In this document: positions 1 to 64,000 of the stretch, piece after piece | Position numbering within the stretch: position 1 is the first letter of the stretch | Layout of the letters: every line of letters starts with the position of its first letter | From: Eledone cirrhosa | Lineage: Eukaryota | Reading direction: 5' to 3' | DNA length: 64,000 nucleotides | Assembly (NCBI GenBank): GCA_964016885.1 | Contig: OZ024743.1 | Coordinates: forward strand, 70,370,001 to 70,434,000 | Notes under the pieces: model-generated | Told to the model about the DNA's origin: nothing | What the model saw: only the letters and a program-made list of their open reading frames with translations | The model's database searches: none | Program-made: the position numbers and the translations under genes

Positions 1-40
<40 letters not shown>

Positions 41-99
41 ATAATAATAAATATATATATATAGTAATAATAATAAATATATATATATATATATATTTG

Positions 100-890
100 T
101 GCATTTATCGTAATAAATTAATATTTATTATATTATATTAAATCACTATATTACTTCTACCTTCAAGGGAAGAATGAACTCTAAATAATGATTATGTTAT
201 TGTACAATATATTTATATTTGCACAAACTATATATAGCGTTATACCGAAACAATAATTATGATTAAGTTATTATACATTATAAATATAGATGCAAAAAAC
301 TAAATGCAGAGATATACCTAACTATTAATATTATTATGTTATTATACAATATAAACATATTTACAAAAATTACGTATAGAGAATTATACTAAGTATTAAT
401 GAGACAGTATGATTTTGGCAAATGATAACGATTATAATCTTAGATAAGAGATTCAAACATGCATAAGTTAAATACATACATATATATTAAAAAAAAAGTG
501 TAAACGTATGAATGATAAACAGTTCAAAATAAGGTCCGTAAAAATTTACAGGTTGGATATTTAAACTACATTTAAAACAGAGATAGAAAAATAAAGATAG
601 ATAAATAATGGTATGGATCAAAGTTAATAATATTCAAAAAAACCTTATGTTATGTATATCAACGTGCCAGCATGTTATTAAACAAGTGTCATTCATTCAA
701 ACGTTATTTCCTTTATAGATGGTTATAAGATAAAGCAATATCTTATCGTTGTATAGGCCATTGAGGTTTTCAACTGTTGATGATGTACGTCTAAAAACCA
801 AGTTTGGTTGCTTACTGTTTTTTCCTGATCTTATGAGAGGCTTGGAATGTAGACATGGCTTTATGAAGGCAGTTTGAGAATAATTCACTT
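100..890 (-). mobile_element. Probable decayed 3' region of a Penelope-like element; 100-540 recurs at ~41750-42175
   Basis: The minus strand reads ...ILLYLITIYKGNNV*MNDTCLITCWH, resembling a PLE GIY-YIG C-terminus. It lies inverted against the PLE RT fragment, and 100-540 is visibly homologous to 41750-42175. Confidence 0.4.
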
Positions 891-899
891 TTTTTTGTT

Positions 900-1612
900 A
901 ATTAATCATACTAACAGCCAGAAGAACTCTTATTAACTTCAACATTGAGTATTGGACTCGCTCAGATAGAAATAGAAACTTTGATATTACTATGGGGCAT
1001 CACAGATCTTCTGCGCAAATCACAGATCTTCTGGGAATTTTCATATTAAATATGATAAATAGAAAACTGCCGGAGATTACCGGTGGTTTATATAGGGACG
1101 ACATTTTATTTACGGTGGTCAAACACAACAATATTGAACTAAATAGAGTAAAGAAAAGTATAATAGAATTCTTTAAAATGCATGACCTTAAGTTAGAAGT
1201 AGAAAATGGTAACAAAATAGTTAATTTCCTAGATGTTACGTTTAACTTAAACTCTGGGTTTTATTACCCTTTTCATAAGCCAAATGAAAACTTAAACTAT
1301 TTTAGTTACCATTTCAATCACCCTAAATCTGTAAAAAAAAGCTATAGTAAATAGTGTGCAAAAACGCATTAATAGAATATCAGCCAATAAAGCAATATTT
1401 GATGATAATGCAGCATACTACAATGATGCGTTAAAAAGAGCAGGATATGAGAATAATATAGAATGTGTAGATAATAATAATCCTAGTTTTAATCCTGATA
1501 AAATTAACGGCATATATAAACGAAACTCTAATAATTATAATTCAAACACCCATACGGCAAATAAATTGAGGAAAAGAACTAGAACTAAATCAATCATATG
1601 GTTTGCATCAGC
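900..1612 (+). pseudogene. Penelope-like element reverse transcriptase fragment (frameshifted)
   Basis: ORFs 992-1354 and 1356-: GLYRDD, VNFLDVTFNL, YYPFHKPN, NHP, RISANKAIFD..AAYYNDALKRAGY and IIWF are typical PLE RT/thumb motifs. Confidence 0.85.
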
Positions 1613-1615
1613 CTT

Positions 1616-1697
1616 ACACACGCTGAGGAACCGAGGTTATTCCATTTCTGTCAACAACTTTCTGGCGAAACAGATCTCTATGGATTTGTACGTGTGT
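1616..1697 (+). ncRNA. Type I hammerhead ribozyme motif
   Basis: acacacg-CTGAGGA-(long stem II)-GAAA-cagat..atttg-TA-cgtgtgt; 7-bp stem I and GUA site. Confidence 0.75.
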
Positions 1698-1862
1698 TAT
1701 ATAGTTATAGAGGTATTTATTTACGCTTTAATTTATATTTTTAATTATCGTGTCTATAGTTTGCCTTTCATAGGTTATAGATTCCATACACTGGTCGTTT
1801 TTCCCTGTTTTATTGATAGCGCACTGTATATCTCTCTCTAGTGTGTTACCTTTTCAACATAT

Positions 1863-1893
<31 letters not shown>

Positions 1894-1910
1894 TATATAC
1901 ATATACATAC

Positions 1911-1942
<32 letters not shown>

Positions 1943-2077
1943 CAAGTAAGTATGTTTTGAAACAGTGAGCGAGTTTGAAATTAGAAAATATATAGCTTTT
2001 ACCGTATTTTTAACTAAAGGAATTTTAGCTTGATAACGGGGTTTATAACCGTCAGATAAATGGAAAAAGATGAGTAT

Positions 2078-2148
2078 TGACGTACATGGGAGTCGAACCC
2101 ACATCTGTGGTTATCGCGACCACTGTGCTACCATTACACCAACACATC
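2078..2148 (-). tRNA. tRNA-like cloverleaf (non-canonical anticodon loop, CGA at 34-36)
   Basis: Reverse complement of 2591-2661. Confidence 0.65.
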
Positions 2149-2336
2149 ACCCATCTCTTTCCATTCAAATTAGAAACTACATTCTTAGCGAGTTTAAGTG
2201 GCAAGTAAGTATGTTTTGAAACAGTGAGCGAGTTTGAAATTAGAAAATATATAGCTTTCACCGTATTTTTAACTAAAGGAATTTTAGCTTGATAACGGGG
2301 TTTAGAAGCCTCAGATAAATGGAAAAAGATGAGTTT

Positions 2337-2407
2337 TGACGTACATGGGAGTCGAACCCACATCTGTGGTTATCGCGACCACTGTGCTACCATTACACCA
2401 ACACATC
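2337..2407 (-). tRNA. tRNA-like cloverleaf (second tandem unit)
   Basis: Same sequence as 2078-2148, offset by 259 bp. Confidence 0.65.
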
Positions 2408-2590
2408 ACCCATCTCTTTCCATTCAAAGGGTTCTAAACCCCGTTATCAAGCTAAAATTCCTTTAGTTAAAAATACGGTGAAAGCTATATATTTTCTAAT
2501 TTCAAACTCGCTCACTGTTTCAAAACATACTTACTTGCCACTTAAACTCGCTAAGAATCTAGTTTCTAATTTGAATGGAAAGAGATGGGT

Positions 2591-2661
2591 GATGTGTTGG
2601 TGTAATGGTAGCACAGTGGTCGCGATAACCACAGATGTGGGTTCGACTCCCATGTACGTCA
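2591..2661 (+). tRNA. tRNA-like cloverleaf, 71 nt; probably not a functional decoding tRNA
   Basis: GATGTGT/GTACGTC acceptor; GTGT-AATGGTA-GCAC D arm; GTGGT-CGCGATA-ACCAC; AGAT; GTGGG-TTCGACT-CCCAT. A box TGGTGTAATGG, B box GGTTCGACTCC, T5 run ~10 nt downstream. Confidence 0.7.
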
Positions 2662-2747
2662 ATACTCATCTTTTTCCATTTATCTGAGGGTTCTAAACCC
2701 CGTTATCAAGCTAAAATTCCTTTAGTTAAAAATACGGTGAAAGCTAT

Positions 2748-2779
<32 letters not shown>

Positions 2780-2780
<1 letters not shown>

Positions 2781-3042
2781 ACGAAGGAATTGTGGTAAGG
2801 AACCAGATGGACCATAACGCACCAAAGTACTCAATACTTAGAGTAGTAGAGTGGGTAATAGGAACAAGTATGACCTCGACGGCAGAGCTCAAGCCGCTTC
2901 GACGGCTATTTCTGGACTAAATAAGAATGTTTAGCCTGGTAAATAAATAGCCATTTATTTACCAGGCTAAACATTCTTATTTAGTCCAGAAATAGCCGTC
3001 GATACGGCTTGAGCTCTGCCGTCGGGGTCATACTTGTTCCTA
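2780..3042. mobile_element. Miniature hairpin element with ~78-nt tail and 3' half of an HHR (family A, copy 1)
   Basis: Inverted repeat ~2858-3042 and tail 2780-2857, with (TA)n flanks; homologous to 16741-16933 and 33654-33847. Confidence 0.8.
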
Positions 3043-3535
3043 TATATATACATATACATATACATATACATACATATATGGGTGTGAGCACGCGCACGAG
3101 TGGACGTGTATATATATATATGTTTATGTATACGCGCGTGTTTTTGTTTGGAGGCTAAAACTTCACACATTTCAACTATAGGTTTCAGGTTTCCCATCCT
3201 CAAGCAACTCTGAAATATTTATCAACATTGTTACTTTATTTTCTTTATATAAGAAACTAATTAAAACTTTCAAAATTATTACAAAACATAAATACTGAGA
3301 AGCCTTTCTGAAGAAGTAAGAAAAACTGACTGAGAGAATGAGAAAATAACCAGAGAAGGAAATAAAAATAGATGTGAAGAATTTACAAATAGAAGTTAAT
3401 TATGGGAAAGAAAAAAGGAAGATGAAATTGAATAAAGAAATAAAAAATGAAAAAAGAAAAAGGTAAGTATAGATATGATGTCATGACTACGTAAATCATG
3501 AATTTATATATAACATATATACAAAAGTCATGATT

Positions 3536-3595
<60 letters not shown>

Positions 3596-3924
3596 TAGAT
3601 AGATATAGATATATATATAGATAGATATAGATATAGATATATAAATATATAGATATAGATATAGATGTTCGCATATAGTTATACACACATATATATGTTT
3701 ATATATGCATACATACCTAAACCTCTGTGCATGCATATATATATATATATATATGCGTGTGTGTGTGTGTGTGTATAAGAAAGAGAGAGAGAGTGAATGA
3801 TAGAGAGATAGAGAGATGTGTGCATATATTGAACATAAATGCATATATTTACTTATACACATACATATGTGTGTGTATGTGTGTGTGTGAGTACGTGTGT
3901 GTGTGTGTTTGTGAATGTGTGTGA

Positions 3925-3990
<66 letters not shown>

Positions 3991-4329
3991 GTGTGTGCGT
4001 GTGTGTGTGTGTGTATGTTTGTGTATGTGACTTAAACTATGCATGATCAAAATAGTTGTTTTGTTGTTGATTTTTCCTTTTATATCATTTTCTAACCTAA
4101 TTCTCTTCCCTTCTATTCTTATAATGACCTTTTCATTCCAGCTACCACATTGATAAGGCTCTCTGTTTTTTCGAACATAATATCTTTATGTTAAAAATAT
4201 TCAAATGTATTGATTACGGCTTTTTAACATATTCATTCTGTTTTAAAGCCAGTATAGTCATGGCTGTTTGTACGCTTCACAACCAAATAGTTTAGGATTT
4301 CATCAACTGCATGGCCTAATGGCAAGTGT

Positions 4330-4605
4330 CTACTACCTGTTGCACTTCCGTCCGAGGAGAGTAATCTCTCCAAATATCGGTCGCTCTCTGACAGCCTGGT
4401 GGTCGAGTTCGTAGCAGTGGAGACTTTAGGTGTCCTTGGCCCTAGGACCACTTCCCTACTCACCACCATCGGTGTGGAGTTGGTTACCCGCAGGTCTGAG
4501 CCTCGCGAGCTGGAATGGCTATTCCAACGCGTCTCCCTCACCATCCTCTGGGGAAACGCCTTCTCTATTCTGTCCGCCGGGGCTGCGGCGTGGCCAGCGC
4601 GTGGG
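4330..4605 (+). mobile_element. CRE-like non-LTR retrotransposon 3' fragment (REL endonuclease end)
   Basis: KYRSL..FVAVETLGVLGP...WLFQRVSLTILWGNA; homologue at 30555-30800. Confidence 0.7.
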
Positions 4606-5129
4606 CCCACATCTGTTTATAATAGTGAAAGATGGGAAGAGCGAGAGAGACGGAGGAAGTGGCTATACAAGCATTGCTGCAGTATTTTGTAGTTAAAAAT
4701 GATGTTTTAAACGAGCACAGACAGATTGGTTAAAACTATTATTTATCTGATGCTGCTATTAACGTCTAAGCTTGACCAATATCTTGTTAGAGAAATTTGG
4801 TAGGCGAAAACATTAGAGACCTGTACAGAGCCGTAATTTAATGACGTAAACCATTTCCCCCCATGCTCTAACGATTCTGCCAATCATCTCCATTAGCTGT
4901 CAATAGAGACTCCTATTAAAATTAAGAACGATGATTTGCTAAGACCCGTCAGCGGATAATTCAAGTATTAATCTTATTGTGGCCAGAACCGAGTTGAAAT
5001 GCACTTGGAAGAAATGTTATTTAACCGAAAGACAATGGCTTGAATGGGTGTAGATTTCAATACTCCAGACTACATTGAAGTATTCAAACAGAGCCTGTCT
5101 ATACGGGTTTCAAACTAATCTTTCACCAA

Positions 5130-6200
5130 CTAGACCTGTGTCATACACGTCTCAAACCATTCTTCCACCAACGAGAACTGCACCAAACCCATCTCACACC
5201 ATTCTTCCACCAACGAGAACTGCACCAAACCAATCTCACACCATTCTTCCACCAACGAGAACTGCACCATACCCATCTCACACCATTCTTCCACCAACGA
5301 GAACTGCAACAAACCCATCTCACACCATTCTTCCACCAACGAGAACTGCACCATACCCATCACACACCATTCTTCCACCAACGAGAACTGCAACAAACCC
5401 ATCTCACACCATTCTTCCACCAACGAGAACTGCACCAAACCCATCTCACACCATTCTTTCACCAACGAGAACTGCGCCATACCCATCTCACACCATTCTT
5501 TCACCAACGAGAACTGCACCAAACCCATCTCACACCACTCTTTCACCAACGAGAACTGCGCCATACCCATCTCACACCACTCTTTCACCAACGAGAACTG
5601 CACCAAACCCATCTCACACCATTCTTTCACCAACGAGAACTGCGCCATACTTATCTCACACCATTCTTTCACCAACGAGAACTGCGCCAAACCCATCTCA
5701 CACCATTCTTTCACCAACGAGAACTGCGCCAAACCCATCTCACACCACTCTTTCACCAACGAGAACTGCGCCATACCCATCTCACACCATTCTTTCACCA
5801 ACGATAACTGCGCCAAACCCATCTCACACCATTCTTTCACCAACGAGAACTGCGCCATACCTATCTCACACCATTCTTTCACCAACGAGAACTGCACCAA
5901 ACCCATCTCACACCACTCTTTCACCAACGAGAACTGCGCCAAACCCATCTCACACCATTCTTTCACCAACGAGAACTGCACCAAACCCATCTCACACCAT
6001 TCTTCCACCAACGAGAACTGCGCCATACCCATCTCACACCATTCTTCCACCAACGAGAACTGCGCCATACCCATCTCACACCATTCTTCCACCAACGAGA
6101 ACATCTACATAACGTGTCAGACCATTCTTTCACTAGTGAGACTTGCCTCATACATGAACCAAACGGTCTTTATACCAACGAGAATTGTCCCTTACACATG
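5130..6200. repeat. 42-bp minisatellite, ~23 well-conserved copies with degenerate edge units
   Basis: Unit accattcttycaccaacgagaactgcrccawacccatctcac repeated in tandem. Confidence 0.95.
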
Positions 6201-6479
6201 TCAGACGGCTCTGATGATAGTTTGTTAACTTTGATTTTTATTCTAATTTACATGTATTCCTTTCTACTCTATTATCTACATAATCATGTCAACTTCATTC
6301 TTGATAAGCAATTTAAGACCGAAATATTATTATATTACAAATATTCACACTTATTGATTAAAGTTATCAAAATTATTCATGAAATACACTCATAAACATT
6401 CACACATTCACACACACCACAAACGCACACACACACACACACACACACACGGACACATACACAGGCACACAGACACACA

Positions 6480-6514
<35 letters not shown>

Positions 6515-6754
6515 AAACACACACTCGCACACGTATATATATATATATACGCACACAGATGTATGTACATACATACATATATATATGTACCTACATCTGT
6601 TTATTGTATAATCGTGTTGATGACCAAAGTCAGTGGATTATCAAACAAGACTCCTAGATTGAATTATATATATATAATCATCTGTTCGTGATTATGTAAA
6701 CACATACATAATCACATACATGCATGCATACACATATATATATATATAGACATT

Positions 6755-6945
6755 GGTCTGCTGTTTAATCAATGGAACATCCTACTCGAGAAATTAACGT
6801 TCAAGTGACTGAACATTTCACAAGCACGTGCACTTTTAACGAATTCTCAGGGAGATTCAGCGTAACACAGTGTGTGAGAAGACTGGTCCTTTAAACCTGA
6901 GGTATAACTCATCACTTGAAGCTGAGTAGAAAGGAGAAAAAGGAA
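6755..6945 (-). mobile_element. SINE fragment (same family as 36608-36935)
   Basis: Reverse-complement similarity (gctgaatctccctgagaa...cacttgaacgttaatt) to 36790-36870 and 48020-48100. Confidence 0.6.
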
Positions 6946-6969
6946 ATGAAATGATCTTAGCCAAAAGGC

Positions 6970-7167
6970 TCTTAGCAGAGTTTGCAGCCATCATTTAGGA
7001 GTGTGGTCTAGTAGTTTGGCGTTCGGCTCACACGGAAATTTATCAGTTTGACTTGCTAAGGAACATAACGTATCCCTGGAAGTCAAACAGACAAATTTCC
7101 GCGTGTGAGCCGAACGCCCAAACTACTAAACCAAACTCCTAAATGATGGATGTAAACCCTGCTAAGA
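6970..7167. repeat. Imperfect ~200-bp inverted repeat; arms include a SINE-head-like segment
   Basis: tcttagcagagtttgcagccatcatttaggag... pairs with ...ctcctaaatgatggatgtaaaccctgctaaga. Confidence 0.75.
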
Positions 7168-7495
7168 TTACTTGAAGTAATATAGAGTTTGGTGCACTTT
7201 CAGGCCAAGGCCAGTCACACAAACCTGTAACATAACCTGAAAAGCAATGCCTGTGCTTTGAATGCTTTTAAGTGGGGAAGGGCCTTGCACTCCTAAATAC
7301 ATACATACATAAATACATAAATAGATGCGTACATACATTCATACATAGATACGTACATACGTACATTTATACATACATACATGCATGGATACATGCATAC
7401 ATACATAAATATATTCATATTTACATACATACATAAATACATTCATAATACATGAATACAGACAGGCATACATACATACATACAAGCCCACATAC

Positions 7496-8160
7496 CACAT
7501 TAAAAGCTACAACAATGTCGAAGACATCCATGTACATAATATAAAAGAGTACTGGTGGAATGTTCTAGTAAAAACCCCAATAGAATGCAGGCATAACAGA
7601 GCAGATATTATGATATGGGACAGGGAGAAGAAAGCATGCACAGTAGTGGAAATTAGCTGCCCAGCAGATGCCAATATAATATCAAAGATTAGTGAAAAGG
7701 AGAATATTTATGCAGAACTGATGAGAAATCTGCAGATACTCCACCTTGATTACACCTTCAGATTTATGCCTGTGATTATTGGGGCACTGGGATGTTAGTA
7801 ACTGCCTCAATACAAATCTTGAGAAGCTAGGCTTCACAGGAACAGAAAGAACACAACTTGTTAGGAAATTATAAGTACAATCCATTAATGGAACAGTAAA
7901 AATATGTAGAACATTCCAAAAATGTTGCATCTAATAACTGCATATACACATGTACAGATACAAAGCATATACACATGCACACACACAACTCAAAACATCC
8001 ACATCCACACATACAATAACATCCATATCTACACATACATACATACATATCTACCTAGTTGATGTTGTGTAAATTGCAATGAGAGAGTATTGTGTCTATG
8101 TTAGAAACTGACTCTCTCTCTCTATTTGTAAAACTTTGTGAAATTATAACACCAGAAGAA
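7496..8160 (+). mobile_element. 5'-truncated REL-type (R4/Dong-related) LINE in (CATA)n
   Basis: EYWWN..KT...HNRADIMIWD..VVEISCP..EKENIY..PVIIGALG; (CATA)n on both sides. Confidence 0.85.
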
Positions 8161-8261
8161 CATACATGCGTACATACATTCATACATACATACGTACATA
8201 CGTACGTGCATACATACATATATACATACATACGTACCTACATACACACATACCTACACAC

Positions 8262-8375
8262 ATGGTGGCTGCCAACTCGTTTTCGAGTACGGCCACTACT
8301 TTATATCCATGTAGGAGAACCCTTACCGATGCGCTGAACAAGTGTGACTTTTTAGTCCAGCCAGCGACTTGAAAA
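8262..8375 (-). mobile_element. 5'-truncated copy of the non-autonomous RTE-tailed element at 29082-29602
   Basis: Near identity to 29082-29195. Confidence 0.75.
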
Positions 8376-8669
8376 GCCTCAAACCACTAACACTACCACC
8401 ACCATTAACACCTAACCACTACTAAGCGCTACCACCACCACCACCATTAACACCTAACCACTACTCCTGTTAGCAACAACACTCAGCCGCTATCATTGCT
8501 ACCATCAAGAAACATACACACATACATACATGATTACAAACATACATACGTACATACATACATACATACATTATCGAGTATGGCCATTGCACGAGAAAAA
8601 TATATATATATATATACACACATATATATATATATACACATATATATACACACATATATATTAAGAACA

Positions 8670-9026
<357 letters not shown>

Positions 9027-9316
9027 GAAATAACGAAACGAAATTAAATTTCGTTTCGTATGTAACTCACTTTTGTATGACTGACGCTTAAACAATTAAG
9101 TTAAAAAATGTACATCTACATATGCATACTGAAATACTAGTGTGTATATGAATACACACACGTATACATATGTAGGTGTACCAAGTCTTTCACTGGTCGC
9201 TTTACAGTGAGCGGCCCAGCTGTTCTGTATGTAAACACACAGACAAACCGGTTTCTAGAGTCATACTGGTTTTTGGGGGAACACCTTCCCCCTATTCTCC
9301 AGAAAGCCAGTCAAGG

Positions 9317-9361
9317 AATATTGAACTAGTTTCGTTGTTGTTACAACTCATCAGCAATATT
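9317..9361 (-). ncRNA. Minimal type I hammerhead ribozyme
   Basis: aatattg-CTGATGA-gttg-taacaa-caac-GAAA-ctag-TT-caatatt; palindromic ACTAGT stem III; outer helix 9294-9389. Confidence 0.85.
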
Positions 9362-9784
9362 TACCTATCTACCGGCCTTTCTGGAGAATTGTAAAAACAC
9401 ATATCGTTATATGCTTTGTCTATGAAAATGAGTAGTGGGCAGACTAATTTGCATAGAGTGTGCGTACGCACCGTTTCAGCGGAGACGATAAAAACAAATA
9501 ACGAAACGAAATTAAATTTCGTTTCGTTTGTAACTCACTTTTGTATGACTGACGCTTAAACAATTAAGTTAAAAAATGTACATCTACATATGCATACTGA
9601 AATACTAGTGTGTATATGAATACACACACGTATACATATGTAGGTGTACCAAGTCTTTCACTGGTCGCTTTACAGTGAGCGGCCCAGCTATTCTGTATGT
9701 AAACACACAGACAAACCGGTTTCTAGAGTCATACTGGTTTTTGGGGGAACACCTTCCCCCTATTGTCCAGAAAGCCAGACAAGG

Positions 9785-9829
9785 AATATTGAACTAGTTT
9801 CGTTGTTGTTACAACTCATCAGCAATATT
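9785..9829 (-). ncRNA. Minimal type I hammerhead ribozyme (second unit)
   Basis: Identical core 468 bp from the first. Confidence 0.85.
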
Positions 9830-10416
9830 TACCTATCTACCGGCCTTTCTGGAGAATTGTAAAAGCACATATCGTTATATGCTTTTTCTATGAAAATTAG
9901 TAGTGGGCAGACTAATTTGCATCGAGTGTGAGTACGCACCGGTTCAGCGGAGACGATAAAAACAAATAACGAAACGAAATTAAATTTCGTTTCGTTTGTA
10001 ACTCACTTTTGTATGACTGACGCTTAAACAATTAAGTTAAAAAATGTACATCTACATATGCATACTGAAATACTAGTGTGTATATGAATACACACACGTA
10101 TACATATGTAGGTGTACCAAGTCTTTCACTGGTCGCTTTACAGTGAGCGGCCCAGCTATTCTGTATGTAAACACACAGACAAACCGGTTTCTAGAGTCAT
10201 ACTGGTTTTTGGGGGAACACCTTCCCCCTATTCTCCAGAAAGCCAGACAAGGAATATTGAACTAGTTTCGTTGTTGTTACATACAGAATAGCTGGGCCGC
10301 TCACTGTAAAGCGACCAGTGAAAGACTTGGTACACCTACATATGTATACGTGTGTGTATTCATATACACACTAATATTTCAGTATGCATATGTAGATGTA
10401 CATTTTTTAACTTAAT

Positions 10417-10477
<61 letters not shown>

Positions 10478-10509
10478 GCACACACACGCACACACATAAA
10501 CATATCACA

Positions 10510-12295
10510 CATACGCTGCATGTCAGCACCATAGGAGGACCTTCGCCATCTGGAAGTGCAACAACAATGCCCTTCCTCACATCCCGCTTTACTTTCTCGC
10601 ATGCGATTCGAGATGCCTCAAAGGCAACTTTTCTCTCATATACAGTTTTTCTCTATTTATTACGATAAGCAGCAATATTTTCCCATGTATCAGCAGAGAT
10701 GTTAGCGTCTTTCAAAGAGGCTTTCAAAGAATCCTTATACCTCTTTTTTGGTTAATGTGGCGGTCGTTTTCCTTTAACTAACTCTCCATAAAAGAGCTGT
10801 TTTGATATTCTAGAATCCTTCATCCTGGCAAGGTGACCACTCCAACGGAGTCGTTGCTTAAGCACAAGAGCTTCTATACTGTCACACATAGGGCTTTCCA
10901 AAATCTCGACATCACTGGTGTGGTCCCTCCAGTGAACGCCATGGATCCGTCTGAGACACATCTGATGGAAACGCTCCAATTGCTTAAGGTGGTGTCGATA
11001 TGTGACCCAGGTCTCGCAGGCATAAAGAAGAGAAGAGAGCACACATGCCCTGTACACCTTTACCTTTGTCCTCCTGCATATATCTCGCCGACCCCAGAGT
11101 CGCCTTTCTAGCTTTCCGAAAGCATCACTTGCTTTCCTAATCCTAAGTGAGATTTCACTGTCAAGGTTGCTGTTTCGATTGACAGTGCTTCCCAGGTAGA
11201 CAAACTGATCAACCACTCAAAGCCGTTTACCATACACATAGATATTTGGTTCACTGTACTGCTTACCAGGGGCAGGTTGGTACATGACGACGGTTTTCTT
11301 GAGACTGACAGTCAATCCAAGGGCAGTGCAAGCGTCTGTAAATGCATTAAAAATGTGCTGCATATCACTCTCTGTGTGCGCTACAAGATCGCAATCATCT
11401 GCATACAAGAGGTCTCTTATGATTGATGTAAATAATTTTTTCTTTGCAGCAAAGCGTCTGATGTTAAATATGCTGCCTGAGGTTCGATATCGGATGTAAA
11501 CACCATGCTCGCAATTCCTGAATGCAATACAGAAAACCATTGCAAAGTATACGGCAAAGAGGGTCGGTGCTGGAATATCCCCCTGTTTCACTCCATTTTT
11601 TACTGAGATAGGCTCCGACATGTTACCTCCGACATTAACCCAAGCTTTCATGTCGTCATGGAAAGACCTAACTAAAGCAAGGAACTTATCAGGGCAACCA
11701 AGTTTCTGGAGAACCTTCCATAATGCATTTCTGTTAACAGTATCGAAAGCTTTTGTCAGATCGACAAAAACCTGGTACAGATCCAAACCTTGTTCCATGC
11801 ACTTCTCCTGGGGCTGTCTAGCTGAGAAGATCGTATCAGTAGTGCTGCGTCTAGCACGAAAACCAGATTGACTTTCAGGAAGAACACAATCTGTAATGTG
11901 TGTCAGCAGACGGTCCAGAATCACCCTACATAAAACTTTCCCTACGACAGAAAGCAATGATATACCTCTGTAGTTCCCACAAATATTCCTGTTACCCTTT
12001 CCCTTGTATGAGACCACCATTACTGCATCTATCCAGTCCTCAGGTACGGATTCATTAGCCCATATCCTGCCAAACAAAGAGCGAAGATGTTGCAGGAGTC
12101 TCTCACCACCATATTGTAGGATCTCAGCATGTATGCCATCCATACCTGGAGACCTTCCACTGTTCAGCTTCGAGATAGCGACTGTAACCTCCACAAGCGT
12201 CGGAGGTTCTGCAAGAGGTACTTTCACGGGACTTTCTGGAATGAGATTGAGGAAATTCTCATTGACGACAGACGGCTGATTCAAAAGATCATCAA
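10510..12295 (-). mobile_element. 5'-truncated, frameshifted RTE LINE (same family as 25148-28693)
   Basis: ORFs 11217-12320 and 10752-11216 contain NYRGISLLS, FVDLTKAFD, GVKQG and LYADD; high identity to the intact copy. Confidence 0.92.
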
Positions 12296-12322
12296 TACAT
12301 ACATACTCACATACATACATAC

Positions 12323-13030
12323 ATATCGGGGCTATCGTAAAACGATAGCCCCGATAATAAACACATTAAAAGCTACAGCAATGTGGAAGACATCCATATA
12401 CATAATATGAAAGAGTACTGGTGGAATGTTCCAGTAAAAACCTCAATAAAATGCAGGCATAACAGACGAGATATTATGATATGTGATAGGGAGAAGAAAG
12501 CATGCACAGTAGTGGATATTTGCTGCCCAGCAGATGCCAATATAATATCAAAGATTAGTGAAAAGGAGAATATTTATGCAGAACTGATGTGGAATCTGCA
12601 GATACTCCACCCTGATTATACCTTCAGATTTATGCCTGTGATTATTGGGGAACTGGGGTATGTTAGTAACTGCCTCTATACAAATCTTGAGAAGCTAGGC
12701 TTCACAGGAACAGAAAGGACACAACTAGTTAGGAAATTACAAGTACAATCCATTAATAGAACAGTAAAAATATGTAAAACATTCCCAAACTTTTGCATCT
12801 AATAACTGCATATACACATGTACAGATACAAAGCATATACACATGCACACATACAACTCAAAACATACACATCCACAGATACAATAACATCCATATCTAC
12901 ACATGCATGCATAAATAATCTACCTAGTTGATGTTGTGTAAATTCTAACGAGAGAGTCTTGTGTTTATGTTAGAAACCGACTCTCTCTCAATTGGAAAAA
13001 AAAAATTGTGAAATTATAAAACCAGAACAT
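12323..13030 (+). mobile_element. 5'-truncated REL-type LINE (same family as 7496-8160) with 15-bp 5' foldback
   Basis: ORF 12383-12802; tatcggggctatcgt-aaa-acgatagccccgata at the 5' junction; (CATA)n flanks. Confidence 0.85.
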
Positions 13031-13899
13031 ACACATACATACATACAATTGAATTTTTGTTTAACATTCAAGAAGACGTGACATTTTGTTGATGCTGCAA
13101 GAGGTCAAATCTTCAGAGATACTACGTAAGCGACCTTAAAAGTACGAGTAAACCATTTTAAAACCTGATAAAACAAAACATTGTCTGGCTTTTATTAATA
13201 AAAGAACAAAATCAATTTGTTTTATTTTATGTTTTTTGTCTTTATTTTCTTTTATTGTTTAGTATTTATGTTATTAATAATATATGATGTAAAATTTTAT
13301 TGTTTTTTAATAAATTTCAGTTCGACTGATTATGGAAATGACTTCAGTAAACATAGCATGGTTGAGATATTCACTTCGTTTCAAACTACAGCCTTGTAGC
13401 CTCATGAGTGGTCATCTGACATGCCAGAAATAACAGCCAAATCCACCCCTCGGGAAATCTCTTCAAGTCTGTGATTCGGAAGTTTGCTTCGTAATCGTGT
13501 GTTTTCAGCGGGTTAAACAATGTCTTGTGAAACCAAATTTGTTGGTGGAAAATTGGAAAATGTGAGGAAGTCGATCGTGTATGTATGAATGTATGTATAT
13601 GTGTATATCTGTATGTAGGTATGCATATATGTATTATGTATGTATGCATGTAACCAGCAAAAATAGCCGATGGCACAACACAAGTAAAGAGGATGCTAAA
13701 TCAGTATATCACACCCAGAATATCGCATACATGCCAGTCTTTGCCCCACTGCGGGCAACGAATGAAAACCAGATATCGCATAAGCCCGATTAAATCAAGC
13801 GAAAATGGGATGCGCTGAGAAGTTTACGGGGTTTATATGTTCATTGCATGATGGCACGAGAGCGTGGGCGTGCGGCAGTGGTGAGCTCTTAGAAGTTTC

Positions 13900-15130
13900 C
13901 TCAGTTGAGACCGGCATGAAACTGGGTGATCTACACACTCCGACTTGACCATTTTTCGCAGTTATTTTGTTAAAAACATTCACCGATGTTGGTATATGTA
14001 TACGTTATCAAACAAGAGGAATGCTCCTTATCATCCGACGATTCTTTGCTGCATCAAAAACATATATTGCACTGATACTTGATCTTTATACAGACCGTGA
14101 TTTTGTTAGCCTCACAGAGGAAGTCCTTCAACATCTGAGGCATTGCTTCTTGGCAGCATGTGGACTGACAATCAGCGTCAAATAAACAGTAGTAACCTGC
14201 AAGCTTCTACCCTGAAAGCCATATTTTCCACCATCCATATCTGCCAAAGGGAAAATATTGGAGGTTGTGGTTATGGTCGTCTATCTGGGTAGTATTTTCT
14301 CCAGAACCAGAGGTAAGATACTAGCTGTCGAAAGCTTTGGAGGGATTTGATAAGCTGGAGAAGCGCCTGTGGTCGCAGTCAGATATCTGTTTGCGCACGA
14401 AAGTTGAAGTTCGTCAGGTACGTATGCTTACAGCTTGCTGTATGGATGCCAGATATGGAAAATATATTGTGGCCATGCACAGCGTTTCGAATATGTCAAT
14501 CATCAATGCTAGCACTCCATCCGGCAAGATCTCATAGAGCTCTCATACACCAGACATTGATGTGGTGCGGCGGGCCTGTCGGAAGCATCGAGGCTATAAT
14601 TATGAAACAGTGTCTCCGGTGATTAGGTCACATATTACGACTAGAGGACAGTAGACTCCAAACATAAGTATTGTATGTGGAGCTGTTGCAAGGCAAACCC
14701 CGGCAATGTAAGCCACACAAGCGGTTTAAAGACTGCCTGAAATATACCCTAAAGACCAATATCAACACCGAAACATTGGAAAATCTTGCAACAGAGAGAG
14801 ACCAGCGGCGGAATCTGGTTAAAACCGGTGTTAAGAAATCTGAAAAGAAGCAATGGGCCTATGTTGAATTTAAACGAGCAGCTAAATATATTTTCGAAAG
14901 AGGCTCTTACCTGTGAGGTAATCGGACGTGTATGTATGTCAAAGTCAGGGCTACCAAACCATAACAATTGCCATACACATAGACATAACAACTTTAAATA
15001 CCCCATACACCTAGATTTTACATGTGGAATCTATACTAAAATGTGTCACTTTGCAAGTGGGCTTACACGGCACCACAAAGCATGTCATACCAATCAAACT
15101 CAAGCAGAAGGGAACATTGTGGTATGATAT
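13900..15130 (+). mobile_element. Old, decayed RTE LINE 3' part
   Basis: Fragments GICIRYQT, FDKLEKRLW, ELLQGKPRQCKPHKRFKDCLK and degenerate C2H2 fingers, homologous to the intact RTE. Confidence 0.8.
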
Positions 15131-15977
15131 ATCACTTCCTGGTTTGATGACACATCTAAAGCAGCATAAACGACAGCAACATCAGTAACAGGTTTTTGTT
15201 GGCCTTGTGCTAAATTAGTAGCGATTATTGAAGGCAGGAGCACACCAAGAAAATAATTGTTTCTAATATAAGTGTACTTTACTGGTCCCTCATTCTATCA
15301 ACCCCAGGAAGATGGAGGGTAAAGCTTATCTCGGCGGAATTAGGACTCAGAACGTAAATAGCCGAGAACTAATTTCTACAAAGCATTATGTCCATCCCTT
15401 TAAGTATTCTGTCAATTCACCAACATAATCAACAGTAATATAATGTTTTATATGTTTTATATATCATTGGCACAAGTCTAGCAATTTGGAGGAAGGGGAA
15501 AGTTGATTTAATGGACACGAGTATTTTACTATTAATTTTGTTATCAACCCCGAAAAAATAGAAAAGAAGCTGACTTTCGCGGTATTTGATCTCCGAACTT
15601 AAAAGACCGACTAAAAACGACAAAACTTTCTATCAGAAACTCAAAAGATTCGGCAAAGCCTCCACCCTCTACATAGCGAGGAGAATAATAAGATAAGGAT
15701 AAAGATAAAATATAAATATGTAGGTAGAACAAATTCTGCGTCCTTCAGCTGCCTATGAATATGAAGTGACAAGAATCTCTCTTATGTGTATACAGGTACA
15801 GACAGATAAAAGGTGACCTGCGTGGGTGGATGTAGGAAGATAGACGATGAAGTAGGAGGAAGGAGATGAGATAGGAGTGGAGGAGTGACTGATTAGAGAT
15901 AGATAATTGTTAGGAAATGGGTGGAGATAAGGACAGCATGTAAATACCTCGTCATCTGACCGACATTGGAATTCCAT

Positions 15978-16022
<45 letters not shown>

Positions 16023-16070
16023 CATATATACATATATATATATATACATATATATATTTATTTATTTATT

Positions 16071-16102
<32 letters not shown>

Positions 16103-16310
16103 CATTTATTTATGTATGTATATATATATGTGTGAGTGTGTATGTGTGAGTGTGTGTGTTTGTATACAGACACACATACACATATATATATGAACATATA
16201 ATATACGCCACCCATATTGCACCCTTTTAAACTTTATTATCAGATCTGACTAGGTATTTTACAAATATGGTATTGTCAGTATATGTGTAAGTATATATAC
16301 ATATATATAC

Positions 16311-16355
<45 letters not shown>

Positions 16356-16434
16356 TATAGGCGTACATATATATATACACATACATATATATATAAGATA
16401 TATATATATATACATATATACATGTATGTATATG

Positions 16435-16482
<48 letters not shown>

Positions 16483-16498
16483 AATACGTATATGTACG

Positions 16499-16562
<64 letters not shown>

Positions 16563-16740
16563 TATATATCTGTATGTGTAAGTGTGTGAGCGTGTGTCTG
16601 TGTACATTCTTGTCTGGGTGTGTTAGCGCATATGACAAGCTGTAAAATTTAGTTACTGACGTAACCCAATTTCGGAGAGGAATGTCACGAGGAACAAATA
16701 TATAGAGAGATGTCATTACAAATATGTATATATATATATA

Positions 16741-16931
16741 TAGGAACGAGTAGGACCCCGACGGCTGAGCTCGAGACGTTTCGACGGCTAATTTTGGCCT
16801 GTATTATCCGTCGAAACGGCTAGAGCTCAGCCGTCGGGGTCCTACTCGTTCCTATTACCTACTCTACTACCCTAAGTATTGAGTACTTTGGTGCGTTATG
16901 ATCCATCTAGTTCGTTACCACATTTCCTTCG

Positions 16932-16933
<2 letters not shown>
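16741..16933. mobile_element. Miniature hairpin element family A, copy 2
   Basis: IR 16741-16854 and tail to 16933; GAAA-cggc..gccg-TC-ggggtc; (TA)n flanks. Confidence 0.8.
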
Positions 16934-16987
<54 letters not shown>

Positions 16988-17137
16988 ATATTTGGGGAGG
17001 GTCATATTTGCGTAATATTGCCAGAATTAATAACAGAACACACTCACTGTTTGGTTGGTTTTCACTTCTCGCTGTCTTTTATATATATATATCTGCGATC
17101 TAACTTACTCGGTCCTCAATGTTGCCATATATATCAA

Positions 17138-17218
17138 GAAGAAGTTTATGAAACGGAAATGCGGGTGTAAAGATATATAAATTCTTTATACCCGCATTTC
17201 CGTTTCATAAACTTCTTC
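17138..17218. repeat. 36-bp-arm inverted repeat inside a (TA)n-flanked insert (~17092-17330)
   Basis: gaagaagtttatgaaacggaaatgcgggtgtaaaga / tctttatacccgcatttccgtttcataaacttcttc. Confidence 0.8.
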
Positions 17219-17382
17219 AAATTTTCTCCGGATTTTAAAACACACTTTATTATACGTTGAGCAATCTCCGACGTCGGTTGACTGCATCCAATGCGACTAC
17301 TTAGTAACATTGGAATACAGATTTATTACTATATATATATATATAAATATATATAATATATATATATATATATAAATTTATA

Positions 17383-17512
<130 letters not shown>

Positions 17513-17541
17513 AATATAGAAATTTATAAATATATATATAT

Positions 17542-17634
17542 AAATATTTGCTCTACGGTTCTTATATATTTGATATATATTTATCCTTATCGAGCCCTCT
17601 TTGGATTTTAGTCTTCAAATTTATTATTATTACT
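17542..17634 (+). mobile_element. Solo tail of the element at 49573-50295
   Basis: Reverse complement of 49573-49665. Confidence 0.8.
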
Positions 17635-17646
17635 ATATATATATAT

Positions 17647-17711
<65 letters not shown>

Positions 17712-17934
17712 TGTGAGAAAAACCACAAACCCTCCACCTCAATTCTACTTTTGAAAAGCAGAACTGTGAAACCGGTAAATGAAACAAATAAATATATATA
17801 TTTTTTTTAAATGTCTCCAGTTGCATTTTCGATTTCATCTTTATTCCTTATACTTTCACTCGTGTAGGACACCTCGGTTATTTTTCATTTTGTAAAAAAA
17901 AACCTCACTCTCTAATATATATATATATTCTAGG

Positions 17935-18355
<421 letters not shown>

Positions 18356-18672
18356 CATATATATATATAATAATACATATAATGCTGTCTATGACATAAA
18401 TATCATTAGGTTATGTCAGGTGCTTGGTCATTCAGATATGATAAAATACAGATATATATCTATAATATATACATACATAGTCATAGACACGTACAAGGAT
18501 ACATACATACATACATACATACATACATACATACATACATTCATACATACATACATACATACATACATACATACATACATACATACATACATACATACAT
18601 ACATGATGGCTGCCCCCTCGTTATCGAGTATGGCCATTGCACAATAAAAAAAAAAAAAATAAAAAAAAAAAA

Positions 18673-18728
<56 letters not shown>

Positions 18729-18976
18729 TTTCTTTATTAACCACAAGGGTTTACATAAAGTAGACATTAAGGACAGTGCAGGACAATGCAGGACGGTACA
18801 AATGGGCATTTCTGCGTGTAAAAAACAAAAACAGAGGATGTAACAAAAAATAACAATGAAAAATTCCCCAATAGGGGGGAGACTTCGGAGGGACATTTGT
18901 GGAGAAAGCCCAGTAAAAAGCCACAATGACCCTGACCACCAAGGCAAGTGCCCTCTCCCAGTTTTCCACCTTTAAT

Positions 18977-21900
18977 TTACAGATATATGCTCAGAGTAGG
19001 CCCATTCACTCGGGCCATTCTTGCTTCTCTCACCCATCTTTCAACAAAATGCTGGGAAGAGAGCACTTCTCTCTCTACTCTGATTTTCCTTTTCAAATGA
19101 AATTTGAAAAAGTCAATCAGAGCATCACCGAAGAGGTAAGTGCTCGTCTTCAGCCCTTTCAAACGTGTCCACCATACTATCTCTTTCGCCATGGCCACCA
19201 GGCAGATAAAAACTGCCTGCCCTTCCCGGCTAAAGGAGGAGGGCGGGGCAATCCTCACGATGGACTCAGATGATAGCCGGATCCGTCCTAAACGCGACAG
19301 CAGGTGTTCGACATAAACCCACAAGTCAGCAATTTTCGGACACTGGACGAGTGCGTGCAGGACGGTTTCGTCGCCCTGCGCGCATCTCGGACATGCCCGG
19401 CTGACGGCACCTCCATGCCTGCAGAGTTTATCCCGAACTGGCAAGGCTCCTCGGTAGCACTGCCAGGCCAGAGATTTCTGGAAGTTGTCCATAGGCCCTG
19501 GCCCGAAAGTTCTTCCGAAGAGATTGGCTAGTTGATTTTCGTCGACGCCTAGAGTTTCCCCAAGTACGTCGTCGCTCTTCCCCTCCACTAATCCTCTATA
19601 GAACGCCGAGGTGGAGTTTCCACCGATCACATTGCCCGATTGGTCGAGGGCTGTGAGCGCCTGAAGACATTCCAGTCTCCAGGCGCTCCCTCTCGGTCTT
19701 CGCTTGACCCAGGACTGCAGCTCCGTCAAGGAAACGAGCTGGGGAAAAACGCGTCTAGCAAACGGCGACCACACCTGATCACCGTCGAGGAAGAGGTGGA
19801 GATGTCGTAGCCTGAGCGCGTGCCTGCGCATCATCAGCCACGGCATGCCCAGCCCTCCACGTAGCGGGTGTTGACAACAGATGGACCGCCTGACCATCGG
19901 AGCACGTCCCTTCCACAAAAAGCGAAAGAGCAAACGCTCCAGCGCAGTCAGGCGAGGCTTAGGACAAGGTACGACGGTTAGGCGGTAGCAGATGACAGAC
20001 GCGATGTACGCGTTAGCCACCTCCGCTCGACCTTTCAGGGATAGCTTCCTCTCCGCCCATTTCTGGGTGAGAGAAGCCACCCTGCTCGTCACCTCGTCCC
20101 AGTTTTTGTCCGTCTGGAGGTCCGGACCGAACCAGACCCCTAGCAATTTAACCGGTCCGTCCGTCCAGCGCCCGACGACGCTGTTGGACGGCATGGACCT
20201 GCCTCTCCAGGTGCCGAGCTGCAGGCCCACTGACTTTTCCTGGTTGATCATTGCTCCTGTCACCGCTTCGTATTCTCTTAGTGTAGTGCCGATCGCCTCG
20301 ATGTGTTTGGCGTTCGACACCACTACGGTGACATCGTCCGCATATGCTGACACGGATCTTCCGCATCCTAGTTCGCGCGGGACTCCCCTCAACGTCTCCA
20401 GTTTGTGCAGTAATGGCTCGAGAGTCAATACGTACAAGAGGGACGAGAGGGGACATCCTTGGCGGACCGAGCGCATGATGTTGAACGGTTCCGACAGGTG
20501 ACCGTTCACTCTCACCACAGAGCAGATGTCGCTGTGCATGGCAGCGATCCAGCCTCTGAAGACGGGCCCAAAGCCAGCCGCCCTCAGGACTGCCGCTAGG
20601 TAACGATGGTCGACCCTATCGAAAGCTTTCGACTGATCTAAATTGATCAAGGACCCACCCGTGCCAGGTTCCCTAGCTACCCTCTCTACGATGTATCGCA
20701 TGAGGTGGAGGTTGTCGTGGATGGATCTGTCGGGAATGGCGCATGTCTGCGCCTCTCCCACCAGACCACCAACGACAAGCGCCAACCTCTTTGCTAGCAC
20801 CTTGGCCAAAATCTTAAACTCTGTGTTTAGCAGAGTTATGGGCCGGAAATTGTCTATGTTATCCCCCTTGTTCGGATCCTTTCTCAGCAGTGCCACCGCT
20901 CCTCGGCTCACAGAACTGGGAATTCTCCCGTTCTGTTGCCAGTTGCAGTAGACGTCCGCCAAGAGGCCTCCGAACAAGTCTGGCATCTGTACGTAAAGTT
21001 CATAGGGCAGACCATCCAAACCAGGCGATTTACCCCTTGTGCAGCCAGTCATTGCCTCCCGTACTTCAGCGGCTGTTATCGGCTTTTCGCAACACCTCGC
21101 CTCAGTGGCCGAGAGCCGCGGCAGTCCGTCGAGGTAGACACTAAAGTCCATCCCTCTACCCGGCCCCCCGCTGCCCCCGAACAGCTGAGCGAAGTGTCGC
21201 TGAAAAGCTTCACACATTTGCCCGGGATCGAGTAGCATGCGCTCGTCGTGGTCCACCAAAGACCGGATCGTGGCTTTGTTGCCACGACGCGCCTCCGCCA
21301 CTCGGGCCCATTGAACGGCTTTCGTCCCCTCGTGTCTGAGAGCACGCACCCTAGCTCTGACAACGCAGCCTTCGTGCTTTGCATTGAAGAATTGGTCAAG
21401 GGCCAATTTCGCCGCAAGCACGTCGGTCGCAATGCCTTTGCTAAGCGCCTCGTCTAATTTTCTAACTAGTTCTCCCTCTGCTCTATTTTTCTCTATTGCT
21501 AAAGCCTTACTAAACCTAATCGATTCTATTCTAATCGCTCTTTTCAGAGCAAACCACCACTTGTTGTTGACGATGGCCCCCGTCAACGCCCGCTTAACTA
21601 GTTCGCTAATCCGGTCTCTGTAGGCCTTGCGCGCTGGTAAGGACGCGTTTAGCTTCCAGTAGCCGGGTCCTCGTCTATGAAGCCTATCTAAGTCAAGCAC
21701 ACAGGTCACGAATTTGTGGTCCGTGTAGCTGACTATCTTGAATTGTGGACAGCCTATGCTAGACCTATCTATTTCCCTACAAAATACTCTATCTAGATAT
21801 GATCTGGATGACCCTATGCGGTTTGTCCAAGTCCACATTGGCACATTCGGGAAATCCAATCGGTACCTGTCAGACAGTTCAAAACGCCTGAGCAGGTTGG

Positions 21901-22396
21901 TGAGGCTCTTGCACCCTCCACCCCTATCCGCTAATCCCACACAGTCCCAGCGTGCATCTAAGATCCCGTTCCAGTCGCCCACTAACACTAAAGAGCGGGA
22001 CGTTCCAAGAAAGGTCTCCAGACGCCGGAAGAAATCAGGCCGCCCTGCTCCTGTCGGGGCATAGACGGCCACTAGCCTGAAAGCTTGCCCGTCTCCGCTG
22101 GTCACGTCCAGCACCACCAGCTTACCCTCTGGGTCCAGGAAGATGGCCCGTATGGCGAGATCCAAACCTCTCCGAAAAAGCACAGCAACTCCTCCACCCG
22201 ATCCAGGACGGCTGGGAGATGCGTACACATCGTAGCCGCCGAAGATCGGTGCGAAGGCCCGTGCTTCGGAGATTCTGGTCTCGCTGATGGCCACTACATC
22301 TATGTTTAGTGACCTGAGGTCGTTGAGCAGGTGACCCTGCTTCCATGACGACCCCAAGCCACGCGCATTTATGCTGCCTATTCTGAGTGAGGTCAT
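18977..22396 (-). CDS. Tx1 ORF2: APE endonuclease + RT + C-terminal Cys/His motif (1139 aa)
   Basis: SINARGL, AISET, GDWN, SYLDR, TDH; NFRPITLLN, LDQSKAFDRV, RQGCPLS, YADD; CPRC..ETVLHALVQC. Confidence 0.95.
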   Translation of the reverse strand: MTSLRIGSINARGLGSSWKQGHLLNDLRSLNIDVVAISETRISEARAFAPIFGGYDVYASPSRPGSGGGVAVLFRRGLDLAIRAIFLDPEGKLVVLDVTSGDGQAFRLVAVYAPTGAGRPDFFRRLETFLGTSRSLVLVGDWNGILDARWDCVGLADRGGGCKSLTNLLRRFELSDRYRLDFPNVPMWTWTNRIGSSRSYLDRVFCREIDRSSIGCPQFKIVSYTDHKFVTCVLDLDRLHRRGPGYWKLNASLPARKAYRDRISELVKRALTGAIVNNKWWFALKRAIRIESIRFSKALAIEKNRAEGELVRKLDEALSKGIATDVLAAKLALDQFFNAKHEGCVVRARVRALRHEGTKAVQWARVAEARRGNKATIRSLVDHDERMLLDPGQMCEAFQRHFAQLFGGSGGPGRGMDFSVYLDGLPRLSATEARCCEKPITAAEVREAMTGCTRGKSPGLDGLPYELYVQMPDLFGGLLADVYCNWQQNGRIPSSVSRGAVALLRKDPNKGDNIDNFRPITLLNTEFKILAKVLAKRLALVVGGLVGEAQTCAIPDRSIHDNLHLMRYIVERVAREPGTGGSLINLDQSKAFDRVDHRYLAAVLRAAGFGPVFRGWIAAMHSDICSVVRVNGHLSEPFNIMRSVRQGCPLSSLLYVLTLEPLLHKLETLRGVPRELGCGRSVSAYADDVTVVVSNAKHIEAIGTTLREYEAVTGAMINQEKSVGLQLGTWRGRSMPSNSVVGRWTDGPVKLLGVWFGPDLQTDKNWDEVTSRVASLTQKWAERKLSLKGRAEVANAYIASVICYRLTVVPCPKPRLTALERLLFRFLWKGRAPMVRRSICCQHPLRGGLGMPWLMMRRHALRLRHLHLFLDGDQVWSPFARRVFPQLVSLTELQSWVKRRPRGSAWRLECLQALTALDQSGNVIGGNSTSAFYRGLVEGKSDDVLGETLGVDENQLANLFGRTFGPGPMDNFQKSLAWQCYRGALPVRDKLCRHGGAVSRACPRCAQGDETVLHALVQCPKIADLWVYVEHLLSRLGRIRLSSESIVRIAPPSSFSREGQAVFICLVAMAKEIVWWTRLKGLKTSTYLFGDALIDFFKFHLKRKIRVEREVLSSQHFVERWVREARMARVNGPTLSIYL

Positions 22397-22618
22397 GTTT
22401 AAAATAGAGTGGAAAAGATGGGAAAGACCACTTACCGTACTTTTGGTAGAGGAGGGATGGTTTTTAAATCCCTTTTCACTTGATCGTCTGGTGAAGGGAC
22501 CGTTGAATCGTCCCTTCGACTGGTCGTCGGCTCTTCTAAGAGAATGTCTGAGTATACTCTTCGATTGATGGTTCCTCCTAGGTCCCTGAAATCACCAACT
22601 GCGTTGGGGAATTTCGTT

Positions 22619-24529
22619 TTAATGTTTGTGTATTGTTTCTGTGCTATTTTTTAGCAGTCTTATGTTAGTTGGCGTTTTGATTGGTGCTGGTATTATGTAG
22701 TCCTGTTGTGAAATGTCTGTGTGTTCAATTATGTAAGTCATTAGTTTCTTGTTGTGTGTATTTATTGCCGTGCATTTGTTTTTCTGGGGGTGGGGTGTGG
22801 TTCTGCTATTTTCTTGTCGTTGTTGCTGGGTGTGTGTGTTTTGTTGTTGTGTTTGCGATGTTGGTGCTTGTGGTGGTGGTGTTGAAGGTGTTGTTGGCGG
22901 TGGGGTTGTCGCCGGTGGTGATGGTGGCGCTAGTGTGGGTGGTGATGGTGTTGGTGTTGTTGCTGCTGTGGGTCTCTTTGCAGTAGACTTTACCCTTTTC
23001 TCATTTCTTTCCTCACTTTTCAAAGGCGACGATGCGCTGCTTCTGCGTTTGTGCCTTCTTACGACCTTTTGCCATCTCTCTCCCACCTCACACTCCATGT
23101 CTGATTCTGTGAGGTCGGGGAGGGGTACCAACTCCACTCTTTCACTTGTTGTTGTTGGTGATGTTTGCACTGGAGTCTCTGTTGCAGCTGCATTTGGTAT
23201 TGCTGTTGTTGTTGTTAGTATTTCCACTGCTGCTGCTGTTTTTGATTTCCGTGGAGTGGGTATGGGTGCCACGGGCCTATCGTTCCTGGTTGCCGCTTGT
23301 CCTGTTGCTGGTAGCCGTGGAGCCGGATTCGGAAGGAGGGGGGTTTTCTCCTTTCTCAGGGTCTTCTCGTTGCAGAAGGCCCTGAGGTGAGTCTTCGATC
23401 CACAGCGAAAGCATTTCGGGCGTTTGCCTTCAACACTTATGGGCAGTTGAGTGCCGTTATCGAAGTCTATCACATCCGGGATAGCTTCGATGCACTCCTG
23501 GTTGGTTTGGATTAGCATCTCAATGGAGGAGCCGACCCAATCTTCTCTTACTTTTTTCTGTACTTGCAGTACAGTTGTTTTGTCCTCGATTCCGACGAGG
23601 ACAGACGCGGCCAGCCAAGAAGGGGTCATTCCGGGGGGGACGTGGGTCAGTTTGACCCTCACAATTTTTTGCGCGCAGTAGGAGGGCACCAACACCATTT
23701 CCTCGCTCCTTAGGGTCACTACTGATTGGGCCTTTGCCTCCTGGGGTGTGGCAAAAAGTACGTCTACGGTGGCGTATTTTTTGCCTCGGGTGATGTGCGT
23801 TTTCCTCTGCCACACAGACCCCAAGGCTTTTTGTATTTGGGCCTCTGTGGCTCTTTCCACCCTACGGGATTTTGTACTTACTGTACGGTACGTGACCGTA
23901 CAGTGCTCTTGGGTTTCGAAAAAATTTTTCGCTGCCTTGCAGATTGCTCGGTGTCCGTTCTTTGTCACCATCTTCTTCGCTTCCTCTAATTCCTCATTTG
24001 TTATGAGGATTGTTTCCAGGTTTTTCGCAATACCTGCAAATGAGATTGGTTTTTCTCTGCTGTTGTTGTTGTCGTCAGAGCTGCTGGTACTTTTGTTGTT
24101 GCTGCAGGTACTACGACTACTGCCTCCGCCGCTGTTGCTGTGGTTGTTGTTGGTGTTGCTGCTGCTAATGCTGTTGTTGTTTATGCTGCTGGTGATGCTG
24201 TTGCGGCTGCTACTGTTGTTTTCATTGTCACTGTTGCTGTTGTTATTACGGCTGCTACTGCTATTATTCCTGACGTCAGACGAATGAACTGGGTTTTCGT
24301 ATTTCCCGCACACCTGTTTCGTCGCTGTCGTCGTCGTCGTGGAGAAACCTTGCACGCTTTGCACGAGACTTTTCTTTTCTTTCGTCACTTGCGAAAGAGA
24401 AGGGAGGGAGAGAGACACATTTAAAGAAGGGAGGGAGAGAGACAATCTTCTCTCTGCTGTAGTGATGATTGAGGAAGAAGAAGACGGAATGAGTGGGAGT
24501 GACGTATGAAATTTCTTTTTGGTAGCCAT
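22619..24529 (-). CDS. Tx1 ORF1: gag-like protein with zinc knuckle
   Basis: ATG at 24529; CFRCGSKTHLRAFC (CX2CX4HX4C); low-complexity N/S and P/T tracts; lies upstream of ORF2. Confidence 0.88.
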   Translation of the reverse strand: MATKKKFHTSLPLIPSSSSSIITTAERRLSLSLPSLNVSLSLPSLSQVTKEKKSLVQSVQGFSTTTTTATKQVCGKYENPVHSSDVRNNSSSSRNNNSNSDNENNSSSRNSITSSINNNSISSSNTNNNHSNSGGGSSRSTCSNNKSTSSSDDNNNSREKPISFAGIAKNLETILITNEELEEAKKMVTKNGHRAICKAAKNFFETQEHCTVTYRTVSTKSRRVERATEAQIQKALGSVWQRKTHITRGKKYATVDVLFATPQEAKAQSVVTLRSEEMVLVPSYCAQKIVRVKLTHVPPGMTPSWLAASVLVGIEDKTTVLQVQKKVREDWVGSSIEMLIQTNQECIEAIPDVIDFDNGTQLPISVEGKRPKCFRCGSKTHLRAFCNEKTLRKEKTPLLPNPAPRLPATGQAATRNDRPVAPIPTPRKSKTAAAVEILTTTTAIPNAAATETPVQTSPTTTSERVELVPLPDLTESDMECEVGERWQKVVRRHKRRSSASSPLKSEERNEKRVKSTAKRPTAATTPTPSPPTLAPPSPPATTPPPTTPSTPPPQAPTSQTQQQNTHTQQQRQENSRTTPHPQKNKCTAINTHNKKLMTYIIEHTDISQQDYIIPAPIKTPTNIRLLKNSTETIHKH

Positions 24530-24742
24530 GTTTTTTTGTTTAAAATGAAATTTTGGGTACAAAACCCCAATAACTGGTTATTTAACCCCGAAGGGCCAAA
24601 TAACGGACAGAAAGACCCCTCTCACGAGGAGGAGGGTGTCTTTATCAACAATTTGGTTCAAGTTTTAAACAATTTACAATTGTTTTAACGGTTAAAAATT
24701 ACTATACCTTACAGAGCCGAGCCTCCGTCAACCATGGCATTC

Positions 24743-24804
<62 letters not shown>

Positions 24805-24812
24805 GGGAAAAG

Positions 24813-24843
<31 letters not shown>

Positions 24844-24967
24844 TATATACATATATATATATATACACATATATATACACACACACATACATACACATAC
24901 ATACATATATACACACACACATACATACACATACACTCACACATATATACACACATACATTAATAAC

Positions 24968-25028
<61 letters not shown>

Positions 25029-25147
25029 GCAATAATAATAATAACGACAACAACAATAATAATATACATATTCATATATATATACACACACACGCACGCA
25101 CATAAGCATATCTACACACACACACACACACAAACACACGATAGCAA

Positions 25148-28100
25148 CTAACAGTGCTGCGATCGAATGTGGCTTTTTAGCCCAGCCAATGATCTAAAAT
25201 GTCTTGCGCAGAGTCGGCAACCAAAACATTTACTGGGAATAGTCGGCTGTGGTTGGAGTTCGTGTACTTTTGCATGTCGCTTGAGTCCTCCTGCTGATTT
25301 ACATTCTCTACCACATGTTTGGCAAGCATGATGAGTAGCATCTCCAACAGCAGCCTGGTAGTCAACCACTGGTCTTACTTTATGACTGCGAAGATGACTT
25401 TCGAGTCCAGCTTTGCTTAGGCAGAGTCTCGCACAGACGCTGCATGTCAGAAACATAGGAGGACCCTCGCCGTCTGGAAGTGCAACAGCAATACCCTTCC
25501 TCACGTCCCGCTTTACTTTCTCGTGTGCGATTCGAGATGCCTCAAAGGCAACTTTTCCCTCATATACAGTCTTTCTCCATTTATTACGATCAGCAGCAAT
25601 ATTTTCCCATGTATCAGCAGAGATGTTAGCGTCTTTCAGAGAGGCTTTCAAGGAATCCTTATACCTCTTTTTTGGTTTATGTGGCGGTCGTTTTCCTTTA
25701 ACCAACTCTCCATAGAAGAGTTGTTTTGGTATTCTAGAATCCTTCATCCTGGCAAGGTGACCACTCCAACGGAGTCGCTGCTTAAGCACAAGAGCTTCTA
25801 TACTGTCACACATAGAGCTTTCCAAAATCTCGACATCACTGATGTGGTCCCTCCAGTGAACGCCATGTATCCGTCTGAGACACATCTGATGGAAACGCTC
25901 CAATTGCTTAAGGTGGCGTCGATATGTGACCCAGGTCTCGCAGGCATAAAGAAGACAAGAGAGTACACATGCCCTGTACACCTTTACCTTTGTCCTCCTG
26001 CATATGTCTCGCCGACCCCAGAGTCGCCTTTCTAGCTTTCCGAAAGCATCACTTGCTTTCCTAATCCTCAGTGAGATTTCACCGTCAAGGTTGCCGTATC
26101 GATTGACAGTGCTTCCCAGGTAGACAAACTGATCAACCACTCCAAGTCGTTTGCCATACACATAGATGTTTGGTTCAGTGTACTGCCTACCAGGTGCAGG
26201 TTGGTACATGACGACGGTTTTCTTGAGACTGACAGTCAAACCCAGGGCAGTGCAAGCGTCAGAAAATACATTCAAAATGTGCTGCATATCACTCTCTGTG
26301 TGCGCTACAAGATCGCAATCATCTGCATACAAGAGGTCTCTTATGACTGATGTAAATACTTTTGTCTTCGCAGCAAAGCGCCTGATGTTAAATATGCTGC
26401 GTGAGGTTCGATATCGGATGTAAACACCATGCTCGCAATTCCTGAATGCAATACAGAAAACCATTGCAAAGTATATGGCAAACAGGGTCGGTGCTGGAAT
26501 ATCCCCCTGTTTCACTCCATTTTTTACTGAGATAGGCTCCGACATGTTACCTCCGACATTAACCCAAGCCTTCATGTCGTCATGGAAAGACCTAACTAAA
26601 GCAAGGAACTTATCAGGGCAACCAAGTTTCTGGAGAACCTTCCATAATGCATCTCTGTTGACAGTATCGAAAGCCTTTGTCAGATCGACAAAAACCTGAT
26701 ACAGATCCAAGCCCTGTTCAATGCACTTCTCCCGGAGCTGTCTAGCTGAGAAGATCATATCAGTAGTGCCGCGTCCAACACGAAAACCAGATTGACTTTC
26801 AGGAAGGACACAATCTGCAATGTGTGTCAGCAGACGGTCCAGAAGCACCCTACATAAAACTTTCCCCACGACAGAAAGCAATGATATACCTCTGTAGTTC
26901 CCACAATCATTCCTGTTACCCTTTCCCTTGTACAAGACCACCATTACTGCATCTCTCCAGTCCTCAGGCACGGATTCATTAGCCCATATCCCTCCAAACA
27001 GAGAGTGAAGATGTTGCAGGAGTCTCTCACCACCATATTGTAGGAGCTCAGCATGTATGCCATCCATACCTGGAGATCTTCCACTGTTCAGCTTCGAAAT
27101 AGCCACTGCAACCTCCACAAGTGTCGGAGGTTCTGCGAGAGCTACTTTCACAGGACTTTCCGGAATGAGATTGAGGAAATCTTCACTGACGACAGACGGC
27201 TGATTCAAAAGATCATCAAAGTGCTCTCGCCACCTTCGTAGAATTCCCTGTGAGTCACGAAGAAGTTCTTTGCCATCCTTGCTGCGAATCGGTGTCACCA
27301 GAGAAGAAGACGGTCCATAAACCTCACGCAAGAGACTGTACAACAGCTTTGTGTTATTGCAATCAGACGCAGTTTGTATCTCACCAGCCTTCTCACTCCA
27401 CCACTGATCCTTCATCTGAGAAAGACTCCGCCTAACACGTGATTTTACATCCCTGAGCTCCTCATGCAACGTATTCCTCTCCTGTGGCTTTGCCGTCAAG
27501 TAGCGTGACAGAGCGCGCCTCTTATCAGCCAACAAGTCATCTATATGCACATCTTTCTCATTAAACCAGTCCTGATGTTTTCTCTGCACCAATCCCAGAA
27601 CACGTCTGCCTACATCATAAACCGACTTTTTAAGGGTCGGCCAATCCTCACCAAGATCTGCAGCCTGCATCTCTTCTTCCAATGTCCTCTTCACATTTTT
27701 ATCCTTAAGACGAGCAGCATTCAATCTTTTGGGCAGGGTAACACCAGGAGCCCGGATTTTACGTTTGGTGATTAGATTCACTTTTGCGCGTACCAGGCGG
27801 TGGTCCGTCCAGCACTCAGCTCCACGAAGAACACGAACACACCGCACATCCTGTCTGTCACGCATCCTGACTAGGACGTAGTCCAAAAGATGCCATTCCT
27901 TAGATGCAGGATGCATCCATGTGGTCTTGAATTTGTTCTTTTGTTGGAACATGGTGTTGGTAACACACAGATCCAGCTCCTCACACATCTGCAGCAAGAG
28001 CATACCATTGCTGTTACACTTTCCCACCCCATGCCTTCCGATTACATTCCATGTGTTAAAATCCCTACCCACTCTAGCATTAAAGTCACCAAGCACGATG

Positions 28101-28693
28101 ACTTTGTCTGCCTGAGGGATATTTCTTAAAACACCTTTCAAGGCATGGTAAAAGGACAGTTTTTCTTCATCGACAGAATTCATAGTTGGAGCATACACAC
28201 TCACCAGGGTAGCATATCTTCCCCTGTCCAGCGGAACTCTTATGGACATAAGACGCTCACTAATCCCCACTGGGAATTCTTCTAATTTATTCACCAGTAC
28301 AGTCTTAACAGCAAATCCTACCCCAGCCTCTCTTCTGGTTCCTTCATCTCTTCCTTTCCAGAAGAATGTATATTCTCCACAAAATTCCGTAAGATGACCA
28401 TCTCCAGCCAACCTCGTCTCAGACAAAGCCACGATGTCAAGATCGTAACGTCGAAGCTCCTTTGCAACAAGAGCGGTCCTTCGTTCAGGACGCTCCAAAG
28501 AATCCCTGTCAAGCAGCGTCCGTACGTTCCAGCAGCCAAGACTAAATGCCCTGTTTGGCTCTATTACAATGGCACGATGACGGGCGGGCCCAGGTTGTGA
28601 TAACTTGGGGCCCCTGCCCTTATTGCCAATGATCTTTTTTGTTCCAGAACCCAAATTGGCAATTATCTCGTTTACATTGTTCTGGAACATCAT
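25148..28693 (-). CDS. RTE (BovB-like) ORF: APE + RT + three C2H2 zinc fingers (1181 aa)
   Basis: WNVRTL, ALSETR, GDFNARVG, LLDY, TDH, YADD, RLRWSGH; CSVC..HLRSH, CQTC..HAKVH, CRLC..HIRSQH; uninterrupted. Confidence 0.95.
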   Translation of the reverse strand: MMFQNNVNEIIANLGSGTKKIIGNKGRGPKLSQPGPARHRAIVIEPNRAFSLGCWNVRTLLDRDSLERPERRTALVAKELRRYDLDIVALSETRLAGDGHLTEFCGEYTFFWKGRDEGTRREAGVGFAVKTVLVNKLEEFPVGISERLMSIRVPLDRGRYATLVSVYAPTMNSVDEEKLSFYHALKGVLRNIPQADKVIVLGDFNARVGRDFNTWNVIGRHGVGKCNSNGMLLLQMCEELDLCVTNTMFQQKNKFKTTWMHPASKEWHLLDYVLVRMRDRQDVRCVRVLRGAECWTDHRLVRAKVNLITKRKIRAPGVTLPKRLNAARLKDKNVKRTLEEEMQAADLGEDWPTLKKSVYDVGRRVLGLVQRKHQDWFNEKDVHIDDLLADKRRALSRYLTAKPQERNTLHEELRDVKSRVRRSLSQMKDQWWSEKAGEIQTASDCNNTKLLYSLLREVYGPSSSLVTPIRSKDGKELLRDSQGILRRWREHFDDLLNQPSVVSEDFLNLIPESPVKVALAEPPTLVEVAVAISKLNSGRSPGMDGIHAELLQYGGERLLQHLHSLFGGIWANESVPEDWRDAVMVVLYKGKGNRNDCGNYRGISLLSVVGKVLCRVLLDRLLTHIADCVLPESQSGFRVGRGTTDMIFSARQLREKCIEQGLDLYQVFVDLTKAFDTVNRDALWKVLQKLGCPDKFLALVRSFHDDMKAWVNVGGNMSEPISVKNGVKQGDIPAPTLFAIYFAMVFCIAFRNCEHGVYIRYRTSRSIFNIRRFAAKTKVFTSVIRDLLYADDCDLVAHTESDMQHILNVFSDACTALGLTVSLKKTVVMYQPAPGRQYTEPNIYVYGKRLGVVDQFVYLGSTVNRYGNLDGEISLRIRKASDAFGKLERRLWGRRDICRRTKVKVYRACVLSCLLYACETWVTYRRHLKQLERFHQMCLRRIHGVHWRDHISDVEILESSMCDSIEALVLKQRLRWSGHLARMKDSRIPKQLFYGELVKGKRPPHKPKKRYKDSLKASLKDANISADTWENIAADRNKWRKTVYEGKVAFEASRIAHEKVKRDVRKGIAVALPDGEGPPMFLTCSVCARLCLSKAGLESHLRSHKVRPVVDYQAAVGDATHHACQTCGRECKSAGGLKRHAKVHELQPQPTIPSKCFGCRLCARHFRSLAGLKSHIRSQHC

Positions 28694-28701
28694 TGAATTG
28701 G

Positions 28702-28734
<33 letters not shown>

Positions 28735-29081
28735 TAATAATAGTAATAATAATAACAATAATAATAATAATACTACACTATTAATAATTATTAATGCACT
28801 CGTGCAATGCCTGTGCGTGACGAATATTTTTAAAGTGAGGAAAGACTGTGCACTGAACCAATCCCACTCTCTGAGCGACAGTAGCTATAACCCGAAAAGA
28901 AGAAAAGATCAACATCATCGGTAACTACTGAGCCGCAGGTTTTATATCGGAGTTAACCCAGTTTCCTGAGATGCCTTCTCCTAGAAGAATACCCTGACAT
29001 GGGCTAGGGGTTCTTCACTCCCAGTGGTTTAACTGCGCGATCGGGCATCCAGCCATACATACATACATACATACATACATA

Positions 29082-29602
29082 CATGGTGGCTGCCAACTCG
29101 TTTTCGAGTACGGCCACTACTTTATATCCATGTAGGAGAACCTCTACCGGTGCGCTGAATGTGTGTGACTTTTTAGTCCAGCCAGCGATTTGAAAATTCT
29201 GGTACAAACACTACACTTGTGACAATTATTGACACATAGTGCTGGGCCCATGGTACCATGTGACGACAAGTGCAGAGAGATCTACAGATATAAAGCAATG
29301 CCTGTGCCGTGAAGCTTTTATAGTGAGCAAAGGCACTGCACAAAGCCAGTCCCAATATCTTAACCAAGATGATATTTACCAAAAAGAAGAACAAGTCAAC
29401 ATCATTGGATACCATCAGAGTTGCAGGTGTTATATCAGAATTTTCCTTCTCCTAGAAGTTTTTAGTCCTGCAGGATGTCCAAAGTCACCCTCCTCACCAA
29501 GAAACCTTGGTGGAGTTGCCAGTTTATTCGCCAACGACCCGACCATGACACAGGTTGTACTGGGATACATGTTACCAGTAGCACCAACTGGTGACCTGAC
29601 GT
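29082..29602 (-). mobile_element. Non-autonomous bipartite RTE derivative (5' UTR-like part + RTE-type 3' tip)
   Basis: 29295-29330 and 29385-29460 resemble RTE 5' UTR 28805-28840 and 28900-28985. The 3' tip resembles 18604-18640. (CATA)n on both sides. Confidence 0.6.
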
Positions 29603-29641
29603 ACATACATACATACATACATACATACATACATACATACA

Positions 29642-29674
<33 letters not shown>

Positions 29675-30054
29675 GTGTGGTTTACGATTCTAACTAGAGG
29701 TATAAAGTATTCTAAAAAGACGTGGTTGGCTACAAGCGGCTAATTGGCGTAGTTGCTAATGCATTCACCCTGAATTCGCTTGGTGCCAAGTTCGAATTTA
29801 AATAGGCGTTTCTGTACATTTTTTTTTTGCGGTCACCTGGGCACGTTACCTGATTCTCGTAACTTTTGTTATTTATAGTGATTTACTTTTGTTATGGTCA
29901 TTTTACAATGCTTCTTAATTCAACAGCTTTGTATATATGCCTAGCTTATATGACGATATGGTTTCAATAGTTCATTGGCAACAAAGGTTGCACAAAAATA
30001 TTTTGTAATTTATATTTTAATGATACCGTATTTATCTTGTTTATTTATTTGGTA

Positions 30055-30345
30055 TAACCTAAGTGAGGCAAGCGATGCACTGCCCCCTGGAGCAGATACA
30101 AACTGTGTAGTTTGAAATTGCCTAAACAGACTTATATCTGGTGTTGGATGTGCAAAAGTGACTCTTGCAAAATGGGGATATTTAAAGAATGGGTTGTGTG
30201 TGACTGAGGCATTGAACCAGAGACAACTCAGCACCTCCTGATATTCCCCCTGCTGGAACATCCCTTCACAGCATTGGACTTGGCAGAGTTTATTGAAAAC
30301 AGAAACAGCAATATATTCAGCTGTGGTGGAACCACAACTAGACAA
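30055..30345 (+). mobile_element. Decayed Vingi/Ingi-like LINE 3' fragment
   Basis: LPPGAD...CLNRLISGVGCAKVTLAKWGY...C, then frameshifted ETTQHLL. Confidence 0.55.
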
Positions 30346-30554
30346 GCTTTGTAACTGACACACTTATGAATACCACACGCAGAAGAACCTAAGCGAAAGA
30401 TACTCATTAATTGCCTACTTTTTATTTTCAAAATGATCATTGCTGTCATTAATTTGTATATAGTGGGTGCGTCGGGCAAAATCCTACTTTAGAGACATTG
30501 GTTTAGAAGAAAGTAATGAAATATTTGAAAGCACAGATAAAATGACAAGTCGGT

Positions 30555-30800
30555 CAATCATATTGGAGGCCTCCCCACAGCCCCAGCGGACAGAATGGAG
30601 AAGGCGTTTCCCCGAAGGACGGCGAGGGAGACGCGCTGGAAAAGCCATTCCAACTCGCGCGGCTCACACCTGCGGCTGGCCAGCTCAGCGCCTATGGTGG
30701 TGAGTAGAGAGGTAGCCCTAGGGTCGAGGACACCAGAAGTCTCCACTGCCAAGGGTACAACCGCAAACTTGTCGGAGAGCGACCTGTATCTGCGGCATTT
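30555..30800 (-). mobile_element. CRE-like LINE 3' fragment
   Basis: YRSLSDKFAVVPLAVETSGVL...WLFQRVSLAVLRGNA. Confidence 0.72.
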
Positions 30801-31209
30801 AGTCATAGCCATTAACGTTTTGAGTAAATATCTTGGCATAGTCAGCTGTTCCTTTCAACTTTCCGGAGTTGATAAAATAAAGAACCATCCAAGTACAAGG
30901 GTCGATATAATCGAATTTCCATTCTCCCTCACAACAAAAAATGTCACATTTGAGCCGAAATTAGAAACCCAAAATCTGTATTTATGTATGTATACATGTA
31001 TGTATGTTCGTATGTTTGTATGTATGCATGCATGAATATATGTATGCATCCATCCCATGTATGTATGTATATATGTATGTATGTATGCATGCATGCATTT
31101 AAATATGTAGGTATGCATCCATTTATGTATGTATATATGTATGTATGCATGCATTTAAATATGCAGGTATGTATCCATCCATGTATGTATATATGTATGT
31201 GTGTTTGCA

Positions 31210-31870
31210 TATGCATGTTATCTCTTTCTCTTAATTTCGAGTATATTTTTTTGACCGGCCACCTTCCTGGTGGCAAGGTTGTAAAAGAAAAGGAATTGTC
31301 ATCCCTTGAATCGCAAGAATGTTTTGCAAATGTTTAAGGTGCCAGCTATCGCATCCATTTGTAGACTATGAATTAGGGAGCTGCGCTCTTTGTCCGCAAA
31401 TCCAAGTTCAGTTTTACTTTGGTCCAAGCGGGTTGGTATATAACCCGTAGCTCCAATAATGATCGGTATGAAGCTAAAGGTATATCTTGGGTACTGGATT
31501 TGCAAACTCCTCATCAATGGTCCGTAGATGTCCTCCTTCTCCTGTATTTTTCTGACAACGTTTACTTCAAGTGGGCAGCTGATCTTCACAACAGAACACG
31601 TTTTCAATGTGTGGTCCCAAACAACAATATCAGGCCGGTTGTGCTTTAATTTGGTGGCAGTTTTTATTTTCAGGTTCCACCAGTATTCCTTAGTGCCATC
31701 TGTCTCAATATATTCTTCGTCGTTTGTTGTTAATTTTGTTTTCCGAAGTGCGTTCCAGATGGTTCTAGCTATCCCATCGTGTCTCATGGGAGGGAGTAGC
31801 GAGATGACATTCTTTCGCAGCTAGCAACAATGTGGCTTACATCCTCGATCTTTGTTTTACATAGCCTATT
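31210..31870 (-). mobile_element. REL-type (R4/Dong-related) LINE 3' fragment in (CATA)n; distinct family
   Basis: MRHD, EYWWN, HNRPDIVVWD, ISCP, EKEDIY, PIIIGATG. Confidence 0.85.
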
Positions 31871-32519
31871 ATGTAAGTAAGTAAGTATGTATGTATGTAT
31901 GTATGTATGTATGTATGTATGTATGTATGTATGTATGTATGTATGTATGTACGTATGTAAGGAGTCGTACTTTCTGCCGTAGTGTCATACAGAGTCTCTT
32001 GGCCACTTTAAAACCTGGTATAGTAAAGTTCTTCCAGAGAAGGAATAGGAGAGTGTTAGAGAGGCAGCAAGTAAAGGATATAGAGGAACTGGTACTGTTT
32101 TATCGTCCACGAAATGGATGAAAAGTAATGTTGACCTCGGCGAATTTTTAACTTAACACTCAAAGAACCAGAACGAATCCTGTCCATTATGCTAACCAAC
32201 GTTTTAACGATTCTACCACATCACTGCATACGTGTCTATACAAGCACTATGAAATTTGAGAAAATTAAAATCATAATTATTTTAATTATATAGTAATTAC
32301 TTACAATGACAAAAGCTAAAATTACCAATCATATTATGAGGAAAACTCCAATGACAGAATAAATGATGGAACAGAACATATATAGACCTTGTACGTGGTG
32401 ACTTAATGTGCTAAAGCTACTAGTTATATCTCCCTCACATCCCATCTTACCATCTTCAGAAATAAGATATACATAAAAAATGCCGCTTTCCTGAGGTATT
32501 CTAACCATATGCTCATAGT

Positions 32520-32930
32520 ATCAGAGCTGTGATCTCCCAATTCGGAGAAGTTTTGGCGCTTCCTGGAGTGATTCTCTGATCTCCGAGCTACGCTGTTTAT
32601 CGAGTATCGTTGCTACAAAAACCCCTTCGGAGTAACACCATTTCGGTCGCTCGTACTCACGATTGTATTCTTTCGGTAATTACCCTAAATTCATGACCAT
32701 AGTTAAGGGTTGGCACGAATACCGAATTGAAGACAGCATGTTTGTCTTTTACGCCTACTTCCCTTCTTCTGATTGCTGAATGGTGAAGCGGGTGCATTAC
32801 TACACCAGCTCCTGCAATTCTTGTAATTAATTCAGCCTTCTGCCTGCCTTCACTAGTGAACACGGTCCCGAGATACTTATACCTCTCTGCCTGCTTCAGT
32901 GGAATTCCATTTACACCTAGAGTGCACGAG
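32520..32930 (-). mobile_element. Decayed RTE (Expander/Rex3-like) fragment
   Basis: YKYLGTVFTSEGRQKAEL..RI...VFNSVFVPTLNYGHE. Confidence 0.7.
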
Positions 32931-33380
32931 CATTCTTAAGTCAATATAATAAAATACCAGTTACATACTGTGGTTGATATAATCAACTATGTTCTACTAC
33001 AAATTTTCTGGCTTTGTATCTACCTAAGAAATCGATATTACCCAGAGTGGCAACAGAAAACTCCCAAAATAAAACTTCAGTTAAAAGACAACACAATATA
33101 TTTCATCTTGATCAGTTGAACAAAAGATTCACTTTTGATTTTGACTTATTTTCTTTGTATTTATCTATCTATATATTTCTCTACCTCTCTGTCTCACAAA
33201 CAGTAACACACACACATACACTCTTTCTCACACACACTATCTCTCCCCCTCTTTCTCTCTCTTTCACACACCCTCATTCACCTTCTCTCCATCTCTCTCT
33301 CTCATTCACTCTTTCCCTCTCTTTCTCTCTCATTCTCGCCGCAGGTCTTTACAAACGTATTTCTTTGAATTGGCATTTTG

Positions 33381-33452
<72 letters not shown>

Positions 33453-33498
33453 TATGTGCGTATATATATATGTATATTTATATATATATGTGTATATA

Positions 33499-33592
<94 letters not shown>

Positions 33593-33601
33593 TATACATA
33601 C

Positions 33602-33653
<52 letters not shown>

Positions 33654-33654
<1 letters not shown>

Positions 33655-33844
33655 ACGAAGGCTGTGTGGTAAGGAACCAGATGGACCATTACGCACCAGA
33701 GTACTCAATACTTAGGGTAGTAGAGTGGGTAATAGGAAAATGTTTGACCCCGATGGCAGAGCTCTAGCCGTTTCGACAGCTATTTCTCGTCCAGAAATAG
33801 CCGTCGAAACGACTTGAGCTCTGCCGTCGGGGTCAAACATTTTC

Positions 33845-33847
<3 letters not shown>
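33654..33847. mobile_element. Miniature hairpin element family A, copy 3
   Basis: Tail 33654-33732 and IR 33733-33847; (TA)n flanks. Confidence 0.8.
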
Positions 33848-33922
<75 letters not shown>

Positions 33923-34170
33923 GGAGAGAGAGAGAGAGATAGATAGATATACATATATATATATATATGCACACAGACGCACACACAAATATATATATAT
34001 ATATGCATGTACACACACACACACACATATGTGTGCGTGTGCATGTGTATGTGTGTGTGTGTGCATCAGATCTGGCATGCACACATATCTAACATATCTA
34101 TGTATATTTGATTTATAATTTATACGTATTTGTGTGTATTTATGAGTATGTGTATATGTTTGTATTTATG

Positions 34171-34230
<60 letters not shown>

Positions 34231-34268
34231 CATACATATATATACATATATATATATATGTATATAAA

Positions 34269-34331
<63 letters not shown>

Positions 34332-34334
34332 GTA

Positions 34335-34440
<106 letters not shown>

Positions 34441-35224
34441 TACGTATATATATATATATATATTTCATACATATATATATGTGTGTGTGTGTGTATGTGT
34501 GCGTGCGTGTGTATGTATGTGTATATATGTATGTAAATATGCACGCCAGGTTTAATAAATAAAAATATGCAACACCTGAAAAATTCTCTTGACTTCTTTC
34601 CAAAAATATTCATTTTGGTTGGAATGAAGTCATTTATTTTATTCAGATTTATAAATAAAACAGAAATTATGTTTATTGATAACCAGAATTTTATAATCGA
34701 TGTTTCTTCTATGATTACGTTTGTTTATTTATATTTTCTATAATATCTTAAATCAAAATGTTTGAAATGTTATTTTACTTTTTATATTTATTTTTTCAAT
34801 ATGTTGAGCGCCAATTTGCACCATTCTGCCTGAAATGAAGCAAATAAAGATGATAAACTTTTAAAATTTCTTGATTTATGCTCTGACCTAATGGTCTGTC
34901 GTATATTTTTTCAGCATGCTCAGATCTTGTGTCTTTCCTACGCTAAAATATAACTAAATTACGTTATTCTCCTTATCTTCGTGAAAACATGGCTCCAGCA
35001 TGGTCTTAGCTGTGATGAATTAATCAAAGAGAGACATATAGGAACTATAGAGATGTTTTAAAAATACAAACATACATTTAAACATACACAAATGTACACA
35101 CACGAGTATATATATATATGTGTGTGTTTGTCTGTGTGTATGTATATATATTATATATATATATATTTATAAATATATATATATTATATATATATATGTA
35201 TATATGCATATATATATGTATATA

Positions 35225-35277
<53 letters not shown>

Positions 35278-35279
35278 GA

Positions 35280-35521
35280 CAAGTATGTATGTTTTGAAAC
35301 AGTGAGCGAGTTTGAAATTAAGAAAATAGAATAGCTTTCACCGTATTTTTGACTAAAGATATTTTAGAACCCTCAGATAAATGGAAAAAGATGAGTATTG
35401 ACGTACATGGGAGTCGAACCCACATCTGTGGTTATCCAGACAACTGTGCTACCATTACACTAACACATCACCCATCTCCTTCCATTCAAATATGGAGATG
35501 GGTGATGTGTTGGTGTAATGG
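35280..35521 (-). mobile_element. Second copy of the tRNA-like foldback element (cloverleaf 35399-35469, loop CTGGATA)
   Basis: Homologous to 1943-2169 with the same terminus; short inverted arm ~35494-35521. Confidence 0.8.
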
Positions 35522-35524
35522 GAG

Positions 35525-35725
35525 CACACTTTAACAAGACACTTTATTTCACGTTGCTCCAGTTTACTCAGCTGCAAATGAGTACCAGCAATAGCTGGAG
35601 GTTTAACCCTGCTATGGACTGGCGTCCTGTCCAGGGAGGAGTCTTGTACTCTCAGTCGCTTCACGCCATGAAACCGGGATAAGCACCGGCCCAAAGAGCC
35701 TTCTGGCTTAAGACAGACTTTAGAC
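35525..35725 (+). mobile_element. CORE-like SINE body
   Basis: caagacactttatttcacgttgctccag...atggactggcgtcctgtccaggg...cttcacgccatgaaaccggga. Confidence 0.55.
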
Positions 35726-36378
35726 TTACGGCCTGCCCGCCCAGCCAGTGAGATGGCTCATCGTATGGCTAAAACAGCACGTGCTGTGACCAGCGGCGCC
35801 GAATGGCGCCCGACAGGCTGCTCGGTCAAGGTGATCAAGGTGATCAATATATATATATATAATTGGATATATGAGAGGGATGGATACAGATATAAGTATA
35901 CATGTGTTCCAATTGTAAATGACCAAGTTAATTAGGTTGTAAAATACTAATTTAAAACAATATGGTTTGCCTTACTCGATTTAACGTAATAAATCAATAA
36001 AAATAACAAACCTATATCGGGCAAATAGCCTATGATAACAGGACAGACGTAAATCTGTTTCGCAAGAATTAGTAAGTGAAAGCCAGAATTCCTGTGCTCT
36101 TCTGCGGGTATCCAGGAAAATTCGTACCTTTCACTTCAAAGGATCTAAGAAGACTGGACGATGCGCTGATCAAAACGCACATGTCGCAGTGCCTAACACG
36201 TCTCATACTCATGCTGCTAAAAATAACAGGTGTGTTTATGAGACTAAAGTTAGCTCTACATACGGAGCCGAGAATATCATAGATTGAGTTAGAAACTGTG
36301 TGCACCCTCTCTTATATCCAATTATATTACACGGCTCGGAAAGATTCCTTTCTTTGAGCTATTTAATTGTAAAAGACC

Positions 36379-36451
<73 letters not shown>

Positions 36452-36473
36452 CATATATATATATATATATATA

Positions 36474-36601
<128 letters not shown>

Positions 36602-36607
36602 TATATA

Positions 36608-36935
36608 AGGCACGTGGGTTTGTTATTGGGGTGTTCGAATCACAATCGTAAGCTCATGAATCATTTCCCGGTGGTGCGTTGTGTCTTTGAGCAAGACACA
36701 TTATTTCATGTTCCCCCAGTACATTCAAATGGCAAAAATTTGTTGTACCTGTAATTCATAGTGCCCGCCTTATCACGTTTCTATGTCATGCTGAATCTCC
36801 ATGAGAACGAAATTAAAGGTACGCGTGTTTGTGGAATGATCAGCCACTTGCACGTTAATTTCCCGAGCACGTTAATTTCACGTTAATTTGATCATATCAC
36901 CTGGAAAACTCGTCGTCGTAACCGACGGAGTGCCA
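36608..36935 (+). mobile_element. tRNA-derived CORE-like SINE; related copy ~47870-48140
   Basis: Degenerate tRNA head and gtgtctttgagcaagacac core; repeated within the window. Confidence 0.65.
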
Positions 36936-38460
36936 CTATTACAGGAATACGAAACGTTGACAGGAGCAAGACTAAGCCCAAACAAGTCTGTCGGTTTGCA
37001 ACTCGGCACATGGAGAGGCAAACATATGCCTTCCGACAGTGTCGTTGGACGCTGGACGGAAGGACCGGTGAAATTGCTCGGGGTCTGGTTTGGTCCAGAC
37101 CTCCAGGTGGACAAGAATGGGAACGATGTCACGGCGAAAGTGTTTGCACTCACCCACAAGTGGGCTGAGTGCAAACTCTCCTTGAAAGGTCGAGCGGAGG
37201 TGGCGAACACTTACATAGCGTCCGTCATCTACTACCGCTTGACAGTCGTGCCTTGTCTCCGCAAATACCTCAGCAAAATGGAATGCCTACTCTTCAAGTT
37301 CCTCTGGAAGAAACAGGCTCCATTGGTGAGGAGAACCATCTGCTGTCAACACCCTTCTAACGGAGGGCTGGACATGCCGTGGCTGATGATGCGCAAACAC
37401 GCGCTGAGGCTACGCCATCTCCAGGTGTTCCTAATCGGCGAACCGGTGTGGCTATCGTTTGTGAGACGAGTTCTTCCACAACTCGTCTCACTAACAGAGC
37501 TGCAGTCCTGGGTCAAGCGAAGACCGAAAATGGGCGCCTGGCACCTCGAGTGTCTTTCGGCGCTCACAGCCCTCTACCAAGTGGAAACGGCAATCAGTGG
37601 AGACTCCACTTCGACATTCTATAGGGGATTAGTGGAGTATAAGTGCGATGACGTTCTCGGGGAAACCCTAGGCATCGAGGGAGACGAACTGAGCAGTCTG
37701 TTCGAAAGGACTTTCCGTCCAAGGTCTATGGATAACTTCCAGAGGTCTCTAGCCTGGCAGTGCTACGAGGAGCTCTACCAGTTCCAGACAAAATCTACAG
37801 GCACGGACGCCCTGGAAGAGATCCTGCCAAAAGAACCTGTCCAAGATGCGAGCAGGACATCGAAACCGTTCTGCAGGCAATTGTTCAGTGCCCAGGGGTG
37901 ACCGGCCTGTGGAATTATATCGAACAGCTACTGTCACGTGTAGGACGCATCCAGTTGACAGCTGAGTCTACGTGAGGATCACCCCGCCGCCTTCATTTAA
38001 GGACGAAGGAGAGGCGGTCTTCCTCTGTCTGGTGGCTATGGCGAAAGAGGTAATATGGTGGACGAGGTGAAAAGGACTGAGGGCAAGCACCTTTTTATCC
38101 GGACAACAACTCATCCCCTTCTTTAAGTACCACTTCAGAAGGAAGGTGAGAGTGGAGAGAGATGTGCTACACCCCAGTTCATTCGCTGAAAGGTGGGTGA
38201 ATGTGGATAAAATGGCCCAAGTCAATGGGCCTTCTCTGTATATAAACCTGTAGGTTGAGGAAGATAAACAGAAGGAAGAGAGAAACACCTACAAAAAGTG
38301 TTCCTGGTGTTGAGGGTTGTTCTACTCACGGGGTGTAAAACAACCCCGCCGTAGCGTTACCCCCCCCCCCTAATGGGGATTTCAATTGTTTTATTTTTAT
38401 ATAGTTTATTGTTATTTATCAGTGTTAATGATTTTATGTAAAACCCCCGCAAATAAAGAT
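36936..38460 (+). mobile_element. 5'-truncated, decayed Tx1 of a sister family ending in (ATCT)n
   Basis: Protein similarity to the C-terminal half of 18977-22396; AATAAAgat followed by (atct)n. Confidence 0.88.
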
Positions 38461-38541
38461 ATCTATCTATCTATCTATCTATATATATATATATATATAT
38501 ATATACTTAATACATTAACAGAGAAAGCTATTAGCGATACG

Positions 38542-38596
<55 letters not shown>

Positions 38597-38600
<4 letters not shown>

Positions 38601-38833
38601 GTGTAATGAATTCTTTTACAATGAAATTAGCTCAAAGAAAGAAATATTTCTGAGCCGTGTAAAACATTTAAATATAAATTAATATATATGATGAAACACA
38701 AATACCAACATATCTGTATTTATATTGTAAAAGAAAATTTAGTTAGCTAACTAAATTTTCTTTTACAATATAAATACAGATATGTTGGTATTTGTGTTTC
38801 ATCATATATATTAATTTATATTTAAATGTTTTA
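38597..38833. repeat. Perfect 174-bp palindrome (38660-38833) with ~63-nt tail in (TA)n
   Basis: Arms are exact reverse complements around 38746/38747; the tail recurs inverted at ~36328-36376. Confidence 0.9.
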
Positions 38834-38890
38834 TATATATATAATAAAATAATAATAATAATAAAATATGGAGAGGAAGCATACGCGTTA

Positions 38891-38954
<64 letters not shown>

Positions 38955-39070
38955 GAAAAGAGGGAGAAAGGGACGATTATTAGGAAGAAAAATATATTTT
39001 TTATTTCTCTCTCTCTTTTTTCTGGGTTAGAAAATGATTAAAACGAAATGTTTTACTTTGTGTGAAGTGT

Positions 39071-39171
<101 letters not shown>

Positions 39172-39215
39172 CAAAATGTTAATAAATGAAAAATATTCTC
39201 ATAATCAAAATATAT

Positions 39216-39276
39216 ATTTTATTATGCATATTTCAATGGTACAATGCTGTTTAAGTACGTTTTCATCAGACAAAAT
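39216..39276 (-). ncRNA. Minimal hammerhead ribozyme motif
   Basis: attttgt-CTGATGA-(gtac/gtac stem II)-GAAA-tatgca-TA-ataaaat. Confidence 0.65.
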
Positions 39277-39327
39277 ATATGATTTAATATGTGACATACC
39301 GCTACGGTTTTGATTATTCAATTCCAG

Positions 39328-39429
<102 letters not shown>

Positions 39430-39463
39430 TAGAAGTGGTTACACAACAGTTAGCTCACCATAC

Positions 39464-39501
39464 CGAGAACAATTGTTTCACCTTAGCGGATCCTCAGCTC
39501 G
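39464..39501 (-). ncRNA. Minimal hammerhead ribozyme in pLTR
   Basis: Reverse complement of 40520-40557. Confidence 0.75.
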
Positions 39502-40519
39502 TAGTGCACATGGTTATACGGAACAGGAAGGACAACCGTACGAACGCGCATGCGCAGAAACGATCACTTCACACAGGCAATACTAAATTGCGTGCGAGAG
39601 GTGTAAGGGAGATAACTGCGAAAGTCCGAAAGTTTCTGGTTGATAAGAAAATTAGGATGGTGTTGTAATTCAATCCGGAGCTTTGTAGTTATGTAAGAGC
39701 TGGACAACGTGTGAAGAATTCATTTCTCGTGTTTAGGCAATCACTATTGCGTAATCTCTTTAGAATATTTATTCGTTCATCAATAGTCCACACGACGGAT
39801 TGCCCCTTGCGTATGGCTTGGACTTAGTGATGGCTTTCCATTGAATGTAGTAGTCTATACTTGAGTCCTTGAGGGACCATACGTGGCTCGCGAGTTTCGT
39901 GGATGAACGTCTGTCCGGGTACCTAAAGGTCGATTGGTGGTTCAGGAAGCGTTCCTTAAATCGGCCTTACGCCATACCCACATAGGATTTGACCTCCTGT
40001 GGTCGATTTGGTCGGGTGGAAGTGACCACAGCTTCATAAACTACAGTGGGTGTGTTGCATTGCTGTTGAAGGGGACAAGTTTCGGGTTTACGGTAAGAGC
40101 ACCCTGGTGGAGTGTTGCTCTTAGGGCTGTTGGTGATGTGGGCCTTCATGTACTTAGCGCAGGAGTATCCTAGTTTTACTTTGTGTCGGTTAAAGATGGA
40201 GCGGTATTTATGACCTATGGCAAAGTATCTATCTAAGAGGGCTAGAAATCTTTTGCCTACATTGGTTTTAACGTTGAGTGAGAAGGAAGGAGATAACCAG
40301 ATAGTTGTCTATTGTTACACTTTCTTTTCTTATTGCTGTTGTTGTTAGTGGGAGAGTAAGTGATAGGTTGCGAGAGGCCGCTGTTAGCTGACGCCGTGTT
40401 ATAGTAGGGTGCCGCCCTGTCAAATATAGCCTTATTAGATGAGAGTGTGTGAAGTGATCGTTTCTGCGCATGCGCGTTCGTACGGTTGTCCTTCCTGTTC
40501 CGTATAACCATGTCCACTA

Positions 40520-40557
40520 CGAGCTGAGGATCCGCTAAGGTGAAACAATTGTTCTCG
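40520..40557 (+). ncRNA. Minimal hammerhead ribozyme in inverted pLTR
   Basis: cgag-CTGAGGA-tccgctaaggt-GAAA-caattg-TT-ctcg; palindromic stem III. Confidence 0.75.
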
Positions 40558-40671
40558 GTATGGTGAACTAACTGTTGTGTAACCACTTCTACCTAACTCG
40601 TCCCATGGACTGAGTGCTCTACCACTACGGATATTACCTTCCAGTGTTCTACCACTATATATATATATATA

Positions 40672-41750
<1,079 letters not shown>

Positions 41751-42197
41751 GAATTATGGTAATAAATTAATATTTGGTATATTATATTAAATCTCTATAT
41801 AAGTTCTACCTTATATATAACTTCATGAGAGGAATAAACTCTAAATAATAAATATGCTATTGTACAATATATCTATACTTGCACAAACTATATATAGCGT
41901 TAAACCAAAACGGATATACATAACTAATAATATGATTATGTTATTATAATAATATGCTTATGTTATTATAATAATATGCTTATGTTATTATACAGATACA
42001 CATATTTGCAAAAATAAAAATTAGGTATAGAGAGATATACTAAGTATTAATGAGCCAGTATACTTTTGGTAAATGATAACGAATATAAAATAATAGATTC
42101 AAACATGCTAAAGTTAAATACATACATATATATAAAAGAGTGTAAAGGCATGAATTATTCACAGTTCAAAATAAATAATCTAAAGATTTAAAAATTA

Positions 42198-42387
42198 TCT
42201 AGGGTATAAAGTTATAGGTAGATAGAATGATTTGTGTCGAGGAAAGGGTGGATCAGAGAGTGTAGTGTAGTGGTGGAAGGCAAGCCCTTGAGGTGCGGTG
42301 TTATAAGCGGTGATGGGTTCAAGTCTGACATTGTTATATATTCCTCGACACAAATCATTCTATCTATCTATAACTTTATACCCTAGA
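42198..42387. repeat. 47-bp-arm inverted repeat enclosing a degenerate tRNA-like segment
   Basis: Arms 42198-42244 / 42341-42387; the loop has tagtgtagtgg and ggttcaagtc boxes. Confidence 0.7.
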
Positions 42388-43570
42388 AATATCCCCATAT
42401 ACACCAACGTTTAATATAATTACTTTTAATTACTTATAAGGATATAGGAATTGAAATATAATACAGTTTATATAAACTTTAAATACTAGATACAACAATG
42501 AATTATATATGCATCTGTAATTAAATGTATAGAGTAATAACATTAGATATATATAGGATTAATTTATTAACATAAGGGATCTGTCTAACTTATATGTAGG
42601 GTGGTGCAATGAATTATATATGAATTATATATGCCTGTATAACTTAGCGGATAGATTAATGACATTGTAAATGAGGGATGTATTTGTTTACCCAAGAGAT
42701 GTATTTGATTTTATCATGCAAACAGCCGTACGCTGCTCCATAGCTTACCAAGGGTTATGTAGACAAAATTATAACTGGTCCTCTGATATGTTTTGAGAGT
42801 AGACTGTATTCACAGTGAATTTTGATATAAAGATATGGCACTTTGTGTGAGAAATTCAATTATAGCGCAATATAATAAAGAGTAATCAACTTCCTATAGA
42901 CACCTTTAATACATTATGATAGAGTAGACTGTATTTAAAATTAAATATAAATATCTAACCTTTTATATAAGGGACTCAATTGAGGCACCATATAATGTAT
43001 GTTAGAACAATGAATTCAGTTATGGGAATCAGCTAGTTACCTCCCCTTACGCATTAACTCCCCTTAATTACACACCTACTTCCGGATAATGAACCACTGT
43101 AAATTCTCGCAGCAGAAAGAACCTATTCTATAAATATGGATTAAATAACACTGAGCCTCAATACGTTACAATCATTTACTACATCAAACATTCAATACGA
43201 ATCCATCGTAACATATGTGATGGATGTGAAAACTATAACTTTCTCTTTCTTTTTCTTTGTCTGCACACATACTTTTTTATCTATACAAAAAATACCCTCC
43301 CACTACAACCACCATGATACTCTTGCTTAGCCGCTTAAAGTGCTTGCATTACATGTAATACCTTGCCACACAATACTCGTATATAAATGAGACACACTTG
43401 CATGCTCCATGTATGACTAACGCATACACTATCTACTAGATCTGATTATCGACCTATCCTCTTGCATTATCTGTGTTATCTGCCACATGTATTTTAATTT
43501 TAATTTTAAATTTGAATTGCTATACAAATATAGTATAGTATAATTTATGTCACTCCACTGTACATCAATA

Positions 43571-43627
<57 letters not shown>

Positions 43628-43682
43628 CTGTATGTCTCTTGCGTTGGATAGGAGGGCAATTATATGTACAAGCATTGAAAAA

Positions 43683-43729
43683 TGCTCCGAAGACACCAAG
43701 CGTAGGTTTGGATGAAACAATTGTAAGTG
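43683..43729 (+). ncRNA. Degenerate minimal hammerhead motif
   Basis: tgct-CCGAAGA-..cca..tgg..-GAAA-caattg-TA-agtg; core U4 changed to C. Confidence 0.5.
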
Positions 43730-43901
43730 AATAAACGCTTTGAACATAGCTTTGATTCTTGTGAATTCTATATAACTGCTCTGTAGAACAACTGATGTTC
43801 TTACATTGAGATATTTATCTTACTGGTAATAAGGTAGTAATAAATTACTGACCTTCCCTGTTTATAGGTTAAAATATACATAACTATAAATAGTATCCTT
43901 A

Positions 43902-44083
<182 letters not shown>

Positions 44084-44140
44084 TGATTTTCCTTTTGATT
44101 TGTTTCTGTTCCTTGTCTTATCCTTTGTTAACGTCCTTAA

Positions 44141-44247
<107 letters not shown>

Positions 44248-44260
44248 TATATAAATATAA

Positions 44261-44349
<89 letters not shown>

Positions 44350-44362
44350 TATATAAATATAA

Positions 44363-44427
<65 letters not shown>

Positions 44428-44744
44428 GATATATATATAGATATAGATATATATATATTCGTTTATATATATATATACACACACACATATATATATATAT
44501 ATAAATATATTTGTGGTAACATAAAATAATGTTGGGGTGTTGTATAGGTGGGCCCATAATTTAATGTTGGTTGGGGAGGTTACAAATGTGTGCCTTTAAT
44601 TTACTGCCCCGACCAGATAATTACAGGTTCGAGTCACGTGAATTTAGAAGATATTTCGTATTTCTAAGACTTTCTCTACTAATTGGTCCTTTTGAGTTAG
44701 TGTCCACTATTACAGACCGGTAGACTTCAAGGAGTTACTGTTTT

Positions 44745-45690
44745 TGCTGTTGGTGGTGGTGGTGGTGGTGGTGATGATGGTGGTGGTGGTGGTGGTGATA
44801 GTGGTGTTGGTGGTGTAGTGGTGGTGGTGGTGGTGGGGTAGCAGTGGTGGTGTTGGTTATGATAGTGGTGTTGGTGGTGTAGTGGTGGTGGTGGTGTTGG
44901 TGGTGCTGATAGTGGTGGTGGTGGTGATAGTGGTGTTGGTGGTGTAGTGGTAGCAGTGGTGGTGTTGGTTATGATAGTGGTGTTGGTGGTGTAGTGGTGG
45001 TGGTGGTGTTGGTGGTGGTGTTGGTGATAGTGGTGGTGGTGGTGTAGTGGTGGTGGTGTTGTTGTTGTTGGTGGTGGTGGTGGTGGTGGTAGTGGTGGTG
45101 ATAGTGGTGGTAATGGTGTAGTGGTGGTGGTGGTGCTGGTGATTGTGGTGTTGGTGGTGAAGTGGTGTTGTTGTTGGTGGTGGTGGTGATGGTGTTGTTT
45201 GTGGTTGTGGTGGTGGTGGCGTGGCGTGGTAGTGGTAGTGATGATAGTGTTGGTGGTGGTGTTGTTGGTGGTGGAGGTGGTGGTGGAGGTGGTGGTGGTG
45301 TAGTATCGGTGTTGTTGTTATTGTTGTTGTTGGTGTTGCAACACCACCACCAACACCAACACCACCACCACCAACACCACCAACACCACGACCACAACTA
45401 CCACCAACACCATCACCACCACCAACACCACCACCACAACTACCACCAACACCACCACCACCACCACCAACACCAACACCAACACCACAACCAACATCCA
45501 CATCACCTCCACCACCACCACCACCTCCAACACCACCACCACCAACACCAACACCACCACAACCAACAACACCAACACCACCACCACCACCAGCACCAAC
45601 ACCACCACCATCAACACCAACAACACGACCACCACCAACACCAACACTACCATCACCAACACCAACACCATCAACACTATCACCACCACG
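44745..45690. repeat. (GGT)n-rich tract followed by complementary (CAC)n-rich tract
   Basis: Strand switch at ggtgttgcaacacc (~45339). Confidence 0.85.
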
Positions 45691-45848
45691 CGAACTTTCT
45701 TCCCCCCACCCCCTCTGTCTCTCTTTCTTTCTCTCTTTCTCCTTGATTAATCAGTTTTTAATTAGTTCAGTGCTTATTGCTAAACTAATTAATCAGATAC
45801 TTACGTCGTTTGCGTTAGTTAACCATCATTCATCCATTCTCGGGATTT

Positions 45849-45930
<82 letters not shown>

Positions 45931-46382
45931 TGTGTCTGTGTACATGTGTGCGTGTGTGGGTGTGGGTGTATGTGTGTGCGTGCGTGTGTGTGTGTGTGTG
46001 TGTGTGCATTACTTTTATTTATATATATATAAATAAAAGTAATGCAAGAGATATATAAAAATAAAATAAGGAAATATAGTAAGGGTATGTTTAGCTATGT
46101 AACTTACATAGAGCACTCTTCACTCTTCACTCCTATGTCTTTTTCAATTTTCAACAGAAACTTCAATACTTGAAGGGATATATGGAAGGGATATATTAGA
46201 TTAACGCTTGATATAGCAGGAAGAGGGTCTTAAAGGTTCGGACGATAGTCCCTCATCAAAAGAAAGAATGAGAAATAGATTGAGGGGACGGGTGGTATAT
46301 ATATATATATATACATACATACTTCGTGAAACCTTGGATAATTGAATAATTATATTGTGTTTTTTATTTGTTTATTACATAA

Positions 46383-46459
<77 letters not shown>

Positions 46460-46840
46460 AGCAGAAGGGATATTCAATTTGTTGGTAATAAAACAAATTT
46501 AAATGTTTATAACTGATTCAGAGCACTCGACAGAAACTAATTCTTTATAATTATCTCCACCAAATTATTTTGTTGAGCAAACATTTGCCAAAATTACTAC
46601 TATAGTTCATAGTTCATAGTTCATAGTAACAGCTTGGCTACTGTCTTTTTAACACCCCACTCCTTACTGATTAACCTCGATGTCACGTGACTGATTCTTT
46701 TGAATTTGCCACCGAACAAGAAGGCAGTGATTTTTTTCAGTGTCTTGGAATTTAGTCCCCGCTTGCTCTTTTCCATCCACTGAATATTTTTGTATAAGTT
46801 CCCTGTGTCCACGCATCGCCAGGTATCTTAGCTGAGAATG

Positions 46841-46912
46841 ACTCCCTGATGACGAAAAGGTTTCTCCATGATCTCCATGTATATTCCCTTTCAGAAACTA
46901 ATTAGTTGGAGT
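46841..46912 (+). ncRNA. Type I hammerhead ribozyme motif
   Basis: actcc-CTGATGA-cgaaaagg..ccctttca-GAAA-ctaattag-TT-ggagt; palindromic stem III. Confidence 0.75.
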
Positions 46913-46964
46913 GAAATTTAAGTAAATAAGCTAATTGCTATAATTTTCTTATTTTACGTTTTTC

Positions 46965-47024
<60 letters not shown>

Positions 47025-47026
47025 GA

Positions 47027-47075
47027 GCTTCTACAGGACTAGAACTGTTTCATTCGTGAGAACTCATTAGGGAGC
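47027..47075 (-). ncRNA. Hammerhead motif (core G5 changed to A) in (TA)n-flanked insert 47021-47382
   Basis: gctcc-CTAATGA-gttc-tcac-gaat-GAAA-cag..ctg-TA-gaagc; the other end of the insert matches 16983-17070 inverted. Confidence 0.6.
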
Positions 47076-47377
47076 CTGATGTACCCCTCATAACCATCAC
47101 CAGGTATTGAGTACCCTAATTACTGTGGTTACCTTCGATTCAACCCGGTATAATTCATCGCCGTCGCGGCATTAGCTTATGCCAAGCTGAAAGGTTATTG
47201 AAAAACGGTGTTTTCTGTTAAAAACTACAACAACAGAACAAATTCGCTTCTTAAAACACTGTGTTTCCTTCAAAATATACACGGTAAACATATACAGAAT
47301 GGAAAACCAATCACACAGTGAGTGTGTTCTGTTATTATTTCTGGCAATATTATTACAATATGACCCTCCCCAAGTAT

Positions 47378-47467
<90 letters not shown>

Positions 47468-49350
47468 ATGCGTGTATGTATGTATATATAATAACCATCG
47501 AATGGGGTAACTGGTCGTTTAACTGGTCTTTAGACGTATAAATGTGAGTTTGTTTTATTATGAACAGTTTATCAGCATAATCGTCCGTAGAATATAGAGT
47601 GTGAAGACATGTGGCTTAATGATTAGGGGGTTCAGCTCCAGGATTGTATTTAGACCTTGGAAGCACGGGTACTTCAAGTTTGGTACGCCCTCATACACAA
47701 AAATTAGAATACAGAGCGAACCAGCCAATTTCAAAGTCAGCGCAAATAATTGGAATTGAAAATTTATAAATACAGGTATGAAATTCAAAAATTCTAAAAG
47801 CACGGCTGAGGAGATGAATAAATTGCTACGGTCATCCCCAGTAGAGGTTCGAGGTAATTGACTCCGTTCAATTAATCCGGTCTTGTTCAGCTCACAATTG
47901 TAATGTCGTGATTTCGATCCTCGGCCTCATGTTCTATTCTAATTGTTTCTCCAGGCTGCGCAGCTGGAAAATATGAGTTATCTTTGTAATTCAAATAACC
48001 ATCCGAGTAATACATAGTCACATTGAATCTCCCTGTGAAGTATGTTAAGGCTGCACGTGTATGTGGAATGCTTAGCTACTTGTACGTTAAATTTATGAGA
48101 AGGATGTTCTTTTGTTTGGACAACTGGAACACTCCCGGAGACTCAAGATGACACAGTGTATAGTTAGAGCGGTCCTGAGAATAATACAATTAATTTTTGT
48201 CAGCTAAGTGGAGTGGAACGCCAGGAAATAAAATGTCTCGCTGAAGGAAACAGTGCACAGTCGGAAATCAAACTAACGTCCTTGCGGGTGAGAGCTGAAG
48301 AGCCAAGCCACTACAAAGGTGGTTTGAGAAAATTAATAAAATTCTTTTCTTAATAAAATCAGCATTGTGAGAATGTATGTTGTTGAATAATGTAGACATC
48401 ACCTGCATAAGATTCCAGACCAACCATGTATAGTAGGTGATATAATAGATATATAACAGACATTGGCTAATAATACTCACACACATACACTTCACTCACA
48501 TACACACACACACATATACAATATATACATATAAATATGTGTGTGTATATATATATATATATATACATACATATATATATATATTGGATTTTAGTCTTCA
48601 CATTTATTATTATTACTATAGATATTTACTATAGATATATGTACATATATATGTATGTGTACGGGTATGTGTGTGTGTCTGCTTTGTATATATATTATAT
48701 GTGAATATATATATATATATTCATATATACATACACAAAACAGACACAAATATATATATATGTGTTTGTATACAGAGAGACAGAGGGGGAGATGTATGTG
48801 GTGTTTACAGACTATATCACAGCAGTCTCAGATATTCCGATATATTTAACTCTTTACCTAAGGAAATCTGCAATAATGACAATGAAATCTGTTGAAAGAT
48901 TTCAAACATCACCTCAATGGCTGTCTCTTCTATATCTTACACCAACCTGCATACAAATCTCACTGTATATATCTGGCTTTCTGTGTGTGTCATTGTGTCA
49001 TTGTGTCTGTCTGGCGGTATAATTTTCTTGGCTTGTGTCTGTGTGTGGGTAAAATTCTTGGTGTGTGCTTGTCGGTGTGTGTGTGAGTGTGTCTCTGTGT
49101 TTATATGTGTATGTGTATATTTCTTGGTGTGTGTTCTGTGTGTACGTCTGAGTGTCTGTGAGTGTGTGTGTTTCTGTGTATATGAGTGTGTGTCAGTGTA
49201 TGTGTATGTGTTTCTGTGTACCTATCTGTCAGTGTTACTGCGGAGACATCATTTGAATAATTTTCTCGTCTACATCACTGTCCAGAAAATCTATATGATT
49301 ATGTATAGGTGTAAGCATACAGATATATATATATATATATATATATGTAA

Positions 49351-49423
<73 letters not shown>

Positions 49424-49430
49424 AGCATAC

Positions 49431-49473
<43 letters not shown>

Positions 49474-49480
49474 AGCATAC

Positions 49481-49572
<92 letters not shown>

Positions 49573-49573
<1 letters not shown>

Positions 49574-50295
49574 GTAATAATAATAAATTTGAAGACTAAA
49601 ATCCAAAGAGGGATCGATAAGGATAAATATATATCAAATATATAAGAACCGTAGGGCAAATATTTATTAAAATAACAGATTAAAGTTTAAGCAAAGAATC
49701 GCTGCTTTGACCCTTAACGGGATCTTCTGAAACTAACAAAGTCAATCTGTGAACGCAGAAGTAAATATTTCAGAAAACGTTGCAACCGGAGGAAGACAGT
49801 AAGACGATACTTTGATTCGTGGAAACGTTCCCTGGCAAAGAACGGGAAAAAACGAAGATAATACGTCATTATTAGGAGCAGTGAAAAACGTATGCTTGTG
49901 TATGTACGTATGTGGATGCGTGTATGTATTTATTTAATTTCAATTACCTCTGTATTTTATTTACTTTATTCTTAACTCTGAAGTCGAGAATCATTCGGTT
50001 TCCTAGTTAGAATTTTAGTCTACGACTTCAGTTATACCATTTACGTGGTTTTGTCTTTGCGTGCAATTGTTCTCCCCGATCCACATATGACGTATTATCT
50101 TCGTTTTTTTTTCGTTCTTTGCCAGGGAACGTTTCCACGAACCAAAGTATCGTCTTCCTGTCTTCCTCCGATTGCAATGTTTTCTTAAATATTTACTTCT
50201 GCGTTCACAGATTGACTTTTTCAGTTTCAGAAGATCCCGTTAAGGGTGAAAGCAGCGATTTTTTGCTTAAACTTTAATCTGTTATTTTAATAAAT
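49573..50295. mobile_element. Foldback element: ~210-bp inverted arms, ~88-nt tail, HHR-like motif in each arm
   Basis: Arms 49661-49869 / 50087-50295; agttt-CAGAAGA-tccc-gttaa-gggt-GAAA-gca..tgc-TT-aaact at 50223-50273. Confidence 0.8.
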
Positions 50296-50695
50296 ATATA
50301 TATATATATATATATAACTTTGTTAACTATGATAGGTTTTGGCCAGTATTTGCCCAGGCCATGTGTAACAAGGACGAATTGTTATGCGTCCATTAGGTTT
50401 ATTGAGTAGTGACGCACGCTTCGTTACTCCTCTGCAGATGACCGACGAGCTTTTGATCCCAGAGCCGTGCTAGGTCGATACAAATCGGACCTTCAGCTGA
50501 TCAATAGCAAACGCGCATCACCACTCAATAAACGTAATGAATCGTCCTTTTACTATCATATTTACACTCTGTTTAGTCCTACACCTCGTCACAGACGGGA
50601 AATTACGCAACAAGTGCTCATCTGGGTGAACCTACAGTAACAGTACGTTACACTCTCTCTATATATATATATATATGTGTGTGTGTGTATATATA

Positions 50696-50816
<121 letters not shown>

Positions 50817-50991
50817 GTTAGCATTGGTGCTCTGAAATAGAGATGTATACATGAATGTATGTGTAGTATATTTGGCAATATACCGTATGTTTAATTAAGG
50901 ACATTTAGAAGACCATTCGCTATTAGTTTTAAAGTAGTGACTATGTCACTTACTAATTTCCCAGTCCGGCCTTCTCTTGTTGTTTTAAGGA

Positions 50992-51025
<34 letters not shown>

Positions 51026-51393
51026 ATTTTGAACAATGAAAACAAAACAAAACTAGATGTAATTTTTTAAGAGAACTTCATTTACGATCGTTTCAGAGGA
51101 CTGATTGATGATGGTAAATCAAATGATCTAACACCAGTTAGTGGTTACGTCACCACCTATTTCCTATGCCAATATCTGAAATAGTTGGTGACGTAACCAC
51201 TAAAAGCTGTTCGATCATTTGATTTACAATAATCAATCAACCTTCTGAAACGATCGTAAAAAACTGAAGTACTCTAAGCCTATATATGAATTTGATTTGA
51301 TTTTCATTGTTCAAAATAAACATTTTTTAATAACTTTGTAGCCTGCGTACATTCTTCGAAGATACCTTACGTGGCCGATGCCTATCACAAAAA
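51026..51393. mobile_element. Older foldback element with tail and HHR 3' half
   Basis: Imperfect IR 51026-51317; GAAA-cgatcg-TA in both arms; ~75-nt tail. Confidence 0.65.
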
Positions 51394-51483
51394 CTTCTTC
51401 TTCTTCTTATTCTTATTCTTCTTCTTATTATTATTATTATTATTATTATTATAATTATTATTATTATTATTATTATTGTTGTT

Positions 51484-52844
51484 ATTCCTTGAATCTCAGT
51501 CATTGATGTTGGTTAACTGGAAAGTCCGTTGGAATGAATATCAAGCCATTACCTGCAGCCTCAGATACTCAGGACATATCGGAGGGTTCTTGCTGTTCCA
51601 AGCAAGCATGCCTTTTGAAGCGTTCCAAAAAGCGTGAAGGGGCCGATTTTCTTTAACCATCCCTGGAAACTTTTGGAGATAGTCCCCAGTGCGCCTATGA
51701 CAATCGGGATCACTTTGACTTCATGGCAGTTCCAAATCCTTTTCACCTCCCACTTTAGGTCCTGGTATCGGTTAATTTTCTCCCTCTCCTTCTCTTGCAC
51801 TCTCGTGTCGAAAGGGCAGGCCACATCCACAATCAGACACGATCTTTTTTCTTTGTCCACAACCACCAGGTCAGGTCTATTGTGTTCCAGTTTTTTGTCC
51901 GCCTGTATCCTAAAATCCCACAGCACCTTCACCTGATTGTTCTCCATCACCGCCTCTGGCCTATGCTCATACCATTTCTCAGAATGTGGTAAATTGTTTA
52001 CTTTGCACAGGTGCCAGTGGATCACCCTACCCATCACATCGTGTCTCCAGCCCTTATAGTGGGTCTGGGCTAGGTGTTTACACTCGGACACAATGTGAGC
52101 CACAGTCTCCTCTCTCTCTCCACAGATCCTGCACAGTGGGCTAGCCTCCTCCTTGTAAATATGGTGCTTCAACCACTTCGTTTTGAGGGCCTGCTCCTGC
52201 GCAGCCATTAGCATTCCTTCTGTAGCCTTTTTGAGGTCTCCTCTTCTCAACCAGTTCCATGTCTGCGGATCTCTAAATTCAGTTTTCTCAAAGAAGGTAC
52301 TATGAAGGGATTTTCCCTTAAGGCTGCTCTTCCTCCTTGATGTTATTTCCTCCTTGGACATCCCCTGGCCTACTGTCCCCTCCTTCAGTACAGTTCTGAG
52401 CATTGGCTCCTTACTATAGGTCACGTATTTGTATAGGTTGTTTTTCTCCATCTGAACACAGTCCTCTATGCTGATAAGACATCTTCCATCTTCAGATCTC
52501 CTTAAGTAGAGTCTATCCACATCACTCCTCTTGTGGAACATGTTGTAGATAGTCAATAGCTTCCTAGTCTTCCTATCCATTTCTTTTTGTTCAGCAACAT
52601 TCCATCTCAGAATTCCCGCACTGTACCTAATAATAGACACAGCTCGGGAATTTACTGCGCTTATGGCATTTCTGCTGTTCAGATGTGACTTCAATACGCT
52701 CCTTACTCTCCAAATGTATTCAGTTCTTAACAATTTCTTCATGTTTTTGTTCTTTATGCCATCAGCCTCCAGAACGCCCAAATACTTGTATCCTTCCTCA
52801 GAGTCAATTTCCTTTATCATCTCACCTGTTGGTATCTGGATCCC

Positions 52845-52845
<1 letters not shown>
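51484..52845 (-). mobile_element. 5'-truncated R4/Dong-like LINE (copy A) with (TAA)n tail
   Basis: ORF 51561-52820: YKYLG, AAQEQ, CRICGEREETVAHIVSEC, RHD, RPDLVVVD..DVACP..EK, IGALG. Confidence 0.9.
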
Positions 52846-52920
<75 letters not shown>

Positions 52921-52923
<3 letters not shown>

Positions 52924-55427
52924 TCCCGTTCTGTTGCCAGTTGCAGTAGACGTCCGCCAAGAGGCCTCCGAACAAGTCTGGCATTTGTACGTAAAGTTCA
53001 TAGGGCAGGCCATCCAAACCAGGCGATATACCCATTGTGCAACCAGTCATTGCCTCCCGTACTTCAGCGGCTGTTATCGGCTTTTCGCAACACTCCGCCT
53101 CAGTGGCCGAAAGCCGCGGCAGTCCGTCAAGGTAGACACTAAAGTCCATCCCTTGATCCGGCCAGACTTGTTCGGAGGCCTCTTGGCGGAAGTCTACTGC
53201 AACTGGCAACAGAAAGGGAGAATTCCCTACTCTGTGAGCCGAGGAGCTGTGGCGCTGCTGAGAAAGGATCCGAACATGGGGTATAACATAGATAATTTTA
53301 GGCCCATAACTCTGCTAAACACAGAGTTCAAGATTTTGGCCAAGGTGCTAGCAAAGAGGTTGGCGCTTGTCGTTGGTGGTCTGGTGGGAGAGGCGCAGAC
53401 ATGCGCCATTCCCGACAGATCCATCCACGACAACCTCCACCTCATGCGATACATCGTAGAGAGGGTAGCTAGGGAACCTGGCACGGGTGGGTCCTTGATC
53501 AATTTAGATCAGTCGAAAGCTTTCGATAGGGTCGACCATCGTTACCTAGCGGCAGTCCTGGGTGCGGCTGGCTTTGGGCCCGTCTTCAGAGGCTGGATCG
53601 CTGCCATGCACAGCGACATCTGCTCTGTAGTGAGAGTGAACGGTCACCTTTCGGAACCGTTCAACCTCATGCGCTCGGTCCGCCAAGTATGTCCCCTCTC
53701 GTCCCTCTTGTACGTATTGACTCTCGAGCCATTACTGCACAAACTGGAGACGTTGAGGGGAGTCCCGCGCGAACTAGGATGCGGAAGATCCGTGTCAGCA
53801 TATGCTGACGATGTCACCGTAGTGGTGTCGAACGCCAAACACATCGAGGCGATCGGCACTACACTAAGAGAATACGAAGCGGTGACAGGAGCAATGATCA
53901 ACCAGGAAAAGTCAGTGGGCCTGCAGCTCGGCACCTGGAGAGGCAGGTCCATGCCGTCCAACAGCGTCGTCGGGCGCTGGACGGACGGACCGGTTAAATT
54001 GCTAGGGGTCTGGTTCGGTCCGGACCTCCAGACGGACAAAAACTGGGACGAGGTGACGAGCAGGGTGGCTTCTCTCACCCAGAAATGGGCAGAGAGGAAG
54101 CTATCCCTGAAAGGTCGAGCGGAGGTGGCTAACGCGTACATCGCGTCTGTCATCTGCTACCGCCTAACCGTCGTACCTTGTCCTAAGCCTCGCCTGACTG
54201 CGCTGGAGCGTTTGCTCTTTCGCTTTTTGTGGAAGGGACGTGCTCCGATGGTCAGGCGGTCCATCTGTTGTCAACACCCGCTACGTGGAGGGCTGGGCAT
54301 GCCGTGGCTGATGATGCGCAGGCACGCGCTCAGGCTACGACATCTCCACCTCTTCCTCGACGGTGATCAGGTGTGGTCGCCGTTTGCTAGACGCGTTTTT
54401 CCCCAGCTCGTTTCCTTGACGGAGCTGCAGTCCTGGGTCAAGCGAAGACCGAGAGGGAGCGCCTGGAGACTGGAATGTCTTCAGGCGCTCACAGCCCTCG
54501 ACCAATCGGGCAATGTGATCGGTGGAAACTCCACCTCGGCGTTCTATAGAGGATTAGTGGAGGGGAAGAGCGACGACGTACTTGGGGAAACTCTAGGCGT
54601 CGACGAAAATCAACTAGCCAATCTCTTCGGAAGAACTTTCGGGCCAGGGCCTATGGACAACTTCCAGAAATCTCTGGCCTGGCAGTGCTACCGAGGAGCC
54701 TTGCCAGTTCGGGATAAACTCTACAGGCATGGAGGTGCCGTCAGCCGGGCATGTCCGAGATGCGCGCAGGGCGACGAAACCGTCCTGCACGCACTCGTCC
54801 AGTGTCCGAAAATTGCTGACTTGTGGGTTTATGTCGAACACCTGCTGTCGCGTTTAGGACGGATCCAGCTATCATCTGAGTCTATCGTGAGGATTGCCCC
54901 GCCCTCCTCCTTTAGCCGGGAAGGGCAGGCAGTTTTTATCTGTCTGGTGGCCATGGCGAAAGAGATAGTATGGTGGACACGTTTGAAAGGGCTGAAGACG
55001 AGCACTTACCTCTTCGGTGATGCTCTGATTGACTTTTTCAAATTTCATTTGAAAAGGAAAATCAGAGTAGAGAAGGAAGTGCTCTCTTCCCAGCATTTTG
55101 TTGAAAGATGGGTGAGAGAAGCAAGAATGGCCCGAGTGAATGGGCCGACTCTGAGTATATATCTGTAAACTAAAGGTGGAAAACTGGGAGAGGGCACTTG
55201 CCTTGGTGGTCAGGGTCATTGTGGCTTTTTACTGGGCTTTCTCCACAAATGTCCCTCCGAAGTCTCCCCCCTATTGGGGAATTTTTCATTGTTATTTTCA
55301 TTGTTATTTTTGTTACATCCTCTGTTTTTGTTTTTTACACGCAGAAATGCCCATTTGTACCGTCCTGCATTGTCCTGCACTGTCCTTAATGTCTACTTTA
55401 TGTAAACCCTTGTGGTTAATAAAGAAA

Positions 55428-55429
<2 letters not shown>
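52921..55429 (+). mobile_element. 5'-truncated, 5'-inverted Tx1 copy 1
   Basis: Inverted 52921-53160, then sense RT to 3' UTR; nearly identical to 18727-21150. Confidence 0.92.
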
Positions 55430-55511
<82 letters not shown>

Positions 55512-55514
<3 letters not shown>

Positions 55515-58020
55515 TCCCGTTCTGTTGCCAGTTGCAGTAGACGTCCGCCAAGAGGCCTCCGAACAAGTCTGGCATTTGTACGTAAAGTTCATAGGGCAGG
55601 CCATCCAAACCAGGCGATATACCCATTGTGCAACCAGTCATTGCCTCCCGTACTTCAGCGGCTGTTATCGGCTTTTCGCAACACTCCGCCTCAGTGGCCG
55701 AAAGCCGCAGCAGTCCGTCAAGGTAGACACTAAAGTCCATCCCTTGATCCGGCCAGACTTGTTCGGAGGCCTCTTGGCGGAAGTCTACTGCAACTGGCAA
55801 CAGAAAGGGAGAATTCCCTACTCTGTGAGCCGAGGAGCTGTGGCGCTGCTGAGAAAGGATCCGAACATGGGGTATAACATAGATAATTTTAGGCCCATAA
55901 CTCTGCTAAACACAGAGTTCAAGATTTTGGCCAAGGTGCTAGCAAAGAGGTTGGCGCTTGTCGTTGGTGGTCTGGTGGGAGAGGCGCAGACATGCGCCAT
56001 TCCCGACAGATCCATCCACGACAACCTCCACCTCATGCGATACATCGTAGAGAGGGTAGCTAGGGAACCTGGCACGGGTGGGTCCTTGATCAATTTAGAT
56101 CAGTCGAAAGCTTTCGATAGGGTCGACCATCGTTACCTAGCGGCAGTCCTGGGTGCGGCTGGCTTTGGGCCCGTCTTCAGAGGCTGGATCGCTGCCATGC
56201 ACAGCGACATCTGCTCTGTAGTGAGAGTGAACGGTCACCTTTCGGAACCGTTCAACCTCATGCGCTCGGTCCGCCAAGTATGTCCCCTCTCGTCCCTCTT
56301 GTACGTATTGACTCTCGAGCCATTACTGCACAAACTGGAGACGTTGAGGGGAGTCCCGCGCGAACTAGGATGCGGAAGATCCGTGTCAGTATATGCTGAC
56401 GATGTCACCGTAGTGGTGTCGAACGCCAAACACATCGAGGCGATCGGCACTACACTAAGAGAATACGAAGCGGTGACAGGAGCAATGATCAACCAGGAAA
56501 AGTCAGTGGGCCTGCAGCTCGGCACCTGGAGAGGCAGGTCCATGCCGTCCAACAGCGTCGTCGGGCGCTGGACGGACGGACCGGTTAAATTGCTAGGGGT
56601 CTGGTTCGGTCCGGACCTCCAGACGGACAAAAACTGGGACGAGGTGACGAGCAGGGTGGCTTCTCTCACCCAGAAATGGGCGGAGAGGAAGCTATCCCTG
56701 AAAGGTCGAGCGGAGGTGGCTAACGCGTACATCGCGTCTGTCATCTGCTACCGCCTAACCGTCGTACCTTGTCCTAAGCCTCGCCTGACTGCGCTGGAGC
56801 GTTTGCTCTTTCGCTTTTTGTGGAAGGGACGTGCTCCGATGGTCAGGCGGTCCATCTGTTGTCAACACCCGCTACGTGGAGGGCTGGGCATGCCGTGGCT
56901 GATGATGCGCAGGCACGCGCTCAGGCTACGACATCTCCACCTCTTCCTCGACGGTGATCAGGTGTGGTCGCCGTTTGCTAGACGCGTTTTTCCCCAGCTC
57001 GTTTCCTTGACGGAGCTGCAGTCCTGGGTCAAGCGAAGACCGAGAGGGAGCGCCTGGAGACTGGAATGTCTTCAGGCGCTCACAGCCCTCGACCAATCGG
57101 GCAATGTGATCGGTGGAAACTCCACCTCGGCGTTCTATAGAGGATTAGTGGAGGGGAAGAGCGACGACGTACTTGGGGAAACTCTAGGCGTCGACGAAAA
57201 TCAACTAGCCAATCTCTTCGGAAGAACTTTCGGGCCGGGGCCTATGGACAACTTCCAGAAATCTCTGGCCTGGCAGTGCTACCGAGGAGCCTTGCCAGTT
57301 CGGGATAAACTCTACAGGCATGGAGGTGCCGTCAGCCGGGCATGTCCGAGATGCGCGCAGGGCGACGAAACCGTCCTGCACGCACTCGTCCAGTGTCCGA
57401 AAATTGCTGACTTGTGGGTTTATGTCGAACACCTGCTGTCGCGTTTAGGACGGATCCAGCTATCATCTGAGTCTATCGTGAGGATTGCCCCGCCCTCCTC
57501 CTTTAGCCGGGAAGGGCAGGCAGTTTTTATCTGTCTGGTGGCCATGGCGAAAGAGATAGTATGGTGGACACGTTTGAAAGGGCTGAAGACGAGCACTTAC
57601 CTCTTCGGTGATGCTCTGATTGACTTTTTCAAATTTCATTTGAAAAGGAAAATCAGAGTAGAGAAGGAAGTGCTCTCTTCCCAGCATTTTGTTGAAAGAT
57701 GGGTGAGAGAAGCAAGAATGGCCCGAGTGAATGGGCCGACTCTGAGTATATATCTGTAAACTAAAGGTGGAAAACTGGGAGAGGGCACTTGCCTTGGTGG
57801 TCAGGGTCATTGTGGCTTTTTACTGGGCTTTCTCCACAAATGTCCCTCCGAAGTCTCCCCGCTATTGGGGAATTTTTCATTGTTATTTTCATTGTTATTT
57901 TTGTTACATCCTCTGTTTTTGTTTTTTTTACACGCAGAAATGCCCATTTGTACCGTCCTGCATTGTCCTGCACTGTCCTTAATGTCTACTTTATGTAAAC
58001 CCTTGTGGTTAATAAAGAAA

Positions 58021-58022
<2 letters not shown>
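55512..58022 (+). mobile_element. 5'-inverted Tx1 copy 2 (tandem, period 2591 bp)
   Basis: Same inversion junction ccttgatccg|gccagacttg. Confidence 0.92.
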
Positions 58023-58052
<30 letters not shown>

Positions 58053-58061
58053 GTTATTGTT

Positions 58062-60350
58062 ATTCCTTGAATCTCAGTCATTGATGTTGGTTAACTGGAA
58101 AGTCCGTTGGATTGAATATCAAGCCACTACCTGCAGCCTCAGATATTCAGGACGTATCGGAGGGTTCTTGCCGTTCCAAGCAAGCATGCCTTTTGAAGCG
58201 TTCCAAAAAGCGTGAAGGGGCCGATTTTCTTTAACCATCCCTGGAAACCTTTGGAGATAGTCCCCAGTGCGCCTATGACAATCGGGATCACTTTGACTTC
58301 ATGGCAGTTCCAAATCCTTTTCACCTCCCACTTTAGGTCCTGGTATCGGTTAATTTTCTCCCTCTCCTTCTCTTGCACTCTCGTGTCGAACGGGCAGGCC
58401 ACATCCACAATCAGGCACGATCTTTTTTCTTTGTCCACAACCACCAGGTCAGGTCTATTGTGTTCCAGTTTTTTGTCCGTCTGTATCCTAAAATCCCACA
58501 GCACCTTCACCTGACTGTTCTCCATCACCGCCTCTGGCCTATGCTCATACCATTTCTCAGAATGTGGTAGATTGTTTACTTTGCACAGGTGCCAGTGGAT
58601 CACCCTGCCCATCACATCGTGTCTCCAGCCCTTATAGTGGGTCTGGGCTAGGTGTTTACACTCGGACACAATGTGAGCCACAGTCTCCTCTCTCTCTCCA
58701 CAGATCCTGCACAGTGGGCTAGCCTCCTCCTTGTAGATATGGTGCTTCAACCACTTCGTTTTGAGGGCCTGCTCCTGCGCAGCCATTAGCATTCCTTCTG
58801 TAGCCTTTTTGAGGTCTCCTCTTCTCAACCAGTTCCATGTCTGTGGATCTCTAAATTCAGTTTTCTCAAAGAAGGTACTATGAAGGGATTTTCCCTTAAG
58901 GCTGCTCTTCCTCCTTGATGTTATTTCCTCCTTGGGTATCCCCTGGCCTACTCTCCCCTCCTTCAGTACAGCTCTGAGCATTGGCTCCTTACTATAGGTC
59001 ACGTATTTGTATAGGTTGTTTTTCTCCATCTGAACACAGTCCTCTATGCTGATAAGACCTCTTCCACCCTCAGATCTCCTTAGGTAGAGTCTATCGACAT
59101 CACTCCTCTTGTGGAACATGTTGTAGATAGTCAATAGCTTCCTAGTCTTCCTATCCATTTCTTTTTGTTCAGCAACATTCCATCTCAGAATTCCCGCACT
59201 GTACCTAATAATAGACACAGCTCGGGAATTTACTGCGCTTATGGCATTTCTGCTGTTCAGATGTGACTTCAATACGCTCCTTACTCTCCGAATGTATTCA
59301 GTTCTTAACAATTCCTTCATTTTTTTGTTCTTTATGCCATCAGCCTCCAGAACGCCCAAATACTTGTATCCTTCCTCAGAGTCAATTTCCTTTATCATCT
59401 CACCTGTTGGTATCTGGATCCCGTTACTTCTGCTCAACCTACCCCTCCTCATCACAATGACTCCACATTTACCAATACCAAACTGCATACATATATCACT
59501 GCTGAAAATACGGACAGTGTCAACAAGCACATCCAACTCCTTCTCACTTTTCCCGAAGAGCTTAAGATCGTCCATGAAGAGGAGGTGATTGATGGTAAGC
59601 TCTCCCCTTCCCAACTTGTATCCTGCTCTCACTTTTCGCAGCATAATGGTCAAGGGCATCAGGGCAAGGACAAACAACAGAGGGGACAGGCTATCTCCCT
59701 GGAAGATACCTCTCTTGATCTTCACGCTTCCCAAGGATACTCCAGTTGATGTCAACTCTGTCTCCCAGGACCCCATACTCCTGCCCAGCAACTCTCTGAT
59801 GTTATCTGCCACCCTGAAGATCTCCAGGCTTTTGGTGATCCAGGAATGAGGCACCATGTCAAATGCCTTTCTGTAGTCTATCCATCCCATGGCAAGATCA
59901 GTGTGTCTCCTCCTGCAATTCCCCATTACCATCTTATCAATAAGCAACTGGTCCTTTGTACCACGTGACTTCTTTCGGCATCCTTTCTGTTCGTCCGGCA
60001 ACAAGTTGTTTGTGTGGAGGTGATGGTAGATTTCCTCAGACACAATGCTCGTCAACAGTTTCCACATTACGGGCAGACATGTGATAGGTCTATAGTTGGT
60101 AACATCATTACCCTTGATTCGGTCTTTCATTATCAGAACTGTGGTACCTTTTGTCAACCACTCTCGCACCTCACCCGACACCAAGCAGTCATTGAACATG
60201 GCCGTCAGCTTCGGGTGGAGGGATGTTAAATGTTTAATCCAATACCCCTGCACACCATCTGGGCCTGGTGATTTCCAGTTGGTCAGTTTTTTGGCTTGCC
60301 CCTTAAGAGTTTCAACTGTGATACTCAAATCAGTCTGTTGCTGTGCCTGC
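58062..60350 (-). mobile_element. 5'-truncated R4/Dong-like LINE (copy B), open RT + REL frame (58139-60328)
   Basis: WKSPGPDG, NYRPITCL, WIDYRKAFD, GIFQGDSLSP, HLLFMDD, CCHC and PD-(D/E)xK motifs. Confidence 0.92.
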
Positions 60351-60412
<62 letters not shown>

Positions 60413-60415
<3 letters not shown>

Positions 60416-62907
60416 TCCCGTTCTGTTGCCAGTTGCAGTAGACGTCCGCCAAGAGGCCTCCGAACAAGTCTGGCATTTGTACGTAAAGTTCATAGGGCAG
60501 GCCATCCAAACCAGGCGATATACCCATTGTGCAACCAGTCATTGCCTCCCGTACTTCAGCGGCTGTTATCGGCTTTTCGCAACACTCCGCCTCAGTGGCC
60601 GAAAGCCGCGGCAGTCCGTCAAGGTAGACACTAAAGTCCATCCCTTGATCCGGCCAGACTTGTTCGGAGGCCTCTTGGCGGAAGTCTACTGCAACTGGCA
60701 ACAGAAAGGGAGAATTCCCTACTCTGTGAGCCGAGGAGCTGTGGCGCTGCTGAGAAAGGATCCGAACATGGGGTATAACATAGATAATTTTAGGCCCATA
60801 ACTCTGCTAAACACAGAGTTCAAGATTTTGGCCAAGGTGCTAGCAAAGAGGTTGGCGCTTGTCGTTGGTGGTCTGGTGGGAGAGGCGCAGACATGCGCCA
60901 TTCCCGACAGATCCATCCACGACAACCTCCACCTCATGCGATACATCGTAGAGAGGGTAGCTAGGGAACCTGGCACGGGTGGGTCCTTGATCAATTTAGA
61001 TCAGTCGAAAGCTTTCGATAGGGTCGACCATCGTTACCTAGCGGCAGTCCTGGGTGCGGCTGGCTTTGGGCCCGTCTTCAGAGGCTGGATCGCTGCCATG
61101 CACAGCGACATCTGCTCTGTAGTGAGAGTGAACGGTCACCTTTCGGAACCGTTCAACCTCATGCGCTCGGTCCGCCAAGTATGTCCCCTCTCGTCCCTCT
61201 TGTACGTATTGACTCTCGATCCATTACTGCACAAACTGGAGACGTTGAGGGGCGTCCCGCGCGAACTAGGATGCGAAAGATCCGTGTCAGCATAGGCGGA
61301 CGATGTCACCGTAGTGGTGTCCAACGCCAAACACTTCCAGGCGATCGGCACTACACTAAGAGAATACGAAGCGGTGACAGGAACAATGATCAACCAGGAA
61401 AAGTCAGTGGGCCTGCAGCTCGGCACCTGGAAAGGCAGGTCCATGCCGTCCAACAGCGTCGTCGGGCGCTGGACGGACGGACCGGTTAAATTGCTAGGGG
61501 TCTGGTTCGGTCCGGACCTCCAGACGGACAAAAACTGGGACGAGGTGACGAGCAGGTTATCTTCTCTCACCCAGAAATGGGCGGAGAGGAAGCTATCCAT
61601 GAAAGGTCGAGCGGAGGTGGCTAACGCGTACATCGCGTCCGTCATCTGCTACCGCCTGACCGTCGTACCTTGTCCTAAGCCCCGCCTGACTGCGCTGGAG
61701 CGTTTGCTCTTTCGCTTTTTGTGGAAGGGACGCGCTCCGATGGTCAGGCGGTCCATCTGTTGTCAACACCCGCTACGTGGAGAGCAGGGCATGCCGTGGC
61801 TGATGATGCGCAGACACGCGCTCAGGCTACGACATCTCCACCTCTTCCTCGACGGTGATCAAGTGTGGTTGCCGTTTGCTAGACGCGTTTCTCCCCAGCT
61901 CGTTTCCTTGACGGAGCTGCAGTCCTGGGTCAAGCGAAGACCGAGAGGGGGCGCTTGGAGACTGGAATGTTTTCAGGCGCTCACAGCCCTCGACCAATCG
62001 GGCAATGTGATCGCTGGAAACTCCACCTCGGCGTTCTATAGAGGATTAGTGGAGGGGAAGAGCGACGACGTACTTGGGGAATCTCTAGGCCTCGACGAAA
62101 ATCAACTAGCCAATCTCTTCGGAAGAACTTTCGGGCCGTGGCCTATGGACAACTTCCAGAAATCCCTGGCCTGGCAGTGCTACCGAGGAGCCTTGCCAGT
62201 TCGGAATAAACTCTACAGGCATGGAGGTGCCGTCAGCCGGGCATGTCCGAGATGCGCGCAGGGCGACGAAACCGTCCTGCACGCACTCGTCAAGTGTCCG
62301 AGAATTGCTGACTTGTGGGTTTATGTCGAACACCTGCTGTCGCGTGTAGGACGAATCCGGTTATCAGCTGAGTCCATCGTGAGGATTGCCCCGCCCTCTT
62401 CCTTTAGCCGGGAAGGGCAGGCAGTTTTTATGTCTGGTGGCCATGGCGAAAGAGATAGTATGGTGGACACGTTTGAAAGGGCTGAAGACGAGCAGTTTCC
62501 TCTTCGGTGATGCCCTGATTGACTTTTTCAAATTTCATTTGAAAAGGAAAATCAGGGTAGAGAAGGAAGTGCTCTCTTCCCAACATTTTGTTGAAAGACA
62601 GGTGAGAGAAGCAAGAATGGCCCGAGTGAATGGGCCTACTCTGAGTATGTGTCTGTAAATTAAAGGTGGAAAACTGGGAGAGGGCACTTGCCCTGGTTGT
62701 CAGGGTCACTGTGGCTTTTTAATGGGCTTTCTCCACGAATGTCCCTCGGAAGTATCCCCCCTATTGGGGAATTTTTTCATTGTTCTATTATTACATCCTC
62801 TGTCTCTTGTTTTTTACACGCAGAAATGCCCATTTGTACCGCCCTGTATTGTCCTGTACTGTCCTTAAGGTCTACTTTATGTAGACCCTTGTCGTTAATA
62901 AAGAAAG

Positions 62908-62908
<1 letters not shown>
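60413..62908 (+). mobile_element. 5'-inverted Tx1 copy 3, mosaic (diverged after ~61220)
   Basis: Same inversion; the YADD tyrosine codon is a stop, and there is a later frameshift. Confidence 0.9.
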
Positions 62909-62949
<41 letters not shown>

Positions 62950-63298
62950 GTAGAGAGGGAAGTGCTCTCTTCCCAGCATTTTCTTGAAAGATGGGTGAGA
63001 TAAGCAAGAATGGCCCGAGTGAATGGACCTATTCTGAGTATATGCCTGTAAATTGAAAGTGGAAAACTGTGCGAGCGCATTTTCCCTGGTGGTCAGGGTC
63101 ACCATGGCTTTTTTCTTATGGGCTTTCTCCACGATGGCCCTCCCAGGTCTCCCCCCCCCCTATTGGGGAATTTTTCATTATTTATTTTGTTACATCCTCT
63201 GTTTTTTGTTTTTTTTACACGCAGAAATACCCATTTGTACCTTCCTGTACTCTCCTTAATCTCTACTTTGTGTAAACCCTTGTGGTTAATAAAGAAAG

Positions 63299-63299
<1 letters not shown>
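62950..63299 (+). mobile_element. Short, older Tx1 3' end in (ATT)n
   Basis: Diverged copy of the last ~350 bp. Confidence 0.85.
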
Positions 63300-63344
<45 letters not shown>

Positions 63345-63345
<1 letters not shown>

Positions 63346-63600
63346 CTCAGAGGGTCGTGCGGTTAGTGTCCTCAAACAATCCTTCTAGCGGGTCCTGTCA
63401 GAAGCAACAATCTCCAAATGACCCGGCTGGATCCCCAATCATGACCAGCCAAGTGCTCTACCCTAGGGTCTCCAGTCAGATGTTGTTGTTTTGCCGTAAA
63501 ATCTACCAAGCAATTCATTCCTGAGACATTCTAAGCACATGCCCATAGTATCGTAGGTGTGATCTCTCTATTGGGAGAAGGAGTGGCTCTACCTGGACGA
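63345..63600 (-). mobile_element. Decayed RTE-group LINE 3' end with (TAA)n tail
   Basis: LRYYGHVLRMSQE...LEIVASDRTR. Confidence 0.55.
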
Positions 63601-63759
63601 CCATAGACCTAAGGCCCTAAAAACATTACCTGGATGAATCTACCACCACAACGTTGCATTGAGTTCTATCAACATTATCTGCCCCACCAGCACTAACATA
63701 GCGTAATCCATAATAAAGGCTTATATGGATACATATATGTGTACGATATGTTGATGTAT

Positions 63760-63977
63760 AATGGTTTCTTATATAGGCACAAGTCCAGCAACTTTGGGGG
63801 AGGGGGAAGTCGATTAAGTCAACCCCAGTGCGTGACTGGTACTTTATTTTATCGCCCCCGTAAGGATGAATGGCAAAGTTAACCTCGGCGAGATTTGAAC
63901 TCAGAACATAAAGGGTCGTAACTATTGCTGCAAAGCATTGCGTCCGACCCTCTACAGATACTGCCAATCCACCGCCC
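63760..63977 (-). mobile_element. tRNA-derived SINE with Meta-like core
   Basis: ggcggtggattggcag head, gagttcaaatc B box, catcctt..gataaaataaagtacc core. Confidence 0.72.
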
Positions 63978-64000
63978 TGATATGTTTATGTATAATAAAC

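Follow-up and report, generated by a model that had tools for sequence, protein, structure and literature searches.

The segment at positions 1943-2759 of the window (the whole 64,000-nucleotide stretch of Eledone cirrhosa DNA analysed here) is a single insertion of a 259-nt repeat family that carries a tRNA-like module. The family is non-coding, is present in thousands of copies and is sited in TA microsatellites in the pattern of Penelope-like elements (PLEs). Judged by the defining features of each class, it falls outside retrozymes, standard SINEs and tRNA genes; it is an abundant PLE-type non-autonomous element with a tRNA module. We consider it probable that this is a SINE-like element mobilised by a PLE, and that its tRNA provides a Pol III promoter and undergoes modification in vivo. 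What we infer are the partner, the polymerase and the chemistry behind the cDNA stop described below.

Layout of the insertion and of its family

Units are numbered u1-u259 (window 1943-2201), with the plus strand in cDNA orientation and the tRNA strand as RNA sense; tRNA G1 is u206, A58 is u151 and base 73 is u136. The insertion leads from (TA)n through u1-259 and u1-227 into an inverted arm, which runs from u110 back past the unit boundary to u38, and ends in (TA)n. Its features, and a second family copy in the window, are:

1859-1942, (TA)n target, left flank
1943-2428, minus strand (RNA sense), arm 1, with priming at the tail end: a complete 259-nt unit (u1-u259, 1943-2201) followed by u1-u227 (2202-2428)
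1943-1979, minus strand, 37-nt one-sided tail (u1-u37) between the two priming sites, as placed by the outer ends of 170 arms
2078-2148, minus strand, tRNA-like cloverleaf copy 1 (u206-u136; Rfam), A58 at 2093 (u151)
2337-2407, minus strand, tRNA-like cloverleaf copy 2 (Rfam)
2428-2759, plus strand, arm 2, inverted: outer end at u38, crossing the unit boundary to about u110
2573-2590, plus strand, 5' arm of the 18-bp helix below the cloverleaf
2591-2661, plus strand, tRNA-like cloverleaf copy 3 (Rfam): A box 2598-2608, B box 2640-2650, A58 at 2646
2664-2681, plus strand, 3' arm of the 18-bp helix, including T5 (2671-2675)
2684-2746, plus strand, possible decayed hammerhead half (CUGAGGG ... 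GAAAGC), with a weak likeness to the hammerhead region of the adjoining Hydra-type PLE
2760-2780, (TA)n target, right flank
35277-35530, minus strand, second family copy, from an older subfamily (86% identity, loop CUGGAUA): it extends from the tail to u228 and has a short inverted piece

The 259-bp tandem units described in the initial annotation were recovered by TRF in 1943-2428 (period 259 bp, 1.9 copies, 97%). Its inverted arm, one-sided tail of ~37 nt and (TA)n flanks were present as well, the arms 1980-2311 and 2428-2759 being 332 nt each and 98% complementary.

Genome-wide, a 36-nt stretch of the tail had 394 exact matches, and exact 22-mer matches numbered 3,923 for u122-143, which lies 3' of the stop, versus 1,824 for u149-170, which lies 5' of it. 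Initial candidates for the family numbered 2,117 and 1,950; 40 from each set were scored. Structure was read from a position-sampled set (the first 100 of the 394 tail matches, comprising 89 distinct loci and 170 arms) and from a larger tail-anchored sample of 118 loci and 216 arms. Copies of the young subfamily are about 97-99% identical and those of older subfamilies about 78-92%; a subfamily with a 290-nt unit and a shifted, broken acceptor end has at least 691 exact matches (arms). An older subfamily also forms a satellite-like head-to-tail array of about 28 units at 80-90% identity (contig C3, about 271.499-271.506 Mb; locus L191, 2411-9586). Divergence along the unit is 0.021-0.036, with no region standing out as clearly more conserved. 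Older-type pieces occur in contigs bearing three other organism labels, two of them with the same u146 fold-back, in small shares that may represent contamination.

In the position-sampled set, a TA run was found at one or both ends of 86/89 loci, an inverted junction in 70/89 and a crossed unit boundary in 22/89. Outer ends of arms lay at u1-4 in 88/170 and at u36-46 in 62/170, that is, at two fixed ends 37-46 nt apart. This structure is of PLE type and agrees with the earlier proposal of a non-autonomous, PLE-mobilised family whose copies share a tail and tandem or inverted structure. Among 93 inverted pairs in the 118 loci, 82 joined one tail arm to one internal arm and none joined two tail arms, and the internal arm frequently reached further than the tail arm; the pairing and the longer internal reach point to twin priming and not to the fold-back of a single cDNA. 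Where the tail arm was short, the internal arm stopped independently at u141-145 in 5/21 loci. At inherited variants, units agreed in 27/73 comparisons within a locus versus 331/3,896 between loci. Within single insertions of the young subfamily, 27 comparisons at inherited sites agreed and 46 disagreed (including a double change in L008 and L009), the count of disagreements being inflated by CpG recurrence. Such frequent disagreement within loci points to mixed multimeric templates and not to one monomer circle.

The initial annotation had also suggested that an autonomous PLE might share the tail at 1943-1980. None did among 79 PLE loci of this genome (29 Hydra-type and 50, i.e. 30 + 20, GIY-YIG loci, a sample outside which its Naiads lie), and searches of the Naiad/Hydra consensus file in the supplement of PMC8557442 returned no match to the unit. 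A negative-context tail pattern gave 119 matches, and all 30 inspected were family variants or truncations. At locus L332, an arm of the family is fused, with no TA run in between, to an arm of a hammerhead-bearing autonomous PLE whose tail is 59 nt long, possibly by co-insertion; as 1 of 31 open-ended arms, this chimera was too weak a pointer to name a partner.

The neighbour of the insertion, at 2781-3043, represents the 3' end of a Hydra-type PLE, an autonomous element whose 3' UTR is 1.1 kb and whose tail is 77 nt; this 3' end is also found at 16698-16983 and 33604-33890 and at 2713-3066 (minus strand) of locus L365. On the other side, 96-1841 holds a broken Hydra-clade PLE with a GLYRDD-type RT fragment and an inverted 3' UTR piece, a very abundant repeat (29,310 initial candidates). 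Elsewhere in the window, 51442-63344 and 18643-22591 consist of tandem 2.6-kb units in which two LINE types are joined at (TTA)n runs.

The tRNA module and a possible hammerhead relic

All three cloverleaf copies match the Rfam tRNA model at 44.3 bits, against a gathering score of 29, and the A and B boxes and downstream T5 of the initial annotation are present in the unit sequence. Its 71-nt cloverleaf stands as a tRNA by the Rfam score and is the minimum-free-energy (MFE) fold of the isolated 71 nt, but it is not the MFE fold inside the whole unit, where its acceptor pairs have predicted probabilities of 0.02-0.38. Fold z-scores are -4.5 for the tRNA plus helix and -2.5 for the whole unit. 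The helix, which had been given as ~19 bp with G-U pairs on the tRNA strand, does contain three G-U pairs but measures 18 bp, and a 3-nt 3' bulge separates it from the acceptor stem. G-U pairs, which occur in both the helix and the acceptor stem, identify which strand is the RNA.

The anticodon loop is non-canonical, with G33 in this copy and U37 in 143/144. With U37 fixed and positions 33-34 varying from one subfamily to another, the module cannot decode; a functional tRNA gene or array, for which a canonical loop (U33, purine 37) and a stable anticodon would be expected, was excluded. An ARAGORN call of tRNA-Ser was dropped, as the loop is wrong and there is no long variable arm. Host tRNA-Gln and tRNA-Gly were found with a relaxed D-arm pattern, and tRNA-Gln is the closest host tRNA (41/71 identical to the young copy) in a comparison set of only Thr, Gln and Gly, which makes an origin from tRNA-Gln provisional. 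All 11 of the 11 stem pairs that differ from tRNA-Gln are still paired, 10 of them via a double change, an outcome matched by 8 in 100,000 random trials; in an older copy, pairing is kept in 10/12 changed pairs.

Covariation within the family, which the initial annotation had named as a check, was not seen: 21 tRNA stem pairs in 150 copies contain no double compensatory change, and recurrent stem variants in these copies kept pairing 8 times and broke it 5 times. Recurrent variants are absent from the A box, the B box shows only two recurring C>U changes, and both boxes are retained across subfamilies about 10-20% apart. The broken-acceptor subfamily has U1.C72 and G2.G71 mismatches and an intact T-arm. 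A separate repeat (L093 and L095-L103, positions 1501-1573) also carries a tRNA-like module, of 53-72 bits and with a variable anticodon, between long AT-rich conserved flanks; it has no tandem or inverted structure near the module.

As the initial annotation had reported, the unit lacks a CUGANGA/GAAA core: strict CUGANGA is absent from both strands of five unit variants, and Rfam gave no ribozyme match at E<=5 in 1930-3060. A hammerhead on the strand opposite the tRNA was rejected because its core is broken. The annotation had contrasted the unit with similar elements in the window that bear hammerheads. Strict cores do lie at 9354, 9822, 39269 and 40863, but the adjoining 2781-3043 element ends before its core. 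The cores at 9354 and 9822 are minimal ones on the minus strand of a retrozyme-type element (9020-10421; 468-bp tandem and inverted arm). Full copies of the adjoining Hydra-type family have a hammerhead-like fold with complete stems I-III, a GUC site and, in 17/22, the variant core CUGAGAA, and no tRNA was found in the 3' region of this family. On the 3' side of the tRNA, u45-u95 resembles that Hydra motif in its stem II and GAAA half, with alignment scores of 38-43 versus shuffle means of 25-27, a weak 45-nt match whose score was equalled by 3-24 of 1,000 shuffles. With a relic profile, older copies had a median of 3.1 bits, the 99th percentile of shuffles being 2.2; the profile gave nothing for young copies. 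No stem I can form here, and the segment is not foldable as a ribozyme. It may be a degenerate hammerhead-like relic, a likeness that serves only as a lead because it was first noticed by eye.

Arm ends and the proposed route of insertion

In the tail-anchored sample, 89 of the 157 arms that reach u141 end at u141-151 (7.7 expected), in 55 loci; the stop takes 67/103 young and 22/54 old arms. No arm of 68 ended at u152-158 (2.1 expected), a gap that is not significant alone. Genome-wide, ends scored as an arm followed by two non-matching bases numbered 51 after u150, 66 after u151 and 4 after u153, and inspection found genuine junctions in 19/20, 17/20 and 3/4, respectively, the last base of the u151 class often being owed to microhomology. 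These three counts and the 0/68 sample define an edge at tRNA bases 59/58: the cDNA reaches base 59 and seldom ends two or three bases further.

The stop is all-or-none per insertion. When the tail arm passes, the internal arm passes (23/23); when the tail arm stops, the internal arm stops (35/38). Single-arm insertions also stop at the T-arm (11/18). Exact symmetric fold-backs number 396 genome-wide. Most junctions lie on three overlapping 4-nt palindromes at u138-146; they do not concentrate on the unit's other 4-nt palindromes. Most ends stop 4-9 nt before base 59, a distance that has to be explained by trimming. The stop persists in the broken-acceptor subfamily with its intact T-arm (49 of the first 100 matches): counted by eye, 42 leave the unit before u150 and 7 end at u150/151.

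PLE families without a tRNA also show stop clusters, so that a cluster alone is ordinary and the edge at 59/58 is the special part. In the adjoining Hydra family, about 60/89 incidental arms end 127-147 nt from the tail, and other PLE families in this genome have clusters at other positions. A universal length limit of 140 nt was rejected, as the stop base is unchanged in internal arms, which by then measure only about 100 nt, and the stops of other families lie elsewhere. The first loci showed an end cluster at u224-229, the base of the helix, that was gone in the position-sampled set (1/44), and a second-pass cluster at u152-171 (8/10) did not replicate (0/12). A small cluster at u172-175, in the anticodon loop, was observed in a T-arm-selected sample (5/80 in the first pass, 5/12 in the second), its exact base being blurred by microhomology. 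Another TA-targeting family (L096, L005, L269, L315) has a 36-nt tail and symmetric fold-backs at 225-236 nt.

The base-59/58 edge is what a block to reverse transcriptase (RT) at m1A58 would leave and suggests that the RNA is likely tRNA-methylated. Retroviral RT is known to stop strongly at m1A58 (PMC8599865), and activity of TRMT6/61A on precursor tRNAs is reported (bioRxiv 10.64898/2026.05.17.725798). Read-through arms show no excess substitution at A58 (4/166 differ), and two ordinary SINEs show no A58 stop (3/89 and 0/9).

A second group of ends lies at the tRNA 5' end. In the tail-anchored sample of 118 loci, 10/55 ends fell at u203-207 (1.2 expected), in 8 loci; in a replicate of 60 further loci drawn by a T-arm pattern, 5/65 did (2.5 expected, p = 0.11), with ends spread over u197-209. 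The cluster is not significant on replication, and ends near +1 fit a start by Pol III or RNase P equally. In a transcript beginning at +1, the predicted acceptor stem does not form. T5 is conserved 11 nt past the tRNA and should halt Pol III before the tail, so the Pol III model needs leaky termination. With the boxes in place and tRNA-like handling indicated by the stop edge, the Pol III promoter role advanced by the initial annotation is nevertheless probable from the sequence.

We propose the following route. Pol III would start at or just before tRNA +1 and sometimes pass T5 into the tail; at tandem loci, read-through of the next unit would restore the 52 nt upstream of the tRNA, much as in a pseudo-LTR. 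Both strands of a (TA)n break, presumably with a PLE enzyme, would prime cDNA on the same RNA at u1-4 and u36-46, the two ends seen in the arms, and the two cDNAs would be joined head to head to give inverted arms and a one-sided tail. On about half of the templates the cDNA ends at tRNA base 59, putatively at a methylated A58. Stopped ends would be trimmed to the nearby palindromes and joined, yielding short promoter-less fold-back copies, and only read-through copies such as 1943-2759 would retain the tRNA and could seed further rounds.

The same PLE-mobilised Pol III element could instead be stopped by RNA structure or by a cut in the T-loop, which we think unlikely. In other PLE families of this genome, stops fall in structured 3' regions that have no tRNA, the T hairpin (-5.2 to -6.3 kcal/mol) has the modal junction, u146, at its base, and a leading internal RT that melted the fold would likewise correlate the two arms; yet the upper edge falls inside the loop, with a more than tenfold drop by u153, and the anticodon hairpin (-4.0) shows no comparable stop. 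A cut between bases 58 and 59 would give an identical edge, which DNA alone cannot separate from methylation.

Long RNAs can be cut at a tRNA mimic by RNase P/Z, as in MALAT1/mascRNA. The initial annotation had allowed for RNase P/Z processing in place of a ribozyme; in such a model, RNase P, RNase Z or both would cut a long multimeric RNA (from Pol II or read-through) at the tRNA mimic. This found no support, and we judge it improbable. A sharp end cluster at the RNase Z site is absent, the subfamily with mismatched 1-72 and 2-71 pairs spread to at least 691 arms, the 18-bp leader-trailer helix would bury both cut sites, and the 27-to-46 split at inherited sites in the young subfamily opposes a single monomer circle. 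The u203-207 ends in 8/118 loci, several on both arms, would suit such cutting, but G1 after U is a plausible Pol III start too. T5, which argues against plain Pol III read-through, a mild end excess at u116-136 (0.0047 vs 0.002 per nt) and the possible decayed hammerhead within the unit also fit it. Naiad PLEs are described in PMC8557442 as transposing into (TA)n without canonical hammerheads, so no substitute for a ribozyme is required.

Least probable, and in our view very much so, is that the tRNA is a passenger, i.e. that an ordinary non-autonomous PLE or satellite captured a tRNA-like piece and is transcribed from flanking promoters. The even divergence along the unit, the lack of compensatory change within the family and the array of roughly 28 units would all be expected of a passenger. 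Both end clusters, however, coincide with tRNA landmarks (59/58 and +1), the boxes have been retained between subfamilies, and the stems are still paired despite divergence from tRNA-Gln.

Beyond the Pol III-driven, PLE-mobilised element that we favour, a wider reading is possible, although we stop just short of calling it probable: a class of Penelope-carried SINEs in which a retrozyme lost its hammerhead after gaining a tRNA promoter, host-methylated A58 aborts about half of the insertions, thousands of junctions preserve a fossil record of RNA modification at base resolution, and the element's spread is limited by tRNA methylation. Should the base-59 edge prove to be m1A58, germ-line RNA modification could be read from insertion breakpoints with no need of RNA data, and tRNA methylation would be a candidate brake on a retroelement. 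PMC8557442 (section 15) treats priming, inversion and tail formation in PLEs as unsolved and as lacking an in-vitro system; hundreds of junctions of this family support twin priming on one RNA, and the unit offers a short template for testing.

Comparison with known systems

Our literature search found no account of a tRNA-bearing, PLE-mobilised non-autonomous element or of A58-truncated retroelement copies; Repbase, Dfam and SINEBase lay outside the search and may file the family as a SINE or unknown repeat. A MITE is ruled out by the asymmetric ends (u1 versus u38/46) and widely varying lengths.

Schistosoma SMalpha has a tRNA-related promoter. As described in PMC8490949, this SINE-like 335-bp element shares with the family a short retrozyme-type tandem repeat, but it retains an active type I hammerhead, whereas the 259-nt family has a full cloverleaf and no working ribozyme. 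Animal non-LTR retrozymes, in the accounts of PMC7229834 and bioRxiv 10.64898/2026.07.22.740005, resemble it in their low-GC unit of about 300 nt, their range from monomers to long arrays and their PLE link. Unlike them it has no type I hammerhead, the defining feature of retrozymes, and the mixed units within insertions argue against a single circular template; a term search of the accessible text of bioRxiv 10.64898/2026.07.22.740005 found no mention of tRNA.

PLE structure as set out in PMC8557442 matches the tails, partial tandems and inverted arms of the family, and the same source gives (TA)n targets for Octopus Naiad and Hydra and Naiads without canonical hammerheads. The closest likeness there is to non-autonomous PLEs (MRC1-type Chlamys; Naiad, Neptune, Hydra), with (TA)n, a one-sided tail of 30-40 nt, partial tandems, a 5' inverted arm and head-to-tail multimers. 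Unlike these, the 259-nt family has an internal tRNA module, and no 3' likeness to an autonomous family was found among the PLE loci covered beyond the weak 45-nt match to the Hydra hammerhead region; in the sections of PMC8557442 covered, the sole mention of tRNA concerns selenocysteine.

With tRNA-SINEs, including octopus OK, OR1 and OR2, the family shares tRNA-derived A and B boxes, a non-decoding anticodon and an RNA that probably starts near +1. It differs in that the tRNA is internal in a permuted unit (52 nt precede it), that most loci are inverted or tandem and not monomers, that insertion into (TA)n is twin-primed and inverted, and that no A-tail or LINE-type 3' end is seen; the comparison with OK, OR1 and OR2 is one of structure and not of sequence. 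In TRIMp3 elements (Helenus, Ajax, Cassandra; PMC10886601), a small-RNA-gene sequence likewise lies in the terminal repeat of a non-autonomous retroelement and is read as a Pol III promoter. Those are LTR elements, whereas the 259-nt family has no LTR pair or fixed LTR-internal-LTR layout and has variable inverted arms. It is their PLE-type analogue, and would be to PLEs what SINEs are to LINEs and TRIMp3 elements to LTR retroelements.
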